This document shows, one piece after another, positions 1-64,000 of a DNA stretch of 64,000 nt; positions within the stretch are counted from its first letter, which is position 1, and the number at the start of each line of letters is the position of its first letter. This DNA is from Chamaesiphon sp. (lineage in GTDB: Bacteria; Cyanobacteriota; Cyanobacteriia; Cyanobacteriales; Chamaesiphonaceae). Location: positions 82,687-146,686 of the forward strand of contig CBDFFH010000029.1 in NCBI GenBank assembly GCA_965246715.1, read 5' to 3'. Position numbers and translations under genes: made by a program. The notes under the pieces are model-generated. The model did no database searches and was not told where the DNA came from. It saw only the letters and a list, made by a program, of their open reading frames with translations.

Positions 1-1
1 A

Positions 2-361
2 AGCCAAAAAAATCTCCTCTCCGCTCAGCCGCAAACCATCGTTGCGCCCAAGGGCAAAGAGCTAGTTGCCAAATTTGACTGCCGCTCGCGCGGGCCGAGC
101 ATCGGCGAAATCGCGCTCCAAGCCGATGGAAAATACACTCTAGCCAAACAAGTCAAACACCACACCGTCGCTCAACAGACGGGTAAATATTCCGCGACAC
201 CATTGGGATATCGCTTTACTAATGGCACGTTGAAAGGACAATCGATCGTCAGACAGCAAGGAAATACCTATCTAGTCAGCACTAAAAATGAAGCTAAAGC
301 CGCAGAAGTAGCGGCTGCTGATGGCGCACTGTTCTGTACTGGCGGGGAAATCAAATATTAA
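2..361 (+). CDS. 3' part of a hypothetical protein (runs in from the window edge)
   Basis: Frame 2 is open from the edge to TAA at 359-361 (...AADGALFCTGGEIKY*); not in the ORF track because the start lies outside the window. Confidence 0.7.
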   Translation, partial: SQKNLLSAQPQTIVAPKGKELVAKFDCRSRGPSIGEIALQADGKYTLAKQVKHHTVAQQTGKYSATPLGYRFTNGTLKGQSIVRQQGNTYLVSTKNEAKAAEVAAADGALFCTGGEIKY

Positions 362-393
362 TCACGTTAATTACTGTCGATCGATTATTGAAA

Positions 394-1632
394 TTATGTT
401 GTATATTCGGCGTTGATTTTCACGTAGTCGTAACTGAGATCGCAGCCCCAGGCGACTCCGACACCACTACTATTGCCGACACTGACGGAGATGAGGACGG
501 TATCGGTTTTGAGATATTCGCCTTGAGATGCAGCTTTGAGATAGTTACTGGCGGCAACTCGATCGAATGTTAGTGGTTGGCCGAATGCCATTAAGGGAAT
601 ATCACCTAAGCTTACTGCTAAGTTATTTTGGTCGAAGGGGATACCCGCTTTGCCTGCGGCCATCGCAATCCTTCCCCAGTTAGGATCGTGGCCGAAAATT
701 GCGGCTTTGAGCAGGGATGAGCCAGCAATTTCACGAGCGATTTGGCGAGCTTCTTTATCAGTGAGCGTGCCCGCTACACGGACTTCGATCAGACAGGTGG
801 CACCTTCGCCATCGCGAGCGATCGATTTTGCTAGATATTGACAGACAGCCGTGAGCATCGCTTCTAATTTATCAGCTTCCGCACCAGAGTGGACGATCGC
901 GGGCGTGCGCGATTCACCGTTGGCGAGGGCAATTAGCGTGTCATTGGTGCTAGTATCGCCGTCTACAGTGATTTGATTGAAACTCTTATCTGCCGCGCGA
1001 CCGAGCATTTGCTGCCACATGGTGGTCGATACTGCGGCATCACAGGTGACAAACGCGAGCAGGGTAGCCATATTCGGGTGAATCATCCCGGAACCTTTAG
1101 CCATACCACCCATTCTGACAGTGCGATCGCCAATGGTAGTTTCTAACGCGATCGATTTACTCACTAAATCCGTCGTCATAATCGCGGTAGCTGCGGTTTC
1201 CCCACCTTCATGCGTAGCTGCAGCCACTAACTGTGGTATTCCGGCGACTAAGGCATCCATTTTGATGCGTTGGCCGATTACTCCAGTCGAGGCCAGTAGG
1301 ATCGATTCTGGGTCGATATTGAGGGCACTAGCAAGCGCATTGGCACTAGCAACGGCATCCTCCCAACCGCGTTCGCCCGTCGCGGCGTTTGCTTGTCCGG
1401 AATTACAGAGAATGGCACGAGCGCTAGATTTGACGGCTAGCTGTTGACGGCAATATTCGACACAGGCAGCCCGAACTTGGCTAGTGGTAAAGACTCCAGC
1501 CGCGATCGCATCCACATCAGAGAGAATAATCGCCAGATCTGGTTTCCCAGATGATTTCAACCCCGCAGTAATCCCCGCCGCTCTAAAGCCTCTCGGTGCC
1601 GTGACTCCGCCAGAAATTTCGTGCCAATCCAT
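394..1632 (-). CDS. argJ: Bifunctional ornithine acetyltransferase / N-acetylglutamate synthase
   Basis: KGSGMIHPNMAT, VDGDTSTND and ARDGEGAT motifs; C-terminal DYVKINAEYTT. Confidence 0.97.
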   Translation of the reverse strand: MDWHEISGGVTAPRGFRAAGITAGLKSSGKPDLAIILSDVDAIAAGVFTTSQVRAACVEYCRQQLAVKSSARAILCNSGQANAATGERGWEDAVASANALASALNIDPESILLASTGVIGQRIKMDALVAGIPQLVAAATHEGGETAATAIMTTDLVSKSIALETTIGDRTVRMGGMAKGSGMIHPNMATLLAFVTCDAAVSTTMWQQMLGRAADKSFNQITVDGDTSTNDTLIALANGESRTPAIVHSGAEADKLEAMLTAVCQYLAKSIARDGEGATCLIEVRVAGTLTDKEARQIAREIAGSSLLKAAIFGHDPNWGRIAMAAGKAGIPFDQNNLAVSLGDIPLMAFGQPLTFDRVAASNYLKAASQGEYLKTDTVLISVSVGNSSGVGVAWGCDLSYDYVKINAEYTT

Positions 1633-1806
1633 ATCAGTTATCGGTTGTGCGGCTATTTTTATTGCTAACTATCAGAATACTAGAATTGGTGACTGGGTAT
1701 CAGTTATTTGCGGTTTACCGATCGGGTAGCTGGTCGATCCGATCGATCGGCGAACTAATACCCCTGTAGACTAGTCACTAATAACTAGTCACTTGCAACT
1801 ATCTCA

Positions 1807-2658
1807 ATGACCACTCCAACATCACTACAGATCTCCAAACCGACGCGCTATCAAAATGCTGCGATCGATTATTACACTGGGCTTACCGGTACATCTTACC
1901 TACATTATGGCTATTGGCAACCAGTACCAGCTTCGATCGATGATGTGACCTTGCCTCGGATGCGTGTCGCCCAGGAAGCATATGCCACGAAATTACTCGA
2001 TCTGATTCCTGCTGGTGTCAGTACGATCCTCGATGTTGGTTGTGGGATCGGTGGTAATGCCAAAACTATGCTCGCGCGCGGCTTTAATGTCGAAGCCTTG
2101 GCACCAGATCCGCTGCAACAACAAAAATTCATTAAATATACAGAAGGAAAGATCCCATTTCATCTGAGTACATTTGAAGATTATCAAACCGATAAAACTT
2201 ACGACCTAGTCTTATTTAGCGAAAGCAGTCAATATATTTCTGTCGATAACTTAGCTGCGGGTACAGCAAGCATCCTCAAGTCTGGCGGCTATTTATTGTT
2301 AGCAGATATGATGCGATCGGATGCCAATTACCAGGAGGGTATTTTCTCAAATTGTCATCTCAAAAGCGAGCTAGAGACAGCATTAATTGCCGCAGGATTT
2401 AAGCTAGTCGAGATCCAAGATATCTCCGCCGAAATCGCTCCGACGATCGATCTCTGTATCGAAGCTTTTCGCACCTATGGATTGAGTACGATCGAGTATA
2501 TCTCTGCCCTAGTCAAGATTGCCGTACCCCCGATTCATGCTTTGGGCAGTTCGGCATTCAAAAAATGGTTATCAAAACCCATCGCTGAAGGTTTATCCGC
2601 CCGCACGATTTACGATCGACATCTGTGCTACGAGATTCAACTTTGGCAGCTTGGTTAG
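1807..2658 (+). CDS. Class I SAM-dependent methyltransferase
   Basis: LHYGYW and ILDVGCGIGG SAM-binding motifs. Confidence 0.88.
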   Translation: MTTPTSLQISKPTRYQNAAIDYYTGLTGTSYLHYGYWQPVPASIDDVTLPRMRVAQEAYATKLLDLIPAGVSTILDVGCGIGGNAKTMLARGFNVEALAPDPLQQQKFIKYTEGKIPFHLSTFEDYQTDKTYDLVLFSESSQYISVDNLAAGTASILKSGGYLLLADMMRSDANYQEGIFSNCHLKSELETALIAAGFKLVEIQDISAEIAPTIDLCIEAFRTYGLSTIEYISALVKIAVPPIHALGSSAFKKWLSKPIAEGLSARTIYDRHLCYEIQLWQLG

Positions 2659-2696
2659 GGAATGTTAATTCTCCGGCTGTGAGCTACAGCTCCCCA

Positions 2697-3533
2697 CTAC
2701 TCTTTCATCCCTGTGCTCGCAATACCCTGAATAAACTGCTTCTGTCCTACCAAAAATAGTAATACCACCGGTACGGTAGCGATACCGACTGCGGCCATTA
2801 GGAGTTGCCAACTATTGGTAAATTGTTCTTGAAACTCGGATAGCGCCAATTGTACCGTGCGAAGTTCGGGACGGGTAGTAAAAATCAACGGTTTGAACAG
2901 ATCGTTCCATTCACCGATGAAGGTGAATAGAAATAGCGTCACCAATGCAGGACGAGATAAGGGTAACATAATCCGCCAGAGAATTTGGAGCCGATTGGCA
3001 CCATCCAAACTGGCGGCTTGTTCGAGTTCGATCGGAATGGTGCTAAAAAATTGCCGTAATAAAAAGATCCCAAAACCGTTGGCGGCGGTAGGTAAAATCA
3101 GGGCGCTATATGTATTCAGTAAATGTCCCCACTTGAGGAGCAAGAAAATCGGGATGACCAGTAATTGGAAGGGAATGACTAGCGTAGCCAGTACCACCAG
3201 CAGGAGCGCTTGACGACCCCGAAATCTAAGCCGAGCCAATGCATACCCCGCCAACGCCGATGTAAAAATCTGCGCCGCAGTTACCGCCAGTGCCACAAAA
3301 GTAGAATTGGCAAACGCCAAGAGGAAATTGCCTTGTTGCCAAGCGGCTCGATAGTTGGCAACAGTAAGCTGAGGCGGTAGCTCAAAGCCAGTTGCCGCAG
3401 TGTCTACTGGTGTAAAGGAGGTAATGGCAACGACTACTAATGGAGCTAAAATCAGACCAGCACCAATGATGAGGAGGAGCCAGTTAAGGATTTGCCACCA
3501 GCGCAAATAGCCAGAATCAGAGAACTTATGCAC
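2697..3533 (-). CDS. Carbohydrate ABC transporter permease (MalG/UgpE-like)
   Basis: Multiple TM helices; EAA loop ELEQAASLDGA. Confidence 0.93.
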   Translation of the reverse strand: MHKFSDSGYLRWWQILNWLLLIIGAGLILAPLVVVAITSFTPVDTAATGFELPPQLTVANYRAAWQQGNFLLAFANSTFVALAVTAAQIFTSALAGYALARLRFRGRQALLLVVLATLVIPFQLLVIPIFLLLKWGHLLNTYSALILPTAANGFGIFLLRQFFSTIPIELEQAASLDGANRLQILWRIMLPLSRPALVTLFLFTFIGEWNDLFKPLIFTTRPELRTVQLALSEFQEQFTNSWQLLMAAVGIATVPVVLLFLVGQKQFIQGIASTGMKE

Positions 3534-3740
3534 GGTTTGGTCTACGATCGGTTAAGATAGGGGAGTTTGAAAATTGCAACAAATCTTTAAATAGACAGTC
3601 TGTAGTTATGTAGTTCGCTCGATCGCTATTTTTCGATAAATCTACCCTACACCCACATTATCCCTAAATAGGGATGCAGCCAGCTTTAATGCTGGCGTAA
3701 AATAATCTTATTCGGACATATTTTAGGAGAAATCTAGCTC

Positions 3741-4436
3741 ATGGTGCAGATGGCAGCCAGTTTGGAACTTGACTTCAAAAGCGAAACTTATAAAGATGCC
3801 TACAGTCGCATCAATGCGATCGTGATCGAGGGCGAACAAGAAGCGCATGAAAACTACATTACCCTGGGTGGACTGTTACCAGACTCCCAAGAAGATTTAG
3901 TCAAGTTGTCCAAAATGGAACTGCGTCACAAGAAAGGCTTTGAAGCCTGTGCGCGCAATCTCACCGTCACTCCAGATTTAGGTTTTGCCAAAGAGTTTTT
4001 TGCAGGGTTGCATGAAAATTTTCAGGTGGCCGCCGCCGCCGGAAACATTGTCACCTGCTTGTTAATTCAATCGCTGATTATCGAGTGCTTTGCGATCGCT
4101 GCATACAATATCTATATTCCTGTAGCTGATGATTTTGCCAGAAAGATTACTGAAGGGGTAGTTAAGGATGAGTACATGCACCTTAACTTCGGCGAAGTCT
4201 GGCTGCAAGCCAACTTTGAAGCATCTAAAGCCGAGTTGCAAACCGCCAACCGTCAAAATCTCCCGCTCGTCTGGAAGATGTTAAACCAAGTCGCCAAGGA
4301 TGCTAAGGTCTTGGGAATGGAGAAGGATGCGCTAGTTGAGGATTTTATGATCGCTTACGGTGAAGCCCTCAATAATATCGGTTTCAATACGGGCGAAATC
4401 ATGCGGATGTCTGCTTATGGCTTGATGGGCGTTTAG
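3741..4436 (+). CDS. ado: Aldehyde-deformylating oxygenase (alkane synthesis)
   Basis: [23 protein letters not shown] and [13 protein letters not shown] di-iron motifs; 231 aa. Confidence 0.97.
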
Positions 4437-4466
4437 ACGCAGAAAACGAGCATCGCCTTAGCGCCA

Positions 4467-4504
4467 GACAAGGCACCAGAGTATCGATGCTCTGGTGCCT
4501 TGTC
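4467..4504. terminator. Hairpin between convergent genes, likely bidirectional terminator
   Basis: 15-bp perfect inverted repeat GACAAGGCACCAGAG / CTCTGGTGCCTTGTC. Confidence 0.75.
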
Positions 4505-4506
4505 AT

Positions 4507-7500
4507 TTATACATCGTAATTTACTGCGCCTAATGCTTTTAGCCCATCGATCTGTGCTCTGGTAAGACCTTCGACACCACCGATCTTCATCCCCTCATAA
4601 GGACGGCTAGCACGTCGCGTCGAGATAAGTTGGTGAGTAGTTAGATCCCAAATCCCGATCGTTTCATCTTCGCTCGCACTGGCGATAAACCGACCGCAAT
4701 AACTCACCGCTACCGACCAAACCCAACTTTGATGTCCGGTTAGAGTCCTGACACACAAACCAGTCTCCATCGACCAAATTTTAATCGTCCGATCGGAAGC
4801 GCCACTAATCAGCCACCGACCATCAGGACTGTAGGCAAGCGATAGAATCCACCCTTCATGTCCGGTCAATGTGTGGCACAGTTCGCCCGTGTGGACGTGC
4901 CAGAGCAGAATTTGACTATCCATGCCACCGCTAGCAAGGATAGTGCCACACGGGTCAAAGGCGACAGCGAGCGATCGATTGCTATGTTGGGTAAAGATCC
5001 GTACTGACTCTGGCTGCTGAAGATTCCAGATTCTGACGGTGGTATCTTCGCTGGTGCTCACAATCGCGGTGTCCGAGAGTGAGTCACTGGGATGATAAGC
5101 GAGACTGCCGATCCGATCGGTATGTCCGTTGCGAACGTGCAAACAGCGACCCCGCTCGGCATCCCAGATTCTAATCGTGCGATCGTTACCACCACTGACT
5201 AAATATTTACCATCGGGACTGTATGCCAGCGTGCAGATCGCCTCGGTATGTCCCCGGAGTGTATGGATGCGAACTAGCGTGCGGGCATCCCAAATGCCGA
5301 TCGTCCGATCGTCACTCCCACTGGCAAAAGTCACCCCTTGCGGATCGTAAGCTACTGTCAGGGTAGATTTGGTATGACCCAACAATTGGTGGACACAATC
5401 TGCTGAGTGCAGATCCCAAATCCGAATCCCTGCATCGCGACTAGCCGTAATTAATCGATCGCTCTTAGGACTCCACGCGATCGATTTAAACCAATTAGAA
5501 TAACCGCTGAGTACTTGCCAGCATTTACCATCCTCGATCTGCCACAACCGGATCTCCCGGTCTTCGCCACCGCTAGCGATCGTCTGTCCGTTGGGGTGAA
5601 AAGCTACCGACCACAAGCGTTTAGTGTGTCCCTCCAACCGCTGGAGACAATGACCGTCGGTTTGCCACACGCGTAACAATCCGCCCACTCCCGCACTCGC
5701 CAACCGTGTGCCATCGGGACTGAAAACCGCAGACCAGATCTCATCGCCATGCCCATCGATAACTAGCAAACATCGATCGCTAGTGGCATCCCAGAGCCGC
5801 AGGGTACCATCGAGACTACCACTAACGATCTTTTGACCATCTCCACTGAAATCTACTGTTGTCACCCAATTTGTGTGCCCTTGCCAGATGCGTAGGCAAT
5901 CACCAGTGGCGATCTCCCACAACCGCACGCTACCGTCCCCACTGCCACTCAGTAATTGGTGCCCTTGCGGGTGAAACTTCAGATCCATCGACCAGCCTTG
6001 ATGTCCGACAAACTCGCGGATACAAGTGCCAGTCTGGATCTCCCAGTAATAAATCGTATTGCGATCGCTCCCACTAGCTAAATATCGCCCGTCGGGACTA
6101 AAACTCAATCCGAGAGTGTGAATTCCCTCGCCGAGCGTACTGAGACAGATGCCATCTTGTAAATCCCAAATTTTGAGCGTGCGATCGTCGCTAGAACTGG
6201 CTAGATACTGCCCATCAGGACTAAACTTAATCGCCCGCACCCAATTAGTATGTCCCAGGCAAGTGAGTACGCATTGACCGTCGCTAAGTCGCCACAGGCG
6301 AATTTCCCCGCTACTAGTACTGGCGGCAAGGGTATTGCCATCGGGACTGTATGCCAGCGATAGCACGTTACTAAATGTTTGGGTAAAGGCGCAATCCCGC
6401 AGGTGCGAGTTGGTAAAGTTAACCCGCTTTAAGTCAAGGTTAACTAGATATGCTTGCTGGATTACCAATTCCGAGCAATCCAAATCGGTCAGATCCAACT
6501 TGAGCTGGCCGCATAGATTTAGTAAATTACCAGCGAGATAGCCTTGATGTAGGGGATGGGTGCTTCGCCACCGCGCGAGGATTTGGTATAGCTGTGCGCC
6601 GATTTGCTGGGGGTTGCCGATGCTGGTGCGGAGTCGTTCGATCGCGGGTTGGACGATCGGCCGTAATTGCGCTTGGCGGATATACTCTTTGGCAGTAGCT
6701 TGCAAGATCGGATGCGTATCTAGCAAAAATGGTGTCTGCGTCTCGATTTCCGTACAAATGCGATCGACGAATTTACTGGTGACATATTCCATCACCATCG
6801 GTTGGAGCGACCAATAGCGATTGCCACGTTCGAGTTGTCTACCGATCGTGAGAATAATGCTGCGACGGCACAAAAATTGTAAAACACTCAGTAACGAAGA
6901 CGCTCCAGCTGCATTGCTAGTGGTGGAGTCTGTAGGCAAACCGAACGGCTGTCGATCTAGTTCCGCCCGATCGTCATCGCGGAACTGGCGATTCCAAGCT
7001 GGATGGAGGGCTGCCTCTAAATTGACGATCGACAGCGGTTCGCGCGCGATTGCCAACCAATACATCACCTGATGTTCGACTGGTGTCAAGCGCTCCCACT
7101 GCTGTTCGAGGAGGTTATGAATATCGGTAAAACTGAATCGCTCCGATCGCAAGTAGGGATAAATTTCACTGACATCACCATCGGCGACTTCTTTCACCAC
7201 TGCGGCAACAAGTTGAAACGCTAGTGGATTGCCTCCATAATAACGATCGATTTCCACCCATTCGGCTGCGGCGATCGGCAAACAGCCGCGATCGGCAAAA
7301 ATCTGTTGTCCCGCTACCGCATCCAAGCCTGGTAATGTCAGGGTTCTGACCTTAGCATTCACCCCTTCTAGCCAACCCACTTCCGTCGGTTTTTCGCGAC
7401 TGGTGAGCACCAGACAACTCTGATGATTCATCCGTCCCAAGGTACTAAATAACTCCCCATAATCGGCGTAGCCAGATCGATATCGACCGACTTGTGCCCC

Positions 7501-8301
7501 ACCTTGAAAAATCGATTCACAATTATCTAAGAAGATCGCACAGCGATGTTGTTGACACAATACCAGCAATAATTCGATCTGGGCTGTTACTGATGTCGGG
7601 ATGGCATGATAATGCAGATCCTTACCACCCAAGACATTTACGGCCGTCTTAGCCGTAGCCGTGCGAATTAAATTGCCGATCAATTCTGGGAGTAATTCCT
7701 TGAGTAAGGGCGCATTGAGCAAACTCCGCCATAAAATCTGGCTGAAACTTTGACCTCGATCGGGTGCCTCATCTTCGCTCGCACTCCATTTTAGCTGGCG
7801 CTTTGGCTCGTGACGATCGCTAGTCTGGATCTCAGCTTGCAACGCTTGTGAGAGTTCGATCGCAATTGTCGTTTTGCCCATTCCCCCCATCCCCAAGATC
7901 GTCACTAGCCGACAACGATCGACTACCAGCCACCGATATAATTGACGACACTCCACCTCACGCCCGTAAAATACTGAGGCATCGATCGTCTCGCCCCAAT
8001 CGATCCTGGGCGGTGGTAATAACGGTACATCGATCGCTGCTGGTAACTCAGCTAGTGCTAAAGACTCAATTACCTGACGAAAATTAGTTTTAGAGACTCT
8101 CTGTTCGGTAGCAGTTGCCAGCATTCGCCAAACTTGTGCGCCTACTCCCTTGAGGTAGTCATGGTCGTAGCCAGCTATTTTAGCAAGATCGCGGTAAGAT
8201 CTACCCTCCCAAGCTGCCTTGAATACCATTTCTTGGGGTGCAGTTAGGTATCTTGGCGCTAGCAGTTCTTTGACCATCTCCAATGCTAGTTCTACTTCCA
8301 T
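4507..8301 (-). CDS. STAND NTPase (NB-ARC) with N-terminal HTH, pentapeptide segment and about 14 WD40 repeats
   Basis: Walker A GMGGMGKTT; LTSREKP; GGNPLA; repeated GH...FSPDG...ASGS.D.TI.IWD. Confidence 0.93.
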   Translation of the reverse strand: MEVELALEMVKELLAPRYLTAPQEMVFKAAWEGRSYRDLAKIAGYDHDYLKGVGAQVWRMLATATEQRVSKTNFRQVIESLALAELPAAIDVPLLPPPRIDWGETIDASVFYGREVECRQLYRWLVVDRCRLVTILGMGGMGKTTIAIELSQALQAEIQTSDRHEPKRQLKWSASEDEAPDRGQSFSQILWRSLLNAPLLKELLPELIGNLIRTATAKTAVNVLGGKDLHYHAIPTSVTAQIELLLVLCQQHRCAIFLDNCESIFQGGAQVGRYRSGYADYGELFSTLGRMNHQSCLVLTSREKPTEVGWLEGVNAKVRTLTLPGLDAVAGQQIFADRGCLPIAAAEWVEIDRYYGGNPLAFQLVAAVVKEVADGDVSEIYPYLRSERFSFTDIHNLLEQQWERLTPVEHQVMYWLAIAREPLSIVNLEAALHPAWNRQFRDDDRAELDRQPFGLPTDSTTSNAAGASSLLSVLQFLCRRSIILTIGRQLERGNRYWSLQPMVMEYVTSKFVDRICTEIETQTPFLLDTHPILQATAKEYIRQAQLRPIVQPAIERLRTSIGNPQQIGAQLYQILARWRSTHPLHQGYLAGNLLNLCGQLKLDLTDLDCSELVIQQAYLVNLDLKRVNFTNSHLRDCAFTQTFSNVLSLAYSPDGNTLAASTSSGEIRLWRLSDGQCVLTCLGHTNWVRAIKFSPDGQYLASSSDDRTLKIWDLQDGICLSTLGEGIHTLGLSFSPDGRYLASGSDRNTIYYWEIQTGTCIREFVGHQGWSMDLKFHPQGHQLLSGSGDGSVRLWEIATGDCLRIWQGHTNWVTTVDFSGDGQKIVSGSLDGTLRLWDATSDRCLLVIDGHGDEIWSAVFSPDGTRLASAGVGGLLRVWQTDGHCLQRLEGHTKRLWSVAFHPNGQTIASGGEDREIRLWQIEDGKCWQVLSGYSNWFKSIAWSPKSDRLITASRDAGIRIWDLHSADCVHQLLGHTKSTLTVAYDPQGVTFASGSDDRTIGIWDARTLVRIHTLRGHTEAICTLAYSPDGKYLVSGGNDRTIRIWDAERGRCLHVRNGHTDRIGSLAYHPSDSLSDTAIVSTSEDTTVRIWNLQQPESVRIFTQHSNRSLAVAFDPCGTILASGGMDSQILLWHVHTGELCHTLTGHEGWILSLAYSPDGRWLISGASDRTIKIWSMETGLCVRTLTGHQSWVWSVAVSYCGRFIASASEDETIGIWDLTTHQLISTRRASRPYEGMKIGGVEGLTRAQIDGLKALGAVNYDV

Positions 8302-8635
8302 CAGATCTTCTCCTCAACAGCTTTAGATCTAGAAATCGATTTTGCCAAATTCACGATCTCCAAGCTGAGATATAACGCTCTTGGATTAACAGTATTCCTC
8401 AGGCATTCTAACCTGTTTGACTAGTGATGTTGGGGATTATCTCTTCACTGCGATCCAATCGAACGCAGCTGACATAACCGGGGTACAATCGGTTAAAAAC
8501 TGTCAGACAGCTAGTGGTAAGCTGCAAAGATTTGTCTCGATCGAGAGCGTTAGCGCCGAGTCATAAGTGGCGATCTTCCACAGCAACCACTATCGAGATA
8601 ATTTAAAGATCGCTAAAACTTAAGGATAATTACTT

Positions 8636-9766
8636 ATGATGCTCGGTCAGTGGTTGGGGATTTTAGTCTTAGTATTATCGCTCTATATCTTGTGGCAAAT
8701 CCGCCAAATGCTGTCGCTGGTTTTTGCCGCGATCGTGGCCGCTACCCTCCTCAATCAATTAGCGCGTAAGCTCCAACATCAATTTAGATTATCTCGTCCG
8801 CTCGGGGTGCTCGGAGCCTTAGCAATATTTATTATCATTTTAGTTGGCTTCGCGATCGCGATTTTCCCACCATTTATCAGTCAATTTCAAGAACTTACTA
8901 CCACAAAATTTCCAGCGATCGTCAAATATGCCAGTCAGTGGCGCACTCATATTCAAACTTATATCCCAGCCGCACTGATTCCCTATTTACCAGATCTCAA
9001 TAATCTGGATCGTCAAGTTCAACCATTATTAAAGTCGCTAGCTGGTAGTTCGCTCACGATCTTTTCTAGCTCGTTAGCTGCAATTCTCAATCTCTTATTT
9101 GTGGTGATTTTAACGATTATGCTGCTGGCTCAACCTACCAGCTATCGGCGCGTATTTATCGCTTTATTTCCGAGTTTCTATCGACGTAGGGTGAGTGGCA
9201 TTCTAACCGAATGTGAAGAATCGCTGGGCAAGTGGTTTGGTGGGGCGATCCTGAGTATGTTAGTCGTAGCCGCACTCAGTTTTATTGGTTTGATCGTATT
9301 AGGTATTCCCTTAGCTTTAGCACAAGCTATTTTAGCTGGCTTACTCAATTTTATCCCCAATGTTGGCCCGACATTAAGCGTTGTCATTCCGATGGCGATC
9401 GCCTTACTCGATGAACCCTGGAAAGCGATTGCGATTTTTGTTATTTATCTACTAATCCAACAATTTGAAAGTAATTTTCTCACTCCCTATATCATGTCGC
9501 AACAGGTAGCTTTATTGCCTGCCATCACGCTAGTTTCTCAAATATTTTTCACTACCTTTTTCGGCTTTCTGGGCTTATTATTGGCACTTCCACTTACTGT
9601 CGTCGGTAAGGTCTGGATTAATGCTGTCTTGATTGAAGATATTCTCGATCGCTGGAAATACTTTCGTCAGAGTCCTGCTGAATTAGACCGCACTTCACAG
9701 GTAGAAACCGAAGTGGTGATGACTTCAGAACAGAGCAATGCTGATTCGATCGACGAGTTGAAGTAG
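8636..9766 (+). CDS. AI-2E family transporter
   Basis: LLNFIPNVGP and IQQFESNFLTPYIM motifs; hydrophobic. Confidence 0.9.
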   Translation: MMLGQWLGILVLVLSLYILWQIRQMLSLVFAAIVAATLLNQLARKLQHQFRLSRPLGVLGALAIFIIILVGFAIAIFPPFISQFQELTTTKFPAIVKYASQWRTHIQTYIPAALIPYLPDLNNLDRQVQPLLKSLAGSSLTIFSSSLAAILNLLFVVILTIMLLAQPTSYRRVFIALFPSFYRRRVSGILTECEESLGKWFGGAILSMLVVAALSFIGLIVLGIPLALAQAILAGLLNFIPNVGPTLSVVIPMAIALLDEPWKAIAIFVIYLLIQQFESNFLTPYIMSQQVALLPAITLVSQIFFTTFFGFLGLLLALPLTVVGKVWINAVLIEDILDRWKYFRQSPAELDRTSQVETEVVMTSEQSNADSIDELK

Positions 9767-10287
9767 CGTGATTTCGGGTTAAGGATATTTGCTTATTTCG
9801 AGTCCCGCCGCCGATTGTGTCTTGTCTCGCTTTTCGCGTCGGGTTTCCCGACGGGCGCGAGCCGTAAATCGGGGCTAGTATTACAAAGTCCGGTTGTTGC
9901 CGCTCGCGGCAAAAGCCTGCCTACGCGGACTGATTAACTAACGTCAGTTCGGGATAAGAATAGCTTGGAGACTTCTAGTCTCTAGGCATTTCCTATCCCG
10001 AACTCACGTTACTTTAACGTGAGTTCGGGATAAGGATCTTTGCTTCGTTCCAGCACCGCCGCCGATTGAAATCGGGGCTAACATTACAAAGTCCGCCTTC
10101 GCGGACTGATATCTTAGTCCGCGAAGCGAAAAGTGCGGTCTTGAGGTTTCCCCAAGTAGAGCACCTTTTCAAGACAGCGACGCGCGCTCCTCGGGTTCCC
10201 CGAGGGTTTAGCGCGTCAAGACAGGCGGACTTTGCATCATGAGCCGAGACTTCTAGTCTCTACGCATTTCCTATCCCGAACTCACGT
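9766..10287. mobile_element. Cluster of three MITE/REPIN-like elements (9766-~9938 lacking its right end, 9941-10009, 10017-10287) with nested mini-insertions
   Basis: Terminal inverted repeat ACGT(G/C)AGTTCGGG(A/T)TAAG ... TATCCCGAACTCACGT; internal GTCCGCCTTCGCGGAC and GAGACTTCTAGTCTC palindromes shared with other copies. Confidence 0.85.
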
Positions 10288-10385
10288 TAAAGTAGCAAGC
10301 TAGATGGCAACAGATCGCCGATCGACTTTTAGATTTGTTCGATATTTAGAGCTAGCTTTAGAGCTTTTTTCATCAACTCCAAAAA

Positions 10386-10928
10386 TCAACCGCTCTTGGC
10401 AGACTTAGCTGCTGACTCCAGATAATGCCGTACACCCTCACCCATCTGACGTAGATTTGGTTCGATCTTTTTACCCAAGAAATCTTCCACAACCCGAGCG
10501 ATCCCACCTGTCATAAAGCTCGGCACGCCTTTAATTTGCGCTGGATCGATTTTGAGTTCGCCACGACTTTCGATCGTAGTGGAGTTGCCATCAGCAATAA
10601 AACGATTTTTGCCAGTACAGTACACCGCCTCCGCGAAAGCATGAGTTTCGATCCGCCACTCCACTCCAAACTCCAACTCGTTCCAGAGATCGTGCTCCGT
10701 CCACGACAACATACTCTCGCTCAGGATCGCTCTGGCGGCGATTGGAATTTCCCCACCGCCATGCCACTCATATACACAGTAAACCTTCCCATCCTCAGCT
10801 CGACGAGACTTGACTGTCACACTCCGCACGTCTGGCATGTAAGGTAGGAGTTCGACGAGCTTGTCTCGATAGGTAGCGTAAACCAGATCGCGTGGAAAAG
10901 GGAGTTGAAGATCTGCACGGATAAGCAT
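10386..10928 (-). CDS. Hypothetical protein, probably SRPBCC/START-like (DUF2505-like) fold
   Basis: 180-aa ORF whose pattern resembles helix-grip proteins; family assignment tentative. Confidence 0.6.
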   Translation of the reverse strand: MLIRADLQLPFPRDLVYATYRDKLVELLPYMPDVRSVTVKSRRAEDGKVYCVYEWHGGGEIPIAARAILSESMLSWTEHDLWNELEFGVEWRIETHAFAEAVYCTGKNRFIADGNSTTIESRGELKIDPAQIKGVPSFMTGGIARVVEDFLGKKIEPNLRQMGEGVRHYLESAAKSAKSG

Positions 10929-11188
10929 TATGTTCTGCCTGGATGTTGGGGATAGCGATTGTCATTCCGGATTGCTACTAACGATCGCGCCATGCTAAGA
11001 AGATGTCTATTAGCATCCTCCCAAATAATCCTCTCCAAGATATCTATCCGACTAAAATCATTACATTTCGATCTTTGTCCTCCTTCTCCTCAAATTGTTA
11101 CAAGCGAACAACTTACCGATCTCAAAGCAGCTAAATAAATTACAGTTAGAGAAGGTAATCACACCGCGATCGAAATCAAACGGGGAAA

Positions 11189-13105
11189 ATGGCTATGCAC
11201 CTAAGTGAAATAACCCACCCGAACCAGTTACACGGCTTATCGGTTCGGCAGTTAGAGCAAATCGCTCTGGAAATCAGAGAAAAACATCTTCAGACCGTAG
11301 CTGCTAGTGGCGGTCATTTAGCACCAGGGTTAGGTGTTGTCGAACTCACCCTCGCACTGTATCAAACTTTAGATCTCGATCGAGACAAAGTGGTATGGGA
11401 TGTGGGCCACCAAGCTTATCCCCATAAATTAATCACTGGGAGATACAATCGTTTTCATACCCTACGCCAGAAGAATGGCATTGCGGGGTATCTCAAACGC
11501 GGTGAGAGTAAATTCGACCATTTTGGTGCAGGACATGCCTCTACGAGCATTTCTGCAGCGCTAGGGATGGCGATCGCTCGCGACCTCAAAGGCGAACACT
11601 TTAAATGTGTGGCGGTGATCGGGGATGGTGCGCTCACAGGTGGGATGGCCTTAGAAGCGATCGATCATGCCGGACATTTACCCAAAACTAATCTATTGGT
11701 GGTCTTAAACGATAACGAGATGTCGATCTCGGCCAATGTTGGTGCGATTCCTCGTTATTTGAATAAACTCCGTGTCAGTGCGCCCATTCAGTTCCTGAGC
11801 GATAACATCGAGGAGCAGCTCAAAAATATTCCCTTTGTCGGCGAGACGATCTCGCCCGAACTCGCGCGCGTCAAGGAAGGGATGAAACGCTTGGCAGTGC
11901 CCAAAGTGGGTGCCGTATTTGAAGAATTAGGCTTTACTTATATCGGCCCTGTAGACGGCCACAATTTAGAAGAATTAATTAGTACCTTTCAAGGCGCACA
12001 CAAACATCCCGGCCCCGTCATGGTACACGTCGTGACCAAGAAAGGCAAAGGATACGCGATCGCCGAAAAAGACCAAGTTGGTTATCACGCTCAAAGTCCC
12101 TTTAATCTCGCCACTGGCAAAGGTGCTCCGGCAACAAAGCCCAAACCACCGACCTATTCCAAGGTATTTGCTGATACGCTGATTACCCTGGCCGAACAAA
12201 ACCCAAATATTGTCGCAATTACCGCTGCGATGGGTACGGGAACTGGCTTAGATAAGTTTCAGGATAAGTTGCCCAAACAGTATATCGATGTGGGGATTGC
12301 CGAGCAACATGCGATTACCCTCGCCGCTGGACTAGCAACTGAAGGAATGCGCCCTGTGGCCGCGATTTATTCCACCTTCTTGCAACGAGCATTCGATCAA
12401 ATCGTACATGATGCTTGTATCCAGCATCTGCCGGTGTTCTTCTGTCTCGATCGAGCTGGAATCGTCGGTGCTGATGGCCCAACCCACCAAGGGATGTATG
12501 ATATCGCTTATATGCGATGTATCCCCAATATGGTGCTAATGGCTCCCAAGGATGAGGGCGAATTGCAGCGGATGATCGTCACGGGAATTAATTATACCGA
12601 TGGCCCGATCGCGATGCGTTATCCACGCGGGAATGGTTATGGCGTACCATTAATGGAAGAAGGCTGGGAAGATCTGCCGATCGGTAAAGCGGAAATCCTC
12701 CGTCAAGGTGACGATGTATTAATGATTGCCTACGGCTCAATGGTACATCCTACTTTACAAGCCGCTCAACTCCTCAGCGAACACGGTATTTCGGCAACGG
12801 TGATCAATGCTAGATTTGCGAAGCCACTCGACACCGAACTATTTGCGCCACTAGCTAAAAGTATCGGCAGGGTAGTAACAGTAGAAGAAGGTTGTCTGAT
12901 GGGTGGTTTCGGTTCGGCAATCGCCGAAGCACTACTGGATCTCAATGTGGTGGTACCCATCAAACGCATCGGCGTACCAGATATCTTGGTAGAACACGCT
13001 ACTCCCGATGAATCGCTTGATAGCCTGGGTCTGACGAGTCCGCAAATTGCTGAAACAGTGCGGAATCGATTCTTTACACAGAAGCCTGTCGCTGTCAGCG
13101 TCTAA
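11189..13105 (+). CDS. dxs: 1-deoxy-D-xylulose-5-phosphate synthase
   Basis: [26 protein letters not shown] and [13 protein letters not shown] motifs. Confidence 0.98.
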
Positions 13106-13113
13106 AGGCCAAA

Positions 13114-13145
13114 GTGAGGATGGTGGGTATCGCTACCATCCTCAC
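13114..13145 (+). terminator. Hairpin after dxs
   Basis: GTGAGGATGGT / ACCATCCTCAC inverted repeat 8 nt after the stop; no strong U-tract. Confidence 0.55.
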
Positions 13146-13317
13146 AGCTTCTAAGCAGATTGGGCTTTGAGGTATCGCGATCGATTCGAAACTCGATCGC
13201 GATTTATACTCATCGGCGAAAGTTCACAGCTAATTTTTGTGATAATGTATTCAGATTAGTTTCTTTTTGGTGCGAATTATGAGACAAGGGTAATTAAACG
13301 CGATCTTCAGCAAATTC

Positions 13318-13641
13318 ATGAAATACCTGAAAATATTACCCATCTTAAGTATTCTTGCCCTTCCTGTGGCGGCAGTAGCTCAATATCCGATTATTTTTAA
13401 TCACGTCAAGTTTGTTTCGATGACCCAAGACGCTTGTATTAGGCGATCGGCAGTAGCAGTTAAAACAACTGGTTTCGATCGTAATTTTGAGCTAATTGGC
13501 GATGGATCCTTTGCTGTTAACGGGGAATACAGTGTCTCGGTGCGCTGTGAAATGTCGCGAGGCGTGGTGTTTTTTGCGGTAGCAGGCCCCGATAATGATA
13601 CTGCTAGTAAACTCGTTGACAAGGTACAAAATGCTTTTTAA
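13318..13641 (+). CDS. Small secreted hypothetical protein
   Basis: Signal peptide (MKYLKILPILSILALPVAAVA) and two Cys. Confidence 0.75.
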   Translation: MKYLKILPILSILALPVAAVAQYPIIFNHVKFVSMTQDACIRRSAVAVKTTGFDRNFELIGDGSFAVNGEYSVSVRCEMSRGVVFFAVAGPDNDTASKLVDKVQNAF

Positions 13642-13806
13642 AATCGACGATCGAACATATTCGATATATACCCTGGCAAGGAAGATCGACTAGCACAAAT
13701 CTAACCGATCGCGCTTTGACACTCACCAGTCACTTCAATGGAGCTTCGGTAAATACTACCGTAATGCCACACCATCTGGCTCGATCGAGTGGCAGATAAT
13801 TGAGGT

Positions 13807-15126
13807 ATGAGTGCCTTCATTCCCCTACCGATCGTGCCAAACCAAACTGAATCCTCATCAACTACTCCCGAACCCAAGTCAGGATTGGATGCCTGGAAAG
13901 AACGCCTAACGGGTGGCTGGAATGCCACGACTGAAAAAGCATTGCAAATATTACCTGTCGATAAAGCCGCCCAAACCGTGACACAGTGGTTTAGCGTCGA
14001 TGATGCTCGGGTAGCAGAGATTCTAGCATCGGTGCGCGAAAAATTACCCACAACAGAAGCCTTGCTCGTTGGTAAACCACAAGCGGGGAAAAGTTCGATC
14101 GTCCGTGGATTGACGGGGGTTTCGGCGGAAATTGTCGGACAGGGATTTCGGCCGCATACGCAATCTACCGAGCGATATGCTTATCCTTCGAGCGAATTAC
14201 CGTTATTGGTATTTACCGATACTGTCGGCTTAGGAGATATCGATCGAGATACCCAAAGTTTGATTAAAGAGCTAGTTAGCGATCTCGAAGCCGAAACTAA
14301 TCGCGCGCGCATCATCATTCTGACAGTTAAAATCAACGACTTTGCGATCGATACCCTCCGCCAAATCGCCAAAGAATTACGCCAAAAATATCCTCAAATT
14401 CCTTGCTTGCTGGCAGTGACATGCTCGCACGAAGTTTATCCCGCCACCCAAATCGAGCATCCCGATTATCCACCCCAATTGACATCAGTCGATCGCGCCT
14501 TCTCAGCCATCCAGCAGGCGTTTACAGGTCTATTCGATCGAGCTGTGCTCATCGACTTCACATTACCAGAGGATGGCTTCACGCCCGAATTTTATGGCTT
14601 GGAGAAGATGCGTGAGACACTCGCAGATCTTCTCCCAGAAGCCGAATCGAGAGCGATCTATCAATTACTCGATCGTGAGTCTGGTGCAGAGCTTGGCAAT
14701 ATCTATCGCGATGTCGCTCGCCGTTATATGCTCCCATTTTCGATCGCCGCTGCGACAATTGCCGCTATCCCCTTCCCCTTCGCCGATTTACCCGTACTCA
14801 CGGCGATTCAAGTATCGATGGTGGGGCTATTGGGTAAATTATACGGTCAAACCTTAACTCCATCGCAAGCTGGGGGTGTCGTGAGTGCGATCGCGGGTGG
14901 ATTTGTCGCACAGCTAGTCGCCCGTCAGTTAATCAAGTTTATCCCTGGTTTTGGCAGCGTTATCTCCGCATCCTGGGCAGCGGCTTACACTTGGGCGCTC
15001 GGTGAAGGCGCTTGCGTATATTTCGGCGATCTGATGGGCGGTAAAAAGCCCGATCCGCAACAAATTCAAGCGGTGATGAGTGAGGCTTTTAGTAATGCCA
15101 AGGAAAGATTTAAGTTCAGTGGTTAG
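13807..15126 (+). CDS. YcjF-like P-loop GTPase with C-terminal DUF697 domain
   Basis: GKPQAGKSS and DTVG motifs; AAIPFPFADLPVL and KFIPGFGS. Confidence 0.85.
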   Translation: MSAFIPLPIVPNQTESSSTTPEPKSGLDAWKERLTGGWNATTEKALQILPVDKAAQTVTQWFSVDDARVAEILASVREKLPTTEALLVGKPQAGKSSIVRGLTGVSAEIVGQGFRPHTQSTERYAYPSSELPLLVFTDTVGLGDIDRDTQSLIKELVSDLEAETNRARIIILTVKINDFAIDTLRQIAKELRQKYPQIPCLLAVTCSHEVYPATQIEHPDYPPQLTSVDRAFSAIQQAFTGLFDRAVLIDFTLPEDGFTPEFYGLEKMRETLADLLPEAESRAIYQLLDRESGAELGNIYRDVARRYMLPFSIAAATIAAIPFPFADLPVLTAIQVSMVGLLGKLYGQTLTPSQAGGVVSAIAGGFVAQLVARQLIKFIPGFGSVISASWAAAYTWALGEGACVYFGDLMGGKKPDPQQIQAVMSEAFSNAKERFKFSG

Positions 15127-15203
15127 TTACTATTTAAGGAATTACAGAATTATCTGCTTGAATTAAATCTCGTAGCAGATGGGAAAGAAAAAGACATATT
15201 TTA

Positions 15204-15440
15204 ACGTGAGTTCGGGTTAAAGATGTCCACTTAATGACTCCTAGCTTCGTTTCTGAACCGCCCTCAAATGAATTTGGGGCTAAAAGCAAAAGTTCTCTGA
15301 AGAGAACTGCCCAATTGATTAGTTCGTTGAAACGAACTTTTGCTTTTAGCCCGTTGGCGTAGCCTTTCGGAACGAAACACTTATAGTTCAGGGCGGTGAT
15401 TGAGCGAAGCAGATCGATTTTCCTTATCCCGAACTCACAT
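15204..15440. mobile_element. MITE/REPIN-like element, type CCGCCCTCAAATGAAT, with a ~24-nt nested insertion
   Basis: Same TIR as the other copies; flanks TATTTTA/TATGTTA; similar to 37879 and 49216 copies. Confidence 0.85.
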
Positions 15441-15448
15441 TATGTTAT

Positions 15449-16360
15449 TTATTTGGAACTAACAGCATTAAGTTCTGCCTTGCGGGATCTATGCTTGAGC
15501 ATGATACTTACGCCGAAAAAACCTAATAGTGTGCCAATGACAGATGAAGGTTCGGGTACGGCTGTTGCAGTTGTAATGGAGCTTGCCGCACCAGAGATGT
15601 CTCCGGTAAGCCCCGTAATACTTCTGGATGAAATCACTCCCCCTACTGAGTTGAGTGTTAACTGAGTTCCACCGCTGGTATAACCATATAGTGTTCCGTT
15701 TTCGATCGCGAGTCCATACACATTGGCAACACCAATATTCCCAAGCTGGGTAGCAGCTCCAGTGCTGGGATCGATCGAGAATAACGTACTATTATTTGGA
15801 ATTACAGATGTTGCGAAAAATTTGTTAGTTACCGGATCGAAGGCGATATCACCAGCACTACTAAAGCTAGCGTTGTTGCTGACAAAGCTAGCAAATCCAG
15901 TAGTGGGGTCGATCTTATAGAAACTGTTTAAGTTACTGATATTATTTGGGTCACTGACTGGAGAAACAGGTCTCCCAGTTCCATATAGTTGGTTATTTTT
16001 GTCAAACCCTAGCCCATTGATAAAAAAACCGCCATTAGGATCGTTAGGACTAGTCGGGCCAACTTTTGTTGATGTCCCTGTAATTCGATTGATTCGATAA
16101 AGTTCGCTAGGATTGCCAAAGCGAGTCCCGAACAGGTTGCCATTACTATCTAAAGCGATGTCAGCAAAAGCAGGAGTGCCATTAATTACAAATGGAGTAT
16201 ATATTCCATTTGAGACATTAACATCTCCAACAGATCCCACTGTTCCAGAAGATGATATTGTCGAAATAATTACGGCTCTTGCTGGTAGCACCGTAACGAT
16301 CGACCCGCCAATTACCATTATTGCAGTAGCAACTGATGTAAAATTTTTAAAGATTGACAT
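15449..16360 (-). CDS. PEP-CTERM sorting-domain exported protein (beta-propeller-like repeats)
   Basis: Signal peptide; C-terminal VPEPSS + TM helix + basic tail. Confidence 0.9.
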   Translation of the reverse strand: MSIFKNFTSVATAIMVIGGSIVTVLPARAVIISTISSSGTVGSVGDVNVSNGIYTPFVINGTPAFADIALDSNGNLFGTRFGNPSELYRINRITGTSTKVGPTSPNDPNGGFFINGLGFDKNNQLYGTGRPVSPVSDPNNISNLNSFYKIDPTTGFASFVSNNASFSSAGDIAFDPVTNKFFATSVIPNNSTLFSIDPSTGAATQLGNIGVANVYGLAIENGTLYGYTSGGTQLTLNSVGGVISSRSITGLTGDISGAASSITTATAVPEPSSVIGTLLGFFGVSIMLKHRSRKAELNAVSSK

Positions 16361-16697
16361 GTTAGCTTACCTAATATTTTGTCTGGTCTGAATTCAAATG
16401 TGACGCTTGTAAAAATCAGCGTCTTAAATCACAAAAGTGCTCAATCCACTTGGACTTAAGTTATATAGTTGGATTAATGTTATGTAATTAGGGTATTAGA
16501 AATAAATCGACAGTTAACTTGACATATCAATCAATAACACCGTAATCTAAATATTACTCGAACTCAATCGAAATCGACTTGAGCTATTTAGCTGAATTAT
16601 TTAGCTTTTATTGGTGGCAGGTAAAATATCGCACTAAAATTAGCATTGTCTGTGTCAAAAGTGATAAATTTAGAATATAAATAACGATCGCGTTGCC

Positions 16698-17417
16698 ATG
16701 CTAGCTGGCATGAAATATTCTTACTATAATTTTTCAGATTTTCTCAGGCGACCGAACGGAACAGCCGATTCTCTCGATCGACATCCGAGCGATATCGAAA
16801 TTATTCAGGATACCTGGAAAGGCTTAGATATTTTAGTAGAAGATGAAGTAGCAAAGTCAATATTGGAAGTAGTTGTCGCCAAAGATCTGCGATCGCCAAT
16901 TCGGATTTTACCGATCGGTTCTGCTACCGCAGTGATGCGGCAGCTTGCCGTGAGATATAAAGCTACCAGATATGCGAGAAATAATGTAGCCGAAGTCTGT
17001 GCATTTTTAGATGGAGATATGTCATTACAGGAGCCAGCACAGATTAAGCAATTTATGAATACGCTGGAGAATCCTTACGAACGAAAAGAAGCCCGATCCT
17101 GGCTGGACAAACGTTTGCTATTTCTACCCGGTCGTACGTGGCCGGAAGCATGGATTATCAACCCTAGAGATCGACAACATTTTTATGCGCGATTTAAGCA
17201 AGAGCTAAATATCTCGATAAGTGAAGTTGACAATCTATTTACTGCTGCATCTAATGCTGACAAACATCATGAATTGTCAGCGATCGCAGCTATGCTAAAA
17301 CTCGATCGCCTCATCGTCACAAAGTACCTCATTGAGAGTGCATTTGAATCTGCACCAGTAGAATCGAGCGAAATTATCGATGCGATCGAGCGATTAATTG
17401 GCTGCCCGCAGTGCTAA
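16698..17417 (+). CDS. Stand-alone TOPRIM-like domain protein (resembles the C-terminal half of OLD-type ATPase-nucleases)
   Basis: ILVEDEVA, LPIGS, FLDGD and LPGRTWPE motifs; no Walker A. Confidence 0.6.
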   Translation: MLAGMKYSYYNFSDFLRRPNGTADSLDRHPSDIEIIQDTWKGLDILVEDEVAKSILEVVVAKDLRSPIRILPIGSATAVMRQLAVRYKATRYARNNVAEVCAFLDGDMSLQEPAQIKQFMNTLENPYERKEARSWLDKRLLFLPGRTWPEAWIINPRDRQHFYARFKQELNISISEVDNLFTAASNADKHHELSAIAAMLKLDRLIVTKYLIESAFESAPVESSEIIDAIERLIGCPQC

Positions 17418-17477
17418 ATCCGATCGTGGATAGCCGGAGCTTTTTAATTATATTCAGCAAGAAAGCGAGCCGTTTAG

Positions 17478-18509
17478 CTACAACATCGGTAGATCTAGGC
17501 GGGGATTGAAGGTTTCGATATCGCGTAACTTTTGATAGAGTTCGCGTTCGACTGGAAGTAGAGTTTTTGGGACGACGATTTGGATTTCTAGTAATTGGTC
17601 GCCGCGCCTACCATCTTCACCAGGAAATCCCTTGCCAGCAAGACGCAATTTTTGCCCGGAGATAATGCTAGCAGGCAGGCTGATTTTAACTAAACCGTCG
17701 AGTGTTGGCACTTCAACAAATCCGCCTAAGACAGCTTCTGCGGGAGTAACCGGAAGTTGACAATAGACATCGATGCCTTCGAGTTTGAAGAACTGGTGTG
17801 GGGAGACATTAATTTTTAGATAGAGGTCGCCGCCAGCGATACCCTGTCCTCGGAGGCGAATTTTTTGACCAGAAATCAAGCCAGGGGGCATATCTACTTC
17901 TAGCGAGCGACCATCCTCTTGAATGGTAATCCGTTCGCGTCCGCCCAGATAAGCTTTATCGAGTGGTAAGGTGAGTTCGGCTTCGAGATTTTTGGGGTGT
18001 GGTGGGGCTGATTCGGTAAAGGTTTTGCGGGAGCTGGTGCGCTCTGCTGCTTCGGGTGCGCGGCGCTCGGTAGTCCGATCTCGCGGACTTTGGCGATTTT
18101 CGTTCCGGGTGGATCGATCGCTATTATTACCGGTCGTTACTTCTTTTTTGCGTCCTAAAAGTCGATCGATAAAGGTGTTGAAATCATCGTTAAAATCTTC
18201 ATCTGGCGCTCTTTCTCTAGGCGTATTATTGGACGCTGGCTTGTTGCGATTTCTGCGCCAAAAGCCTGTAAATTTATCGTATTGCGATCGCTTAGAGCTA
18301 TCCGATAAGACTTCATAGGCTTCGCTGACATCTTTAAATTTATCTTCAGCAGCTTTATCGCCGGGATTGAGATCGGGATGATATTTTCGCGCCATGCGTC
18401 GAAAAGCTTGTTTGATCTCATCGGCGGAGGCATCCCGCGTCACACCCAATAGTTCGTAATAATTGCGAATATCTTGCTGCATGGTTTCAGAATTCGGGGT
18501 TGGGGTCAA
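17478..18509 (-). CDS. dnaJ: DnaJ class II / CbpA-like co-chaperone
   Basis: J domain with HPD; C-terminal substrate-binding domain; no Zn finger. Confidence 0.92.
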
Positions 18510-18605
18510 AGGTGAGGGGGTGAGAGGGTAAGGGGGTGAACAAAGGCGATCTCGAACTCCAGCTCCCCATTCATTTTCCTAGTCCCCTAGTTTCCAAGTT
18601 CCCTA

Positions 18606-21182
18606 TTAGTACCATTCATCGTCATCGTCATCCCAATCATCGCGAATCGGTTGAGTAGTAGGTGAATTAGGACGACGCGTGGGGGGATTGGTTTCGGATC
18701 TGGCGCGACGAACTTCGCGGCGATCTTCTAACTCATCAGGATAACGAGGATTGCGCTCTTCTGGTGGGAGCGAGCGCGCGTTATTTGGACGGTTATCTGA
18801 GGAATTGGTGTTACGCGATGGCGAGCGCGGTACTGATGGATCTACCTCCCGCCGCGAGGCTGAGGGATTGCGATCGTCATCCCATCGATCGCGTTGTGGT
18901 GGTTGCGGAGTATCATCTACATAGTCATTATCGCGTTGACTGGATCGATCTAAATAATTGTCATTAGCCTGGGGACGACGGGAGTTATTTTCATCTCGGC
19001 GCGGTGTGGGATAACGTTCATCGCGCGTATAACGCTCTTCATAATCGCGGTTACTATTGGAATTAGAGCGTGGATTGGTGCGATCGCGACGCGGCTGTGA
19101 GAGCGAATCATCACTGCGGCGATCTCTAGTCGGCTCGTTGTACGGATCTCTAGGCCGATCGAATCCCTGGTTATAATCGGGTCGGCGGTTGTAGTCTTGC
19201 GGTGGGAGCGCCCCGCCTCTGGAATAGTCGTTGTAGTAAGGATCGCGTTGGTTGCCATAAGTGTTATATGGATCGCGGTTATTATAGTTATCGCGATAAC
19301 TGTAGTCATCGTCATCGCCGACAAAAATCTCCTTGAGCGTACCCAAGATTCCTTTATCTTCTTCCTCTGTTAGCGTTCGTACCTGACGGCTAAAATCATA
19401 CAGTGCTTCATCTAGCTCGGTTTTGATTTCGTCAATCAGTCGTTCGTCACCATCGGCTAGCGCTTCCCGGATTTCGCGCACCAAGCCTTCGATTTGTTTG
19501 CGTTGCGCGTTAGCAAACTGCATCCCAAATTCCAGCGCGACTTCGCGCAATTGGCGTTCGGCTTGATAGGATAAGGCTTCTGCACGATTGCGTTTATCGA
19601 CTTTTTCCCGCTTTTGTTTGTCACTGGCGGCAAACTGGGCTGCTTCATCGATCGCCCGCTGGACTTCGAGGTCGCCTAATGTAGACGCACCTTGAATCGT
19701 CACGGTTTGTTCGCGCCCAGTGGTACGATCCATCGCCGTCACCTGCAGAATACCATTGGCATCGATATCAAGGGAGACTTGCACCTGCGGAATCCCCTTC
19801 GGTGCTGGCGGAATCCCGGTGAGCTTAAATCTACCCAGCGATTTGTTATCATTGGCCATTTCCCGCTCGCCTTGCACCACATGGACTTCCACCATCGTCT
19901 GGTTGTTTTCGGAGGTGGAAAAGATATCCGATCGCCGGACGGGAATGGTCGTATTGCGTGGGATCAGTTTTTTCATGACACCACCAATTGTCTCCAAGCC
20001 CAAGGAGAGGGGTGTCACATCGAGCAGGAGAATATCTTTGACTTCGCCTGCCAATACCCCCGCTTGAATTGCTGCACCGACAGCGACGACTTCATCGGGG
20101 TTGACGTTTTGATTGGGGCGGCGGTTGATAAAACTCCGCACTAACTCCTGAACGGCGGGAATCCGCGTCGAGCCGCCGACTAAGACGACCTCATCGATAT
20201 CTTCAGGACTTAATTGGGCATCATTCATCGCCCTTTTAATCGGCCCTCGCAGCCGCCCGATCAGATCGGCACATAACTCTTCAAATTGAGCGCGTGTCAG
20301 CCGCGTTTCGATGTGTTTGGGACCATCGGCAGTCGCAGTGATAAAGGGGAGATTGATATCTGTTACCATCACCCCAGAGAGTTCAATTTTCGCTTTCTCC
20401 GCCGCTTCGGTCAGCCGTTGCAGCGATTGCCGTTCCTTGCGGAGATCGATATTTTCATCAGCTAGAAATTTGTCTGCCAGCCAATCGACAATCTTGCGAT
20501 CGAAATCCATCCCCCCTAGTTGCACGTCGCCACTAGTCGCCTTGACCTGAAACACGCCATCGCCGACTTCTAACACCGACACGTCAAAAGTCCCGCCACC
20601 CAAGTCAAAAGCTAAAATTAGCTCGCTCTGGCGTTTATCCAATCCGTAAGCCAGCGACGCTGCCGTCGGCTCATTCAAAATTCGCAAGACATCTAATCCC
20701 GCAATTTTGCCAGCATTTTTCGTCGCTTGGCGTTGGGAGTCATTGAAGTAAGCAGGTACGGTAATTACGGCACCAGTCACGGGTTCGCCTAGATATCTAC
20801 TTGCTTCATCGGCAAGTTTTTGCAAAATCATCGCCGAAATTTCTTCCGGCGCATACTCGCGATTTTGTTTGGGACATTTAATTTTGACATTTCCATCTTC
20901 ATCTTTGCGGATGGTGAAGGGCACTTGTTTGGCCTTGGAGCTGAGTTCCCCGTATTTGCGCCCCATAAAGCGCTTAACCCCATAAAATGTATTTTGGGGA
21001 TTGAGTTCGGTTTGTCGCCGTGCCATCTGCCCGACGAGGCGTTCGCCGTCTTTACTGAAACCAACGACGGAGGGAGTGGTGCGCATACCTTCGGCGTTGG
21101 CAATTACCACTGGTTTTCCACCTTCCATGACGGCTACCACTGAATTGGTGGTACCCAGGTCGATGCCTACTACTTTACCCAT
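18606..21182 (-). CDS. dnaK: Hsp70 chaperone DnaK (DnaK3 type, long acidic C-terminal tail)
   Basis: [17 protein letters not shown] and DLGGGTFD motifs; tail ends [11 protein letters not shown]. Confidence 0.97.
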
Positions 21183-21404
21183 CCGTTGCTTCCCTTAGTA
21201 TGACTAATTTGTCACAAATATTGGTTTTATTTTATCCGATCGCTCGATCGTTCAGGTGAGGATAGCACTACTTAGTGGCGAGTGACTAGTGGCTAGTAGC
21301 TGGCGACTAGTGAATAATGGATATTAATGGAAGAATCGCATCGGCAATCGATCGACGCACTTGCACGTTCCAAATACCAGCCACTAGTAGCTACTAAGAA
21401 ATAG

Positions 21405-21884
21405 ATGAACCTAGACGAACAAATCCAATCCCTGATCGATGGCGCGCCAGATCTTGAGAGCCGCGCGAGTGTAACGGCGATCGCTCCAATCTTACAACAG
21501 GTCGCCGCTACTTTACCCCAGCCAGAGTACTATATTTGTCAAAGTTCTCAAGGTGAATGGGAGCTAACTATCCTCCGCCATCGTCAGCAGCCTGACGTGG
21601 AAATTAAAGTTATTTATGCATTTACCAGCATTAAAGATCTAACTCGATTCAATCGTGGCAGATCGAATTCTGGGACGGCAGTCAAGATCCCGATCGTGCA
21701 GTTATTATTCGATCTCTTAGCATTTTCTGATATCGATCGAGCGATCTTTTTAAATGATTCCGATAATCTCGATCGCGGTCGTGAAATCTCGCGTCAGGAG
21801 TTGGAAAACTCGATCGTGTTGGAGTTGCAACAGCGAACTATGCCAGCGCAACAGACATCTAATTTGCCACCAGATGTCTGTTGA
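21405..21884 (+). CDS. Conserved-looking cyanobacterial hypothetical protein
   Basis: 159-aa ORF, MNLDEQIQSLIDGAP start, fills the gap divergent from dnaK. Confidence 0.7.
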   Translation: MNLDEQIQSLIDGAPDLESRASVTAIAPILQQVAATLPQPEYYICQSSQGEWELTILRHRQQPDVEIKVIYAFTSIKDLTRFNRGRSNSGTAVKIPIVQLLFDLLAFSDIDRAIFLNDSDNLDRGREISRQELENSIVLELQQRTMPAQQTSNLPPDVC

Positions 21885-21922
21885 CGATCCAAAAATTTCG
21901 GCAATTCTTTTAAAAATACCTA

Positions 21923-22095
21923 ACGTGAGTTCGGGTTAAGAAGAGCCTAGAGACTGGAAGTCTCGACTTGTGATGCAAAGTCCGCCTTCGCGGACTAGGA
22001 TATTAGTCCGCGAAGGCGGACTTTGCAGTGCTAGCCCCGATTTCAATCGGTGGCGGGACTCAATCGAAGCAAATATCCTTAACCCGATCTCACGT
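21923..22095. mobile_element. MITE/REPIN-like element, type GTCCGCCTTCGCGGAC, without nested inserts
   Basis: TIR pair; exact 6-bp direct repeat TACCTA on both sides. Confidence 0.88.
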
Positions 22096-22138
22096 TACCT
22101 AGCAAGATTACATATATACAGATCGCCCCAAATTTAGC

Positions 22139-22696
22139 TCACTTCTTAAATATCATGGCTCTGCCAAATGCCGGCCGCTCGGTTAACTTTTGCATATAAC
22201 TAACTACTGTTGGATATGCAGATAAATCTAGCTTGAGGAGTACTGGAATATAATTTAAAATTGCGCCGACGGCTACATCCGCAACACTAAATTCATCGCC
22301 CAATAGATATGGCTGGTTGCTAAATAGTTCGTTTAATGGAGTCATTAATTTAGGCAGCTCGCGCTCTCGATTCTCTTCACCAAAGATCCCAGGGCCTAAT
22401 GTTGCATTAGCAAATAACGTCCATTGCATTAAAATTGCTTCTTGCTCGATCGATCGATCGGGTTTGCCATATTTACGATCGAGATACAACAAAATTGCGC
22501 CAGATTCAGATAAAGCAAAATCACCATCAACGATCGTCGGTACCTTCCCAAACGGATTGAGTTTCAGAAAGTCGACTTGACGATGTTGGCCTGCGGACAT
22601 ATCCAACAGGATAAATTCATAGGGTATGGCTAATTCTTCTAAATACCACCGCACGATCGAAGCCCGACTCCGCGCACCACCATAAAGTTTAATCAT
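22139..22696 (-). CDS. Glutathione S-transferase
   Basis: LNPFGKVP, SESGAI and FSVADV motifs. Confidence 0.93.
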   Translation of the reverse strand: MIKLYGGARSRASIVRWYLEELAIPYEFILLDMSAGQHRQVDFLKLNPFGKVPTIVDGDFALSESGAILLYLDRKYGKPDRSIEQEAILMQWTLFANATLGPGIFGEENRERELPKLMTPLNELFSNQPYLLGDEFSVADVAVGAILNYIPVLLKLDLSAYPTVVSYMQKLTERPAFGRAMIFKK

Positions 22697-22788
22697 GTTA
22701 GTTATTTAATGTGACTATTTTTGCTCGAACTGACGATCGCTGTTACTCGCTTGTATCATATTACCGGATCCGAAAATATTCAGAATAT

Positions 22789-24237
22789 TTAGCCACGATC
22801 GGCATCGGTAGATTTAAGATTGGTCTGACGAAATAATTTGACGGCGTAGCTGAAGATCTGGGTAATCAGGATGGCTTGGGATGGTGTCCAATTTGGTTTG
22901 CCAGTGCAGATGACACCGACTTCGCCGATCGTCCAGTCTCGCTTGTGGTAATTTGTCGCAGCGGATCGCACGATGTGCGGTTTCGATTTTGCCGAATGAC
23001 CAGGCTGTGGGGCGGCAACGATCGGGCAAATCAGCATTTGTGCTGCTGGATGTAAGAGATTTTGATATAAGCTCGGAACGATCTCTGGAGGTGGATCGAT
23101 CCAATTTAGTTGCAGGCATAGATGTTGATAAAACTCTCGGTAAGACTGAAGATCGACTTGTTTACCGAGCGCACTAACCGGATCGAGCCGTCCTTGGCTA
23201 CCATACTCACAGATGACATTTGCGGTAGCATTTTGGCGATCGTGAATCGATACCCAACAGTAATCGGCTTCGATCGTATCGCCCAAGGCATGGAGCGTTT
23301 GGGTGAGGATGTCATACTCGCTAGTCGCAGTGCTAACTTGTTGCAGGACGAGATTTAAGATCTTGATACAGGCGATCGCTTGCTGATGTTCGGCGGTTTC
23401 CTGTTGGAGGTGAGAGATGAACTTGATTTGAAAGTCTTCTAATTCTTGGTTGCGCCGCTCCCATACATCTGACATTGCCAGCACCCGATCGGTATTGTCT
23501 TGAAACATGATGATACTGCCAACGATCTCGCCCTCGATATCGGCAATCGGCGAGGCGGTATCGTAGATCGGGATTTCGTCACCATTCTTCGCTACCAGCC
23601 AACATTTTTCTGGTGATTTAACAGTCTGGCTCAAGCGCATCGCTCTCAGGCTAGGATTTTCGATCGGGGTGCTATCGCTTTCCCAAATTAGATGAAAGAT
23701 TTGACCGATTTCTAGTCCGATCGCCTCTCGCTCTTGCCAACCAGTCAGCGATTGCGCGAGTGGATTCATCAAGGTAATGAGTCCCTGTCGATCGGTAATA
23801 ATAATCCCCCCACCAATACTGTCTAAAGTATTCAATAAATATGCTTGGGCGGTTTTAGCAGCTCGCTCCTGTCGATGACGCTGGAGGGCGATCTGGATCG
23901 TAGTTTGCAATGATTGTGCTTGAAAAGGTTTGACGATATAGCCAAATGGATTGGTTCGAGTCGCGCGTTTTAAAGTTAGCTCATCGGCATGAGCGGTAAG
24001 ATAAATTACCGGAATATCCAATTGATGATAGATCTCATCTCCAGCAGCGATCCCATCCATTTCTCCTGCCAAGCGGATATCCATCAGCACCAGATCTGGA
24101 TCGGTAGTTAGGGCTGATTGAATTGCTTCCGAGCCTGAAACCACCCGATCGATCGCCGTATGCCCGAGTTTTTCTAGGGTTTCTTTAATATCCCAAGCAA
24201 CAATATGTTCGTCTTCAACTATCAAGATATTAGCCAC
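22789..24237 (-). CDS. Response regulator: REC + PAS + GAF-like domain
   Basis: ILIVEDE, LMDIRL and VKPF receiver motifs; PAS (ITLMNPLAQSLTGW); GAF-like end. Confidence 0.87.
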   Translation of the reverse strand: MANILIVEDEHIVAWDIKETLEKLGHTAIDRVVSGSEAIQSALTTDPDLVLMDIRLAGEMDGIAAGDEIYHQLDIPVIYLTAHADELTLKRATRTNPFGYIVKPFQAQSLQTTIQIALQRHRQERAAKTAQAYLLNTLDSIGGGIIITDRQGLITLMNPLAQSLTGWQEREAIGLEIGQIFHLIWESDSTPIENPSLRAMRLSQTVKSPEKCWLVAKNGDEIPIYDTASPIADIEGEIVGSIIMFQDNTDRVLAMSDVWERRNQELEDFQIKFISHLQQETAEHQQAIACIKILNLVLQQVSTATSEYDILTQTLHALGDTIEADYCWVSIHDRQNATANVICEYGSQGRLDPVSALGKQVDLQSYREFYQHLCLQLNWIDPPPEIVPSLYQNLLHPAAQMLICPIVAAPQPGHSAKSKPHIVRSAATNYHKRDWTIGEVGVICTGKPNWTPSQAILITQIFSYAVKLFRQTNLKSTDADRG

Positions 24238-24291
24238 GATCGGGAGCCTAGAGATGGGTGAGTGAGAGGGAGAGAGGGGGGATGTCCAGTA

Positions 24292-27200
24292 TTAGGGACG
24301 GATCGGAAAGACAATCTTGAAGACAGTCATCTCATCAGTCTCTAACTCTAAGGTACCTTTAATTTGCCGAATCAGGGACAACACTAATGTTAGTCCCATC
24401 GATCGCACATTATTGATGTCGAAATCAGCAGGTAACTTTTGGCCGTTATTTGCTACCGAAAGGTTCAGAAAATCTGCGCCACTGGTTACGAGTTTTACTA
24501 ATACCTGCCCACGATTGCCATCAGGAAAGCCATGTTTGAATGCATTGGTAACTAATTCATTAATTATCAAGCCACAGAGCACAGCTTTGTCTATACCGAT
24601 CGTCACATCTGGCTGGATATCCACTTGGAGGGAGATCGTCGTGCGAGCGACAGTATAGCTTTCAAATAAGTTATTAACTAAGATTTGGACGTATTCGGCA
24701 AAATTTAGGGCTGCTAAATTTGTCGATTGGTACAGAATTTCATGAATCAACGCCATTGCCCGCACCCGGTTTTGACTGTCTTGGAGAATTTCAGCTAATA
24801 GTGGATCGGTGATGCGATTGCTTTGCAAACTCAGCAGACTCGAAATAATTTGGAGATTGTTGGTGACCCGATGGTGGATTTCGCGGAGCAATACTTCTTT
24901 TTCGACTAACGAGTTTTGGATCTGCGTTTCCGATTTGCGCCGTTCGGTAATATCTTCGATCGCCAGTAAAATACTCTGTTCCTCAAGATCGTCGCTAATC
25001 TTGCGGGCATTGAGCAACAACACCCGAGGCTCGCGGTTGTCGAGCGGTTGCGTCATCTCAAAATCATTAAATTCGGTGTTACTGGTGAGGATAGTTGCGA
25101 GTAGCGATCGCAAACTCGGCAGATCCCACACCCCGTTGCCCAACTCAAAGATCGATCGCTGCTCGGTTTGCTCTGGCGTTACGGCAAAAGTACTGTAGAA
25201 ATAGCGATTGGCCCGAATTATCCGAAAGTCAGCCGCTAAAACTAGGAGTGGCTGTCTGACCGTTTCGACGATCGCATTAGCATAGTCCCGTGCGGCTTCT
25301 AAGCCCATCGCACTGCGCTTGAGCGTATCGATATCGATCGATCCCATTACTACCCCGTCGATGCGATTGTCGAGCGTCCGATATGGGCGAATCCGCAAGC
25401 TGTACCACCGTCCCATGCGATCCTGGACTTCCTGCTCCTTGGTCACGAGGGTATCGATCGTCTCCTGAATCGATGCGCCTAGCTCGGGGAGAACTAGATT
25501 GGGCTGAATGTCGCTAAACGGACGACCTAAATCGGTAGGAATTAAGTTAAAAACTTGTTGAGCTAGCGTCGTAAAGCGCCGAATCTTTAGACCGCCATCC
25601 AACATCAAAATCGAAATATTGATATTACTCAACAAATTCTGAAGATCGTTGTCGATCTGGCTCAATTCGGAATTGCGACCGTTGAGTTCTTCATTAATCG
25701 TGTGCAACTCCTCATTAGTTGCCTGGAGTTCCTCTTGAGATGTTTCTAATTCTTCATTCGTACTTTGTAACTCCTCATTGCTGGACAAAATTTCTTCATT
25801 TGCTACTTGGAAGGCACTTTCGATCGACTCCTGCTCCTCAATCATCGCCTGTAAATATGCCTGTGTTGCAGCTAGTTCTTGTTGCAATCGGGTATTTTCT
25901 CGCGCTAAGGCTGACTGTTTGCCGCCTTTACCCACAGCGCTGACAGTAGCATCGGATTCGATTCCCGCGAGCGCTGACTCCTCAAATAGCACCAGAAAGT
26001 AGCGTCTGTCCGCGCCGATTTTAAAGGGAATCACCTCAAGATCGATCTTTTTAATCCCAGTGGTAGTTTGCACATGTAAGCCCTCTTGTCGGACGACTTC
26101 GTTTTGCTGTTTGGCCTGATGGACGGCGGCGCGTAATCCTACCAAAATATCCGATTTTGCCATCTTAAACAGATTGAAACTCGGTTTGCCCGCAGCAGGT
26201 TCGAGATAAGCACCTGTTTGGCCGCGAAACTGGACGATATTCATCTCCTCATTGACGATCGCACCGACTGGAGCGTAACGGTTTAAGACGATTCGATCCG
26301 CTTCTTGGTGGAGATCGAGATCGCTGCGATTATCTTCATCGATCGGCATCAGCGGCTTCACTTTTTCTAAGGATAAATTGCTGCTATTATTAAAACGTAG
26401 GTAGTGGCTCTTGTGGTCTAGTTTTCGTCGATAAATCTTCGATTTTTTATCGACTGGATCGAATAATTCCGAAAATTCCCCGATCGTCTCTGAAGTCCCT
26501 AAGATCGCGAAACCATTGGGATTGAGTGCATAATGAAAAATTGGGATCAGCCGTTTTTGTAATTCTGCACCTAAATAAATTAGGACATTGCGACAGCTAA
26601 TCAGGTCGAGCTGTGAAAATGGTGGATCGACAATCAGATTTTGTTTGGCAAAAACGCATAACTCACGAACTGATTTACCGATCTGATAACCGCCCTCTAC
26701 TTCTACAAAAAAGCGTTGTATTCGCTCGCTACTCACGCCTTCCATCTGTCCTAATGTATAGATACCTGCGCGAGCGCGGGCGATTGAAATTTCACTAATA
26801 TCCGTTGCAAAAATCTGAATTGGTAACTGAATTTCCTGCTCTTCTAAATACTCCAACAAACAGATTGCGATCGAATAGACTTCCTCGCCTGTCGCACACC
26901 CCGCACTCCAAATTCGCAGTGACGCTCCTGGATGTTTGGCTGCGAGCATCGCTGGAAAAACTTTACGCTTGAGTGTATTAAATACAAAGAGATCGCGAAA
27001 GAAACTGGTGACGTTAATTAATAAATCTCGATATAACTCTTCTACTTCTAGTGGCTCAGACTGAAGATAGTGGAGGTACTCATCCAGCCTGTTGAGATTG
27101 TGTAACGCCATCCGCCGCAGCATCCGCCGCATCAACGTTGCCGACTTATAGCCTGTAAAGTCTAGCCCTTTTGCCGTTTTGAGCAGCGTAAAAATTATTG

Positions 27201-27876
27201 CTAAAGTATTGTTGCTAACGGGTACAATTTCAACTACCTGCTGGGTGGGGATTTGGGCAATATAGGCATGTTGACCGATCTTTGCCAACTCCACCGCGAT
27301 CGCTTCTGGCGGTAAAATGAAGTCCACACAACCCGTAGCAACTGCGTGCTGTGGCATTCCCCCAAACTTGGCGGAAGCCAGATCCTGAGCGAAGGTAATC
27401 CCCCCAACAGCTTTGACAGCCGCCAATCCCAGTGCGCCATCCCCATCAGTACCTGATAATACCACCGCGATCGATCGATTTTGGCGGTGAGTAGCTAGCG
27501 ATTGAAAAAAGCGATCGACTGGTAAATTTCGCACCTGCGCCAGGTCGCGGGGTACTAACTGTAAGTTATTTCCCGCTAGCACCATTGCTGTATTCGGCGG
27601 AATGATGTAAACGCGATTTGCGATTACCTCCATGCCATCGATGACCTCAGTCACCGGCATCGTCGTCGTTCGCGCCAGTAATTGAGTCAATAGGCTCTCA
27701 TGGGTCGGATCTAAATGCTGGATCAATACGAATGCCATGCCCGTATCTGGTGGTAGCTGCTTGAGCAATTTGGTAAATGCTTCCAATCCACCTGCTGAAG
27801 CGCCCACGCCCACAATCGGACACACTAGCTCTAGCTTGTCTTCGTGCTGCCACCCGTTAGATTGTTTTGAGGCCAT
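24292..27876 (-). CDS. CheB-CheR fusion with coiled coil, PAS domains and HisKA_2-type histidine kinase
   Basis: GASAGG (CheB); WSAGCATGEE and ISCRNVLIY (CheR); NEELQSTNEEL repeats; EIHHRVTNNLQ and NELVTNAFKH. Confidence 0.93.
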   Translation of the reverse strand: MASKQSNGWQHEDKLELVCPIVGVGASAGGLEAFTKLLKQLPPDTGMAFVLIQHLDPTHESLLTQLLARTTTMPVTEVIDGMEVIANRVYIIPPNTAMVLAGNNLQLVPRDLAQVRNLPVDRFFQSLATHRQNRSIAVVLSGTDGDGALGLAAVKAVGGITFAQDLASAKFGGMPQHAVATGCVDFILPPEAIAVELAKIGQHAYIAQIPTQQVVEIVPVSNNTLAIIFTLLKTAKGLDFTGYKSATLMRRMLRRMALHNLNRLDEYLHYLQSEPLEVEELYRDLLINVTSFFRDLFVFNTLKRKVFPAMLAAKHPGASLRIWSAGCATGEEVYSIAICLLEYLEEQEIQLPIQIFATDISEISIARARAGIYTLGQMEGVSSERIQRFFVEVEGGYQIGKSVRELCVFAKQNLIVDPPFSQLDLISCRNVLIYLGAELQKRLIPIFHYALNPNGFAILGTSETIGEFSELFDPVDKKSKIYRRKLDHKSHYLRFNNSSNLSLEKVKPLMPIDEDNRSDLDLHQEADRIVLNRYAPVGAIVNEEMNIVQFRGQTGAYLEPAAGKPSFNLFKMAKSDILVGLRAAVHQAKQQNEVVRQEGLHVQTTTGIKKIDLEVIPFKIGADRRYFLVLFEESALAGIESDATVSAVGKGGKQSALARENTRLQQELAATQAYLQAMIEEQESIESAFQVANEEILSSNEELQSTNEELETSQEELQATNEELHTINEELNGRNSELSQIDNDLQNLLSNINISILMLDGGLKIRRFTTLAQQVFNLIPTDLGRPFSDIQPNLVLPELGASIQETIDTLVTKEQEVQDRMGRWYSLRIRPYRTLDNRIDGVVMGSIDIDTLKRSAMGLEAARDYANAIVETVRQPLLVLAADFRIIRANRYFYSTFAVTPEQTEQRSIFELGNGVWDLPSLRSLLATILTSNTEFNDFEMTQPLDNREPRVLLLNARKISDDLEEQSILLAIEDITERRKSETQIQNSLVEKEVLLREIHHRVTNNLQIISSLLSLQSNRITDPLLAEILQDSQNRVRAMALIHEILYQSTNLAALNFAEYVQILVNNLFESYTVARTTISLQVDIQPDVTIGIDKAVLCGLIINELVTNAFKHGFPDGNRGQVLVKLVTSGADFLNLSVANNGQKLPADFDINNVRSMGLTLVLSLIRQIKGTLELETDEMTVFKIVFPIRP

Positions 27877-28160
27877 CGGCAAAGTGTAGTTGAAAGAGAC
27901 GGATCGGTCAAACCAGCCCCTAAAACATTATTGCAGACCGATCGGTTTGAGGTTGTTGCGGTTGTTGAAGTTGCGACACTAGCCATTTAGCGCTCGGTAA
28001 TTTTAGTATACCGCCTCCGAATCCTTACTCGACAGCGGTAACCATCTAAACTGTCGCTCTTGCCTCCACAACTCGCAGTGCAAAACGATCGGTGACGCTC
28101 GCTGAATTTAAATCTCGCTGGTAGTGCCCGATCGGCACCAGCGATCGAAAATAAGCTACA

Positions 28161-28282
28161 CTAAGGTTCGGTTCGATTGGGGAGCAGCTAATCGAGGTAA
28201 CGGGGAAAGTTTGGTGCAAAACCAACGCTGTCCCGCAACTGTAATGTCATCCATCGCGATCGCTAAGTCAGAATGCCCGCCG
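28161..28282 (+). promoter_or_regulatory. Cobalamin riboswitch
   Basis: GGGGAAAGTTTGGTGCAAAACCAACGCTGTCCCGCAACTGTAA ... AGTCAGAATGCCCGCC (B12 box) directly upstream of cobW. Confidence 0.92.
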
Positions 28283-28323
28283 AAAGTTAAGTTCGAGTCT
28301 GTACGCTGGATACAGTTTAAGCT

Positions 28324-29358
28324 ATGGCTAGTAGGATTCCCGTTACGATTATTACCGGATTTTTGGGTAGTGGTAAAACTACTTTAATTCGGCATTTACT
28401 CACCCACAATCAAGGTCGGAGAATTGCCGTCATCGTCAATGAATTTGGCGAACTCGGTATCGATGGTGACTTGTTACGTTCTTGTCAAGTTTGCCCCGAA
28501 GATGAAGCACCAAATAATATTGTCGAACTGACTAATGGGTGTTTGTGTTGTACCGTCCAAGAAGAATTTTTGCCCACCATGCAGGCATTAATCGCCCGTC
28601 GCGATGACATCGACTGCATCCTGATCGAAACTTCGGGTCTGGCACTACCCAAGCCGCTGATTACCGCCTTCCGCTGGCCGGAGATTCGCACTGCTGCCAC
28701 GGTTGATGCGGTAATTACGGTCGTAGACTGCGATGCGGTCGCCGACGGTAGATTTGCCAGCGATCCGGCGAAAGTCGATCTCCTCCGTCAAGCTGATGAC
28801 GAACTCGATCATGAAACTCCGCTCCAAGAATTATTTGAAGATCAATTAGCTTGTGCTGACTTGGTAATTTTAAATAAAACCGACTTAGTAAATCAGCAAC
28901 AATATCAGGCTGTCATCGACCTTATCCACCAAGAATTATCGCGATCGGTCAAAATAGTTAATAGCGATCGCGGCATTGTCGAACCTGAAGCAATTTTGGG
29001 TTTCAATTCCGCAGTAGAAGACCATCTGCACGAGCGTCCCAGTCATCACGACACCGAGGAAGCACACGAACACGATGATGAAATCGGATCGACTCATTTG
29101 GTCCTCGATCGCGAATTCGACCCCAAACAATTGCAGCATCAATTAGAACGATTAGTCGCCGAACAGGAGATTTATCGAATTAAAGGGTTCGTCGCTGTGC
29201 CGAATAAACCGATGCGATTGGTAATGCAAGGTGTTGGCAATCGGTTCGAGCATTTTTACGATCGACCCTGGCACGCCGACGAACCACGAGAAACCCGATT
29301 GGTATTTATCGGTCAATCGATCGACTCAGCAGCGATCTCCGCTCGATTATGCCAATAG
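28324..29358 (+). CDS. cobW: Cobalamin biosynthesis GTPase CobW
   Basis: GFLGSGKTT, GCLCC and ETSGLALPKPL motifs; His-rich linker; riboswitch upstream. Confidence 0.95.
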   Translation: MASRIPVTIITGFLGSGKTTLIRHLLTHNQGRRIAVIVNEFGELGIDGDLLRSCQVCPEDEAPNNIVELTNGCLCCTVQEEFLPTMQALIARRDDIDCILIETSGLALPKPLITAFRWPEIRTAATVDAVITVVDCDAVADGRFASDPAKVDLLRQADDELDHETPLQELFEDQLACADLVILNKTDLVNQQQYQAVIDLIHQELSRSVKIVNSDRGIVEPEAILGFNSAVEDHLHERPSHHDTEEAHEHDDEIGSTHLVLDREFDPKQLQHQLERLVAEQEIYRIKGFVAVPNKPMRLVMQGVGNRFEHFYDRPWHADEPRETRLVFIGQSIDSAAISARLCQ

Positions 29359-29491
29359 ACTTGTCTCGATCGGTCTTAGGAAAAGTAACACGATCGAATT
29401 CTAATAACTAACGGTCGATCGATTATTTAGAATGCTAAGGGCAGGGCATCGATCGTGCCTGGATGGGTGCTGTCCCCTACATCATATTTCC

Positions 29492-30370
29492 ATGTCTAAC
29501 GAAATCACTGGTAAAACGCTCTATCTCGTCGGTACGCCGATCGGGAACTTGGAGGATATAACGATGCGCGGCATTAAGGTATTGCAAGATGTCGATCTGA
29601 TTGCGGCGGAAGATACTCGTCATACTGGCAAATTATTGCATCATTTCCAGATTAAGACTCCCCAGATCAGCTATCACCAGCATAACGAACAACAACGTAT
29701 TCCTGAATTGATCGGTCAATTGCAAGCGGGAAAATCGATCGCCATTGTCACCGATGCGGGGATGCCGGGAATTTCCGATCCGGGCTATCTTATCGTCGCA
29801 GCTTGCGTCGCGGCGGGAATTCGGGTAATTCCTATTCCCGGTGTGACAGCAGTAATTACGGCGGTGAGTGCCTCGGGATTGCCTACCGAGCGCTTTACCT
29901 TTGAAGGCTTTTTACCTGTTAAAGGCGAGGAACGCCGCGATCGATTAGAGTCAGTTTCCGGTGATGCCCGGACGCTGGTATTTTATGAATCGCCCCATCG
30001 CTTGCGACAAACTTTAGCAGATTTTGCCCAGACATTTGGTAGCGATCGTCAGATCGTTCTCGGTAGAGAATTAACCAAATTACATGAAGAATTTTGGCGG
30101 GGCGATATCAGTGCAGCGATCGAGCATTACACTCGCATCGAACCGCAAGGAGAATATGCGATCGTGGTTGCAGGCGCAGCTGTCAGTCCGCCAACGCTCT
30201 CGGATGAGGCGATCGAACGCGCTCTAATCGAGCTAATGTTGCAAGGGACATCTCGCTCTCAAGCTAGTCGGATCGTTGCCGAACAAATTTCTCAGCCGCG
30301 TAGATACGTCTATCAATTAGCGCTAGCGATCGATCTCGATCCCGACAAATCCTCGACTTTTCCCGCATAA
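29492..30370 (+). CDS. rsmI: 16S rRNA (cytidine1402-2'-O)-methyltransferase
   Basis: VGTPIGNLEDIT, AAEDTR, DAGMPGISDPG and YESPHR; start moved to ATG 29492. Confidence 0.95.
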   Translation: MSNEITGKTLYLVGTPIGNLEDITMRGIKVLQDVDLIAAEDTRHTGKLLHHFQIKTPQISYHQHNEQQRIPELIGQLQAGKSIAIVTDAGMPGISDPGYLIVAACVAAGIRVIPIPGVTAVITAVSASGLPTERFTFEGFLPVKGEERRDRLESVSGDARTLVFYESPHRLRQTLADFAQTFGSDRQIVLGRELTKLHEEFWRGDISAAIEHYTRIEPQGEYAIVVAGAAVSPPTLSDEAIERALIELMLQGTSRSQASRIVAEQISQPRRYVYQLALAIDLDPDKSSTFPA

Positions 30371-30439
30371 CTCGATCGATTTGCCCCAACTTTAACCCGA
30401 ACTGACATTAATGGCATAACATTAACCTCCCCGAAAATG

Positions 30440-31324
30440 CTATCCCAGCGCTGATAGGTCGGCAAAAGTGCCCATCGGAGCGGTTTTAATCCCCTCACAG
30501 GTGCGGCCGATCAGTCCAGCGAGGACTTTACCAGGGCCGACTTCCAGTGCGTGCTGGATCCCTAATTCAGGCAACTGGAGAGAGATTTCCCGCCACCGGA
30601 CAGAACCAGTAATTTGCTTGTCGAGGCGTTCTTTGAGTTCGTTACCGTCGATTGCTGGCGTGGGTGCTACGTTCGACAATACGGGGATGCTGGCGTTGTG
30701 GAAGATGACTGGGGCGAGTAATTTGCTAAATTCGGCAGCGGCTGGTGCCATCAAGGGTGAATGGAACGCACCCGATACTTTGAGCGGAATCGCTTTTTTA
30801 ACTTTAATTTTGGCAATTACCTCGGCGATACCTGCGGCGGTACCAGAAATTACAGCTTGCGCGGCACTGTTATCGTTAGCTAAGACTACATCTTCGGTTG
30901 AGGCGATCGCGTCTTCAAGTTGCACGCGATCGAATCCCAGTAAAGCCGTCATGCCCCCTCCCGCAGCCATTTCCATCAGTTCGGCGCGACGTTTGACTAG
31001 TTGCAATCCAGTTGTAAAGTCAAATACACCAGCAGCGTAGAGCGCGACATATTCACCTAAGCTATGTCCAGCAACGACAGCGGGAGCCAAGCCTTTTTTC
31101 TGAAGCAAATCGACTAAGATACATTCAACGACATACAAACAGGGCTGCGTGTAGCAAGTATTGGCTAATTTTTCGGAATCGTGTTGACAGATATCGACTA
31201 CCGACCAACCGAGAATTTCGGTAGCGCGATCGAATGTGGTTTTAGCTGAAGCGATTTCTAATAAATCTACCCCCATATTCAGCGCTTGCGAGCCTTGTCC
31301 GGGAAATACCCATGCGGTTTTCAT
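30440..31324 (-). CDS. fabD: Malonyl-CoA:ACP transacylase
   Basis: FPGQGSQ, GHSLGE and VSGAFHS motifs. Confidence 0.97.
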   Translation of the reverse strand: MKTAWVFPGQGSQALNMGVDLLEIASAKTTFDRATEILGWSVVDICQHDSEKLANTCYTQPCLYVVECILVDLLQKKGLAPAVVAGHSLGEYVALYAAGVFDFTTGLQLVKRRAELMEMAAGGGMTALLGFDRVQLEDAIASTEDVVLANDNSAAQAVISGTAAGIAEVIAKIKVKKAIPLKVSGAFHSPLMAPAAAEFSKLLAPVIFHNASIPVLSNVAPTPAIDGNELKERLDKQITGSVRWREISLQLPELGIQHALEVGPGKVLAGLIGRTCEGIKTAPMGTFADLSALG

Positions 31325-31433
31325 CTTGGTTGTTATTGGTTATTTGTTATTTGTGAAGATCTCCTTTGTATTTAATGTTGGCATTTGCAAATCCTCCATA
31401 TTTATCGTGGGAGCAATCCAAAATCAAAAATCC

Positions 31434-31529
31434 TCTCTTGTCTCGCTGCTTGGTGGAACGCACGCTGAAGAGACCTCAGCGCGATTCCATCCGCTTTTCG
31501 CGTCGGGAAACCCGACGGGCGCGAGCCGC
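31434..31529 (-). repeat. Mini-element (GCG...CAAGA(C/G)A class) containing a second nested 48-nt element, inserted in an AAAATCC heptamer tract
   Basis: Outer part matches 9818-9865; extra 31447-31494 is absent from that copy. Confidence 0.75.
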
Positions 31530-31595
31530 AAAATCCAAAATCAATTCTCCACCTGTGCTATGATAGCCGATCGCACCCCCTCATCGATCGTCATC

Positions 31596-31988
31596 ATGGG
31601 CAAACAAGTCATTCAAACCAATTTAGCGCCCGCGCCTGTCGGCCCATACAATCAAGCGATCGTTGCTACGGGTAAAATGTTATTTGTATCGGGACAAATC
31701 GCGATCGATCCCGCAACAAATCAGTTAGCGCATAGTGGTGATGTTGCCAAGCAAACCGAATTAGTGATGGCAAATCTAGCAGCAATTTTAACAGCAGCTG
31801 GCGCAAGTTTTGAAGATGTGGTGAAGACAGGGGTATATCTTCAAGATATGAATGATTTTGCGACTGTAAATGCTGTGTACGCGCGGTTCTTTGATGAAGC
31901 TACCGCTCCAGCTCGGGCTTGTGTTGAGGTCGCTCGCTTACCTAAAGACGTTTTAGTCGAAATTGACTGTATTGCAGTAGTGCCATAG
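31596..31988 (+). CDS. ridA: RidA/YjgF family enamine deaminase
   Basis: APVGPYNQA, VSGQI and PARACVEVARLP; real start ATG 31596, not 31236. Confidence 0.93.
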   Translation: MGKQVIQTNLAPAPVGPYNQAIVATGKMLFVSGQIAIDPATNQLAHSGDVAKQTELVMANLAAILTAAGASFEDVVKTGVYLQDMNDFATVNAVYARFFDEATAPARACVEVARLPKDVLVEIDCIAVVP

Positions 31989-32600
31989 GAACAAAAATCG
32001 GCTTTGCTCGATAGCAGAGACTGAAGTCTCTGGGTTCCTCGGCTGACAACGGTTACAACCGCTCAGCCAAAATTTTTTTATCGATCGACCGCGACGGGGA
32101 CGGATGTGGGCTGTCAAATATTTTCAGTATTTGAAAAGCGAAGACTTTCTGTTGTTTAGTAATTATGCCCGCTCGGGATAGCGAAAACTTCCCCGATCGT
32201 CAAAATGAGTAGTTACAATTGTATTTAAGATCGGCGTGCGCGTTAACCATTAGAATATCTTGTACCCTAGTTCGCTCGGTCTTCGACCTGCTTTTTTTGT
32301 AGTCAAGACACCCGCGCTGAAACTGTTACAACAGTAACAGTCAGATTTAGCCCACGCGATCGCGAGGAAAATGTGACTGGTTATCTACCAAAATATTCTC
32401 AAACATTCATGCATCAATTGTGGATAGTTCGCCGGCATCATCAGATCGATCTTCATAAAATATACTCAGTAATCGGGAAAATATTCGAGCAGTTATCGAC
32501 CGAATAATTGTACTTAGATCGAGATTTTAGGCAAGATAAATCTCTAAATTAATTTTGCCAGCTTCCACGCCCCCCATTTCCTGAATTGTTACATACTCCC

Positions 32601-33347
32601 ATGAAAGCTAACCTGCTCTTGACTGCTATCGTTTTCACTGTATTGCCAAGTTCGATCGCTCACGCATATTCATTGCCGTCAAAAGATGCATCTGACTGGC
32701 AGGATTTTGTCTGTAATTACGGCCTACAACATTTGCCGGACAAGGAAAGGGGCGATTTAGCAGCATGTTCGCTCGCGCCCACTTTTGGTAATTCAATTCT
32801 CAGCCAAAATTGTGCTGAAGCAACCAAAAATCCGCAGCCGACTAGTAAACTACAAGTAACTAATCTCGACCCGCAAGCAGCAATTAATTATAATAATCAA
32901 GGTGTCGCTAAATTTAATTCTGGCGATAATTACGGAGCGATCGTCGAGTACGATCGAGCGATTGCAATCAATCCAAAATATGCCGAGTCCTATGTCAATC
33001 GCGGGATTGCTAAATTTAAGGTTGGCAATATTCAAGGAGCGATAAAAGATTACGATCTGGCGATTGCAATTAATCCTCGAGATGGCGAAGCATTCTACAA
33101 TCGGGGAATCGCTCAGTTTGAATCCGGTGAAGAACGATCGGCAATTAAGGATTTCGATCGAGCGCTGGCATTAAATCCCCAAGATGCGGAAGTCTATGGC
33201 AATCGCGGCTTTGCTAAATCTACTCTGGGAGATCGCAAGGGTGCAATCGCCGACTTCAACCAAGCTGCTAAAATATTCCGCCAACAGGGAAAAACGGCGG
33301 ATTATCAAAAAATGATGGGACTAATTCGGCAAATGACAACTTACTAA
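32601..33347 (+). CDS. Exported TPR-repeat protein
   Basis: Signal peptide; four TPRs (AESYVNRG, EAFYNRG, EVYGNRG). Confidence 0.88.
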   Translation: MKANLLLTAIVFTVLPSSIAHAYSLPSKDASDWQDFVCNYGLQHLPDKERGDLAACSLAPTFGNSILSQNCAEATKNPQPTSKLQVTNLDPQAAINYNNQGVAKFNSGDNYGAIVEYDRAIAINPKYAESYVNRGIAKFKVGNIQGAIKDYDLAIAINPRDGEAFYNRGIAQFESGEERSAIKDFDRALALNPQDAEVYGNRGFAKSTLGDRKGAIADFNQAAKIFRQQGKTADYQKMMGLIRQMTTY

Positions 33348-33359
33348 GATTCAGGGATT

Positions 33360-33974
33360 TTGAACGAATCGAGTCAAATTATCACTGCTGAGTGGTTGGA
33401 TCGATCGGCTGTAGCAGTCGCACCAGACTTAATTGGCTGTACCTTGGTGCGACAGCTTGCCGATGGGCGGCAATTACGCGGGCGGATCGTCGAAACTGAA
33501 GCTTATCAGGAGGGCGATCCGGCATGTCATGCCTATCGCAAACAGACAGCACGCAATCGGATTATGTTTGGGGCTGCGGGGTATATCTATGTGTATCTAA
33601 TTTATGGCATCTATCACTGCGTAAATATTGTGACCGATCGCGATGGCTCGCCCAGTGCCGTCCTAATTCGGGCCTTGGAGCTAGATTCAGACACGATCGC
33701 CTTAACTCCTTTCAAACCAAAGGAAAAACCGGAACGAGTAGCCGCAGGGCCAGGGAAACTCTGCCAGGCGCTACAAATCGACCTGAGTTTATATGGTAGT
33801 AAACTCGAAGTCGGACAAGCATTGTGGCTAGAAGCGCGGACTCCAGAATGGCAAGCAAATTTAGATGCAGGGGCGAGCGAACTCATCCAAACGACCAGAA
33901 TCGGCCTAACTCAGGGGCTAGAATTGCCGTGGCGGTGGTATGTCAAAGGTTGCAAAGCAGTTTCCAAGTGGTAA
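33360..33974 (+). CDS. mpg: 3-methyladenine DNA glycosylase (AAG/MPG family)
   Basis: [28 protein letters not shown] and TRIGL motifs. Confidence 0.95.
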
Positions 33975-34050
33975 GATCGATCGATCGCAGCGCCAGCCAT
34001 CTGTTTGAGGTAATTCATCGGCAAAATCTGCCTGTGCTCAGCTATAAATA

Positions 34051-34298
34051 ACATCAATTCGGGTTAGCATTAGCCTGGAGACTGAAGTCTCGGCTAACAA
34101 TACAAAGTCCGCCTTCGCGGACTAACTAGCTAGTCCGCAAAGGCGGACTTTGTATCACTAGCACCGATTTGCGGAAAGTGCGATCTTGGGGTTTCCCCAA
34201 GTAGAGCACCTTTTCAAGACACAATCGAGTGCGGGACTCAAACGAAGCCAGTATCCTTAACCCGTTGGCGTAGCCTCTCCGGTAGGAGAAACTCACGT
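34051..34298. mobile_element. MITE/REPIN-like element with two nested inserts (34171-34221, 34265-34289)
   Basis: Degenerate TIR; 6-bp direct repeat TAAATA on both sides; alignment to the 21923 copy exposes the inserts. Confidence 0.85.
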
Positions 34299-34326
34299 TA
34301 AATAGAGCATCTCTAGCTAAAAGTTA

Positions 34327-35490
34327 ATGAGCGATAAATCTCCGCGTTGCATCGTTTGTAAGCAGATCTTTGACGATCGACACTGGCATTATCATCAACT
34401 GTGCGCATCCTGTGGGGACTTCAACGATCGCAAGCAACAAGCAACAGCCGATCTCAGTGGCAAAATTGCAGTAGTTACCGGAGCGAGGGTGAATATCGGT
34501 TATGGTGTGTGCCTGCGATTGTTGCGCTCTGGTGCGCGGGTAATTACCACTACGAGATTTCCCCATCACGCAGCCCAAAAATACAGTCAGGAACTTGATT
34601 TTGAACAGTGGCGCGATCGATTGCAAATTTATCCGCTCGATCTGCGCGATTTAGCGAGGGTAGAAGCATTTACGCATTATCTCGATCGCGTTTATCCACA
34701 GCTAGATATTATCGTAAATAATGCCGCGCAAACGATTCGCCGTCCGCCTGCTTATTATCGACATTTAATCGAGTTAGAAGCTCAACCTGTCAGCCAGTTG
34801 GCTCCACAATTACAGCCTTTAATTATCGCTGCTGCCGATCGGATCGAGACGAGCGATTCCGCTGCTAATTTAGCCCCACTTCAACAGCATGACTTAGTTG
34901 CGGGATTATCGCAAATTGCCCTACTACCTGAAGACGATCTCGATCCGGCATTATTTCCGATCGACAAATACGATCGTGATGGTAACCAAATTGACTTACG
35001 ATCGACAAATAGTTGGTTACTCAGAGATGATGAAGTGAGCATCGTCGAATTATTAGAGGTTCATGTTGTCAATGCGATCGCACCATTTGTAATTAATAGT
35101 CGGTTGAAAGCAATGATGAATCGGCATCAAAATAAAGTCGATCGATATATTATCAATGTCTCGTCACAAGAAGGCAGATTTGAAGGAGTCGATAAACCCT
35201 GGCGACATCCACATACGAATATGGCAAAAGCCGCACTCAATCAAATGACCCGCACCTGTGCTAAAGAATATGCCAAACACGGGATCTTTATGAATGCAGT
35301 CGATCCGGGTTGGATTAGTTTTCAACATCCACATCCGATCGCTACCGCAATGCTCGATCGCGGGACGGAACCACCATTTACAATTTTTGATGCCGCAGCG
35401 CGAATTTGCGATCCGATTTGGGTTGGATTAAATACAGGTAATAATCAGTTTGGTAGATTATTTAAAGATTACAAAATTGTCGATTGGTAA
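34327..35490 (+). CDS. Atypical SDR-family oxidoreductase with N-terminal Cys/His (Zn-ribbon-like) motif
   Basis: CIVC...HQLCASC; VTGARVNIG; VNNAAQT; HTNMAKAALN; AVDPGW. Confidence 0.85.
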   Translation: MSDKSPRCIVCKQIFDDRHWHYHQLCASCGDFNDRKQQATADLSGKIAVVTGARVNIGYGVCLRLLRSGARVITTTRFPHHAAQKYSQELDFEQWRDRLQIYPLDLRDLARVEAFTHYLDRVYPQLDIIVNNAAQTIRRPPAYYRHLIELEAQPVSQLAPQLQPLIIAAADRIETSDSAANLAPLQQHDLVAGLSQIALLPEDDLDPALFPIDKYDRDGNQIDLRSTNSWLLRDDEVSIVELLEVHVVNAIAPFVINSRLKAMMNRHQNKVDRYIINVSSQEGRFEGVDKPWRHPHTNMAKAALNQMTRTCAKEYAKHGIFMNAVDPGWISFQHPHPIATAMLDRGTEPPFTIFDAAARICDPIWVGLNTGNNQFGRLFKDYKIVDW

Positions 35491-35508
35491 TCGCAACATT
35501 TTCAAACT

Positions 35509-35571
35509 GTAGGGGCGGGTTTATGCTAGATATATCCGAAACTCATAAATAAGATTAAAACAAACCCGCCC
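35509..35571. repeat. GTAG-type REP doublet
   Basis: GTAGGGGCGGGTTT ... AAACCCGCCC inverted pair between the SDR and LRR genes. Confidence 0.65.
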
Positions 35572-35609
35572 AACCCCACCACCAATTAACAAATATCATA
35601 TAAATTCCA

Positions 35610-37388
35610 ATGACATCAACAGAATTAGAATTAATAATCGATCGAGCCATCCAAGATCGATCGACCCATCTAGATCTTTACCAGAAACAAATATCTAGTC
35701 TACCAGACTCGGTCGGCAATCTTACCGATTTAGTCAGCCTCCGTTTAACTGACAATCGCCTGACGACACTACCTGCAAGTATCGGCAATCTCACCAATTT
35801 GCGCGAGTTGAGATTATATAAAAATCAGCTCAAAATGTTACCGGATAGCATAGCCAATCTCCAGAATTTAACCTGGCTGAGTTTGAGCCTCAATCGACTG
35901 ACTGTATTTCCAGAGAGCATCACCGAGCTAACTAATTTAACAGGGTTGCTGTTGAATGGCAATCAAATGGTAGTATTGCCGCAAAGTATTAGCAAGCTGA
36001 CTAATTTAACCTATCTCGACATCACTGGTAATCCGCTGATGGATCTATCGGTACTGCACCATTTACCAAAATTAAAAACCGTCAAATTTTGGGGTGTAAA
36101 TTTACCGCGTAAATATTGGATCGAGCTAAAATCTCTGTCTTCAGCTTTGCAGTTAGTTAATGGTGCGATCGTCGAATATCAAATTAAACCTGAGAATTTA
36201 AGACGTCTTGGCAAACAGTCACTGATCTGGCTACCTAATAATCTGGATCTATACTTACCGACAGAAGATAGAATAAACGAGAAGATCGATACTCCAGAAT
36301 CACTCAGCTTTTTTGGTAAGGTTGCCAAACAAATGTTTGGAGATATACGTGAAAATTTAGAGAAAAAATTTCCAGAGCACCATCTCCATTTGTCAGGAAA
36401 TCAATTAACTTTACTGCCATCCAATATCGGTAAATTGAATCAGCTAACATGCATAGAATTAAGAAGCAATCAATTAACATTTATTCCAGCAAGTATCGGC
36501 AATCTAACTAATCTTACTCATTTAGACTTACGATGCAATCAATTATCTTTCTTGCCTAGCAGCATCGATAATTTAACCAGTCTCACACATCTGTATCTCG
36601 GTGGTAATCTTTTTGATTCCTTACCAGATGCGATCGGTGAAATGAGCAAACTAACGCACTTGCATGTCAACGCAAATTCATTAACATCATTACCAGAAAG
36701 CTTCGGCAAGCTTTCTGGGTTGATAGAATTAAATATGAGCAATAATAATCTCAGTAGTCTGCCACTGTATCTCGACACGTTGACTAAATTAAAGAAACTA
36801 AATCTATCTAATAATAATCTTACTGAGTTACTCAATAATATTGGAAACTTAGTCGATGTAGTTAGCCTCAATCTAAGTGGCAACCAATTGACAAAGCTAC
36901 CGACAAGTATCAGATTCCTGCGTGAGTTGACGAGTTTAGATTTATTAGGAAACCCACTTACCGATTTATCAATTCTCCAATATTTGCCCAAATTGCAATC
37001 GATACATTTTATGGGGTATTTGCCTCGTCGATATTGGACTAAATTTAGCGAATGGAAATCTGAGTGGTTACTAGACGAAACAAACGCAGCAATAAGACAG
37101 AGATTAATTCAACAAATTGGCTATGAAAGAATTTGTCAGGAATTGGATTCAATGCAGCTCGATACTTGGCGAGAATATACATTACTCAAAATTGATGGAG
37201 TAGAAAGCTCTTATGATTGGCGTAGAAGTAGAACTATTCACGAACCGATGGTATTACTCAAGATGACATGTCCATCTACAGGACATATTCATGTTTTGCG
37301 CGTACCGCCTGACATGACGAGTGCGGAGGCTGCGATTACCTGGGTAAATCATGGCATTCATCCTGATAGATTTATGGTTCAGACGTAA
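35610..37388 (+). CDS. Leucine-rich-repeat protein with C-terminal DUF6745-like domain
   Basis: LxxLxLxxNxLxxLPxSIGNL repeats; C-terminal WLLDETNA...LLKMTCPSTG...LRVPP...AITW. Confidence 0.88.
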   Translation: MTSTELELIIDRAIQDRSTHLDLYQKQISSLPDSVGNLTDLVSLRLTDNRLTTLPASIGNLTNLRELRLYKNQLKMLPDSIANLQNLTWLSLSLNRLTVFPESITELTNLTGLLLNGNQMVVLPQSISKLTNLTYLDITGNPLMDLSVLHHLPKLKTVKFWGVNLPRKYWIELKSLSSALQLVNGAIVEYQIKPENLRRLGKQSLIWLPNNLDLYLPTEDRINEKIDTPESLSFFGKVAKQMFGDIRENLEKKFPEHHLHLSGNQLTLLPSNIGKLNQLTCIELRSNQLTFIPASIGNLTNLTHLDLRCNQLSFLPSSIDNLTSLTHLYLGGNLFDSLPDAIGEMSKLTHLHVNANSLTSLPESFGKLSGLIELNMSNNNLSSLPLYLDTLTKLKKLNLSNNNLTELLNNIGNLVDVVSLNLSGNQLTKLPTSIRFLRELTSLDLLGNPLTDLSILQYLPKLQSIHFMGYLPRRYWTKFSEWKSEWLLDETNAAIRQRLIQQIGYERICQELDSMQLDTWREYTLLKIDGVESSYDWRRSRTIHEPMVLLKMTCPSTGHIHVLRVPPDMTSAEAAITWVNHGIHPDRFMVQT

Positions 37389-37423
37389 GATCTCCAAACC
37401 GTCCTCTGCTAGGATCGATCTGT

Positions 37424-37499
37424 GATGGTATAGCTTAAGTGGTGAAAGCTACTGCCTTCTAAGCAGAATATGATGGCGGTTCGAGTCCGCCTGCTGTCA
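37424..37499 (+). tRNA. tRNA-like element A1, anticodon TCT (Arg); atypical, possibly non-functional
   Basis: Acceptor GATGGTA/TGCTGTC (3 G-U pairs); D arm GCTT-AAGTGGTGA-AAGC; CTGC-CTTCTAA-GCAG; T arm GGCGG-TTCGAGT-CCGCC; no CCA. Confidence 0.7.
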
Positions 37500-37503
37500 C
37501 ACT

Positions 37504-37576
37504 AACAACGTAGTTTAATTGTTAAAAACGCTGTGGAGTATACCCAGTCATGCAGGTGCGATTCCTGCCGTTGTTG
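37504..37576 (+). ncRNA. tRNA-like element B1 with no canonical anticodon loop
   Basis: Acceptor AACAACG/CGTTGTT; D stem GTTT/AAAC; bulged arm CTGTGG-AGTATA-CCCAG; T arm GCAGG-TGCGATT-CCTGC. Confidence 0.7.
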
Positions 37577-37598
37577 TCTTGTGTTAACATGTATCTGT

Positions 37599-37671
37599 GA
37601 GAGCATAGTTAAATTGGTGAAAATACGTCCCTTTCACGGATGCGATGGCGGTTCGAGTCCGCCTGCTGTCA
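37599..37671 (+). tRNA. tRNA-like element A2, anticodon TTC (Glu); atypical, possibly non-functional
   Basis: Acceptor GAGAGCA/TGCTGTC (one G-G mismatch); CGTCC-CTTTCAC-GGATG; T arm and 3' end identical to A1; weak D stem; no CCA. Confidence 0.7.
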
Positions 37672-37675
37672 CACT

Positions 37676-37747
37676 AACAACGTAGTTTAATTGTCAAAAC
37701 GCTGTGGAGTATACCCAGTCATGCAGGTGCAAACCCTGCCGTTGTTA
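37676..37747 (+). ncRNA. tRNA-like element B2 (near copy of B1)
   Basis: Stems identical to B1; differences confined to the D loop and T loop (TGCAAAC). Confidence 0.7.
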
Positions 37748-37878
37748 TTTTTAAATTTTTATTATTACTAAGCAATTGCTGCTTTACATTGAAGCACAGC
37801 TTCGATCTCGTTGAGCTGTCTGCTAGTAAAAACGCCGCTTGTGGGTACCCTGGATTTACTGTTATCACTAGTAATCTA

Positions 37879-38091
37879 ACGTCAGTTCGGGATAAGCATT
37901 AACGATCGATGACTCCTAGCTTCGTTTCTACACCGCCCTCAAATGAATTTGGGGCTAATGGCAAAAGTTCTCTGAAGAGAACTGCTAAATTCCCCAGTTC
38001 GTTTCAACGAACTTTTGCCATTAGCCCGAACTTCTAGTTCAGGGCGGTGCTTGAACGGAGCAAATCAATTTTCCTTATCCCGAACTGACGT
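37879..38091. mobile_element. MITE/REPIN-like element, type CCGCCCTCAAATGAAT
   Basis: Perfect TIR ACGTCAGTTCGGGATAAG/CTTATCCCGAACTGACGT; 7-bp direct repeat TAATCTA on both sides. Confidence 0.9.
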
Positions 38092-38227
38092 TAATCTAAA
38101 CTCGTGCAAGATGTGAGTAAACCAAAAGATATACCTTTAGTAAGAGGGTAAAAATAGGGATCTCTTTGAGAATGGCTAATATTGGCTCAACAGCGCCAAG
38201 ATATTTCCCGCGAATACTGAAATACCG

Positions 38228-38572
38228 ATGAAACTAACGTTACCCGCGCTGCGATCGAGAAACTATCGGCTATTTTTTACCGGACAAGGCATCTCCTTAA
38301 TCGGGACGTGGATGACACAATTGGCAACAATATAGGTAGTCTATCAATTGACAAATTCCGCCTTTATATTAGGTTTGGTGGGATTCATCGGACAAATTCC
38401 GAGTTTAGTGTTGACTCCATTCGGTGGCTCGCTTTCCGAGCGATTCGATCGCCATAATAACTCAAGGATTGGCGATGGTTCAATCGCTTACCCTGGCTGC
38501 TTTTACCCTCACTGGAACGATTAATATTTGGCTGCTATTGGGATTGGGATTTTTGCAAGGAGTCATCAATGC
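38228..38572 (+). pseudogene. MFS transporter pseudogene (5' fragment)
   Basis: MKLTLPALRSRNYRLFFTGQGISLIGTWMTQLATI* (TAG 38333) VVYQLTNSAFILGLVG..., then a frameshift to LAMVQSLTLAAFTLTGTINIW...QGVINA, where it is truncated. Confidence 0.82.
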
Positions 38573-38726
38573 ACTCAGCTAGTCCTCGACAGATCTGTTC
38601 TTGTTCTTCGGCCTGTCTTGCTAATAATATTCCGGCATCTGAACTCAGTTCTAAGTCTGAATATCGGACTACTAACTGCCGCCGATCGTAAAAATTATAG
38701 GGGAGTGGAGAAATACACTCTGTCAT
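38560..38726 (-). mobile_element. IS1380-family transposase N-terminal fragment
   Basis: YSDLELSSDAGILLARQAEE matches the IS1380 'LSSDaG' N-terminus; only about 55 codons remain. Confidence 0.75.
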
Positions 38727-38813
38727 GTCAAAATGAGGATGCTTATTTGTTTGTATATCCTGATTCTACTCAGTTTCAGGCTTTTTATTATCTTCTTTTT
38801 GCACGCCCTTCAG

Positions 38814-39860
38814 CTAATTACTACTATTCTGAATTAATCTAGTTTTAGTTTGAGGCGCGGAAGCTTGAGTCATCCCAGATGTATTCGCCATCTGTAAAAA
38901 GGCATTGAGCGGGCCAAAGTTGGTAGCATGAACGATCGCGGGTGCATCATAACCCTTAAGTTCGACCGAACATTCCTTAAACACGCGATGCTTACCCAAC
39001 AGGGGTGCCAGGTAACGATATGTCGCCGCACCGAGGGCGATTTCAGCATTAAGTTCTTTGGTAATGGCTTCGAGGCGGAATGCAGCATTAACGGTATCGC
39101 CCAAAGCCGTATAGTCGGGTTGATCGCCACTACCAGCATTGCCGATCATCGCATGTCCGGTATTGATCCCCGCACCAATTTTTAATTCAAAGGGTAGTGG
39201 GTAGTGTTGGCTCAATTCCTTGGTCATCTTGTTGAGATCGTCTAGCGCCAAGAGGATATTCATAATCTCTTGCTTGGTGACCGTCTCGCCATTATGAAAC
39301 CACAGTGCCATCAATGCATCACCGATATATTTATCCACCCAACTGCCGCGATTACGAATGATCGCTCCAGCATTACGGAACCAGGTACTCATTACCTCAG
39401 ACAACAGGTTTTCATTTGTCTGACGTGTCAGGATCGTGAAGTTTCGCATATCCACAACCATCACCGACATCAGTTTCCGGAGATGGAGGATCGAGGTGAC
39501 AGTCCCATCGAGGGTGGTTTCTGTATCTAGTGCCAAAGTACCCTCGGTAGCTTTAGGGCAATGAAATTCAAATTCTGTTTGACCGAAGGTGACGGTATCC
39601 CCATCATGAATAGTGACAGGAATATTTACTCGGCGACCGTTAACAAATGTGCCGTTGCTACTGCCGAGGTCGATTAAATAATGATCCCCAGCATCGGTAA
39701 ACTGAATCATCGCATGGTTGCGAGAGATACAACGGTCTTTGACAACAAACTGATTGTCATCACCCCGACCGACAGTCCAGCAGTTGCCATCGTTCAACGA
39801 TAGCTGGCGTTGACCGTTGTCGGTATTTTGGATCAGATAAGGTGAGATTCCCTGGTTCAC
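38814..39860 (-). CDS. FHA domain + class III adenylate/guanylate cyclase (CyaD-like)
   Basis: FHA (VGR...ISRNHA...SSNGT); cyclase (VDMRNFT, KYIGDA, GDTVNAAFRLE). Confidence 0.92.
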   Translation of the reverse strand: MNQGISPYLIQNTDNGQRQLSLNDGNCWTVGRGDDNQFVVKDRCISRNHAMIQFTDAGDHYLIDLGSSNGTFVNGRRVNIPVTIHDGDTVTFGQTEFEFHCPKATEGTLALDTETTLDGTVTSILHLRKLMSVMVVDMRNFTILTRQTNENLLSEVMSTWFRNAGAIIRNRGSWVDKYIGDALMALWFHNGETVTKQEIMNILLALDDLNKMTKELSQHYPLPFELKIGAGINTGHAMIGNAGSGDQPDYTALGDTVNAAFRLEAITKELNAEIALGAATYRYLAPLLGKHRVFKECSVELKGYDAPAIVHATNFGPLNAFLQMANTSGMTQASAPQTKTRLIQNSSN

Positions 39861-39933
39861 GGTTGGATAAAGATATGACGGTGAACTAGTCTATAGATGA
39901 CTGAGCGAGTGCTAGTCGACCGAGCATAATTAT

Positions 39934-40623
39934 TTAGGCACAGCTAGCGACCCACAAAAACAAACTATCAACCACGATCGTAGTCAAAACTGCGCCACTG
40001 AAAGCGTACCAGTGCAATTGTTTTGTCCCTAAAGACATTATACCCACCGCCAATAGCAAATTCACGAGTACCACTGCCCAGGCTGTGCCCCAAGGTGTGC
40101 GAACTTGCGCGATCGCCTGTTGTAATATCGGTGTGGCGAGCGTCGGATCGACGCGCATCAGTTGTTGCCAGTAGTCAACCAAACCAACTTGATAAATATA
40201 TAAATCGGTCAGTGCGGTACCGAGGAGCGATCCGAGGTAAAATAGACCACCGATCTTGCTAAAACCGCGCCAAATACCCCAAATGGCAAAGGGTACCCCG
40301 ATCGATTCGATCGGTAGATGAATCGCTGGCACCCACCTAAACCAGCCCCAATAAATCGCCCCAGCCAACCAGCTCCAACTAAAACCCAACAGCAAATCGC
40401 CCCAAATTTGGCTTTTGGGACGTTGAATCAGGATAAACCCCAGACAAACCCATAGCAAAGAGCTAACAACGCTCAAGACTGGATATTGCCGCACTAGCGG
40501 AGCTTCGATGAATACGGGCGCAGATACCAAGAATGCTGCTGCTGCAAAGACCCCCCAAATTCCTTGAAGTTGCCACCGCCATGCACCGTTAGTCTCGCTG
40601 GAGTTATAGCTAGGGTTGACCAA
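39934..40623 (-). CDS. DUF3120-family cyanobacterial membrane protein
   Basis: PVFIEAPLVR, WLAGAIYWGW and GSLLGTALTDLY. Confidence 0.82.
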   Translation of the reverse strand: MVNPSYNSSETNGAWRWQLQGIWGVFAAAAFLVSAPVFIEAPLVRQYPVLSVVSSLLWVCLGFILIQRPKSQIWGDLLLGFSWSWLAGAIYWGWFRWVPAIHLPIESIGVPFAIWGIWRGFSKIGGLFYLGSLLGTALTDLYIYQVGLVDYWQQLMRVDPTLATPILQQAIAQVRTPWGTAWAVVLVNLLLAVGIMSLGTKQLHWYAFSGAVLTTIVVDSLFLWVASCA

Positions 40624-40968
40624 AATATTATGGATTTTATTGACTTAATGTTTATTTATATAAAGGTATTATATTGGTTATTCGGTTGCAAGGCAAACCA
40701 CCAAGCTATATCTAGTCGGCATTTTAGCAACTAATGGCAGCTACAACCCTTGGTGTAATTATGAGAATAGACTCCTACCTATATTAATATTTGTTGCGTC
40801 GAACCTACTCCAGTGGGAAAATAGACGCAAATTATCGCTCGATAGAATTAATTTTGACTAATGGCTAAGCATAACAGCTAATATAGATCGATTTGACACT
40901 CGGGCCATCGACGGCAACACCAAAACACTACTGCCCGTAAGTTATTTTTACTAATCTCAAAAAATTTT

Positions 40969-41940
40969 ATGACAATGCGATCGCTACTGAGTTCTAAGCT
41001 CCTCAAACCAAGATCCAAGTTGGCTTTTGTACTCTTAATGAGTATCACTACCCTCCTCCTCATTGCTATTCCCAGCGAAGCAAAGCCACCCGCAACCCCA
41101 GTAGCGATTGGCTCCGGGAATGTCTTTCAAGCACTGGTATTGGGGTTGATTCAAGGAATTACTGAATTTTTACCGATCAGTAGTACCGCTCACTTAATTG
41201 TTGCAACCAAGATCTTGGGCTGGGAGCAACTAGGCAGCAAAGATTATGTCGATGCGATTCAGTTCGGTAGCGTCATCGCTGTCTTTATCTATTTTTGGAA
41301 AGATATTACCAGTCTCCTGAAAGGTGGATTGCCAGGAATCGCTCGCCAAGATTGGCAGAATGAAGATGTGAAAATCTTGGCAGGAATTGCGATCGGAACT
41401 TTACCCGCTGGAATCATCGGGTATATTTTCAAGGATGCGATTCCTGAGAGTATTGGCGTAATTGCGATCGCGTCACTGATTATGGCAACGTTACTATTTC
41501 TTGCCGAACGCTATGGTAGTCGCAAACGCGGATTCGATCGATTAGAAATTAAAGATGGTTTGTTGGTAGGATTGGCACAAACGATCGCTTTATTACCTGG
41601 CTGCTCGCGTTCTGGCTCGACTTTAACTGCAGGTTTGTTTATGGGATTAGATAGAGCCACGGCTGCGAGATTTTCATTTTTAGTCGGATTACCAGTCCTG
41701 ACGATGGCAACCCTCTTCAAATCAGTCAAGATTTTCCAAGCTTACAAAGAACATCTCCTCCCTGACAATATTGTCCTGCTACTGGGTGTGGGGATAATTT
41801 CAGCGTTTATTTTTTCTTATCTATCGATCGCGTTTTTACTCAACTATCTCAAAACAAAAGATACAACTATTTTTGTAATCTATCGCTATGCTTTTGGTGC
41901 TAGTTTGTTAGTTGCTTTGGCAATGGGCTGGAAGGTTTAG
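40969..41940 (+). CDS. uppP: Undecaprenyl-diphosphate phosphatase (BacA)
   Basis: QGITEFLPISSTAH and LPGCSRSGST motifs. Confidence 0.95.
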   Translation: MTMRSLLSSKLLKPRSKLAFVLLMSITTLLLIAIPSEAKPPATPVAIGSGNVFQALVLGLIQGITEFLPISSTAHLIVATKILGWEQLGSKDYVDAIQFGSVIAVFIYFWKDITSLLKGGLPGIARQDWQNEDVKILAGIAIGTLPAGIIGYIFKDAIPESIGVIAIASLIMATLLFLAERYGSRKRGFDRLEIKDGLLVGLAQTIALLPGCSRSGSTLTAGLFMGLDRATAARFSFLVGLPVLTMATLFKSVKIFQAYKEHLLPDNIVLLLGVGIISAFIFSYLSIAFLLNYLKTKDTTIFVIYRYAFGASLLVALAMGWKV

Positions 41941-41967
41941 AGATGTCAGCGATCTCAGTTATAATTT

Positions 41968-42552
41968 TTATGTTGACTCCGGCTCGAAGCTAATCCCTCG
42001 ATAGACACGCTCGATCGGAAAACTAAAATCGACACTGTGAAGCTCGACTAGATCGCCAGCTCGGTAATTAATAATTATCCACTCGCCCACATCGTTCTTG
42101 CGATATAAATCGATCGCTATTTCCTGAGAACTAATTAGCACGTAATCTCGCAAACAGGGATTGCGACGATATCTGAAAAACTTATTTCCTCGGTCGTAAG
42201 CCTCGGTGCTATCCGATAAAATTTTAGCGACTAAACAGGGATAAGTAATATATTGACTCTGAGTTCGATCGCGCTGGTCACAAGTGACACTAACATCCGG
42301 ATAGGTGTAATCATTAGTTTCTACAATATTAACTCTAGCATCTGAATTGAGAGTTTTACAGCCACTATCTTCTAAGTAACCTTTCAGCATAAACAGGAAA
42401 TTTCCAGAAATTTCACTATGATTTATCGTCCCCCCACTCATCGCATAAACTTCACCATCGATATATTCATGGCGACATAATTGGCGTTCCTCCCATGCAA
42501 AATATTCTACGGTGGTAAACTTGGGAGCATTATCTCGTGCTGCAACCATCAC
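41968..42552 (-). CDS. Uma2/DUF820 family PD-(D/E)XK protein
   Basis: HEYIDGEVYAMSGG, YPDVSV and DRGNKF. Confidence 0.92.
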   Translation of the reverse strand: MMVAARDNAPKFTTVEYFAWEERQLCRHEYIDGEVYAMSGGTINHSEISGNFLFMLKGYLEDSGCKTLNSDARVNIVETNDYTYPDVSVTCDQRDRTQSQYITYPCLVAKILSDSTEAYDRGNKFFRYRRNPCLRDYVLISSQEIAIDLYRKNDVGEWIIINYRAGDLVELHSVDFSFPIERVYRGISFEPEST

Positions 42553-42690
42553 TCGATCTCAAGTAGTAAATATTTTCTATTTTAACATTGAGGTGTGGAT
42601 TGTGTAGAGCGTTGTACCAGTATGCGATCGAAATCGCTGCGATGCAATCGAATATAAATTAACAATCGCACATCAGTACAGAGTAAGTGG

Positions 42691-43179
42691 TTAATTATGG
42701 CGAGAAACTGTTGCTAATAACTCAAACAAACCATCATCTAATTCATAACCCAACATCTGCGTCATAAACTTTAGGCGCGATCGATCTTCTATTTGTCGAG
42801 ATTGCAACCAATCTGTTAAGACAAATACCCGTTTCATCACCCAAATTTCTAGAGCTTCGGGATTGTATTGAATCCCCTCCTTGCGGCTGAATTGATGCGG
42901 TACCAACATCGCCACGTATCTGGCTAGCTCTCCGGCTTGCCAGTCGAGCAGCAGTGGTAGATAAGGGTATCGAGCATCTGCGCGAATAAACCATAGTCGG
43001 ATTTCAGGGATCTCCGAGAGTTCGCGGGGATCTGCGGGATCGCGGGGAAAGTCGATCGTAAACTTGAACTCGAGATCGAATTTTTGGGGATCGGTTGCTA
43101 GCCACGAATCGATCGGGGTGGCGAGCGCCGCAAGGTCTAAACTTAAGAGTGCATCATTGCCAACATTCACGATCGTCAT
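42691..43179 (-). CDS. crr6: CRR6 family NDH-1 (NdhI) maturation factor
   Basis: DPRELSEIPEIRLWF, RYVAMLVPHQF and YNPEALE. Confidence 0.85.
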   Translation of the reverse strand: MTIVNVGNDALLSLDLAALATPIDSWLATDPQKFDLEFKFTIDFPRDPADPRELSEIPEIRLWFIRADARYPYLPLLLDWQAGELARYVAMLVPHQFSRKEGIQYNPEALEIWVMKRVFVLTDWLQSRQIEDRSRLKFMTQMLGYELDDGLFELLATVSRHN

Positions 43180-43740
43180 ATACTCAAGGGTTGGTGTAAA
43201 TCCACACAATAATTTTTGCGATCGTTCTTAGTATTTTTTAGCAATTTGCGACCGGACAAACAACGATCGAGTTCGCTCGGTCGCTAGCTTCGGAAAAACA
43301 CCGGTTCGACCTCAAAATAGCAAATAAATACTAATCATAGTAAGTGGTTCGATCGACCGAATTACTAACTGTAGAGACTATTTTAGCACTCAATCCTGGC
43401 TCCAGTGAGCGATCGGGCTGGCGATCTCGATCGGAATGGCACTTTTAAGTCGATCGATCGGTCGATGGAATTGCTTGGGAATTTTTCGATCCGGATACTG
43501 TCGAAGTTAGTAAATTGCTTGTCAACCAAATCTATTTAAAAGATATGCAAAGTATAGATCGACAGTGACATGACAAATACGCTCAGCAAGGATAGTGTAA
43601 ACTACAATACCTTGACACTGCGTGATACAATATTTCTAATTATTAGCTAATCATTGCTCGATCGAAAGTATTGGGTCTAAACTATAAAAACTTCTTACAC
43701 AATAAACTTAATAACTTACTATTTAATTAAGAGGTCGCCT

Positions 43741-45828
43741 GTGGAAAATAACAAGCTTCAAGAAATCCGCACTCAGCTAACTGCGGCATGGAGGCAATTA
43801 CAGGCGGGACAAGCCTCTAGCAAACTTTCAGTCGATCGCGGTGAAATCGATACTCTCACCGATCGTTGCGGTTCAGCGCCGATAGCTAGTAAAGCGCGGC
43901 GGGGTAGTGAAAGTCTAGTTGTTGCACCAGAACAAGATCGACAACTGGAAACAAACAATCTGTTCGAGCTGGCAAATCAAGGGAATACTAATAAAGTTCC
44001 CGAGCGGCGGGATTTGTTTAGCGAAATTACTACACCGATAAGTAAGCTAAATTTGCCCAAGGTCAATGTCGATCCTTGGTCAGCATTTTGGGCGATTTTA
44101 GCGGCAATGGTGGGTGGGACGGGGATTACTAGTTACTTACTATTGATTGCCGTGCCCCCGACCCCAAATTGTCAGGGAATTTCCCCGATCTCCACTGATA
44201 GCGAGCGACTCTACTGCGCTCAGACGGGTGCAGATACCAAGGAATTACCCAAGCTCCGAGCAGCAGTCGGTTTAGTCCAAGGGTGGACGGACAGTCATCC
44301 GCTGTATGGGGAGGCGCAACGGCTACTGAAAACTTGGTCGCTGGATTTGATGCGAATCGGGCGCAAGCAACTCAACGAAGGTAGTATCGATCGGGCAATC
44401 TCCACGCTAAAAATCGTTCCGACGAGCAGCCCGATTTACAAAGAAGCTCAAGCCGCGATCGTCAAATGGAGCGAGCAAGCCCAAAATAGTGCCAAGATCG
44501 ACGGTAAATTCGATCGGGCGATGAAAAGTGGCGATTGGAATCAGGCATTTGTCATCTTGCAAACAGTACAGCAGATGCGGGGGCATTATTGGAATACTTA
44601 TAAGCACGAGAAAATGTCATCTAGACTCGCGATCGAGCGCGATGGCTGGGATAAACTGCAAGAAGCAAAAGACGCCCTGCTGGGCAAAGAGTTTTCGAGC
44701 TATACCGTAGGTGCCGAGCGTCACGATCTCGCCAAACCGAAAACCGCTGGCAAAAATCAAGAAAAAGTCGAAGCACCATTGCCAACACAGCCAGAACCGA
44801 TCGTTAAAGCGATGAAACTGGCAAATCAGATTAATGCTAAAACCTATGTCTATCATGAAGGACAACAGTTGCGGAGTAGGTGGAGTAAGCAGTTAGTGCA
44901 TTTAAGCCTCACTGCCTACAAAGAGCAGAATTTTAATGAAGCGATCGATCTCGCCCAAAAAGTCCCTCAGGACGTGTCTGTCTATCCAGAGGCTCAAGAT
45001 TGGGTCAAGCTCAATCGAGCGCACCTCTACGCGGGCAAACGGCACATGCTAGCGATAATGGATGCGATCTCTCAAGTCAAACGAATTCCAAAAACTAGTG
45101 CAATCTATCCATTGGCACGGACAAAGCAATCTAACTGGCAAGGAATGCTCAAGCAGCAAACTCAGTTCCAGTGGGCGAAAACTATTGCTAGCTTCCAGCA
45201 GCCAGCAACCTTAGCACTCGCGATCGATACTGCCAAGCAAATCCCCGCTACTAGCGATGTCGGGAAAACGATGCAAACTGAGGTGGCCACCTGGAATCGC
45301 CAGATCCAAACCATCGACAATCGCGTCACCCTCGCTAAAGCCAGACAAATTGCGAGCAAGAGTGATTCCCTCTTGGCGCTCAGATCGGCCGTGCGGCTGG
45401 CTGGCAAGATCGCCGAAGACCAACCTTTAGGTGAAGAAGCAACTACCGCAGTCGGCGAATGGAATCACAAAATCCAAACGATCGAAGATACGCCGATCTT
45501 ACTTCGCGCTCAAGCACTGGCCACTAAAGGAAATCTCACGCAAGCGGTCGCCTTAGCTAGTCGGATTACCCCTGGTAGAGCGCTATATCCGACCGCTCAA
45601 GCTGAAGTCCGTTACTGGTCGTTGGAATTGCAAGAAATCGCCGATCGACATACACTCGAACGCGCGATCGCAATTTACCGTCAGGGTAAGATTTCTACAG
45701 CGATCGAGTTAGCTGCCACCATCGGTCGGCGCAGTCCAATTTATAGCGATGCTCGCTCTTATGTGGCTGATTGGCGACTGTTGTTGGCACCTCGAGCAAT
45801 GCGGGATCGAGCGAATTCTAGTTACTAA
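43741..45828 (+). CDS. Membrane-anchored alpha-helical repeat hypothetical protein
   Basis: Single TM followed by PPTPNC...RLYCA; repeated 'AI..A..IP..S..Y..AQ' units. Confidence 0.75.
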   Translation: MENNKLQEIRTQLTAAWRQLQAGQASSKLSVDRGEIDTLTDRCGSAPIASKARRGSESLVVAPEQDRQLETNNLFELANQGNTNKVPERRDLFSEITTPISKLNLPKVNVDPWSAFWAILAAMVGGTGITSYLLLIAVPPTPNCQGISPISTDSERLYCAQTGADTKELPKLRAAVGLVQGWTDSHPLYGEAQRLLKTWSLDLMRIGRKQLNEGSIDRAISTLKIVPTSSPIYKEAQAAIVKWSEQAQNSAKIDGKFDRAMKSGDWNQAFVILQTVQQMRGHYWNTYKHEKMSSRLAIERDGWDKLQEAKDALLGKEFSSYTVGAERHDLAKPKTAGKNQEKVEAPLPTQPEPIVKAMKLANQINAKTYVYHEGQQLRSRWSKQLVHLSLTAYKEQNFNEAIDLAQKVPQDVSVYPEAQDWVKLNRAHLYAGKRHMLAIMDAISQVKRIPKTSAIYPLARTKQSNWQGMLKQQTQFQWAKTIASFQQPATLALAIDTAKQIPATSDVGKTMQTEVATWNRQIQTIDNRVTLAKARQIASKSDSLLALRSAVRLAGKIAEDQPLGEEATTAVGEWNHKIQTIEDTPILLRAQALATKGNLTQAVALASRITPGRALYPTAQAEVRYWSLELQEIADRHTLERAIAIYRQGKISTAIELAATIGRRSPIYSDARSYVADWRLLLAPRAMRDRANSSY

Positions 45829-45863
45829 CTCAAGCGGTTTCTAATCGTAGGCGTTTCTAGGTA

Positions 45864-46160
45864 ACGTCAGTTCGGGTTAAGGATATCTCTTTTAGACTAT
45901 TTTTGGACTGGTGCTTGGTCTTAAGTTATTGGTGCTGAGGAACCCGGGTCTGGGGGTTCCGACCCCTAGACCCCCCGTTGAGGAGCAGGATGCGAAGCTT
46001 CCGGGTGCCGCCCCTCAAACTCCCCTGCACAAGGGTTGGTTTGTTAGCAGCGTAGCGCGTTTCGCAGTAGCTTCGCAATGGGAATCGATCTGTGGGTGGG
46101 GTTCGTGGATTGGGGGCGGTTCCGAAACGAAGCCAGGAGTCGTTAATCTGAAATCCTTAT
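45864..46160. mobile_element. Degenerate member of the MITE family with a different GC-rich interior; right end truncated at the rsgA stop
   Basis: Left TIR ACGTCAGTTCGGGTTAAG; GGCGGTTCCGAAACGAAGCCAGGAGTC is the reverse complement of the subterminal segment in the 37879 and 49216 copies. Confidence 0.65.
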
Positions 46161-47281
46161 CACTCTGCCAAATCTCCAGAAATATCTTCAAGTGCCTGAC
46201 CGATCGTGTGGCGGGAAATCTGCCGATATTTCGACTCCAACTTCGGTTCGAGTTGTTGCTTCTTCCCAGCCTGACTTTTGCGTTTCAAACTACTTTCTGG
46301 ATTGCGTTGCGATTGTAGCTGCTGTTGTGCCACCATCGCTTCTGCTAGAAAATCCAAATAGTGCGAATATCGTTCCCAGTCGCCCCGTACCACGCAATTC
46401 GGCTCATCGCGATGGCTGCAATCGCTAAATTGACAATGACCCTGCGCCAATCGCTGTCGAATCTCCGGGAAATAACTGGCCAGTTCGATCGGCGTGCAAG
46501 TCAGATCGGGTTGATTGAATCCCGGCGTATCGGCAATCAACCCGCCAGCAGGCATCGTAAATAGTTCGACATGGCGGGTAGTATGTCGGCCGCGACTGAG
46601 TTTGCCAGATACAGTAGCCACGCGGATATTCAGATCGGGAATCAACGCATTCGTTAGGCTCGATTTACCGACACCAGAATGTCCCGCAAATACCGTAATC
46701 TGCCGATCGAGTTGCACTTGCAATTCTTTGATACCCATCCCCGTCTCAACACTAATCGCGATCGGTTGATAGCCCCAAGTCGCCAATCGATCGCACCATT
46801 GAGCCAGTTGGATCTCGGTTACTAAATCGGTCTTATTCAGGCAGAGACTGACCTGCAAGCCAGTTGATTCGGCTTTGATGAGAAATTTACTTAGGAGGTA
46901 TGGATCGAGGGCTGGTTCGGCCAGCGCAAAGACCAGCAACACCCGATCGGCATTGGCCATCGGCGGTCGATCGAGTTCGCTATGACGTGGAAATACATCC
47001 GCAACCACTCCGCGACCACCCAACCAGTCAGCTTCCTCAACCACTACGCGATCGCCTACCATGACATTAATCCCAATCTTTTGCAATCGCGCGCGGCGAG
47101 TACACAAAATCGACTTACCACCGACTTCCAGCGCATCCCGATCGATCTGCACTTGACAGAAATTAGCTTGAACGGCGATAACTGTCCCAGTTAATGACCC
47201 AGAGATTAAATTTGAGCGAACGATATTTTCTGACACGCAGACCGTCGAAGAGTTGTCGATCTCCATCATAGGCGATCTCAA
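46160..47281 (-). CDS. rsgA: Ribosome small-subunit-dependent GTPase
   Basis: Circularly permuted GTPase: NKTD, GHSGVGKSS, GRHTT, DTPG; CQFSDCSH...C zinc site. Confidence 0.96.
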   Translation of the reverse strand: MRSPMMEIDNSSTVCVSENIVRSNLISGSLTGTVIAVQANFCQVQIDRDALEVGGKSILCTRRARLQKIGINVMVGDRVVVEEADWLGGRGVVADVFPRHSELDRPPMANADRVLLVFALAEPALDPYLLSKFLIKAESTGLQVSLCLNKTDLVTEIQLAQWCDRLATWGYQPIAISVETGMGIKELQVQLDRQITVFAGHSGVGKSSLTNALIPDLNIRVATVSGKLSRGRHTTRHVELFTMPAGGLIADTPGFNQPDLTCTPIELASYFPEIRQRLAQGHCQFSDCSHRDEPNCVVRGDWERYSHYLDFLAEAMVAQQQLQSQRNPESSLKRKSQAGKKQQLEPKLESKYRQISRHTIGQALEDISGDLAE

Positions 47282-47427
47282 TTAGCCATTAGCCGAACGG
47301 CGACTTTTCGAGAAAAGTTAGAGATTTAGCACTCGATCGTTTTATATTGGGTTAGGTTGACCGATTTAAGCAGTTGTTTGTAGTGTCTAGTCAGTGCGAT
47401 CGACCCATCTCCAATCTTCTGAAACTT

Positions 47428-48069
47428 ATGAAAATAAATGCTGGTGATACCAACAACGAGCCACGAATTGAGTTAGTGCCCCTGATTGACGTAATTTTTT
47501 GTATTTTGACATTCTTCCTGTTAGCTGGGCTACAGGTTGCCAGACAACAGGCGATTAGCGTCGATATTCCTAAAGCCGCTACTGGCACCCCCGCCGCACG
47601 GGAACTGTTAATGGTCAGTCTCAATGATGCCGGACAAATCTTTCTCGAACAGCAACCAATGCTCGTTCCGGCCCAATTGACCGATGCGGTGAAACAGTAC
47701 CACCAAGCTCGACCCAATAGCGCGATCGTGTTGTATGCGTCTAAGCAGGTCACCTACAATAAAGTCGTCGAAATTTTGGATGCGCTCAGAAGTGTTGCTG
47801 GCGATCGTGTCGCACTAGCAACCATCCCGACCAGTAGCGTTGCCCCTACTCCGCCAATCATCACCAATCCATACATTCCCTACAATCCCTATCAAGGTGT
47901 CAATCCGTATCAGGGCAGTACCCCCAACACTACCACACAGCCGAGTACTGGCGTGACTCCCGCGACAGGACAAACCGGACAATCTCCACAAGTGAGTCCG
48001 ACACCCAGCACACAAACAAGCCCTACGATCGCACCCCAAGTAACCCCAAGTAAATCACCCAATCCGTAA
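47428..48069 (+). CDS. exbD: ExbD/TolR family protein with Pro/Thr/Gln-rich tail
   Basis: IELVPLIDVIFCILTFF motif; start ATG 47428. Confidence 0.9.
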   Translation: MKINAGDTNNEPRIELVPLIDVIFCILTFFLLAGLQVARQQAISVDIPKAATGTPAARELLMVSLNDAGQIFLEQQPMLVPAQLTDAVKQYHQARPNSAIVLYASKQVTYNKVVEILDALRSVAGDRVALATIPTSSVAPTPPIITNPYIPYNPYQGVNPYQGSTPNTTTQPSTGVTPATGQTGQSPQVSPTPSTQTSPTIAPQVTPSKSPNP

Positions 48070-48097
48070 AGGCGGAAACACGACATTCAGTTAGATA

Positions 48098-49114
48098 CAG
48101 CACTTCCGTTAGTCATGAGGTACGCCAAAAGATAGTAAAGATACATTCAATAATGAAAGCATTTTCAGTCGATCTTCGAGAAAAAATAGTTGCGGCACAT
48201 CTCGATCGCCATCACTCAATTAGAGCGGTTGCTAGCATATTTACTGTTAGCAAAAGCTTTGTCCAAAAGCTAGTCAGACAACATAAGTTTGAAGGAAACT
48301 TACAGCCTAAAAAGCCAGGTAAACCACGATTAAGTTACCTGACAAATGCTGAAGTAGAGTTAAGAGAATTAGTTGCCGAACATCCCGATGCAACTTTGGC
48401 TGAACTGTGTGAATTTTTCGCTGATAAAACTGGCAATTGGGTTGGTCGAAGTGCCATGAGTGACGCATTACGAAAATTAGGCTTAAGTCGTAAAAAAAAA
48501 CGGAAAGGAGCACCCAAGCTACAACAGAAAGAGTCCTAAATTTGAGAGTAGATTATTGGGAATCGGTTAAAAATATCGACGTGAAAAACTTAGTGTTTTT
48601 AGATGAAACTGGTATTCTGCTTGGTTTAGCCAGAACTCATGCTCGGTCACAGCGGGGAACAAGAGCATATACTTTTACCCCATTCTATCGAGGTGCAAAA
48701 GTTACCGCTATCGGCGCAATTAGCATTGAAAAAGTTGTAGCATTGATGACAATGGATAATTCAATGGATAGTAGAGCTTTTGAATTATTTGTTAAGGATT
48801 TTCTAGTGCCGGAGCTATGGCCAGGTGCCGTTGTCGTAATGGATAATTTATCCTCACACAAATTCGATTCCATTATCCCAATGATTGAAGCTGTCGGTGC
48901 TTCTGTTATTTTCCTCTCCCCATACTCACCTGATTTTAACCCAATTGAGTTATGGTGGTCACAGCTCAAGTCTTTTTTACGAATGTTTTCACCTACTACG
49001 ACAATTATGGTGGATAGAATAATTTCACTTGCAATTGGGTTAATCGATCCTCAACATCTCAGAAATTGGTTTACTAATTGCTGCTATTGTACCTCGTAAC
49101 AACCGGAAGTGCCG
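48098..49114 (+). mobile_element. IS630-family insertion sequence
   Basis: Imperfect TIR CAGCACTTCCGTTAGTCATGAGGTAC / GTACCTCGTAACAACCGGAAGTGCCG; TA on both sides; two ORFs. Confidence 0.93.
48153..49099 (+). CDS. IS630 transposase; orfA (48153-48539) joined to orfB (to 49099) by a probable -1 shift at the A9 run 48492-48500
   Basis: HTH N-terminus MKAFSVDLREK; DDE triad FLDETG / MDNLSSHK / NPIE; orfB lies in the -1 frame. Confidence 0.88.
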
Positions 49115-49215
49115 TATCAAACTGCAACAACTGATGAATAGTGTAGGCCGATTAGCAAATATCGTATAAATACTGAGACTTTATCTTACTAATTAACTTG
49201 AGAAGAAGTTAATTA

Positions 49216-49428
49216 ACGTGAGTTCGGGTTAAAGATGTCCACTTAATGACTCCTAGCTTCGTTTCTGAACCGCCCTCAAATGAATTAGTTGCTCATAGCA
49301 AAAGTTCGTTTCAACGAACTAATCAATTGGGCAGTTCTCTTCAGAGAACTTTTGCTATTAGCCCGAACTTATAGTTCAGGGCGGTGCTTGAACGGAGCAG
49401 ATCGATTTTCCTTATCCCGAACTCACGT
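49216..49428. mobile_element. MITE/REPIN-like element, type CCGCCCTCAAATGAAT
   Basis: TIR pair; 6-bp direct repeat TAATTA on both sides; near-identical to the 15204 copy. Confidence 0.9.
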
Positions 49429-49699
49429 TAATTAAATAGCTTTTTAAAATGCCCTTATCACACTCTAAAAGCCTACACTCCTCACTACCAGAGGAATACG
49501 GGCTTTTAGTTTTGGCTGCGAATGGAGATCGACGATCGCTTAATGTGTATCCTTCACGACGTTCTTATTTTTCATAACGTTCGTGGCGATCTTATTCTCG
49601 CTGACGCTGAAGTTGATAGTAGTAGGGACTGCCATAAACTACTGGTGCTCCAATAATTAGCAACACCATTTTTGTAATTAGGCTGATATCGGCTGCGAA

Positions 49700-50173
49700 T
49701 TAGCCGTTAGCGCCAAGATCGATCGCATCTTTAAGGGCATATACTACCCGTTGCTGCTCCTCAAAAGTCAGTTCGGGGAACATCGGCAGCGAGAGTACCT
49801 GATGGCTGACTAGTTCGGTAACGGGGAAGCTGCCAGCGGGGTAGCCGAGATCTTGGTAAACCGCTTGTAAATGGAGGGGGAGCGGGTAATAAATCATCGA
49901 AATTACGCCAACTGCCTGAAGACTAGCACGCACTCGATCGCGATATGCGGCAGGATCGACACCAGTAGGGGCGATTAATCTAATCGTGTATTGATTCCAA
50001 ACAGATTTGCCGCCAGGAATCGGTTGATGGGTAATAATTCCCGGTACGTTGGCAAGCAACTCTTGATAGTGGGTGGCGACTCGCTCGCGTTGCTAGTTCC
50101 ACCGATCGAGATAGGGGAGTTTTACCTGTAAAACTGCAGCTTGAATGGCATCGAGACGGCTGTTGACACCGAT
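49700..50173 (-). pseudogene. 3' fragment of a DegT/DnrJ/EryC1/StrS aminotransferase
   Basis: [26 protein letters not shown] (in-frame TAG 50093-50095) ...YYPLPLHLQ...VLSLPMFPEL; the 5' part is missing. Confidence 0.87.
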
Positions 50174-50466
50174 CGAGCTGGTAGATATGCTATAACATAC
50201 TTACTAGTCAGCCAGCACAATTACATCTAGCTAGTTTTAAATCGAATGCACAGTTTCTTAGATCGGTGCCGCTACACCATTAACCTGTATGACTCGGTAC
50301 GATGCGAGTCACAGAGCGATCTATCCAAACTCGTTGCCAGAGCTTCGCGTCGCAACCGACGACGTTGAAGCTCGATCGTTATTTCGTTATCCCGTCAGCA
50401 GAATTTGGTTCGGAGATTATCTTCGAGCGGCGTTTGACTTTTTGAAAATTTTTTAGGAGTATTTAC

Positions 50467-51723
50467 ATGAGTTTGGATACAATGGTTTCGCAGCCGACGA
50501 TTCATCCCGAATTGTTATCGACTTTCAGTCAGGATGAGTTTAATAGTCATGTAATGACTACTTACGGACGGTTCGATCTCGCGTTGGCAAAGGGTGAGGG
50601 TTGTACTGTCTGGGATACGAAGGGGAAGGCATATTTGGATTTTGTGGCGGGGATTGCCACTTGTACGCTGGGACACGCACATCCGACGGTGATTCAGGCA
50701 GCGCTGGCGCAGATTCAGACGCTGACACACGTTTCTAATCTTTACTACGTCCCCGTACAGGGTGAGTTGGCGAAGTGGTTGGTAGAACATTCTTGTGCAG
50801 ATCGGGTGTTCTTCTGCAATTCTGGGGCAGAAGCGAATGAAGGGGCGATTAAATTAGCACGGAAATACGCTCATACGGTCTTGAAGATTGCCGATCCGGT
50901 GATTTTGACTGCAAATGCCAGTTTCCACGGGCGGACGTTGGCGACAATTACAGCTACCGGACAGCCGAAGTATCAACAGAATTTCAGTCCCCTGGTTCCA
51001 GGGTTCCAGTATGTACCATACAACGATTTTGCGGCGATCGAATCCACAATTGCAGCGGCTAATGGGCAGGTTGCTGCAATTATGCTCGAACCGCTTCAGG
51101 GTGAGGGTGGGGTAAATCCTGGGCAAGTTGAGTATTTCCAACAAGTACGGAAACTGTGCGACGAGCGGGGGATATTATTAATCCTTGATGAAGTACAGGT
51201 GGGAATGGGACGCTCTGGGCAATATTGGGGTTACGAGCAACTAGGGATCGAGCCGGATATTTTCACTAGTGCGAAGGGTTTGGGTGGCGGAATTCCAATC
51301 GGGGCGACGTTATGTAAGGAATTTTGCAATGTCTTCCAACCTGGCGATCATGCCAGTACCTTTGGTGGCAATCCATTCGTCTGTGCGGTGGCTTTGGCTG
51401 TTTGTCAGACGTTGGAGCGGGACAATATCTTGGCTAACGTCCGGGCGCGGGGCGAGCAATTGCGGGCTGGTTTGGCGCAGTTGGCAGTTAAATATCCCCA
51501 GCAGATCTCACAAGTGCGGGGTTGGGGATTGATCGACGGGCTGGAATTGCAGGCTGAGAGCAATCTTAATGCGATCGATGTTGTCAAAGCGGCGATGCAA
51601 GCAGGTTTATTATTAGTCCCTGCGGGTGTAAAAGTCGTCCGGTTCGTACCGCCATTAATTGTTTCTGCGGCGGAGATCGATCGTGCGGTGTGTATTATCG
51701 ATCGGGTGTTAGCTGTGATGTAA
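50467..51723 (+). CDS. argD: Acetylornithine aminotransferase
   Basis: NSGAEANE, FHGRT, DEVQVGMGRSG, SAKGLGGG and HASTFGGN. Confidence 0.93.
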   Translation: MSLDTMVSQPTIHPELLSTFSQDEFNSHVMTTYGRFDLALAKGEGCTVWDTKGKAYLDFVAGIATCTLGHAHPTVIQAALAQIQTLTHVSNLYYVPVQGELAKWLVEHSCADRVFFCNSGAEANEGAIKLARKYAHTVLKIADPVILTANASFHGRTLATITATGQPKYQQNFSPLVPGFQYVPYNDFAAIESTIAAANGQVAAIMLEPLQGEGGVNPGQVEYFQQVRKLCDERGILLILDEVQVGMGRSGQYWGYEQLGIEPDIFTSAKGLGGGIPIGATLCKEFCNVFQPGDHASTFGGNPFVCAVALAVCQTLERDNILANVRARGEQLRAGLAQLAVKYPQQISQVRGWGLIDGLELQAESNLNAIDVVKAAMQAGLLLVPAGVKVVRFVPPLIVSAAEIDRAVCIIDRVLAVM

Positions 51724-51743
51724 TTGACTTGTGATGGCGCGCC

Positions 51744-51780
51744 AAATAGCCGACTTCTCTAACAGAAGTTGGCTATTTTT
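51744..51780. terminator. Intrinsic terminator between convergent argD and dndD
   Basis: AAATAGCCGACTTCT / AGAAGTTGGCTATTT hairpin ending in a T-tract. Confidence 0.7.
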
Positions 51781-51842
51781 ATGAGTGTTTGATGATGATG
51801 ATTTTGGGGGTACTATCATTAAGCGGAAAGAGTGATTGGAAA

Positions 51843-53825
51843 TTACCAAAAATAGCCCAAGCGAACCTCTGTGCGCTGGAGATTGGCATCATGATGTAAT
51901 AAATATTCGCGGGTAATTGCACCTTGAGCGCGGAGATTAGTTACTTCGCTTTCGGCGATTTCGGTATCGGTAGATAATAAGATTACTTGTTCGCTGGCGG
52001 CAGGGAAATACCGCTCGATTAGATTAGTACGGTGGGAGGAATCTAATCTACCTAAAGGTGTGTCGATCGCGATCGGTAATTGTCGTCCCGATACTCGTGC
52101 TAACCCCCATAACAAGGCAATTGCCAGGAGTTGTTTTTCTCCGGCGGAGAGGCGATGCTTAGGTAATAATTTCCCCTCGCGATCGTGTAATGATAATGTG
52201 AAGGTACTGCTATCGATCGTCACTCGATGAACCAGTTCTGACTTATGTAATAGATACCGAAAACATTCGGTGACTTCATTTTCGAGGCGATTGATTTTTT
52301 TGAGTGTGAGTTTTTCTTTGAATACTTGTAATGTTGCTTTCACTTTAGCAACTGAGTCGATAATATGCAGATCGTTCTTGAGTTTGATATTAGTTTCGGT
52401 ATAGGTTGCTAGTTCTTGCTTAGTTTTAGCAATCGTGCGATCGAGTTCTTGGTAGCGACGATTGTTGACAATTTGGTCTGCTTTGAGTTGAGATACGAGT
52501 AGACGTGCGGTAGCTTCTTGTTCTTTGAGTCGAGTGTATTCTTCTGGGGATGCGGCTTCAGCAATTTGTCGATCGAGGAAATCTAATTCGGTTTCGAGTT
52601 TGACTAATTGAGTTTGTAGTTCTGTAAATTTTTGCTTATCGCGATCGAGATCGTATTTTAGAATATTATCTAATCGATCGAGCGTCTCTGGATCTGCATC
52701 TAGCCAAGCTGGCGCTGGCAAATCGATCTCACCAGCGATGCGTTGATTTTCACTTTCGAGAAAGGCTTGGATATCGGCAATTTGGGTTGTTAAAACTTGC
52801 TGCTGTTGAAGGTAGTCGATTAGTTTCCGATCGCGTTCTAGTAACATGTCTATTGCAGCTTTGCCTTGTTGGTGGCGTAACTCGATCGATCCTTGTGTCC
52901 GTACTTGAGTTAATAATGGTGCGATTAAGGCTAGTGGTAAATATCCCTCAGCTAATACGCGTAAGCCTTGCCGTTGCTGTTCGATGCGAGTTTGAATAGA
53001 TTTAGATTCGACCTCTAATTCTTTTCCCTGAGCGGCAATTTTCCCGCCTTCGCGGACGAATTTATCAAATGCTTGTTCTTCTCGATCGATCGCGATTGTT
53101 AACTTCTCTTTCAGTCTGACTAGTTGGTTTGCTACTTCATCTAATTCTGTCTGTTGCTGTTCGAGCTTGGTTTCGATTTCCTCGATCGCTGCTAATTGTG
53201 ATTTGCTAGCAAGATCGCGCCGTTTTCTACTAACTAATACATCTAAATCGGCTGCCAAACGTTCGGCTAATTCTAGTCCTAATAACGATTGAATCGCGTC
53301 GAACACTCCAACAGGTGGTGTCTCCTGTTCTGCTAATTCTTTAACTTGCTCACCATCAAACAGAAAGAGATTAGAAATCCCTAATGGTAAAAGATTTTCG
53401 ATGTACTCATCCCAAGTATTTAATAAATTTTTATCTGCCCAATCATTGACCAAAATTCCTAAAGTATCTTTACCGTCTTTTGGATTCCGCTCCCAATATC
53501 TGACAATCCGAATATCTAAGAGATTGCCATCTTCAGCTACCTGAAAAGCCAACTCGATCCGGGCTTTTTCATTTAGGGGTGTATGGCTACTAACGCATTG
53601 ATTGAGGAAATCGCCATAGCTCAAATTTCCGCGAGTAGAACATTGCGCGCGGGAGCCATATAAAGCCAATCGCATCGCATCCATAATCGTCGTCTTCCCT
53701 CCACCATTCATCCCACCAATGAGAATAATCGGGCGACTATCTTCAGCTGAATCTGGGAGGAGATCGATCGTATTTTTTCCCAAGTAAGAACCGAAGTTTT
53801 CTAAGACTAATTCACGGAAGAGCAT
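51843..53825 (-). CDS. dndD: DNA phosphorothioation ATPase DndD
   Basis: GGMNGGGKTT, LFLFDGE, coiled coil, LSAGEKQ, IDTPLGRLDSSHR and QVILLSTDTEI. Confidence 0.92.
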   Translation of the reverse strand: MLFRELVLENFGSYLGKNTIDLLPDSAEDSRPIILIGGMNGGGKTTIMDAMRLALYGSRAQCSTRGNLSYGDFLNQCVSSHTPLNEKARIELAFQVAEDGNLLDIRIVRYWERNPKDGKDTLGILVNDWADKNLLNTWDEYIENLLPLGISNLFLFDGEQVKELAEQETPPVGVFDAIQSLLGLELAERLAADLDVLVSRKRRDLASKSQLAAIEEIETKLEQQQTELDEVANQLVRLKEKLTIAIDREEQAFDKFVREGGKIAAQGKELEVESKSIQTRIEQQRQGLRVLAEGYLPLALIAPLLTQVRTQGSIELRHQQGKAAIDMLLERDRKLIDYLQQQQVLTTQIADIQAFLESENQRIAGEIDLPAPAWLDADPETLDRLDNILKYDLDRDKQKFTELQTQLVKLETELDFLDRQIAEAASPEEYTRLKEQEATARLLVSQLKADQIVNNRRYQELDRTIAKTKQELATYTETNIKLKNDLHIIDSVAKVKATLQVFKEKLTLKKINRLENEVTECFRYLLHKSELVHRVTIDSSTFTLSLHDREGKLLPKHRLSAGEKQLLAIALLWGLARVSGRQLPIAIDTPLGRLDSSHRTNLIERYFPAASEQVILLSTDTEIAESEVTNLRAQGAITREYLLHHDANLQRTEVRLGYFW

Positions 53826-54046
53826 GAGCAGTTGATAGTGAATAGTGAACAGTGAATAGTAAGAAGATTGGCAACCTAGTAATAAGAGTGGAGTAATATT
53901 TGCCCCACTCTAGGTTTTAAAAAATAATCTCTAGAGAATCGAGTCGAATATTTCAGGAATTGACGATCGCGGCATGGTAGCTAATGTTGAGGTGTGTGGA
54001 ATCCCATCATGCCGCAAAATTTCACTTTGTGTGTGAGTCAAAAGTA

Positions 54047-54796
54047 ATGGAAACTGTTACGCTGAGAGATCGCTTTCCTCAATTATTTGCTGGATTAACT
54101 TTACTATCGATCGCATTAATTGTCAGTTCGGCTCTCTGGGCGGGAGCCGTGCGCAATATCAAACGTGCGGATGATGCCTTGACGATTACGGGTTCGGCAA
54201 AAAGATCGATTAAGTCGGATTATATCGTGTGGCGGGTGTCCCTCTCTAGCCAACAACCGACTACACAAGCGGCTTATCAACAACTTACCGCTTGGAAAGC
54301 TCGGGTGCAAGGCTATCTCAAAGATGCCAAAGTGCCCGAATCGGCAATATCCCTGGCTTCGCTCGAAACTACCTCGATTCCGGAAGTAATTAATGGGCGA
54401 GAAACGGGTAAGACATTGGCTTATAAGCTGAGCCAAAAGTTGGAAATTCGATCGAGTGAAGTCGATCGCTATGCCCAATTATCGCAGCAAATTACCGAAC
54501 TAATTAATGAAGGAATTCCGCTGACTTCGGAGCCGCCAGAATATCTCTACAACGAACTCAGCAAACTGCGAATCGAGATGGTAGCAGAAGCTACCAAGGA
54601 TGCCAAAGCTAGAGCCGAGGCAATTGCTAAGAGTACGGGAAATCGCGTCGGTGGCGTGCGGAGTGCCGATACGGGAGTATTTCAACTCACGCCACGCAAC
54701 TCCACTGCGGTAAGCAATGGCGGTAGCTATGATACCACTTCGATCGAGAAAGATCTTACGGCAGTCGTATCGGTAAAATTTGGGATCGTCGAGTAG
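54047..54796 (+). CDS. SIMPL (DUF541) domain protein
   Basis: ITGSAKR, ATKDAKARAEAIA and GVFQLTP. Confidence 0.88.
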   Translation: METVTLRDRFPQLFAGLTLLSIALIVSSALWAGAVRNIKRADDALTITGSAKRSIKSDYIVWRVSLSSQQPTTQAAYQQLTAWKARVQGYLKDAKVPESAISLASLETTSIPEVINGRETGKTLAYKLSQKLEIRSSEVDRYAQLSQQITELINEGIPLTSEPPEYLYNELSKLRIEMVAEATKDAKARAEAIAKSTGNRVGGVRSADTGVFQLTPRNSTAVSNGGSYDTTSIEKDLTAVVSVKFGIVE

Positions 54797-54974
54797 TTTA
54801 AGATTTCGATCTTCAAGTACGTGTAAGAAGATTTAATATCAGCTTACACGTATTTTTATTAATTTTCTGGTAGTTTTGTTGGTATTTATCTAGATCGCGC
54901 TTTACATGCAGCTAACTACCGATCGATAATGGATGGAATTTAATTAATTTTTCTTAAGATTGAGGTTGACAGCG

Positions 54975-55148
54975 ATGCCCTATATCAATAATGACGGCGA
55001 CAGCAGATTAAATAATTTCCCAACCGAGCCACAAATGTATGTCGCTGAATCAACCACCCCCTCTCAAAAACGCAACTATTTAATTATAGCGATCATCGGT
55101 TTAGTTTTGGTCATTGGCTCGATTTTTGTAGCGAAGGCTGTTTCCTAG
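54975..55148 (+). CDS. psb34: Photosystem II assembly factor Psb34 (Ssl1498 family)
   Basis: RLNNFPTEPQMYVAE...QKRNY followed by a single TM helix. Confidence 0.85.
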   Translation: MPYINNDGDSRLNNFPTEPQMYVAESTTPSQKRNYLIIAIIGLVLVIGSIFVAKAVS

Positions 55149-55169
55149 TGGCTGTAAATCGCTTGGCTT

Positions 55170-55205
55170 AGTATTGCGCTCTCAGCAAACTGAGAGCGCA
55201 ATACT
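55170..55205 (+). terminator. Strong hairpin after psb34
   Basis: 16-bp perfect stem AGTATTGCGCTCTCAG / CTGAGAGCGCAATACT. Confidence 0.65.
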
Positions 55206-55258
55206 GAAATCGTGGGTATTTTAAGATCGAACCTTTAACTGCGATTCCACCAATCTAT

Positions 55259-56713
55259 ATGTCAGTTTCATCGCCACAAGAATTTATCGATCGCATTCTC
55301 CAATCGAGATATCGACTCGATCGTTATTTAGGTGGTAGACTCTCTCGATGTACTTTTCTAGCGATAGACTTAGCTACCGAACAATCGATCGTGATTAAAT
55401 TACTCTGTTTCGATCGAGACTTCCAATGGGATGACTTGAAGTTATTCGAGAGAGAAGCGCAGACGTTACAAGCTTTAGATCTGCCAACTATTCCTAAGTA
55501 TCGAGATTATTTTGAATTCACATTACTAGACATTCGTGGATTTGCGCTAGTTCAGGATTATATCGATGCTCCCTCGCTTGTCAATGCGATCGAATCAGGT
55601 CGTCACTTTACACAGCAAGAATTAGAAGAAATTGCTGTAGTTATGCTAGAGATTTTAATCCATCTTCATAGTCGATCGCCACTAATCATTCACCGCGATA
55701 TCAAACCCAGTAATATTCTCTTAGATAATCGCTCTGGTAATAGTGTCGGCAATTTATATTTAGTAGATTTTGGCTCGGTACAAACAGCCGCTCGTGGTGA
55801 AACAGATACTATCACTGTTGTCGGTACATACGGTTATATGCCAATCGAACAATTTGGCGGACGCACTGTTCCTGCATCAGATTTATATAGTTTGGGGGCG
55901 ACACTTATTTATCTAATTACTGGCATACATCCTGCCAACTTACCGCAATCAGAAGGTCGCCTTCAATTTGAATCGACTCAATTAAGCAAGCATTTTCGTC
56001 GATGGTTAAATCGTTTGATAGAGCCAAATCTCGATCGACGCTTTATTAGTGCAGAGGAAGCATTGACGGCATTAATAAATTCTCAGACTCCGCAAGAATT
56101 CACACCAAACTATCAGCAACCTGTTGATTCTCAGCTGAAATTAAATCGCCATAATGACCGTCTATCAATAATAACTAAAAAATCTATATATTTCTCTCGA
56201 ATAAATAATGTTATGGTTGCAAGCATTATTATAGCTTTATCTTCATCAACCATATCAAAAATACTTGTAGAATTTTACAATAGTTATCCAGGATATCGAT
56301 TGAATATTGGATTTACTGGAATCGAATACCTATCATTTATTTTTGCAATAATCTCTTTTGCTACATTTGTTATATTAATATGTCAGATTGCTTTAAAATT
56401 TTCACATAAATATTTTGCTGAGTACTCGATCGAGATTGATGAAACATCAATCCAAGATAGATTTAGATTGTTTTCATCTGCTGATGTACTGAGATCCAAT
56501 CTCAGAACTAGTATTTTTGGAATTATTATATATCAACATTTAGATCCCTTTGACAAAGCCAATAATAGTCGTTCGAAAACTATTCCTACACTGATTATTA
56601 AGGCAGGATTAGAAGATTATAAAATTGAAGTTTCTTCAGAAGAAGAGCTACAGTGGTTGGCTGCGGAATTGAGTGATTTTCTTGGCGTAGGAGTTCAGTC
56701 CCTACTCGCTTAA
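55259..56713 (+). CDS. Hanks-type Ser/Thr protein kinase with two C-terminal TM helices
   Basis: VIK, HRDIKPSN, DFG, GTYGYMPIEQ and SDLYSLG motifs. Confidence 0.92.
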   Translation: MSVSSPQEFIDRILQSRYRLDRYLGGRLSRCTFLAIDLATEQSIVIKLLCFDRDFQWDDLKLFEREAQTLQALDLPTIPKYRDYFEFTLLDIRGFALVQDYIDAPSLVNAIESGRHFTQQELEEIAVVMLEILIHLHSRSPLIIHRDIKPSNILLDNRSGNSVGNLYLVDFGSVQTAARGETDTITVVGTYGYMPIEQFGGRTVPASDLYSLGATLIYLITGIHPANLPQSEGRLQFESTQLSKHFRRWLNRLIEPNLDRRFISAEEALTALINSQTPQEFTPNYQQPVDSQLKLNRHNDRLSIITKKSIYFSRINNVMVASIIIALSSSTISKILVEFYNSYPGYRLNIGFTGIEYLSFIFAIISFATFVILICQIALKFSHKYFAEYSIEIDETSIQDRFRLFSSADVLRSNLRTSIFGIIIYQHLDPFDKANNSRSKTIPTLIIKAGLEDYKIEVSSEEELQWLAAELSDFLGVGVQSLLA

Positions 56714-56751
56714 TTTAAGACACTATAGCTAGTAATGACATTTTCCGATAA

Positions 56752-57282
56752 TTATGTTTTTACTTTACCAAGATGACAGTCATTCAGCCATGACCTAATC
56801 GCCTCAGCAACGACGGTTCTGCTACTTTCGAGTGGGGGTGACACAGGGGTAGTTCCACGGGGAGTTCCCCCCGTACTCGAATAAATATTTACCAATCGCC
56901 AACCCAGCCGCGTTTGTACCATAAATAGCCAGTGGAATTGCTGTAGCTCTGCCGATCGAATCCCGGTATATTGGCGTTCTAGAGTCGTGATAAATAATTG
57001 TTTTGGTGTAGCCTGGGGAAACTGTGGCGGATATTCTCGGCTGGCTACTGCGAGCGGTTTAAATTCTGGCGCACCAACACTCAAGATCGAACTGTACACT
57101 GGATCGGTACGTTTGCGCCGTCGTTGAATCAGGCGATTGGTATAGCTAGGTAAATCCCTGACTAGGAGAGTAGTAAGATCTTCCAGCTTTGCAGGACATG
57201 TGGCTGGTGCCACTGCTAAAATCGGTACGATGCGCTCGCACTGATATTCAATAATTCGATCGCAAATCGGCAGATAATACAC
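56752..57282 (-). CDS. Cyanobacterial hypothetical protein (start uncertain)
   Basis: DLPSYTNR, FITTLERQY, HWLF and SPPLES motifs. Confidence 0.7.
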   Translation of the reverse strand: MYYLPICDRIIEYQCERIVPILAVAPATCPAKLEDLTTLLVRDLPSYTNRLIQRRRKRTDPVYSSILSVGAPEFKPLAVASREYPPQFPQATPKQLFITTLERQYTGIRSAELQQFHWLFMVQTRLGWRLVNIYSSTGGTPRGTTPVSPPLESSRTVVAEAIRSWLNDCHLGKVKT

Positions 57283-57554
57283 CTAAAAAAACTACCTCTT
57301 AAATTTGGTAATTACTCCCTATCGTTCGATCGAGCATCTCCATTATATCGGCAGAAATTGGTATTTGAGCGTTGGCAATCTTAAGCTGGAGTGTTGGCAA
57401 CCGAGTAAATCGATCTGTTGCATCTGTGCCGATACCTTGAAGTTCATCTAAATATCGCAAAGTTCGCTCCGTCTCGCCATCAACAAATAGTACATTTATG
57501 TATAATTATAGTAATCTTGTAGTTTTTCCTGAAATTATCCTGGAGAAGTAAATT

Positions 57555-58523
57555 ATGAAGGCAGTCGACCAGCATAAACTCCATAACATCGTGAATGTTG
57601 CCGATCTGACCTCCGAATATGTAAAGGATGGATGTGTCCGGCTCCCAAAGTTACTTGACGATGATACTGTTCGAGTCATCGCACAAGAATCGCAAATATT
57701 ATTAGCAGGAGAATCTCAGCAACTTGAGAAAGCAATAAACTTCTTCGAGCGGAAAGAATGGGAAAGCTTGTTGTGGACAACACCCCAAAATGTCACGATT
57801 TTATATGATATTTTGGGTCAGTCACCCCAACTGGATCGAGCACTAGAATCTATTCTCGCGGATCCAATTATAGATCGACTGTTACTCGATGTTCTGGGTA
57901 GAGGTTACAAAATGTGGCTGCTCCAGATCCGCAGAGCAAATCCTGGCTCAGATTGCTTGCGAATACATCAAGATCGTCCGGGGGAGACATCTTTACAAAT
58001 TCTTTTAGATGATATCCCTTCTCCAGCGGGCTGCACTGTGCTCCTTCCCGGCTCGGATGCTTGGCCTCGGATTATCAACTCATTGCCATTTATCGCTCCG
58101 AAATATATTGCTCCTTGGCTGAGATCCCTAACTGGGGAGAAAGGAGATATTTGGTTGTTCACACCAACTGTATGGCATGGTCGTTCTCAAGCTAATGCCA
58201 GATCGCAGACAGTACTGATGATGAGTTTCCTACCTTGTTCTGCAAACCAAAATATCGTAATTCCACCACCACATATTCTGGAAAAGTTAGGGCCGAAATT
58301 ACAGGCAGCACTTCATGACAGAATAGATAGATCCGGATCTCAACTTGCCGCAACCATCGAGCTGCAAAAACTGCTCGATGCTAATCCCCGCTTTAAATTC
58401 TGGAGTCCATGGCAATTAGCGATCGGACTATCTTATCCTTTCGTCTTGGCTCTGACAGTTTGGCGGTTTTTCAAACGGCATTACACTTCTTACAAAAGTC
58501 AGGGGATAGGGGATAGGAGATAG
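57555..58523 (+). CDS. PhyH-like Fe(II)/2OG dioxygenase
   Basis: HQD ... LPGS ... GDIWLF...WHG facial-triad pattern. Confidence 0.75.
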   Translation: MKAVDQHKLHNIVNVADLTSEYVKDGCVRLPKLLDDDTVRVIAQESQILLAGESQQLEKAINFFERKEWESLLWTTPQNVTILYDILGQSPQLDRALESILADPIIDRLLLDVLGRGYKMWLLQIRRANPGSDCLRIHQDRPGETSLQILLDDIPSPAGCTVLLPGSDAWPRIINSLPFIAPKYIAPWLRSLTGEKGDIWLFTPTVWHGRSQANARSQTVLMMSFLPCSANQNIVIPPPHILEKLGPKLQAALHDRIDRSGSQLAATIELQKLLDANPRFKFWSPWQLAIGLSYPFVLALTVWRFFKRHYTSYKSQGIGDRR

Positions 58524-58645
58524 CGATTCGCCGAACTCCAGCTAATTGCTAAACGTGCGATATTTTCCGTTTTCTGTGTTGACCCCAATAAATCGGCTAA
58601 GTCAATGTTCACCTTAGTAGCAAAGAGAATCGCGCTTGTTAATAA

Positions 58646-59995
58646 TTAGCGCATGGTCACGAATTCCTCAGCAGAGCTGGGGTGAATCCCAACTGTAGCG
58701 TCAAAATCGGCTTTCTTCGCGCCCATTTTTACAGCAATAGCTACACCTTGGATAATTTCAGCCGCATGATCTCCGACCATATGTGCGCCCAATACTCGAT
58801 CGGTAGTACTATCGACTACGAGCTTCATTAGAGTTTTTTCTTGCTTATTTGGCAGTACATAATACATTGGGCGGAAGCTACTGCGATAGATTTTAATCGC
58901 ATCACCATGCATTTCGCGCGCTTCTTCTTCGGTTAAGCCGACAGTTGCCGCTTCGGGGGTGGTGAAGATCGCGGTGGGGATATCGGCATAATTCATCTGG
59001 CGCGGCTTATTGCCAAACATCGTATCCGCAAATGCCCGACCTTCATTGATTGCGACAGGAGTAAGTTGGATGTTATCCGTACAATCACCCACAGAGTAAA
59101 TATTTGCTACACTTGTCTGGCTGTATTTATCTACATGGATGACACCATTATGCGTTTTCACGTCGACATTTTCTAGTCCGAGATCGGCGGTATTCGGTTT
59201 GCGTCCCAATGCGGCTAAACTAACAGCATCAGCAAGGATCGTTGATGTTCCATCGTTGGTATTGACGGTGACTTCGACACCTGTAGCAGTTTTGGCGATC
59301 GAGACATCCAGAGTATTATTGATAATCTCGATCCCATGATGGATCATCCCATCTTGGACAGCCGCTCGCAGGTCGCCATCGAAGCTCCGGAGAATTAATT
59401 CTGGTCGAATCACTTGGGTAACTTTCGTTCCCAATCCATTCATAATACAAGCGAATTCGCAGCCGATATAACCAGCGCCCAAAATCACGATACTTTTGGG
59501 TTGTTCGGCGAGGTTAAACACATCATCCGAAACAATCGCATGTTCGATCCCTGGAATATCGGGACGTACGGGTACGCCGCCTACTGCAATTAAAATTTTA
59601 TCAGCGGTGACGGTACGATTGCCGACCTGAATCGTATGCTGGTCGAGGAACTTACCCCGTCCGTGAAGGAGTTCGACCTTGGAATTATCCAACATCCGCT
59701 GATAAATACCATTGAGCCGCGTGACTTCATTATTTACCGCTGTTATCATTTTCGGCCAGTCGAGCTGACTTTTAACCGCACTCCAGCCGTAACCCTCAGC
59801 ATCAGTAAATAGTTCGGGGAAGTGAGAAGCATAGACCATCAATTTTTTGGGAATACAGCCACGATTGACGCAAGTACCACCCAATCTGTCGTATTCGGCA
59901 ACACCGACCTTCGCCCCATATTCGGCTGCGCGGCGTGCTGTGGCAATCCCACCCGAACCAGCACCAATCACGAATAGGTCAAAATCGTAGCTCAT
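58646..59995 (-). CDS. gor: Glutathione-disulfide reductase
   Basis: GGTCVNRGCIPKK, LTPVAI and IHPSSAEEFVTMR. Confidence 0.97.
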   Translation of the reverse strand: MSYDFDLFVIGAGSGGIATARRAAEYGAKVGVAEYDRLGGTCVNRGCIPKKLMVYASHFPELFTDAEGYGWSAVKSQLDWPKMITAVNNEVTRLNGIYQRMLDNSKVELLHGRGKFLDQHTIQVGNRTVTADKILIAVGGVPVRPDIPGIEHAIVSDDVFNLAEQPKSIVILGAGYIGCEFACIMNGLGTKVTQVIRPELILRSFDGDLRAAVQDGMIHHGIEIINNTLDVSIAKTATGVEVTVNTNDGTSTILADAVSLAALGRKPNTADLGLENVDVKTHNGVIHVDKYSQTSVANIYSVGDCTDNIQLTPVAINEGRAFADTMFGNKPRQMNYADIPTAIFTTPEAATVGLTEEEAREMHGDAIKIYRSSFRPMYYVLPNKQEKTLMKLVVDSTTDRVLGAHMVGDHAAEIIQGVAIAVKMGAKKADFDATVGIHPSSAEEFVTMR

Positions 59996-60107
59996 CTCTA
60001 TATTCCTCGATCGTTAGTGGATAGTGGACAGTGACGGTAACACTTGCAGCTTTCAGATAAATCGATGATGTTAAATATAATCGACCTTACAAACAGCATA
60101 AATCCAA

Positions 60108-60130
60108 GTAGGTAGGCACTGCCACCCTAC
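60108..60130. repeat. GTAG-type REP-like hairpin between prx and gor
   Basis: GTAGGTAGGCACTGCCACCCTAC imperfect palindrome. Confidence 0.5.
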
Positions 60131-60210
60131 TCAGATTTATTGATTAGGTGGGGTGGCAAATAGTAGCGAATATTTGGGTATGCGGGCAAAAGTTAATCTA
60201 CCCATTTATA

Positions 60211-60243
60211 TACTATCCACTATCCACTATCCACTATCCACTA
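60211..60243. repeat. Heptamer tandem repeat (ACTATCC)n, STRR-like
   Basis: About 4.5 copies directly after the prx stop. Confidence 0.8.
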
Positions 60244-60244
60244 C

Positions 60245-60778
60245 CTACTTACTGCCTTTGATATAAGCTAACATCGTATCGGCATCGGAGACTTCAAACG
60301 GGTCGGTGGGACAGTTGTCGATAAAACCTTCTTCGGAGAATACTTTCTCGATCTTATAGTCGTTTACCACCATCGAGTAGCGCCAAGAGCGCATTCCAAA
60401 TCCCAGATTGGATTTGTCAACTAACATGCCCATTGCTTTACTAAAATCACCATTACCATCAGGCAGGAGCTTGACATTGTTGGCACCTTGCTTGAGACCC
60501 CACTGATACATGACGAACGCATCGTTGACGGATAAGCAGTAAATCTCATCTACACCTTGTGCTTTAAACTCGTCGTAGAGTTCTTCGTAGCGTGGCAGGT
60601 GGGAGGTAGAACAAGTAGGTGTGAATGCGCCAGGGAGGGAGAATACGATGACTTTTTTGCCAGCAAAAATGTCTGCGGTACTTACATCTTGCCATCTGAA
60701 GGGGTTTTCACCATCGATCGATGCATCGCGAACGCGAGTTTTAAACACAACATCAGGTACTCGGTCTAATACAGCCAT
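60245..60778 (-). CDS. Type II peroxiredoxin (Prx5 family)
   Basis: LPGAFTPTCS, SVNDAFVM and RSWRYSM. Confidence 0.95.
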   Translation of the reverse strand: MAVLDRVPDVVFKTRVRDASIDGENPFRWQDVSTADIFAGKKVIVFSLPGAFTPTCSTSHLPRYEELYDEFKAQGVDEIYCLSVNDAFVMYQWGLKQGANNVKLLPDGNGDFSKAMGMLVDKSNLGFGMRSWRYSMVVNDYKIEKVFSEEGFIDNCPTDPFEVSDADTMLAYIKGSK

Positions 60779-60867
60779 GATTTGCTCCTAGTATTTAATT
60801 TTTTAGTTCGCCGTAAGTAGTCGCGCCGCTGTTTGTAGGTGACGATCGACAAACTAACTTATATATC

Positions 60868-60882
60868 TCAGAATAATTCTAA
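60868..60882. promoter_or_regulatory. Putative Per/Fur box
   Basis: 7-1-7 near-palindrome TCAGAAT-A-ATTCTAA in the AT-rich divergent prx/perR promoter region. Confidence 0.65.
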
Positions 60883-61046
60883 TTTAGGAATAAGTCAAGA
60901 GTAATAACTATTCCTGATTAAGAATAATTAACAATAAACAAGCTTTCTGGAAATTTGCGGATTATAATTGGAAACTACAGTACGACTGTACGAATGTCGA
61001 ATGTCCTACCTCCTAAATTCCGCACAGCGGTACCAGTCTTTTCGCA

Positions 61047-61466
61047 ATGCTCCAGTCCTCAACAGATGCGATCGTCCAAACACTCAAAACAAAAGGATTG
61101 CGGGTCACGCCGCAACGCTTTGCCGTGTACGCCAATTTATTGTCGCGCGACGATCATCCAACGGTCGAACAGATCCTGGTGGATTTAAACCAACATTTTC
61201 CCGTCTCTTCACAAGCGACGGTGTATAGTTCGCTGCAAGCACTCCGCACGGCGGGATTGATTCGGGAAGTGCTGCTTGAAGCTGGCGTATCGCGGTATGA
61301 TGCCAAAGTCGAGCCGCATCATCATTTTCAGTGTCAACAGTGCGGCTCGATCGAGGATATTGGTTGGGATGCGTTTCCTGCGGTAGAATTCGATCGATTG
61401 CGATCGGGTTTACAGGTGCAGACCTATGAAATCGCGATTAAAGGTTGTTGCGATCGATGCCAGTAA
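61047..61466 (+). CDS. perR: Fur-family peroxide regulator
   Basis: GLRVTPQR, HPT, HHHFQCQQC and C-terminal CDRC; divergent from prxII. Confidence 0.87.
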   Translation: MLQSSTDAIVQTLKTKGLRVTPQRFAVYANLLSRDDHPTVEQILVDLNQHFPVSSQATVYSSLQALRTAGLIREVLLEAGVSRYDAKVEPHHHFQCQQCGSIEDIGWDAFPAVEFDRLRSGLQVQTYEIAIKGCCDRCQ

Positions 61467-61475
61467 TGAGAAGGT

Positions 61476-62003
61476 TTATTTATCTAGATAGCGGATATCG
61501 ATCACAGTGGCATTAAAATTGTAGTTTAATTGGTCTACTTCTACTGTAGAGCCAATTTTCATTTTGGTATTGCCGAGTACCAGTCCATCTTTAGTTTTTT
61601 GACCTTTGCCATTGACAGTGACGATCATGTCCGTACTATACAGATCTGGGCGCGGATCTTTTAATGCTTTGAGCGAACCATCTGGCTGCGGTGTGGAAAT
61701 CGTGCGTTCTAACTGACGGACGGATTTGATATCTACTTGTCCGGCTGGCTGGTTGCGAATAATAAAACTTAATTTACTCCCTGGACTAAATTGAGTCATC
61801 AGCGATTGGGGGTTGAGCACGTTCAATCCTCGGACGATAATATCTGCTTCTACTGCTTGGGGTTTATCTTGGCCGCGAATCGCGCCCGAATTGCCAGGAG
61901 AGAGAAAAATCCCCGCGACTACAAATAATATTACTAGGGCAGCACCCAGGTCGAGGACACTGACTTTACCAAATAATCTACCTTGTCGATCGAGAATAGT
62001 CAT
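61476..62003 (-). CDS. DUF4330-family membrane-anchored protein
   Basis: LDRQGRLFGKVSVLD and IIRNQPAG. Confidence 0.82.
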   Translation of the reverse strand: MTILDRQGRLFGKVSVLDLGAALVILFVVAGIFLSPGNSGAIRGQDKPQAVEADIIVRGLNVLNPQSLMTQFSPGSKLSFIIRNQPAGQVDIKSVRQLERTISTPQPDGSLKALKDPRPDLYSTDMIVTVNGKGQKTKDGLVLGNTKMKIGSTVEVDQLNYNFNATVIDIRYLDK

Positions 62004-62115
62004 AGAGATGAATTATGCAGGGATGCGAGTTTGGTGGACAGCTGGTGAATCCACAGCTAGTATACAGCAATCGGGAACGACTCGATCCTACTGCGAAGAT
62101 CGAGTCGTTGTAACG

Positions 62116-62154
62116 ATTTTGGATTTTGGATTGCGGATTTTGGATTGCGGATTG
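62116..62154. repeat. Heptamer tandem repeat ATTTTGG/ATTGCGG
   Basis: About 5 units visible. Confidence 0.75.
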
Positions 62155-62180
62155 CCAAGAGACTATCTATCCCCTAATCC

Positions 62181-62546
62181 CTAAATGTCGATCGAGATCT
62201 CATCCCCTTGCTCGGTAACAGTAAAGGTTTTCAGTCCTTGAGCTTGTTTGCCGATGCTCAAGACTTGATGAGTCCATTCTGGCAACGGAACTCCAACAAA
62301 GGAATTTACCCATTTGAGATTTTCGCCTGTAGTCAGATCGTAAGTGGCTCCATGCCAGCGACAAGTAACCGCCTTGTTGCAGACTTTGCTACTAGCGAGG
62401 GGCATCCCTAAATGGGGGCATTTGTTTTCCAAGGCGTAAACTTTACCATCAACTCTGGTCAACATGACTTTTTGGTCTTCGACTTTGACAGCAAAAAGTT
62501 CGCCCTCTTTAACCTGACTGGCATTAGCGACAGAAACTGTTTTCAT
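62181..62546 (-). CDS. Rieske [2Fe-2S] ferredoxin
   Basis: CPH ... CRWH ligand motifs. Confidence 0.92.
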   Translation of the reverse strand: MKTVSVANASQVKEGELFAVKVEDQKVMLTRVDGKVYALENKCPHLGMPLASSKVCNKAVTCRWHGATYDLTTGENLKWVNSFVGVPLPEWTHQVLSIGKQAQGLKTFTVTEQGDEISIDI

Positions 62547-62739
62547 GAGAATAATTAAATGTTTGATTGTTAAATAGCTATCATCAGCCTACCAGGATGT
62601 TAGCCTCAATCGCCCAAATAAATTCCTAAGCCGCGTGCCGTCTTAACGAGAGTACTCTGCGGATCGACCGCACAATAGTGCGAAATCCCTCATCGATCGG
62701 GACGCTAATCACCTCGCGGCGCTGCCATGCTACCATTCG

Positions 62740-62826
62740 GGGGATTGGGGATTGGGGATTGGGGATTGGGTAGAAGCTTGTGTTCCAAACTATAATAATC
62801 CACTATTCACTATTCACTATTCACTA
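62740..62826. repeat. Heptamer tandem repeats (GGGGATT)4 and (CACTATT)3, STRR-like
   Basis: Directly visible in the sequence. Confidence 0.8.
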
Positions 62827-63294
62827 GCCACTAGCCAATATTCATCCATATCCCAGTGCCGTAGCCAAAAGCGATCGAACGCAACTTTATTAACTTGTTT
62901 TAACTTTTCAGAACGAATCGCAGCGCTCGATCGTATTTATTAACACGTTTTAACCAAACCCCCAAACGCGCTCGAAGATCGACCAGCGCAAGCATTGGAG
63001 ATCGATCGTCAGAAAATTTTCCGATCTCGCGCTACCATGAGATAATACCCAAAACCAATTCAGTGCCTTGAATTAAGCGAGATCTTGGCTGTTGTTTGTC
63101 TGGTTACACGATAATTTCAGTAAAGATTATCGCACCATAGCAGCGGTTAATTACAGGCAGCGACTTATCACTTAACAGCGAAAATATCGTCGAACACACA
63201 TTCAACACTGGAAAATCGGTATCATACGTACCTATTTTCGGCATCTATCGCAATTATTATCTATTAGTGTCAAGAGTCAAAGAGGAAAAAAGCT

Positions 63295-64000
63295 GTGAGT
63301 GGAAATGAATCCCGGATCCAAGCAATTTATCAGATTGTCAATCGCGAGCCAATGTCGGTCAAGGCTCCCAAGCGATTGGAAGATCTATGGGCAGCAGATG
63401 TTTTTACCCTGAGCAAGATGCAGGAAAGTCTGCCCAAAGACGTATATAAATCGATCAAAAAGACGATTCAAACTGGCGAACCGCTAGATATATCCGTCGC
63501 TGATGCTGTCGCCGTTGCCATGAAAGATTGGGCGATTTCTAAAGGCGCACTCTACTACGCTCACGTCTTCTATCCCCTTACCAATGCCACTGCCGAAAAG
63601 CACGATGGTTTTGTCTCGGTTCAAAGCGATGGCTCGGTAATTTCCGAATTTGCTGGGAAATTGCTGGTTCAAGGCGAACCCGATGGTTCTTCTTTCCCTA
63701 ATGGTGGGATTCGATCGACTTTTGAGGCACGCGGCTACACGGCTTGGGATGTAACTAGCCCTGCCTATATCATCGAGACTGACAACGGTGCCACCCTGTG
63801 TATCCCGACTGCTTTCGTCTCCTGGACTGGCGAAGCATTGGACAAAAAAACTCCACTCCTGCGTTCCAACGCGGCGATGAATAAAGCTGCTACCAGAGTC
63901 TTAAAACTCCTGGGTAATAAAGAAGTCGCTCCCGTCAACTCCAGTTGTGGTGCCGAGCAAGAATACTTCCTGGTCGATGCCAACTTTGCCGCTAGCCGTC
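63295..64000 (+). CDS. glnN: Glutamine synthetase type III, 5' part (runs off the window)
   Basis: GTG start after [16 protein letters not shown]...AEKHDGF...[26 protein letters not shown]...GAEQEYF; absent from the ORF track. Confidence 0.95.

Follow-up and report, generated by a model that had tools for sequence, protein, structure and literature searches.

Bacterial Y RNAs such as YrlA mimic tRNA in a permuted topology and are bound, via a dedicated element, to the Ro60 protein encoded next to them. Type III toxin-antitoxin systems (ToxIN, CptIN) combine an RNase toxin with a pseudoknot repeat RNA. The locus analysed here is a tandem array of two tRNA-like RNAs, A and B, behind an SDR-fold gene. 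With its tRNA elbow and an arm not suited to decoding, B resembles YrlA; however, A-B gave no match to the YrlA model (Rfam RF02553), has the ordinary topology and does not adjoin Ro60, since the TROVE gene of this genome lies on contig C43 and the array on C29. The locus shares with the type III systems a protein gene accompanied by a short tandem array of structured RNAs, but here the RNAs are cloverleaves with their own -10-like boxes, they lie downstream of an SDR-fold gene, and they match no Rfam antitoxin family.

Tandem irregular tRNAs with diverse anticodons have been described as irregular polycistronic tRNAs and allo-tRNAs (Mukai et al., PMC5389517), and the part of that paper considered here suggests that they are tied to toxin-antitoxin systems and that many are not used in translation. 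In that part of the text they have 8/4 or 9/3 folds (some 7/5) and acidobacteria-like sources, no SDR partner is given and the string 'cyanobact' does not occur. In contrast, A and B both have 7/5 folds and short variable loops, neither combines an 8/4 or 9/3 fold with a long arm, and B carries a fixed bulged hairpin. In tRNA-ProX and ProRS-x (PMC10404621), too, a single tRNA body occurs with several anticodons and is encoded next to its own protein gene. According to the portion of that paper used, however, this gene encodes a prolyl-tRNA synthetase and the tRNAs take part in decoding, whereas A-B has an SDR-fold partner, a second unit predicted not to decode and many arms without U33; moreover, the neighbour listings of the module loci contained no synthetase isoform. 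The trn operon or L-arrays of cyanobacteria (PMC8421152) are likewise accessory, unusual and patchy tRNA genes, but they comprise, in the part of the source used, up to 43 different charged tRNAs, while a locus of our module has a single enzyme gene and, tied to it, one A-B pair in 1-3 copies.

In the literature searched, mostly the main texts of freely available papers, we found no description of an SDR-linked tRNA-like pair, and the parts considered of PMC6514570, PMC7609411, PMC7159879 and PMC5733544 do not mention the module.

The array and its protein neighbours

The window, i.e. the whole stretch of 64,000 nucleotides analysed, comes from a Chamaesiphon genome, and all the genes of the module lie on its forward strand. 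Unit A1 (37424-37499) has a variable arm with anticodon UCU (37458-37460) and is followed by unit B1 (37504-37576), a constant RNA with G55, a D loop without GG and the bulged hairpin CUG-U-GG-AGUAUA-CC-CAG at 37531-37547. Unit A2 (37599-37671), with anticodon UUC (37633-37635), is followed by the second constant unit, B2 (37676-37747), whose hairpin lies at 37702-37718 and which is followed by a T-rich run. A previous sequence-only reading had proposed two back-to-back cloverleaves per unit, four in all, and this was confirmed: all four pass the gathering score of 29 bits of the Rfam tRNA model (RF00005; A1 54.5, B1 44.8, A2 58.1, B2 44.6 bits), and ARAGORN called them Arg, Tyr, Glu and Tyr, respectively. 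No Rfam family more specific than generic tRNA matched any of them. The proposed duplication is also present, but its extent is not that of the whole ~175-nt unit; what is repeated is the 3' half of A plus all of B, with a spacing of 171-172 nt (56 nt at 98% and 56 nt at 91%).

As described in that reading, A1 and A2 have identical T arms and 3' acceptor strands and different anticodon arms. These arms mimic those of host tRNAs: positions 37451-37466 of A1 (16 nt) are identical to the host tRNA-Arg(UCU), and positions 37628-37640 of A2 (13 nt) to the host tRNA-Glu(UUC). Both units present U33 in a canonical 7-nt anticodon loop, on a 4-bp stem in A1. The host genome has a complete tRNA set elsewhere, Arg-UCU and Glu-UUC included; it also carries a separate tRNA array near the TROVE gene (G000:C43:56800-61040) and an odd tRNA-like pair (Ser-UGA, Ile-GAU) with no SDR link (G000:C2:295134-295283).

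Other arguments of the sequence-only reading fared less well. Weak or mismatched acceptor stems had been proposed, but a mismatch (G3.G70) occurs in A2 alone, and the stem of A1 is paired in 7 of 7 positions, three of them G.U; the argument from the acceptor stems is not supported. The 3-bp extension TGT/ACA is real in the window and in most units of the genus, while other families are without it. The missing CCA had been taken to mean that these are not housekeeping tRNAs; it is uninformative because only 1 of the 43 host tRNAs parsed (2 further tRNAs were skipped) encodes CCA, and 32 of 68 A homologues do encode it. The SDR gene, the fixed hairpin of B and the -10-like box in front of each unit had escaped that reading.

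Extended -10-like boxes, predicted from the sequence to be promoters, lie 8 nt 5' of A1 (TG-C-TAGGAT, 37407-37415) and 8 nt 5' of A2 (TG-T-TAACAT, 37582-37590), the latter as the promoter of the second unit. The promoter/terminator scanner reported neither a full sigma-70 -35/-10 promoter nor a separate terminator at the array. Single A-B units fold modestly, with z-scores of -1.7 and -2.7; it is conservation and covariation that argue against chance cloverleaves. Note that contigs of two sequencing runs show strain variants, including indels in the variable region of A1. Also in this part of the window are a MITE-like, 217-nt nested palindrome with 20-nt terminal inverted repeats (37877-38093; 141 hits in the genome, 88 of them longer than 150 nt), a short DDE_Tnp_1_4 transposase remnant on the reverse strand (38538-38726) and, upstream of the SDR operon, a long hairpin that is probably a repeated palindromic element (34086-34162).

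The zinc-finger SDR gene (34327-35490), judged by its conservation and linkage, is what defines the module and is the constant protein partner of the RNAs. The assignment of its 387-aa product rests on Pfam (adh_short), conservation, alignment, the structure model and linkage. Four conserved cysteines (Cys8/11/26/29), a C4 zinc finger, precede a Rossmann fold with the motifs TGARVNIG and HPHTNMAK. The model (pLDDT 85) led Foldseek to the SDR Rossmann fold, with 15-20% identity and a query TM of 0.43-0.53 to solved SDRs; no RNA-acting enzyme was among the hits listed. As in classical SDRs such as FabG, the Rossmann fold and the Ser and Lys of the active-site region are present. The protein differs from them in its low identity, the added zinc finger, an insertion and a Thr in place of the catalytic Tyr: T297-N-M-A-K301 aligns with YSAAK of the solved SDRs, so that Thr297 stands at the Tyr position of the classical YxxxK, and the motif is invariant in 22 sequences. 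The SDR family is large (an estimated 12,000 or so matching stretches). Outside the genus, the best named relatives of this SDR are Calothrix, Nostoc and Microcoleus proteins, and Calothrix sp. NIES-2098 and NIES-2100 are among the named carriers. In two homologues (P0116, P0120) the SDR is fused to an N-terminal DUF6602 domain.

Between the SDR gene and the array, at 35610-37388, lies a gene for an LRR protein of 592 aa with a C-terminal DUF6745-like domain, the accessory repeat protein of the genus. We considered LRR-DUF6745 as the defining partner and rejected it. Its own genome contains 11 matches to the C-terminal part, which is therefore not a domain particular to this locus, and in most other families the gene is replaced by a pentapeptide-repeat gene, which lies upstream in 23 of the 34 short-type loci (defined below) with enough flank (Pfam checked on eight). 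With PADLOC 2.0, the SDR and LRR proteins matched 0 families.

Units B and A

The stems of B covary. In 41 distinct copies, 98.4% of the cells are paired and two-sided changes occur in 11 of 21 pairs, which 0 of 500 shuffles reach, although this shuffle control is inflated by related sequences and the pair count is the more robust measure. The absence of covariation, or a match to a known family, had been named as a result that would speak against a tRNA-mimic cassette; what we found was covariation and, in Rfam, generic tRNA only. In the anticodon arm of B, three pairs are followed by a bulged U that never varies, then by GG/CC and a loop of six bases (U-GG-AGYANA-CC), with the hexaloops AGUAUA in 27, AGUAGA in 12 and AGCAUA in 11 of 59 copies. 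G55 stands in place of U55 in 57 of the 59, and GG occurs in the D loop of 8. A decoding tRNA presents a 7-nt loop with U33 on a 5-bp stem, and B a 6-nt loop and a bulge; going by these features, B is unable to decode, and its fixed bulged hairpin is, by inference, a putative protein-binding site. B was also considered as a tRNA-Tyr, and this was rejected: it has no U33, no long arm and an invariant bulge, and loops AGCAUA and AGUUUA are seen as well.

Unit A has a fixed body. Of the 68 distinct units, 65 have every position of the acceptor stem paired, 63 have A73 and 61 have C3:G70; G1:C72 is constant, and the T loop has U56 in 46. Where CCA is encoded, B starts with its last A. Upstream of 58 of the 68 units, at a distance of 11-19 nt, there is a TAnnnT box, compared to 32% in shuffles, which makes promoter-A-B the probable repeated unit; several loci instead have A starting 8 bases after the SDR stop codon. 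These comparisons show that annotation wrongly presents A-B genes as ordinary tRNAs for Tyr, Glu, Ala or Val.

On this body sits a fast anticodon arm. The arm regions, 19-28 nt long, comprise 62 distinct sequences among the 68 units, and 23 different arms are found on 26 units whose 5' acceptor strand and T arm are identical. A stem of at least 4 pairs around a seven-base loop is formed in 54 of the 68 (shuffled mean 10), and in multi-unit loci all the arms within a locus differ (15/15). In 30 close pairs the divergence was 0.18 for the arm, 0.03 for the rest of A, 0.02 for B and 0.085 for the four-fold sites of the SDR gene, i.e. the arm evolves at roughly double the synonymous rate, in a comparison for which the best-matching units were chosen, gaps were counted and the pairs are not independent. 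Covariation, divergence below the synonymous rate and the variation of the arms thus uphold the earlier proposal of a constant scaffold with interchangeable anticodon arms, under selection and not decaying. Ten of the 68 arms share 12-21 exact nt with the cognate host tRNA (0 of 1360 shuffles), the tRNA set of this genome serving as proxy for all carriers; nine of the ten, both window arms included, come from its own genus, and the other 58 do not copy the set used. The fast arm could alternatively reflect relaxed constraint together with gene conversion with host tRNA genes.

The anticodons of the 54 parsed arms are UUC (18), GAC (7), UGC (6), GUC (6), GCU (5), UAC (3), UCC (2) and seven singles. 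The sequence-only reading had tied the loops to U34-modified targets of colicin D and RloC. This tie was not supported by the comparison: U34 is found in 31 of the 54, Arg-UCU once and a Lys anticodon in none, and the common feature is C36 (44) followed by A37 (53). Codons starting with G, which C36 would read, make up 33% of codons, compared to the 44 of 54 arms. U33 is present in 29 of these arms and in 43 of 43 host tRNAs. Pairing of the A loop with the UGGAG of B was tried as a cause of the C36-A37 bias and rejected: the GG of B is paired in its own stem, and loci with the long type of SDR, which are without B, share the bias.

A constant acceptor end (G1:C72, C3:G70, A73) beneath many anticodons, and the CCA encoded in 32 of 68 units, would suit RNAs that are charged via that end and misread codons under stress, with B and the SDR protein regulating them; tRNA-ProX (PMC10404621) and the allo-tRNAs (PMC5389517) are precedents, as the parts of those papers used present them. 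We consider mistranslation of this kind quite unlikely. The neighbourhoods listed contain no synthetase gene, 25 of the 54 arms are without U33, the arm lengths spread over 19-28 nt, and B, by its predicted structure, cannot decode.

Recognition by the cognate synthetases depends on G3:U70 for Ala, a long arm for Ser, G73 for Asp and U73 for Gly. The A units have G3:U70 in 0 of 6 with an Ala anticodon, the long arm in 0 of 5 Ser, G73 in 0 of 6 Asp and U73 in 0 of 3 Gly; in the Glu, Val and Met units an identity based on the anticodon stays plausible. These data bear on the idea that A units are spares, standing in for host tRNAs that are cut when the cell is infected or stressed, a role like that of the cyanobacterial trn (L-array) genes, with B as a processing aid. 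The window arms are exact host loops, the identity of the Glu-UUC, Val and Met units is plausible, and tRNAs of the Anabaena trn operon are charged in vivo, according to the part of PMC8421152 used. Nevertheless, a spare with the same loop would also be cut, the Ala, Ser, Asp and Gly units are without cognate identity elements, a genome holds only 1-3 such anticodons, this genome has its separate tRNA array on C43, and the link to the SDR gene would stay unexplained. Altogether, this role seems very unlikely.

Linkage and spread of the module

Judged by its recurrence across genomes, the array proved to be the RNA part of a conserved cyanobacterial module, in which a zinc-finger SDR gene is joined by one to three A-B units and, in most cases, by a repeat-protein gene. 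Outside the genus, SDR loci were taken as all the hits of three overlapping searches (251, 121 and 301 genomes) and split at 52% identity into a short and a long type. An A-B unit lies within 1.5 kb downstream of the SDR gene in 34 of 40 short-type loci; the remaining 6 comprise one A with a broken B, four loci with none (three from one genus) and one at a contig edge. Within the genus, arrays of one to three units were seen in 7 of 26 relatives, downstream of the same LRR gene and at varying places in the chromosome, and the short SDR is present in 6 of these 7 carriers, compared to 0 of the 19 others; among the six, one has the SDR gene on another contig than the array and one has an SDR gene with a stop.

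The linkage holds in the reverse direction. A search with a pattern for B alone gave 15 loci, 10 in metagenome stretches and 5 in 400 other genomes, and an SDR gene lies upstream in 15 of the 15; 12 of them were newly found, the other three being known from the SDR search. An earlier, too narrow model of B, derived from 16 close sequences, matched its own genome alone among 151, a sample with few carriers. In total, 52 loci have 1-3 A-B units each, and the linkage spans at least eight families. The module is patchy and variably placed, with LRR or pentapeptide partners, and in 5 of 14 wide A-B loci (L262, L263, L268, L272, L274) an AAA+DUF2201 (metallopeptidase-vWA) pair lies upstream of the pentapeptide gene, the SDR gene and A-B. 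One genome (G059) has, besides its SDR-linked A-B unit, another one 5 kb away that no SDR gene adjoins (L031:8308-8380). Arrays broken by insertions within a unit were seen at L035 (G015:C41) and L189 (G797), and the SDR gene of G015 has an internal stop.

A mismatched acceptor in A2 and the broken units of G015 and G797 are what duplicated tRNA genes would show if they were decaying by chance beside an unrelated enzyme gene. Against decay speak the covariation, a divergence lower than that of synonymous sites, and an SDR linkage that extends over at least eight families. This explanation is largely refuted already by the covariation of B and the SDR linkage, and the probability left to it is minimal.

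Viral contigs gave 0 matches to the first B pattern, and no A-B unit was present at the 8 viral SDR loci. A looser pattern matched viral contigs 6 times, with no tRNA call, and these matches were taken as chance. Distant SDR homologues (31-39%) do occur on large viral contigs (L225-L230), and at one such locus (L227/L228) a seven-tRNA cluster lies 2.6 kb from the SDR gene on the opposite strand. Plasmid SDR hits are 38-45% identical. In other phyla, 80 distant homologues (42-45% identity), drawn from 4 of the 64 parts of the collection, have no such array, with any tRNA call in 5. Since 4 of the 40 short-type and 10 of the 27 long-type loci also have no such RNA in the flank examined, the SDR protein can apparently work without the RNAs.

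The long-type SDRs form a separate clade in the tree (support 1.0; short type 0.90; deep nodes weak). Upstream of the long-type gene, in 17 of 27 loci, there are tRNA-like genes whose bodies are other than A or B. This second family (L052-L055, L061, L178-L188, L212, L214, L220, L222, L252), with 1-4 genes per locus, has variable anticodons and the D loop GGAAGAG. Of 29 distinct genes, 24 have an 8-bp acceptor, mostly in an 8/5 fold, and 23 have C36; downstream of the SDR there is an LRR_6 gene. In 1 of 14 wide loci (L264:6377-11512), SLOG, Hen1 and Pnkp genes lie directly upstream of two tRNAs and the long-type SDR gene, on the same strand. Among the 80 distant homologues, a DEAD-box-helicase cluster was found in the flank of 14 and a cold-shock cluster in that of 9; at L065 and other Bacteroidota loci the SDR gene adjoins DEAD-box helicases, a DnaJ-KTSC protein and cold-shock proteins.

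That both SDR clades adjoin tRNA-like genes with the same C36 bias (44/54 and 23/29) points to a property of the enzyme. The SDR protein might itself act on tRNA, by modifying, inactivating or repairing it, perhaps at C36-A37 loops, with A-B as its dedicated substrate or RNA antidote. The C4 zinc finger with a non-classical active site, and the DEAD-box-helicase and cold-shock neighbours, are in line with this. We regard it as unlikely, since the intact-looking SDR loci without RNAs speak against a toxin that needs them, an enzyme of fixed specificity leaves arms faster than synonymous sites unexplained, and the Foldseek hits listed include no enzyme acting on RNA.

A proposed bait-and-handle explanation

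The paired tRNA-shaped genes likely serve as bait for tRNA-attacking enzymes, not for protein synthesis. Our best explanation, held tentatively and at slightly less than an even chance, is that A-B is a bait-and-handle RNA, tied to the SDR protein in a conflict over tRNA anticodon loops. Each A-B unit would be transcribed from its own promoter as an RNA of roughly 150 nt, in which B would be the docking site for the SDR protein or its repeat partner and A would display an anticodon loop resembling that of a host tRNA. An invading factor would cut, modify or bind the A loop, and the outcome would be either that A soaks up this factor or that the bound SDR protein changes state and a protective response follows. 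More A-B units would widen the range of loops watched.

The bait explanation is the best fit to the conserved frames, the predicted non-decoding handle, the fast and partly host-copied arm, the arrays with different arms, the patchy spread and the repeat-protein partners. In support of it are also the linkage of SDR and A-B in both directions, the purifying selection on the body of A and on B, the poor design for decoding (U33 in 29 of 54, arms of 19-28 nt, absent identity elements) and the neighbours, namely Hen1-Pnkp (1 of 14 wide long-type loci) and the AAA+DUF2201 pair (5 of 14 wide A-B loci). Several observations stand against it. We know of no anticodon nuclease that the C36-A37 bias fits, and tRNA-Lys, a common target of such nucleases, is absent from the 54 arms. 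The SDR and LRR proteins have no PADLOC match, and 58 of 68 arms are not copied from the host set used, which is this genome's as a proxy. Some A units look fit for translation, with Rfam tRNA scores of up to 68 bits and, in the window, arms with U33 and canonical loops. Finally, there are SDR loci lacking the RNAs, and Hen1-Pnkp is a single case.

Possible, though we think it rather doubtful, is an RNA-programmed guard system, in which copies of host anticodon arms, set in a fixed tRNA frame and tethered to the zinc-finger SDR protein, sense attack on chosen tRNAs. The second tRNA-shaped handle would tether the frame, and the arm would be an exchangeable specificity element, renewed by recombination with tRNA genes. 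The SDR family would have taken up RNAs twice and would represent an unrecognised class of tRNA-linked enzymes.

Where bacteria, phages and competitors are in conflict, one of the main weapons is the cutting of tRNA, and the known answers to it are repair enzymes and phage tRNAs with altered loops. If the bait explanation is true, the module would add a different kind of answer, encoded in the chromosome, in which a frame that does not decode displays anticodon arms open to exchange; the arm sequences would then reveal which tRNAs are attacked in nature. Being small, and present in filamentous genera of which strains are in culture, the module is directly testable. Whatever the mechanism, the module offers the first way into the function of a large SDR family that had been uncharacterised.

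Follow-up and report, generated by a model that had tools for sequence, protein, structure and literature searches.

The locus considered here lies in a 64,000-nucleotide stretch of a Chamaesiphon sp. genome (the window; contig CBDFFH010000029.1 of assembly GCA_965246715.1) and contains two tandem pairs of tRNA-like elements, each composed of an A element followed by a B element. It raises the question of what the tRNA-shaped B elements are, i.e., whether they decode and, if not, with which partners they are maintained. The original prediction presented B as a structural, non-decoding RNA paired one-to-one with an anticodon-bearing A RNA, equipped with a compensated D/T elbow and with palindromic loops able to join two B copies. 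Here, these claims were confronted with homologs of the element and with the genes that accompany it.

Organization of the locus

The features of the locus are collected in Table 1.

Table 1. Features of the A-B locus in the window (+, forward strand)
Feature	Position	Strand	Basis and remarks
Atypical SDR-fold protein, 387 aa	34327..35490	+	Pfam adh_short; in the clade carrying A-B units
LRR protein with a weak C-terminal DUF6745 match	35610..37388	+	Pfam LRR; DUF6745 E 4e-4, below cut-off
Predicted extended -10 box, TG-N-TAGGAT	37407..37415	+	sequence; ends 8 bases before A1
A1, tRNA-like, anticodon arm Arg(UCU)	37424..37499	+	Rfam tRNA 54.5 bits; family acceptor/T arm
B1, tRNA-shaped, arm core UGGAGUAUACC, A33, G55	37504..37576	+	arm 37531-37547; 86.9 bits with the family model R1
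Predicted extended -10 box of the second unit, TG-N-TAACAT	37582..37590	+	8 bases before A2
A2, tRNA-like, anticodon arm Glu(UUC)	37599..37671	+	Rfam 58.1 bits; 3' half same as A1
B2, second B copy	37676..37747	+	arm 37702-37718; R1 91.9 bits
T-run, predicted transcript end	37748..37752	+	directly 3' of B2; terminator-like match

The predicted -10 box of A2 overlaps the T-rich run located 3' of B1, and the acceptor stem of A2 carries a G3.G70 mismatch. Apart from B1 and B2, no other B was found in the host genome. The protein encoded next to the units has its nearest named homologues in cyanobacteria. A contig from one RNA run spans positions 37651-37745 with 7 differences and may represent DNA.

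Several other features of the window should be mentioned. A probable MITE, small and bounded by perfect 20-base terminal inverted repeats that enclose a 40-base hairpin, is located at 37877-38093, and reads related to it are common in run X2. Broken reading frames at 38229-38726, transporter-gene-like by eye and giving no Pfam match, are abutted by a transposase fragment (DDE_Tnp_1_4, E 2.7e-5). A cobalamin riboswitch (49.6 bits) is present at 28152-28298.

Structure and conservation of the B elements

Most of the original description of B1 and B2 proved accurate. Both copies have seven Watson-Crick pairs in the acceptor stem (AACAACG/CGTTGTT) and five in the T stem (GCAGG/CCTGC), they share the identical arm CTGTGGAGTATACCCAG with A at position 33 (i.e., no U33-type loop), their T loops are TGCGATT and TGCAAAC, and their D loops have TG in place of the GG of tRNA. 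However, B1 starts one base downstream of the predicted position 37503, and the differences between the copies, which do fall in the D and T loops as was claimed, also include base 73 (G 37576 vs. A 37747).

On the Rfam tRNA model, B1 and B2 scored 44.8 and 44.6 bits (E ~4e-8 in a 901-base scan), and besides tRNA no Rfam family came near its threshold around B; the scan of the whole window with the gathering score and fast filters missed both copies. The folding energy of either copy is unremarkable alone (z -0.78 and -0.93). For the comparative analysis 51 B copies were gathered, originating from 24 cyanobacterial genomes and 10 metagenome contigs, with one truncated copy and one copy interrupted by an insertion excluded from the counts; 45 of the copies were parsed and 38 distinct ones were aligned. 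Since the copies are related, counts of B are not independent.

Within the 38 distinct copies the cloverleaf was paired in 93.4% of cells and 11 doubly changed pairs were found. This pairing level was equalled in 0 of 500 shuffles, which ignore kinship, and slid partners were paired in 41-59%. Pair changes affected each of the four stems and were spread over several families, and the covariance analysis of homologs upheld the cloverleaf. The bases invariant in the alignment (U8, A9, G10, A15, A21, U48, G53, U54, and A58) are usual tRNA core bases.

The stems of B have the 7/4/5/5 layout of tRNA, with the anticodon stem containing one U30.C40 mismatch or a bulge. The consensus of this arm reads U30-G-G-A-G-Y-A-B-A-C-Y40, with A33 instead of U33. 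U30, G31, G32, A33, G34, A36, A38, and C39 are constant in all 51 copies; position 35 is occupied by a pyrimidine (U or C), position 37 by U, G or C, and position 40 by C in 49 copies and by U in two. By comparison, the two stem pairs flanking the fixed core vary (0.9-1.5 bits), and the outer arm pairs occur as C-G/U-A/U-G and U-A/G-C/C-G. Bases U30 and C40 pair in 0/38 copies; if U30 is bulged and G31 and G32 pair with bases 40 and 39, the arm is 100% paired, and both registers (the U30 bulge and the U30.C40 mismatch) fit the data equally well. Part of the set was gathered with a pattern containing the arm core; as the SDR protein, and not the RNA pattern, led to 13 copies from nine genomes, the fixed core is not merely an artefact of that pattern.

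A core of this kind may recall the T-box antiterminator. UGGA-GYAB-ACC equals the T-box bulge UGGNACC (sequence from PMC11404447) with four inserted bases, and one may imagine B sensing a free tRNA 3' end, with UGG pairing to the CCA of uncharged A or of a host tRNA and switching an SDR complex; the absence of U30-C40 pairing would suit this, as would the acceptor end being the most conserved part of A. We regard such a role as very unlikely. The T-box sequence is a 7-base bulge between two helices, whereas in B it lies in a hairpin whose G31 and G32 can pair within the arm in 38/38 copies. Moreover, A33 is mismatched to the discriminator A73 of A, the T-box-like bases never vary and so offer no covariation, stem I is absent, and the Rfam T-box model gave no match in the window or near B.

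Decoding capacity of the B elements

ARAGORN labels both B1 and B2 as tRNA-Tyr(GTA), and the simplest explanation would be that B is an ordinary or decaying extra tRNA-Tyr or tRNA-Cys. GUA or GCA does occupy positions 34-36 in 51/51 copies, the Rfam tRNA model scores above its gathering score, and the truncated copy and the insertion-broken one do exist. However, the canonical loop (Y32, U33, and purine 37) is missing, with G32 and A33 in 51/51 copies, and A33, G32, and a non-purine or G at 37 are fixed over at least nine families, which argues for selection against a canonical loop and not for decay. The host tRNAs have YU-anticodon-R in 48 of 51 cases and TTCRA in 50 of 51, and B keeps neither; the D-loop GG is present in 5 and G55 in 43 of the 45 parsed copies. 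Decoding tRNA-Tyr has a long variable arm and A73, and tRNA-Cys has U73, whereas the variable loop of B has 4 bases and its base 73 may be A, G, C or U. Finally, the host possesses normal tRNA-Tyr and tRNA-Cys genes, as well as normal tRNA-Arg(UCU) and tRNA-Glu. An ordinary or decaying tRNA gene is therefore highly improbable.

The comparative sequence data indicate that the cloverleaf of B is maintained and that decoding by B is unlikely. The predicted one-to-one pairing of this RNA with an upstream A also stood, in 45/45 units and in six copies found later. Taken together, B is very probably a selected, non-decoding component of a module linked to the SDR gene.

The elbow and the loop palindrome

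The original prediction proposed that a compensatory change of G18-Psi55 into U18-G55 preserves the elbow; the preservation found support and the strict compensation did not. Pair 19-56 is G-C in 26, A-U in 4, U-A in 3, and unpaired in 5 of the 38 distinct copies, and the three copies devoid of any D-loop G also lost C56. As pair 19-56 covaries and copies lacking the D-loop G lack C56, the alignment suggests that B likely keeps the tertiary elbow. In the aligned sequences G55 is nearly fixed and can be read as a family mark of B. Base 18, which faces it, is U in 28/38 copies, C in 3, and another base in 7, with G and A also represented; U18 occurs in 0/6 of the later copies, and two copies with U55 carry U18, not G18. 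Because base 18 varies and the U55 copies have U18, no strict compensatory swap took place.

It was also proposed that B1 and B2 kiss as a dimer through the palindrome GUAUAC exposed in their loops. The hexamer GTATAC is indeed in the loop and is self-complementary in both copies of the window and in 13 of the 14 copies of the genus, with a duplex energy of -4.0 kcal/mol, and the chance of a palindromic hexamer in an 8-base window is 4.7%. However, it is not fully exposed, because its last base, C39, is paired within the stem in both arm registers. More importantly, the palindrome is not conserved: the hexamers found in 51 copies were GTATAC (22), GCATAC (12), GTAGAC (11), GCAGAC (3), GTACAC (2), and GCACAC (1), 19 of the 34 sources had no GTATAC, and positions 35 and 37 change separately, not jointly. 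The self-duplex of GUAGAC amounts to +0.6 kcal/mol, co-folding of two B copies gave no loop-loop pairing (the program used is unable to form kissing loops), and many loci have a single B. The dimer idea fails for lack of conservation, and we consider it extremely improbable.

Predicted transcription and processing signals of the A-B unit

The A element ends 1-4 bases upstream of B in all 45 units. A TAnnnT motif ends 5-10 bases before A in 41/45 units, as compared with 9, 5, and 6 of 45 in shifted windows, and at least four T residues are present within the first 8 bases 3' of B in 36/45 units; a sigma-70 scan requiring a -35 box found no promoter at the A-B units of the window. From these signals we infer that each unit may yield one transcript of ~150 bases. 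In three units A begins 5-8 bases after the SDR stop codon, and these may be co-transcribed with the SDR gene.

Regulation by TrcR was considered and rejected, since its direct-repeat operator (TGTWNWWNW-N2/3-WGTANYNWA over the -10 box) had 0/41 exact matches; allowing up to two mismatches, it was found in 7/41 units vs. 4% of shuffles, a figure inflated by AT-rich -10 boxes.

The junction between the two elements reads A73-C-C followed by A at B +1 in 18/45 units; there, A released by cleavage at B +1 would lack just the final base of CCA. This close joining, in which B +1 would double as the final base of the CCA of A, fits a more limited role, i.e., that B merely processes or protects the end of A, recruiting RNase P and closing the transcript, with the SDR acting elsewhere or on A. 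The acceptor/T helix and the 19-56 pair are kept, a U-run follows B, and pair 1-72, unpaired in 8/38 copies, is the weakest of the cloverleaf, all of which would suit a processing signal. On the other hand, the most conserved part of B is its anticodon-side arm, and we know of no case in which RNase P reads this arm. The invariance of the arm calls for a second partner beyond RNase P, and a role limited to processing is on the unlikely side.

The A element as a variable tRNA-like partner

Like B, A has the 7/5 fold and a short variable loop. In 42 distinct copies pairing is almost complete in both the acceptor and the T stem, with the acceptor mostly GGCAGYG/CRCUGCC-A, and U56 is present in most copies; a few A elements stand alone, lacking B. 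The anticodon arm is free to vary and differs even between near-identical loci. Compared with the tRNAs of the window's host genome only, exact matches of A arms reached 27 bases for Asp, 20 for Ala, 18 for Glu, and 16 for Arg, vs. 6-8 bases for B; the arm of A1 matches the host tRNA-Arg(UCU) exactly over 16 bases and that of A2 matches tRNA-Glu over 13. Such variability could reflect neutral gene conversion from host tRNAs and not selected diversity. By an automated rule, the anticodon arm looks canonical in 25/43 A copies as compared with 48/51 host tRNAs, and the remaining 18 show C33, long loops or, in some cases, unfoldable arms. Automated reading of 43 copies gave the anticodons UUC (9), GUC (6), UGC (6), GAC (6), GCU (3), CAU (2), and UCC (2), i.e., mostly ending in C and corresponding mostly to codons that start with G.

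The constant acceptor end combined with many anticodons would also be expected if A were a deliberate missense tRNA similar to allo-tRNAs, keeping one amino-acid identity under changing anticodons and restrained or matured by B and the SDR. Allo-tRNAs follow the same logic and occur in polycistrons near toxin-antitoxin genes, as described in the covered part of PMC5389517. However, 18/43 A arms are non-canonical, most A copies have U56, a synthetase gene was present in 0 of the fetched loci, and the 7/5 fold with a short variable arm is unlike an allo-tRNA; missense translation by A seems unlikely.

Two direct contacts between A and B were considered and rejected. Firstly, pairing of the A anticodon with a codon in the B loop was examined; this purine-rich loop contains GAG, GGA, AGY, and GYA, but the anticodon of A does not follow the loop variant of its own B; A with an Asp anticodon, for instance, stands next to either a GTATAC or a GCATAC B in 5/6 units. 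Secondly, pairing of the ACC of B with the D-loop GGU of A is contradicted by several loci in which A loses its GG and the ACC of B stays.

Distribution of the units and linkage with the SDR gene

When 61 related genomes were searched at the DNA level, arrays turned up in 7 of the 26 that belong to the genus and in a single genome from another family. The protein search with the SDR alignment was positive for 12/201 genomes of the order and 4/201 of family f7. A first, strict B pattern matched 1/401 genomes of the phylum and was too narrow; the relaxed pattern matched 19/401 genomes of the order, one of them (G629) falsely, with 0 matches in the reversed control, and in metagenomes it indicated 35 stretches, among which 10 were true B. 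The remaining 25 metagenome matches and that of G629 were rejected as chance, having no cloverleaf at the motif and no SDR. Also rejected were five weak R1 matches (45-48 bits) in non-cyanobacterial genomes, which turned out to be ordinary tRNAs in four cases and an odd tRNA-like gene in the fifth. A phage or plasmid origin was discarded as well: the SDR gave 0 matches in viral contigs, the B pattern gave 0 and one chance match, and no match to the module was found in the plasmids and phages searched.

The SDR gene stands beside a unit in 17 of 20 B-bearing genomes and within 2.5 kb of B in all 10 true metagenome matches, and A-B was found behind 9/10 SDR loci of the short clade (described below) that had been located by protein alone. 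In three genomes (G004, G009, and G496) units were found with no SDR in the fetched region, and for G496 no SDR match was obtained at E<=1e-80; in G059, G627, and G579 the second units lie 3-5 kb from the SDR gene, and G478 has the SDR but no B. The genes flanking SDR/A-B vary among lineages and a promoter is predicted for the unit itself, which makes plain synteny an unlikely cause of the linkage. Gene neighbourhoods indicate that the A-B units travel with one clade of atypical SDR genes.

It should also be noted that in G496 (contig C104; L216:6218-6461) the D loop of B in one A-B unit is split by an insertion of ~100 bases with inverted ends.

The SDR protein and its repeat-protein neighbours

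Classical SDR enzymes have a Rossmann fold with a glycine motif and the catalytic YxxxK. In the protein studied here the former is present and the latter absent: the motif HPHTNMAK has Thr in place of the catalytic Tyr, and TNMAK, invariant in 27/27 aligned proteins, lies opposite the YxxxK region of 3cxr. The invariant columns C11, H19, Y22, C26, C29, and H294-K301 include an N-terminal Cys/His cluster, a putative zinc finger, and a TGAR cofactor motif is also present. The AlphaFold model (pLDDT 84) was assigned an SDR fold by Foldseek, which returned generic folds only. Searches of NCBIfam, PADLOC, PDB, Foldseek, and the ESM Atlas gave just generic SDR and LRR matches, with 0 PADLOC families for either protein at E<=0.01.

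In a quick tree, 22 SDRs with A-B and the one of G478 formed a single clade of short proteins (SH-aLRT 100), separate from 29 long forms. The long-form family is much larger and has the same HPHTNMAK and Cys/His finger, and no B was found with long-form SDRs either in 80 loci or in a set of 32 genomes; hence, these two features did not evolve for B. For the whole SDR family ~12,000 matching stretches were estimated, and a genome-wide scan covering 4 of 64 parts showed no cyanobacteria among its matches.

The SDR gene is usually adjoined by a gene encoding a repeat protein, i.e., an LRR protein in the genus Chamaesiphon (at the same place in eight genomes) and pentapeptide-repeat proteins, encoded upstream of the SDR, in other families. 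A literature search on DUF6745 found no paper. In one locus of G495 (L125:9151-11548), and in that one only, an AAA ATPase gene and a DUF2201 peptidase/vWA gene are located upstream of the pentapeptide and SDR genes, in line with them.

Proposed role of the module

Our preferred reading, to which we assign a probability of roughly 0.45, is that RNA and protein form a module linked to the SDR, with B as its constant handle and processing site and A as its variable part. Each unit would be transcribed from its own -10 box into a precursor of ~150 bases ending in a U-run. RNase P would cut at B +1, the 12-pair acceptor/T helix and the 19-56 pair being retained, and the cut would leave on A a tail of 1-4 bases, which is already CC in 18/45 units. 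G55, the loss of GG, and A33 would keep B off the ribosome. In a less supported step, the SDR, deprived of the usual catalytic Tyr and retaining the cofactor motif and the Cys/His finger, may bind the fixed arm of B, and A would present its fixed acceptor end together with an exchangeable anticodon arm.

Conflict systems typically show patchy spread, changing location, exchangeable parts, and one hypervariable part. Because the spread of the units is patchy, their location changes, the repeat proteins are exchangeable, and A is hypervariable, the module would most likely be a stress or conflict device in which A substitutes for host tRNAs attacked by tRNA-cutting toxins, but neither the SDR nor the LRR protein matched any of the PADLOC models of anti-phage defence. 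A more specific version, which we consider improbable, makes the SDR, the repeat protein, and the A-B RNA a sensor of tRNA integrity. B would then act as a fixed anchor or, in the manner of a T-box, read a free CCA end, and A would be a renewable bait, its anticodon arm being recopied from host tRNA genes to match the tRNAs cut by toxins or phages; the damage or charging state of A would switch an NAD(P)-linked activity of the SDR.

Comparison with known systems and other tRNA-like genes

With B taken as a handle and processing site, its function would, by analogy, be most like that of the YrlA Y RNAs, which are tRNA mimics acting as protein tethers and cleavable by RNase P (PMC4201824, in the part covered). 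Membership fails on score, shape, and partner. The best YrlA score (RF02553) near B was 16 bits, partial and located at the A1-B1 junction, as compared with a gathering score of 69; YrlA has a long Ro-binding stem, whereas B is a full, unpermuted cloverleaf devoid of such a stem; and the partner of YrlA is Ro60/Rsr, whereas here the predicted partner is the SDR. Ro60/TROVE was not among the scanned neighbours of B (SDR, LRR, and pentapeptide proteins), and the Ro60 gene of the host genome is located on another contig.

Allo-tRNAs combine a fixed scaffold with many anticodons, and their tRNA0/1/2 polycistrons, located near conflict genes, contain irregular tRNAs, some of which are charged yet do not translate (covered part of PMC5389517). 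Many anticodons on one scaffold are common to allo-tRNAs and A, not B. However, allo-tRNAs have an 8/4 or 9/3 acceptor branch and a long variable arm, unlike the 7/5 fold and short variable loops of A and B, and they were described in Clostridia, Proteobacteria, and Acidobacteria, while A-B is cyanobacterial; the covered portions of the text and supplement text of PMC5389517 contain no mention of cyanobacteria or of the B core. The cyanobacterial L-arrays (the trn operon) comprise extra tRNA genes proposed to be sponges for toxin RNases and, in the parts of PMC8421152 and PMC10272220 covered, form one long operon, repressed by TrcR and neighboured by HNH/RtcB genes, in which most tRNAs can be charged. 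The A-B units differ from them in having one predicted promoter each, an SDR neighbour, and no exact TrcR box.

An SDR serving tRNA processing is exemplified by the human SDR5C1-TRMT10C, a scaffold for processing tRNAs with altered elbows; it is mitochondrial, dependent on TRMT10C, and acts on coding tRNAs (PMC11996679, in the part covered), and nothing among the top sequence or fold matches listed points to a special kinship of our SDR with SDR5C1.

Elements in which an RNase P cut of a tRNA-like structure makes the 3' end of the preceding RNA include mascRNA/menRNA and the t-elements of plant mitochondria. They resemble B in being tRNA-like elements, for which RNase P cleavage is predicted in the case of B; unlike B, they are eukaryotic and have a reduced anticodon arm lacking a fixed motif, and the mascRNA/menRNA family RF01684 gave no match at B. 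No description of the module was found in Rfam or in the searched literature, which mostly excluded subscription journals, and the covered part of PMC5733544 contains nothing on these genes. The A-B units are tRNA mimics in kind, with a protein link that has not been described.

In the course of the searches other odd tRNA-like genes were observed. A second array in the host genome (G000:C43:56500-57920; L217, L218) contains four tRNA-shaped genes in which a related insert of ~60 bases takes the place of the anticodon loop, the inserts sharing GGGACG...GGGTTATCG, less exactly in one of them; in three of the four the T loop carries G55 as in B, 2 kb downstream there is a Ro60/TROVE gene, and in Rfam only tRNA was above threshold. 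These genes are possibly Y-RNA-like. Just upstream of long-form SDR genes, tRNA-like genes with an apparent 8-pair acceptor stem and C33 were noted in the cyanobacterial genomes G200 (L130:7958-8034) and G541 (L131:7970-8075), an LRR gene following the SDR, and the one of G541 is preceded by a lone T arm with the TGCAAAT loop of B. In a non-cyanobacterial genome, a tRNA-like gene (L212:1501-1577; G712:C506:20279-20354) has the arm CCCGG-AGTAATGAC-CCGGG, which resembles the GGAGUA..GACC of B; it is one example, and no SDR was seen within 1.5 kb. The host genome also contains a degenerate Ser/Ile tRNA-like pair (G000:C2:295134-295283) and, next to its normal tRNA-His, a second tRNA-His gene that is divergent (G000:C52:144154-144416).

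Significance

If the proposed reading is true, the A-B units would represent a new family of tRNA mimics encoded in bacterial chromosomes and associated with a protein of SDR fold, a type of pairing between an SDR and tRNA that, to our knowledge, is otherwise known only from human mitochondria. Their design would be a two-part one, in which A keeps its acceptor end and swaps anticodon arms and B keeps an arm that cannot be read. As ARAGORN names the B genes tRNA-Tyr or tRNA-Cys, they inflate tRNA counts unnoticed. Moreover, a unit of 150 bases with one protein lends itself to direct assays of binding, processing, and charging, and their outcome would offer a first entry into a large, functionally uncharacterized SDR family.
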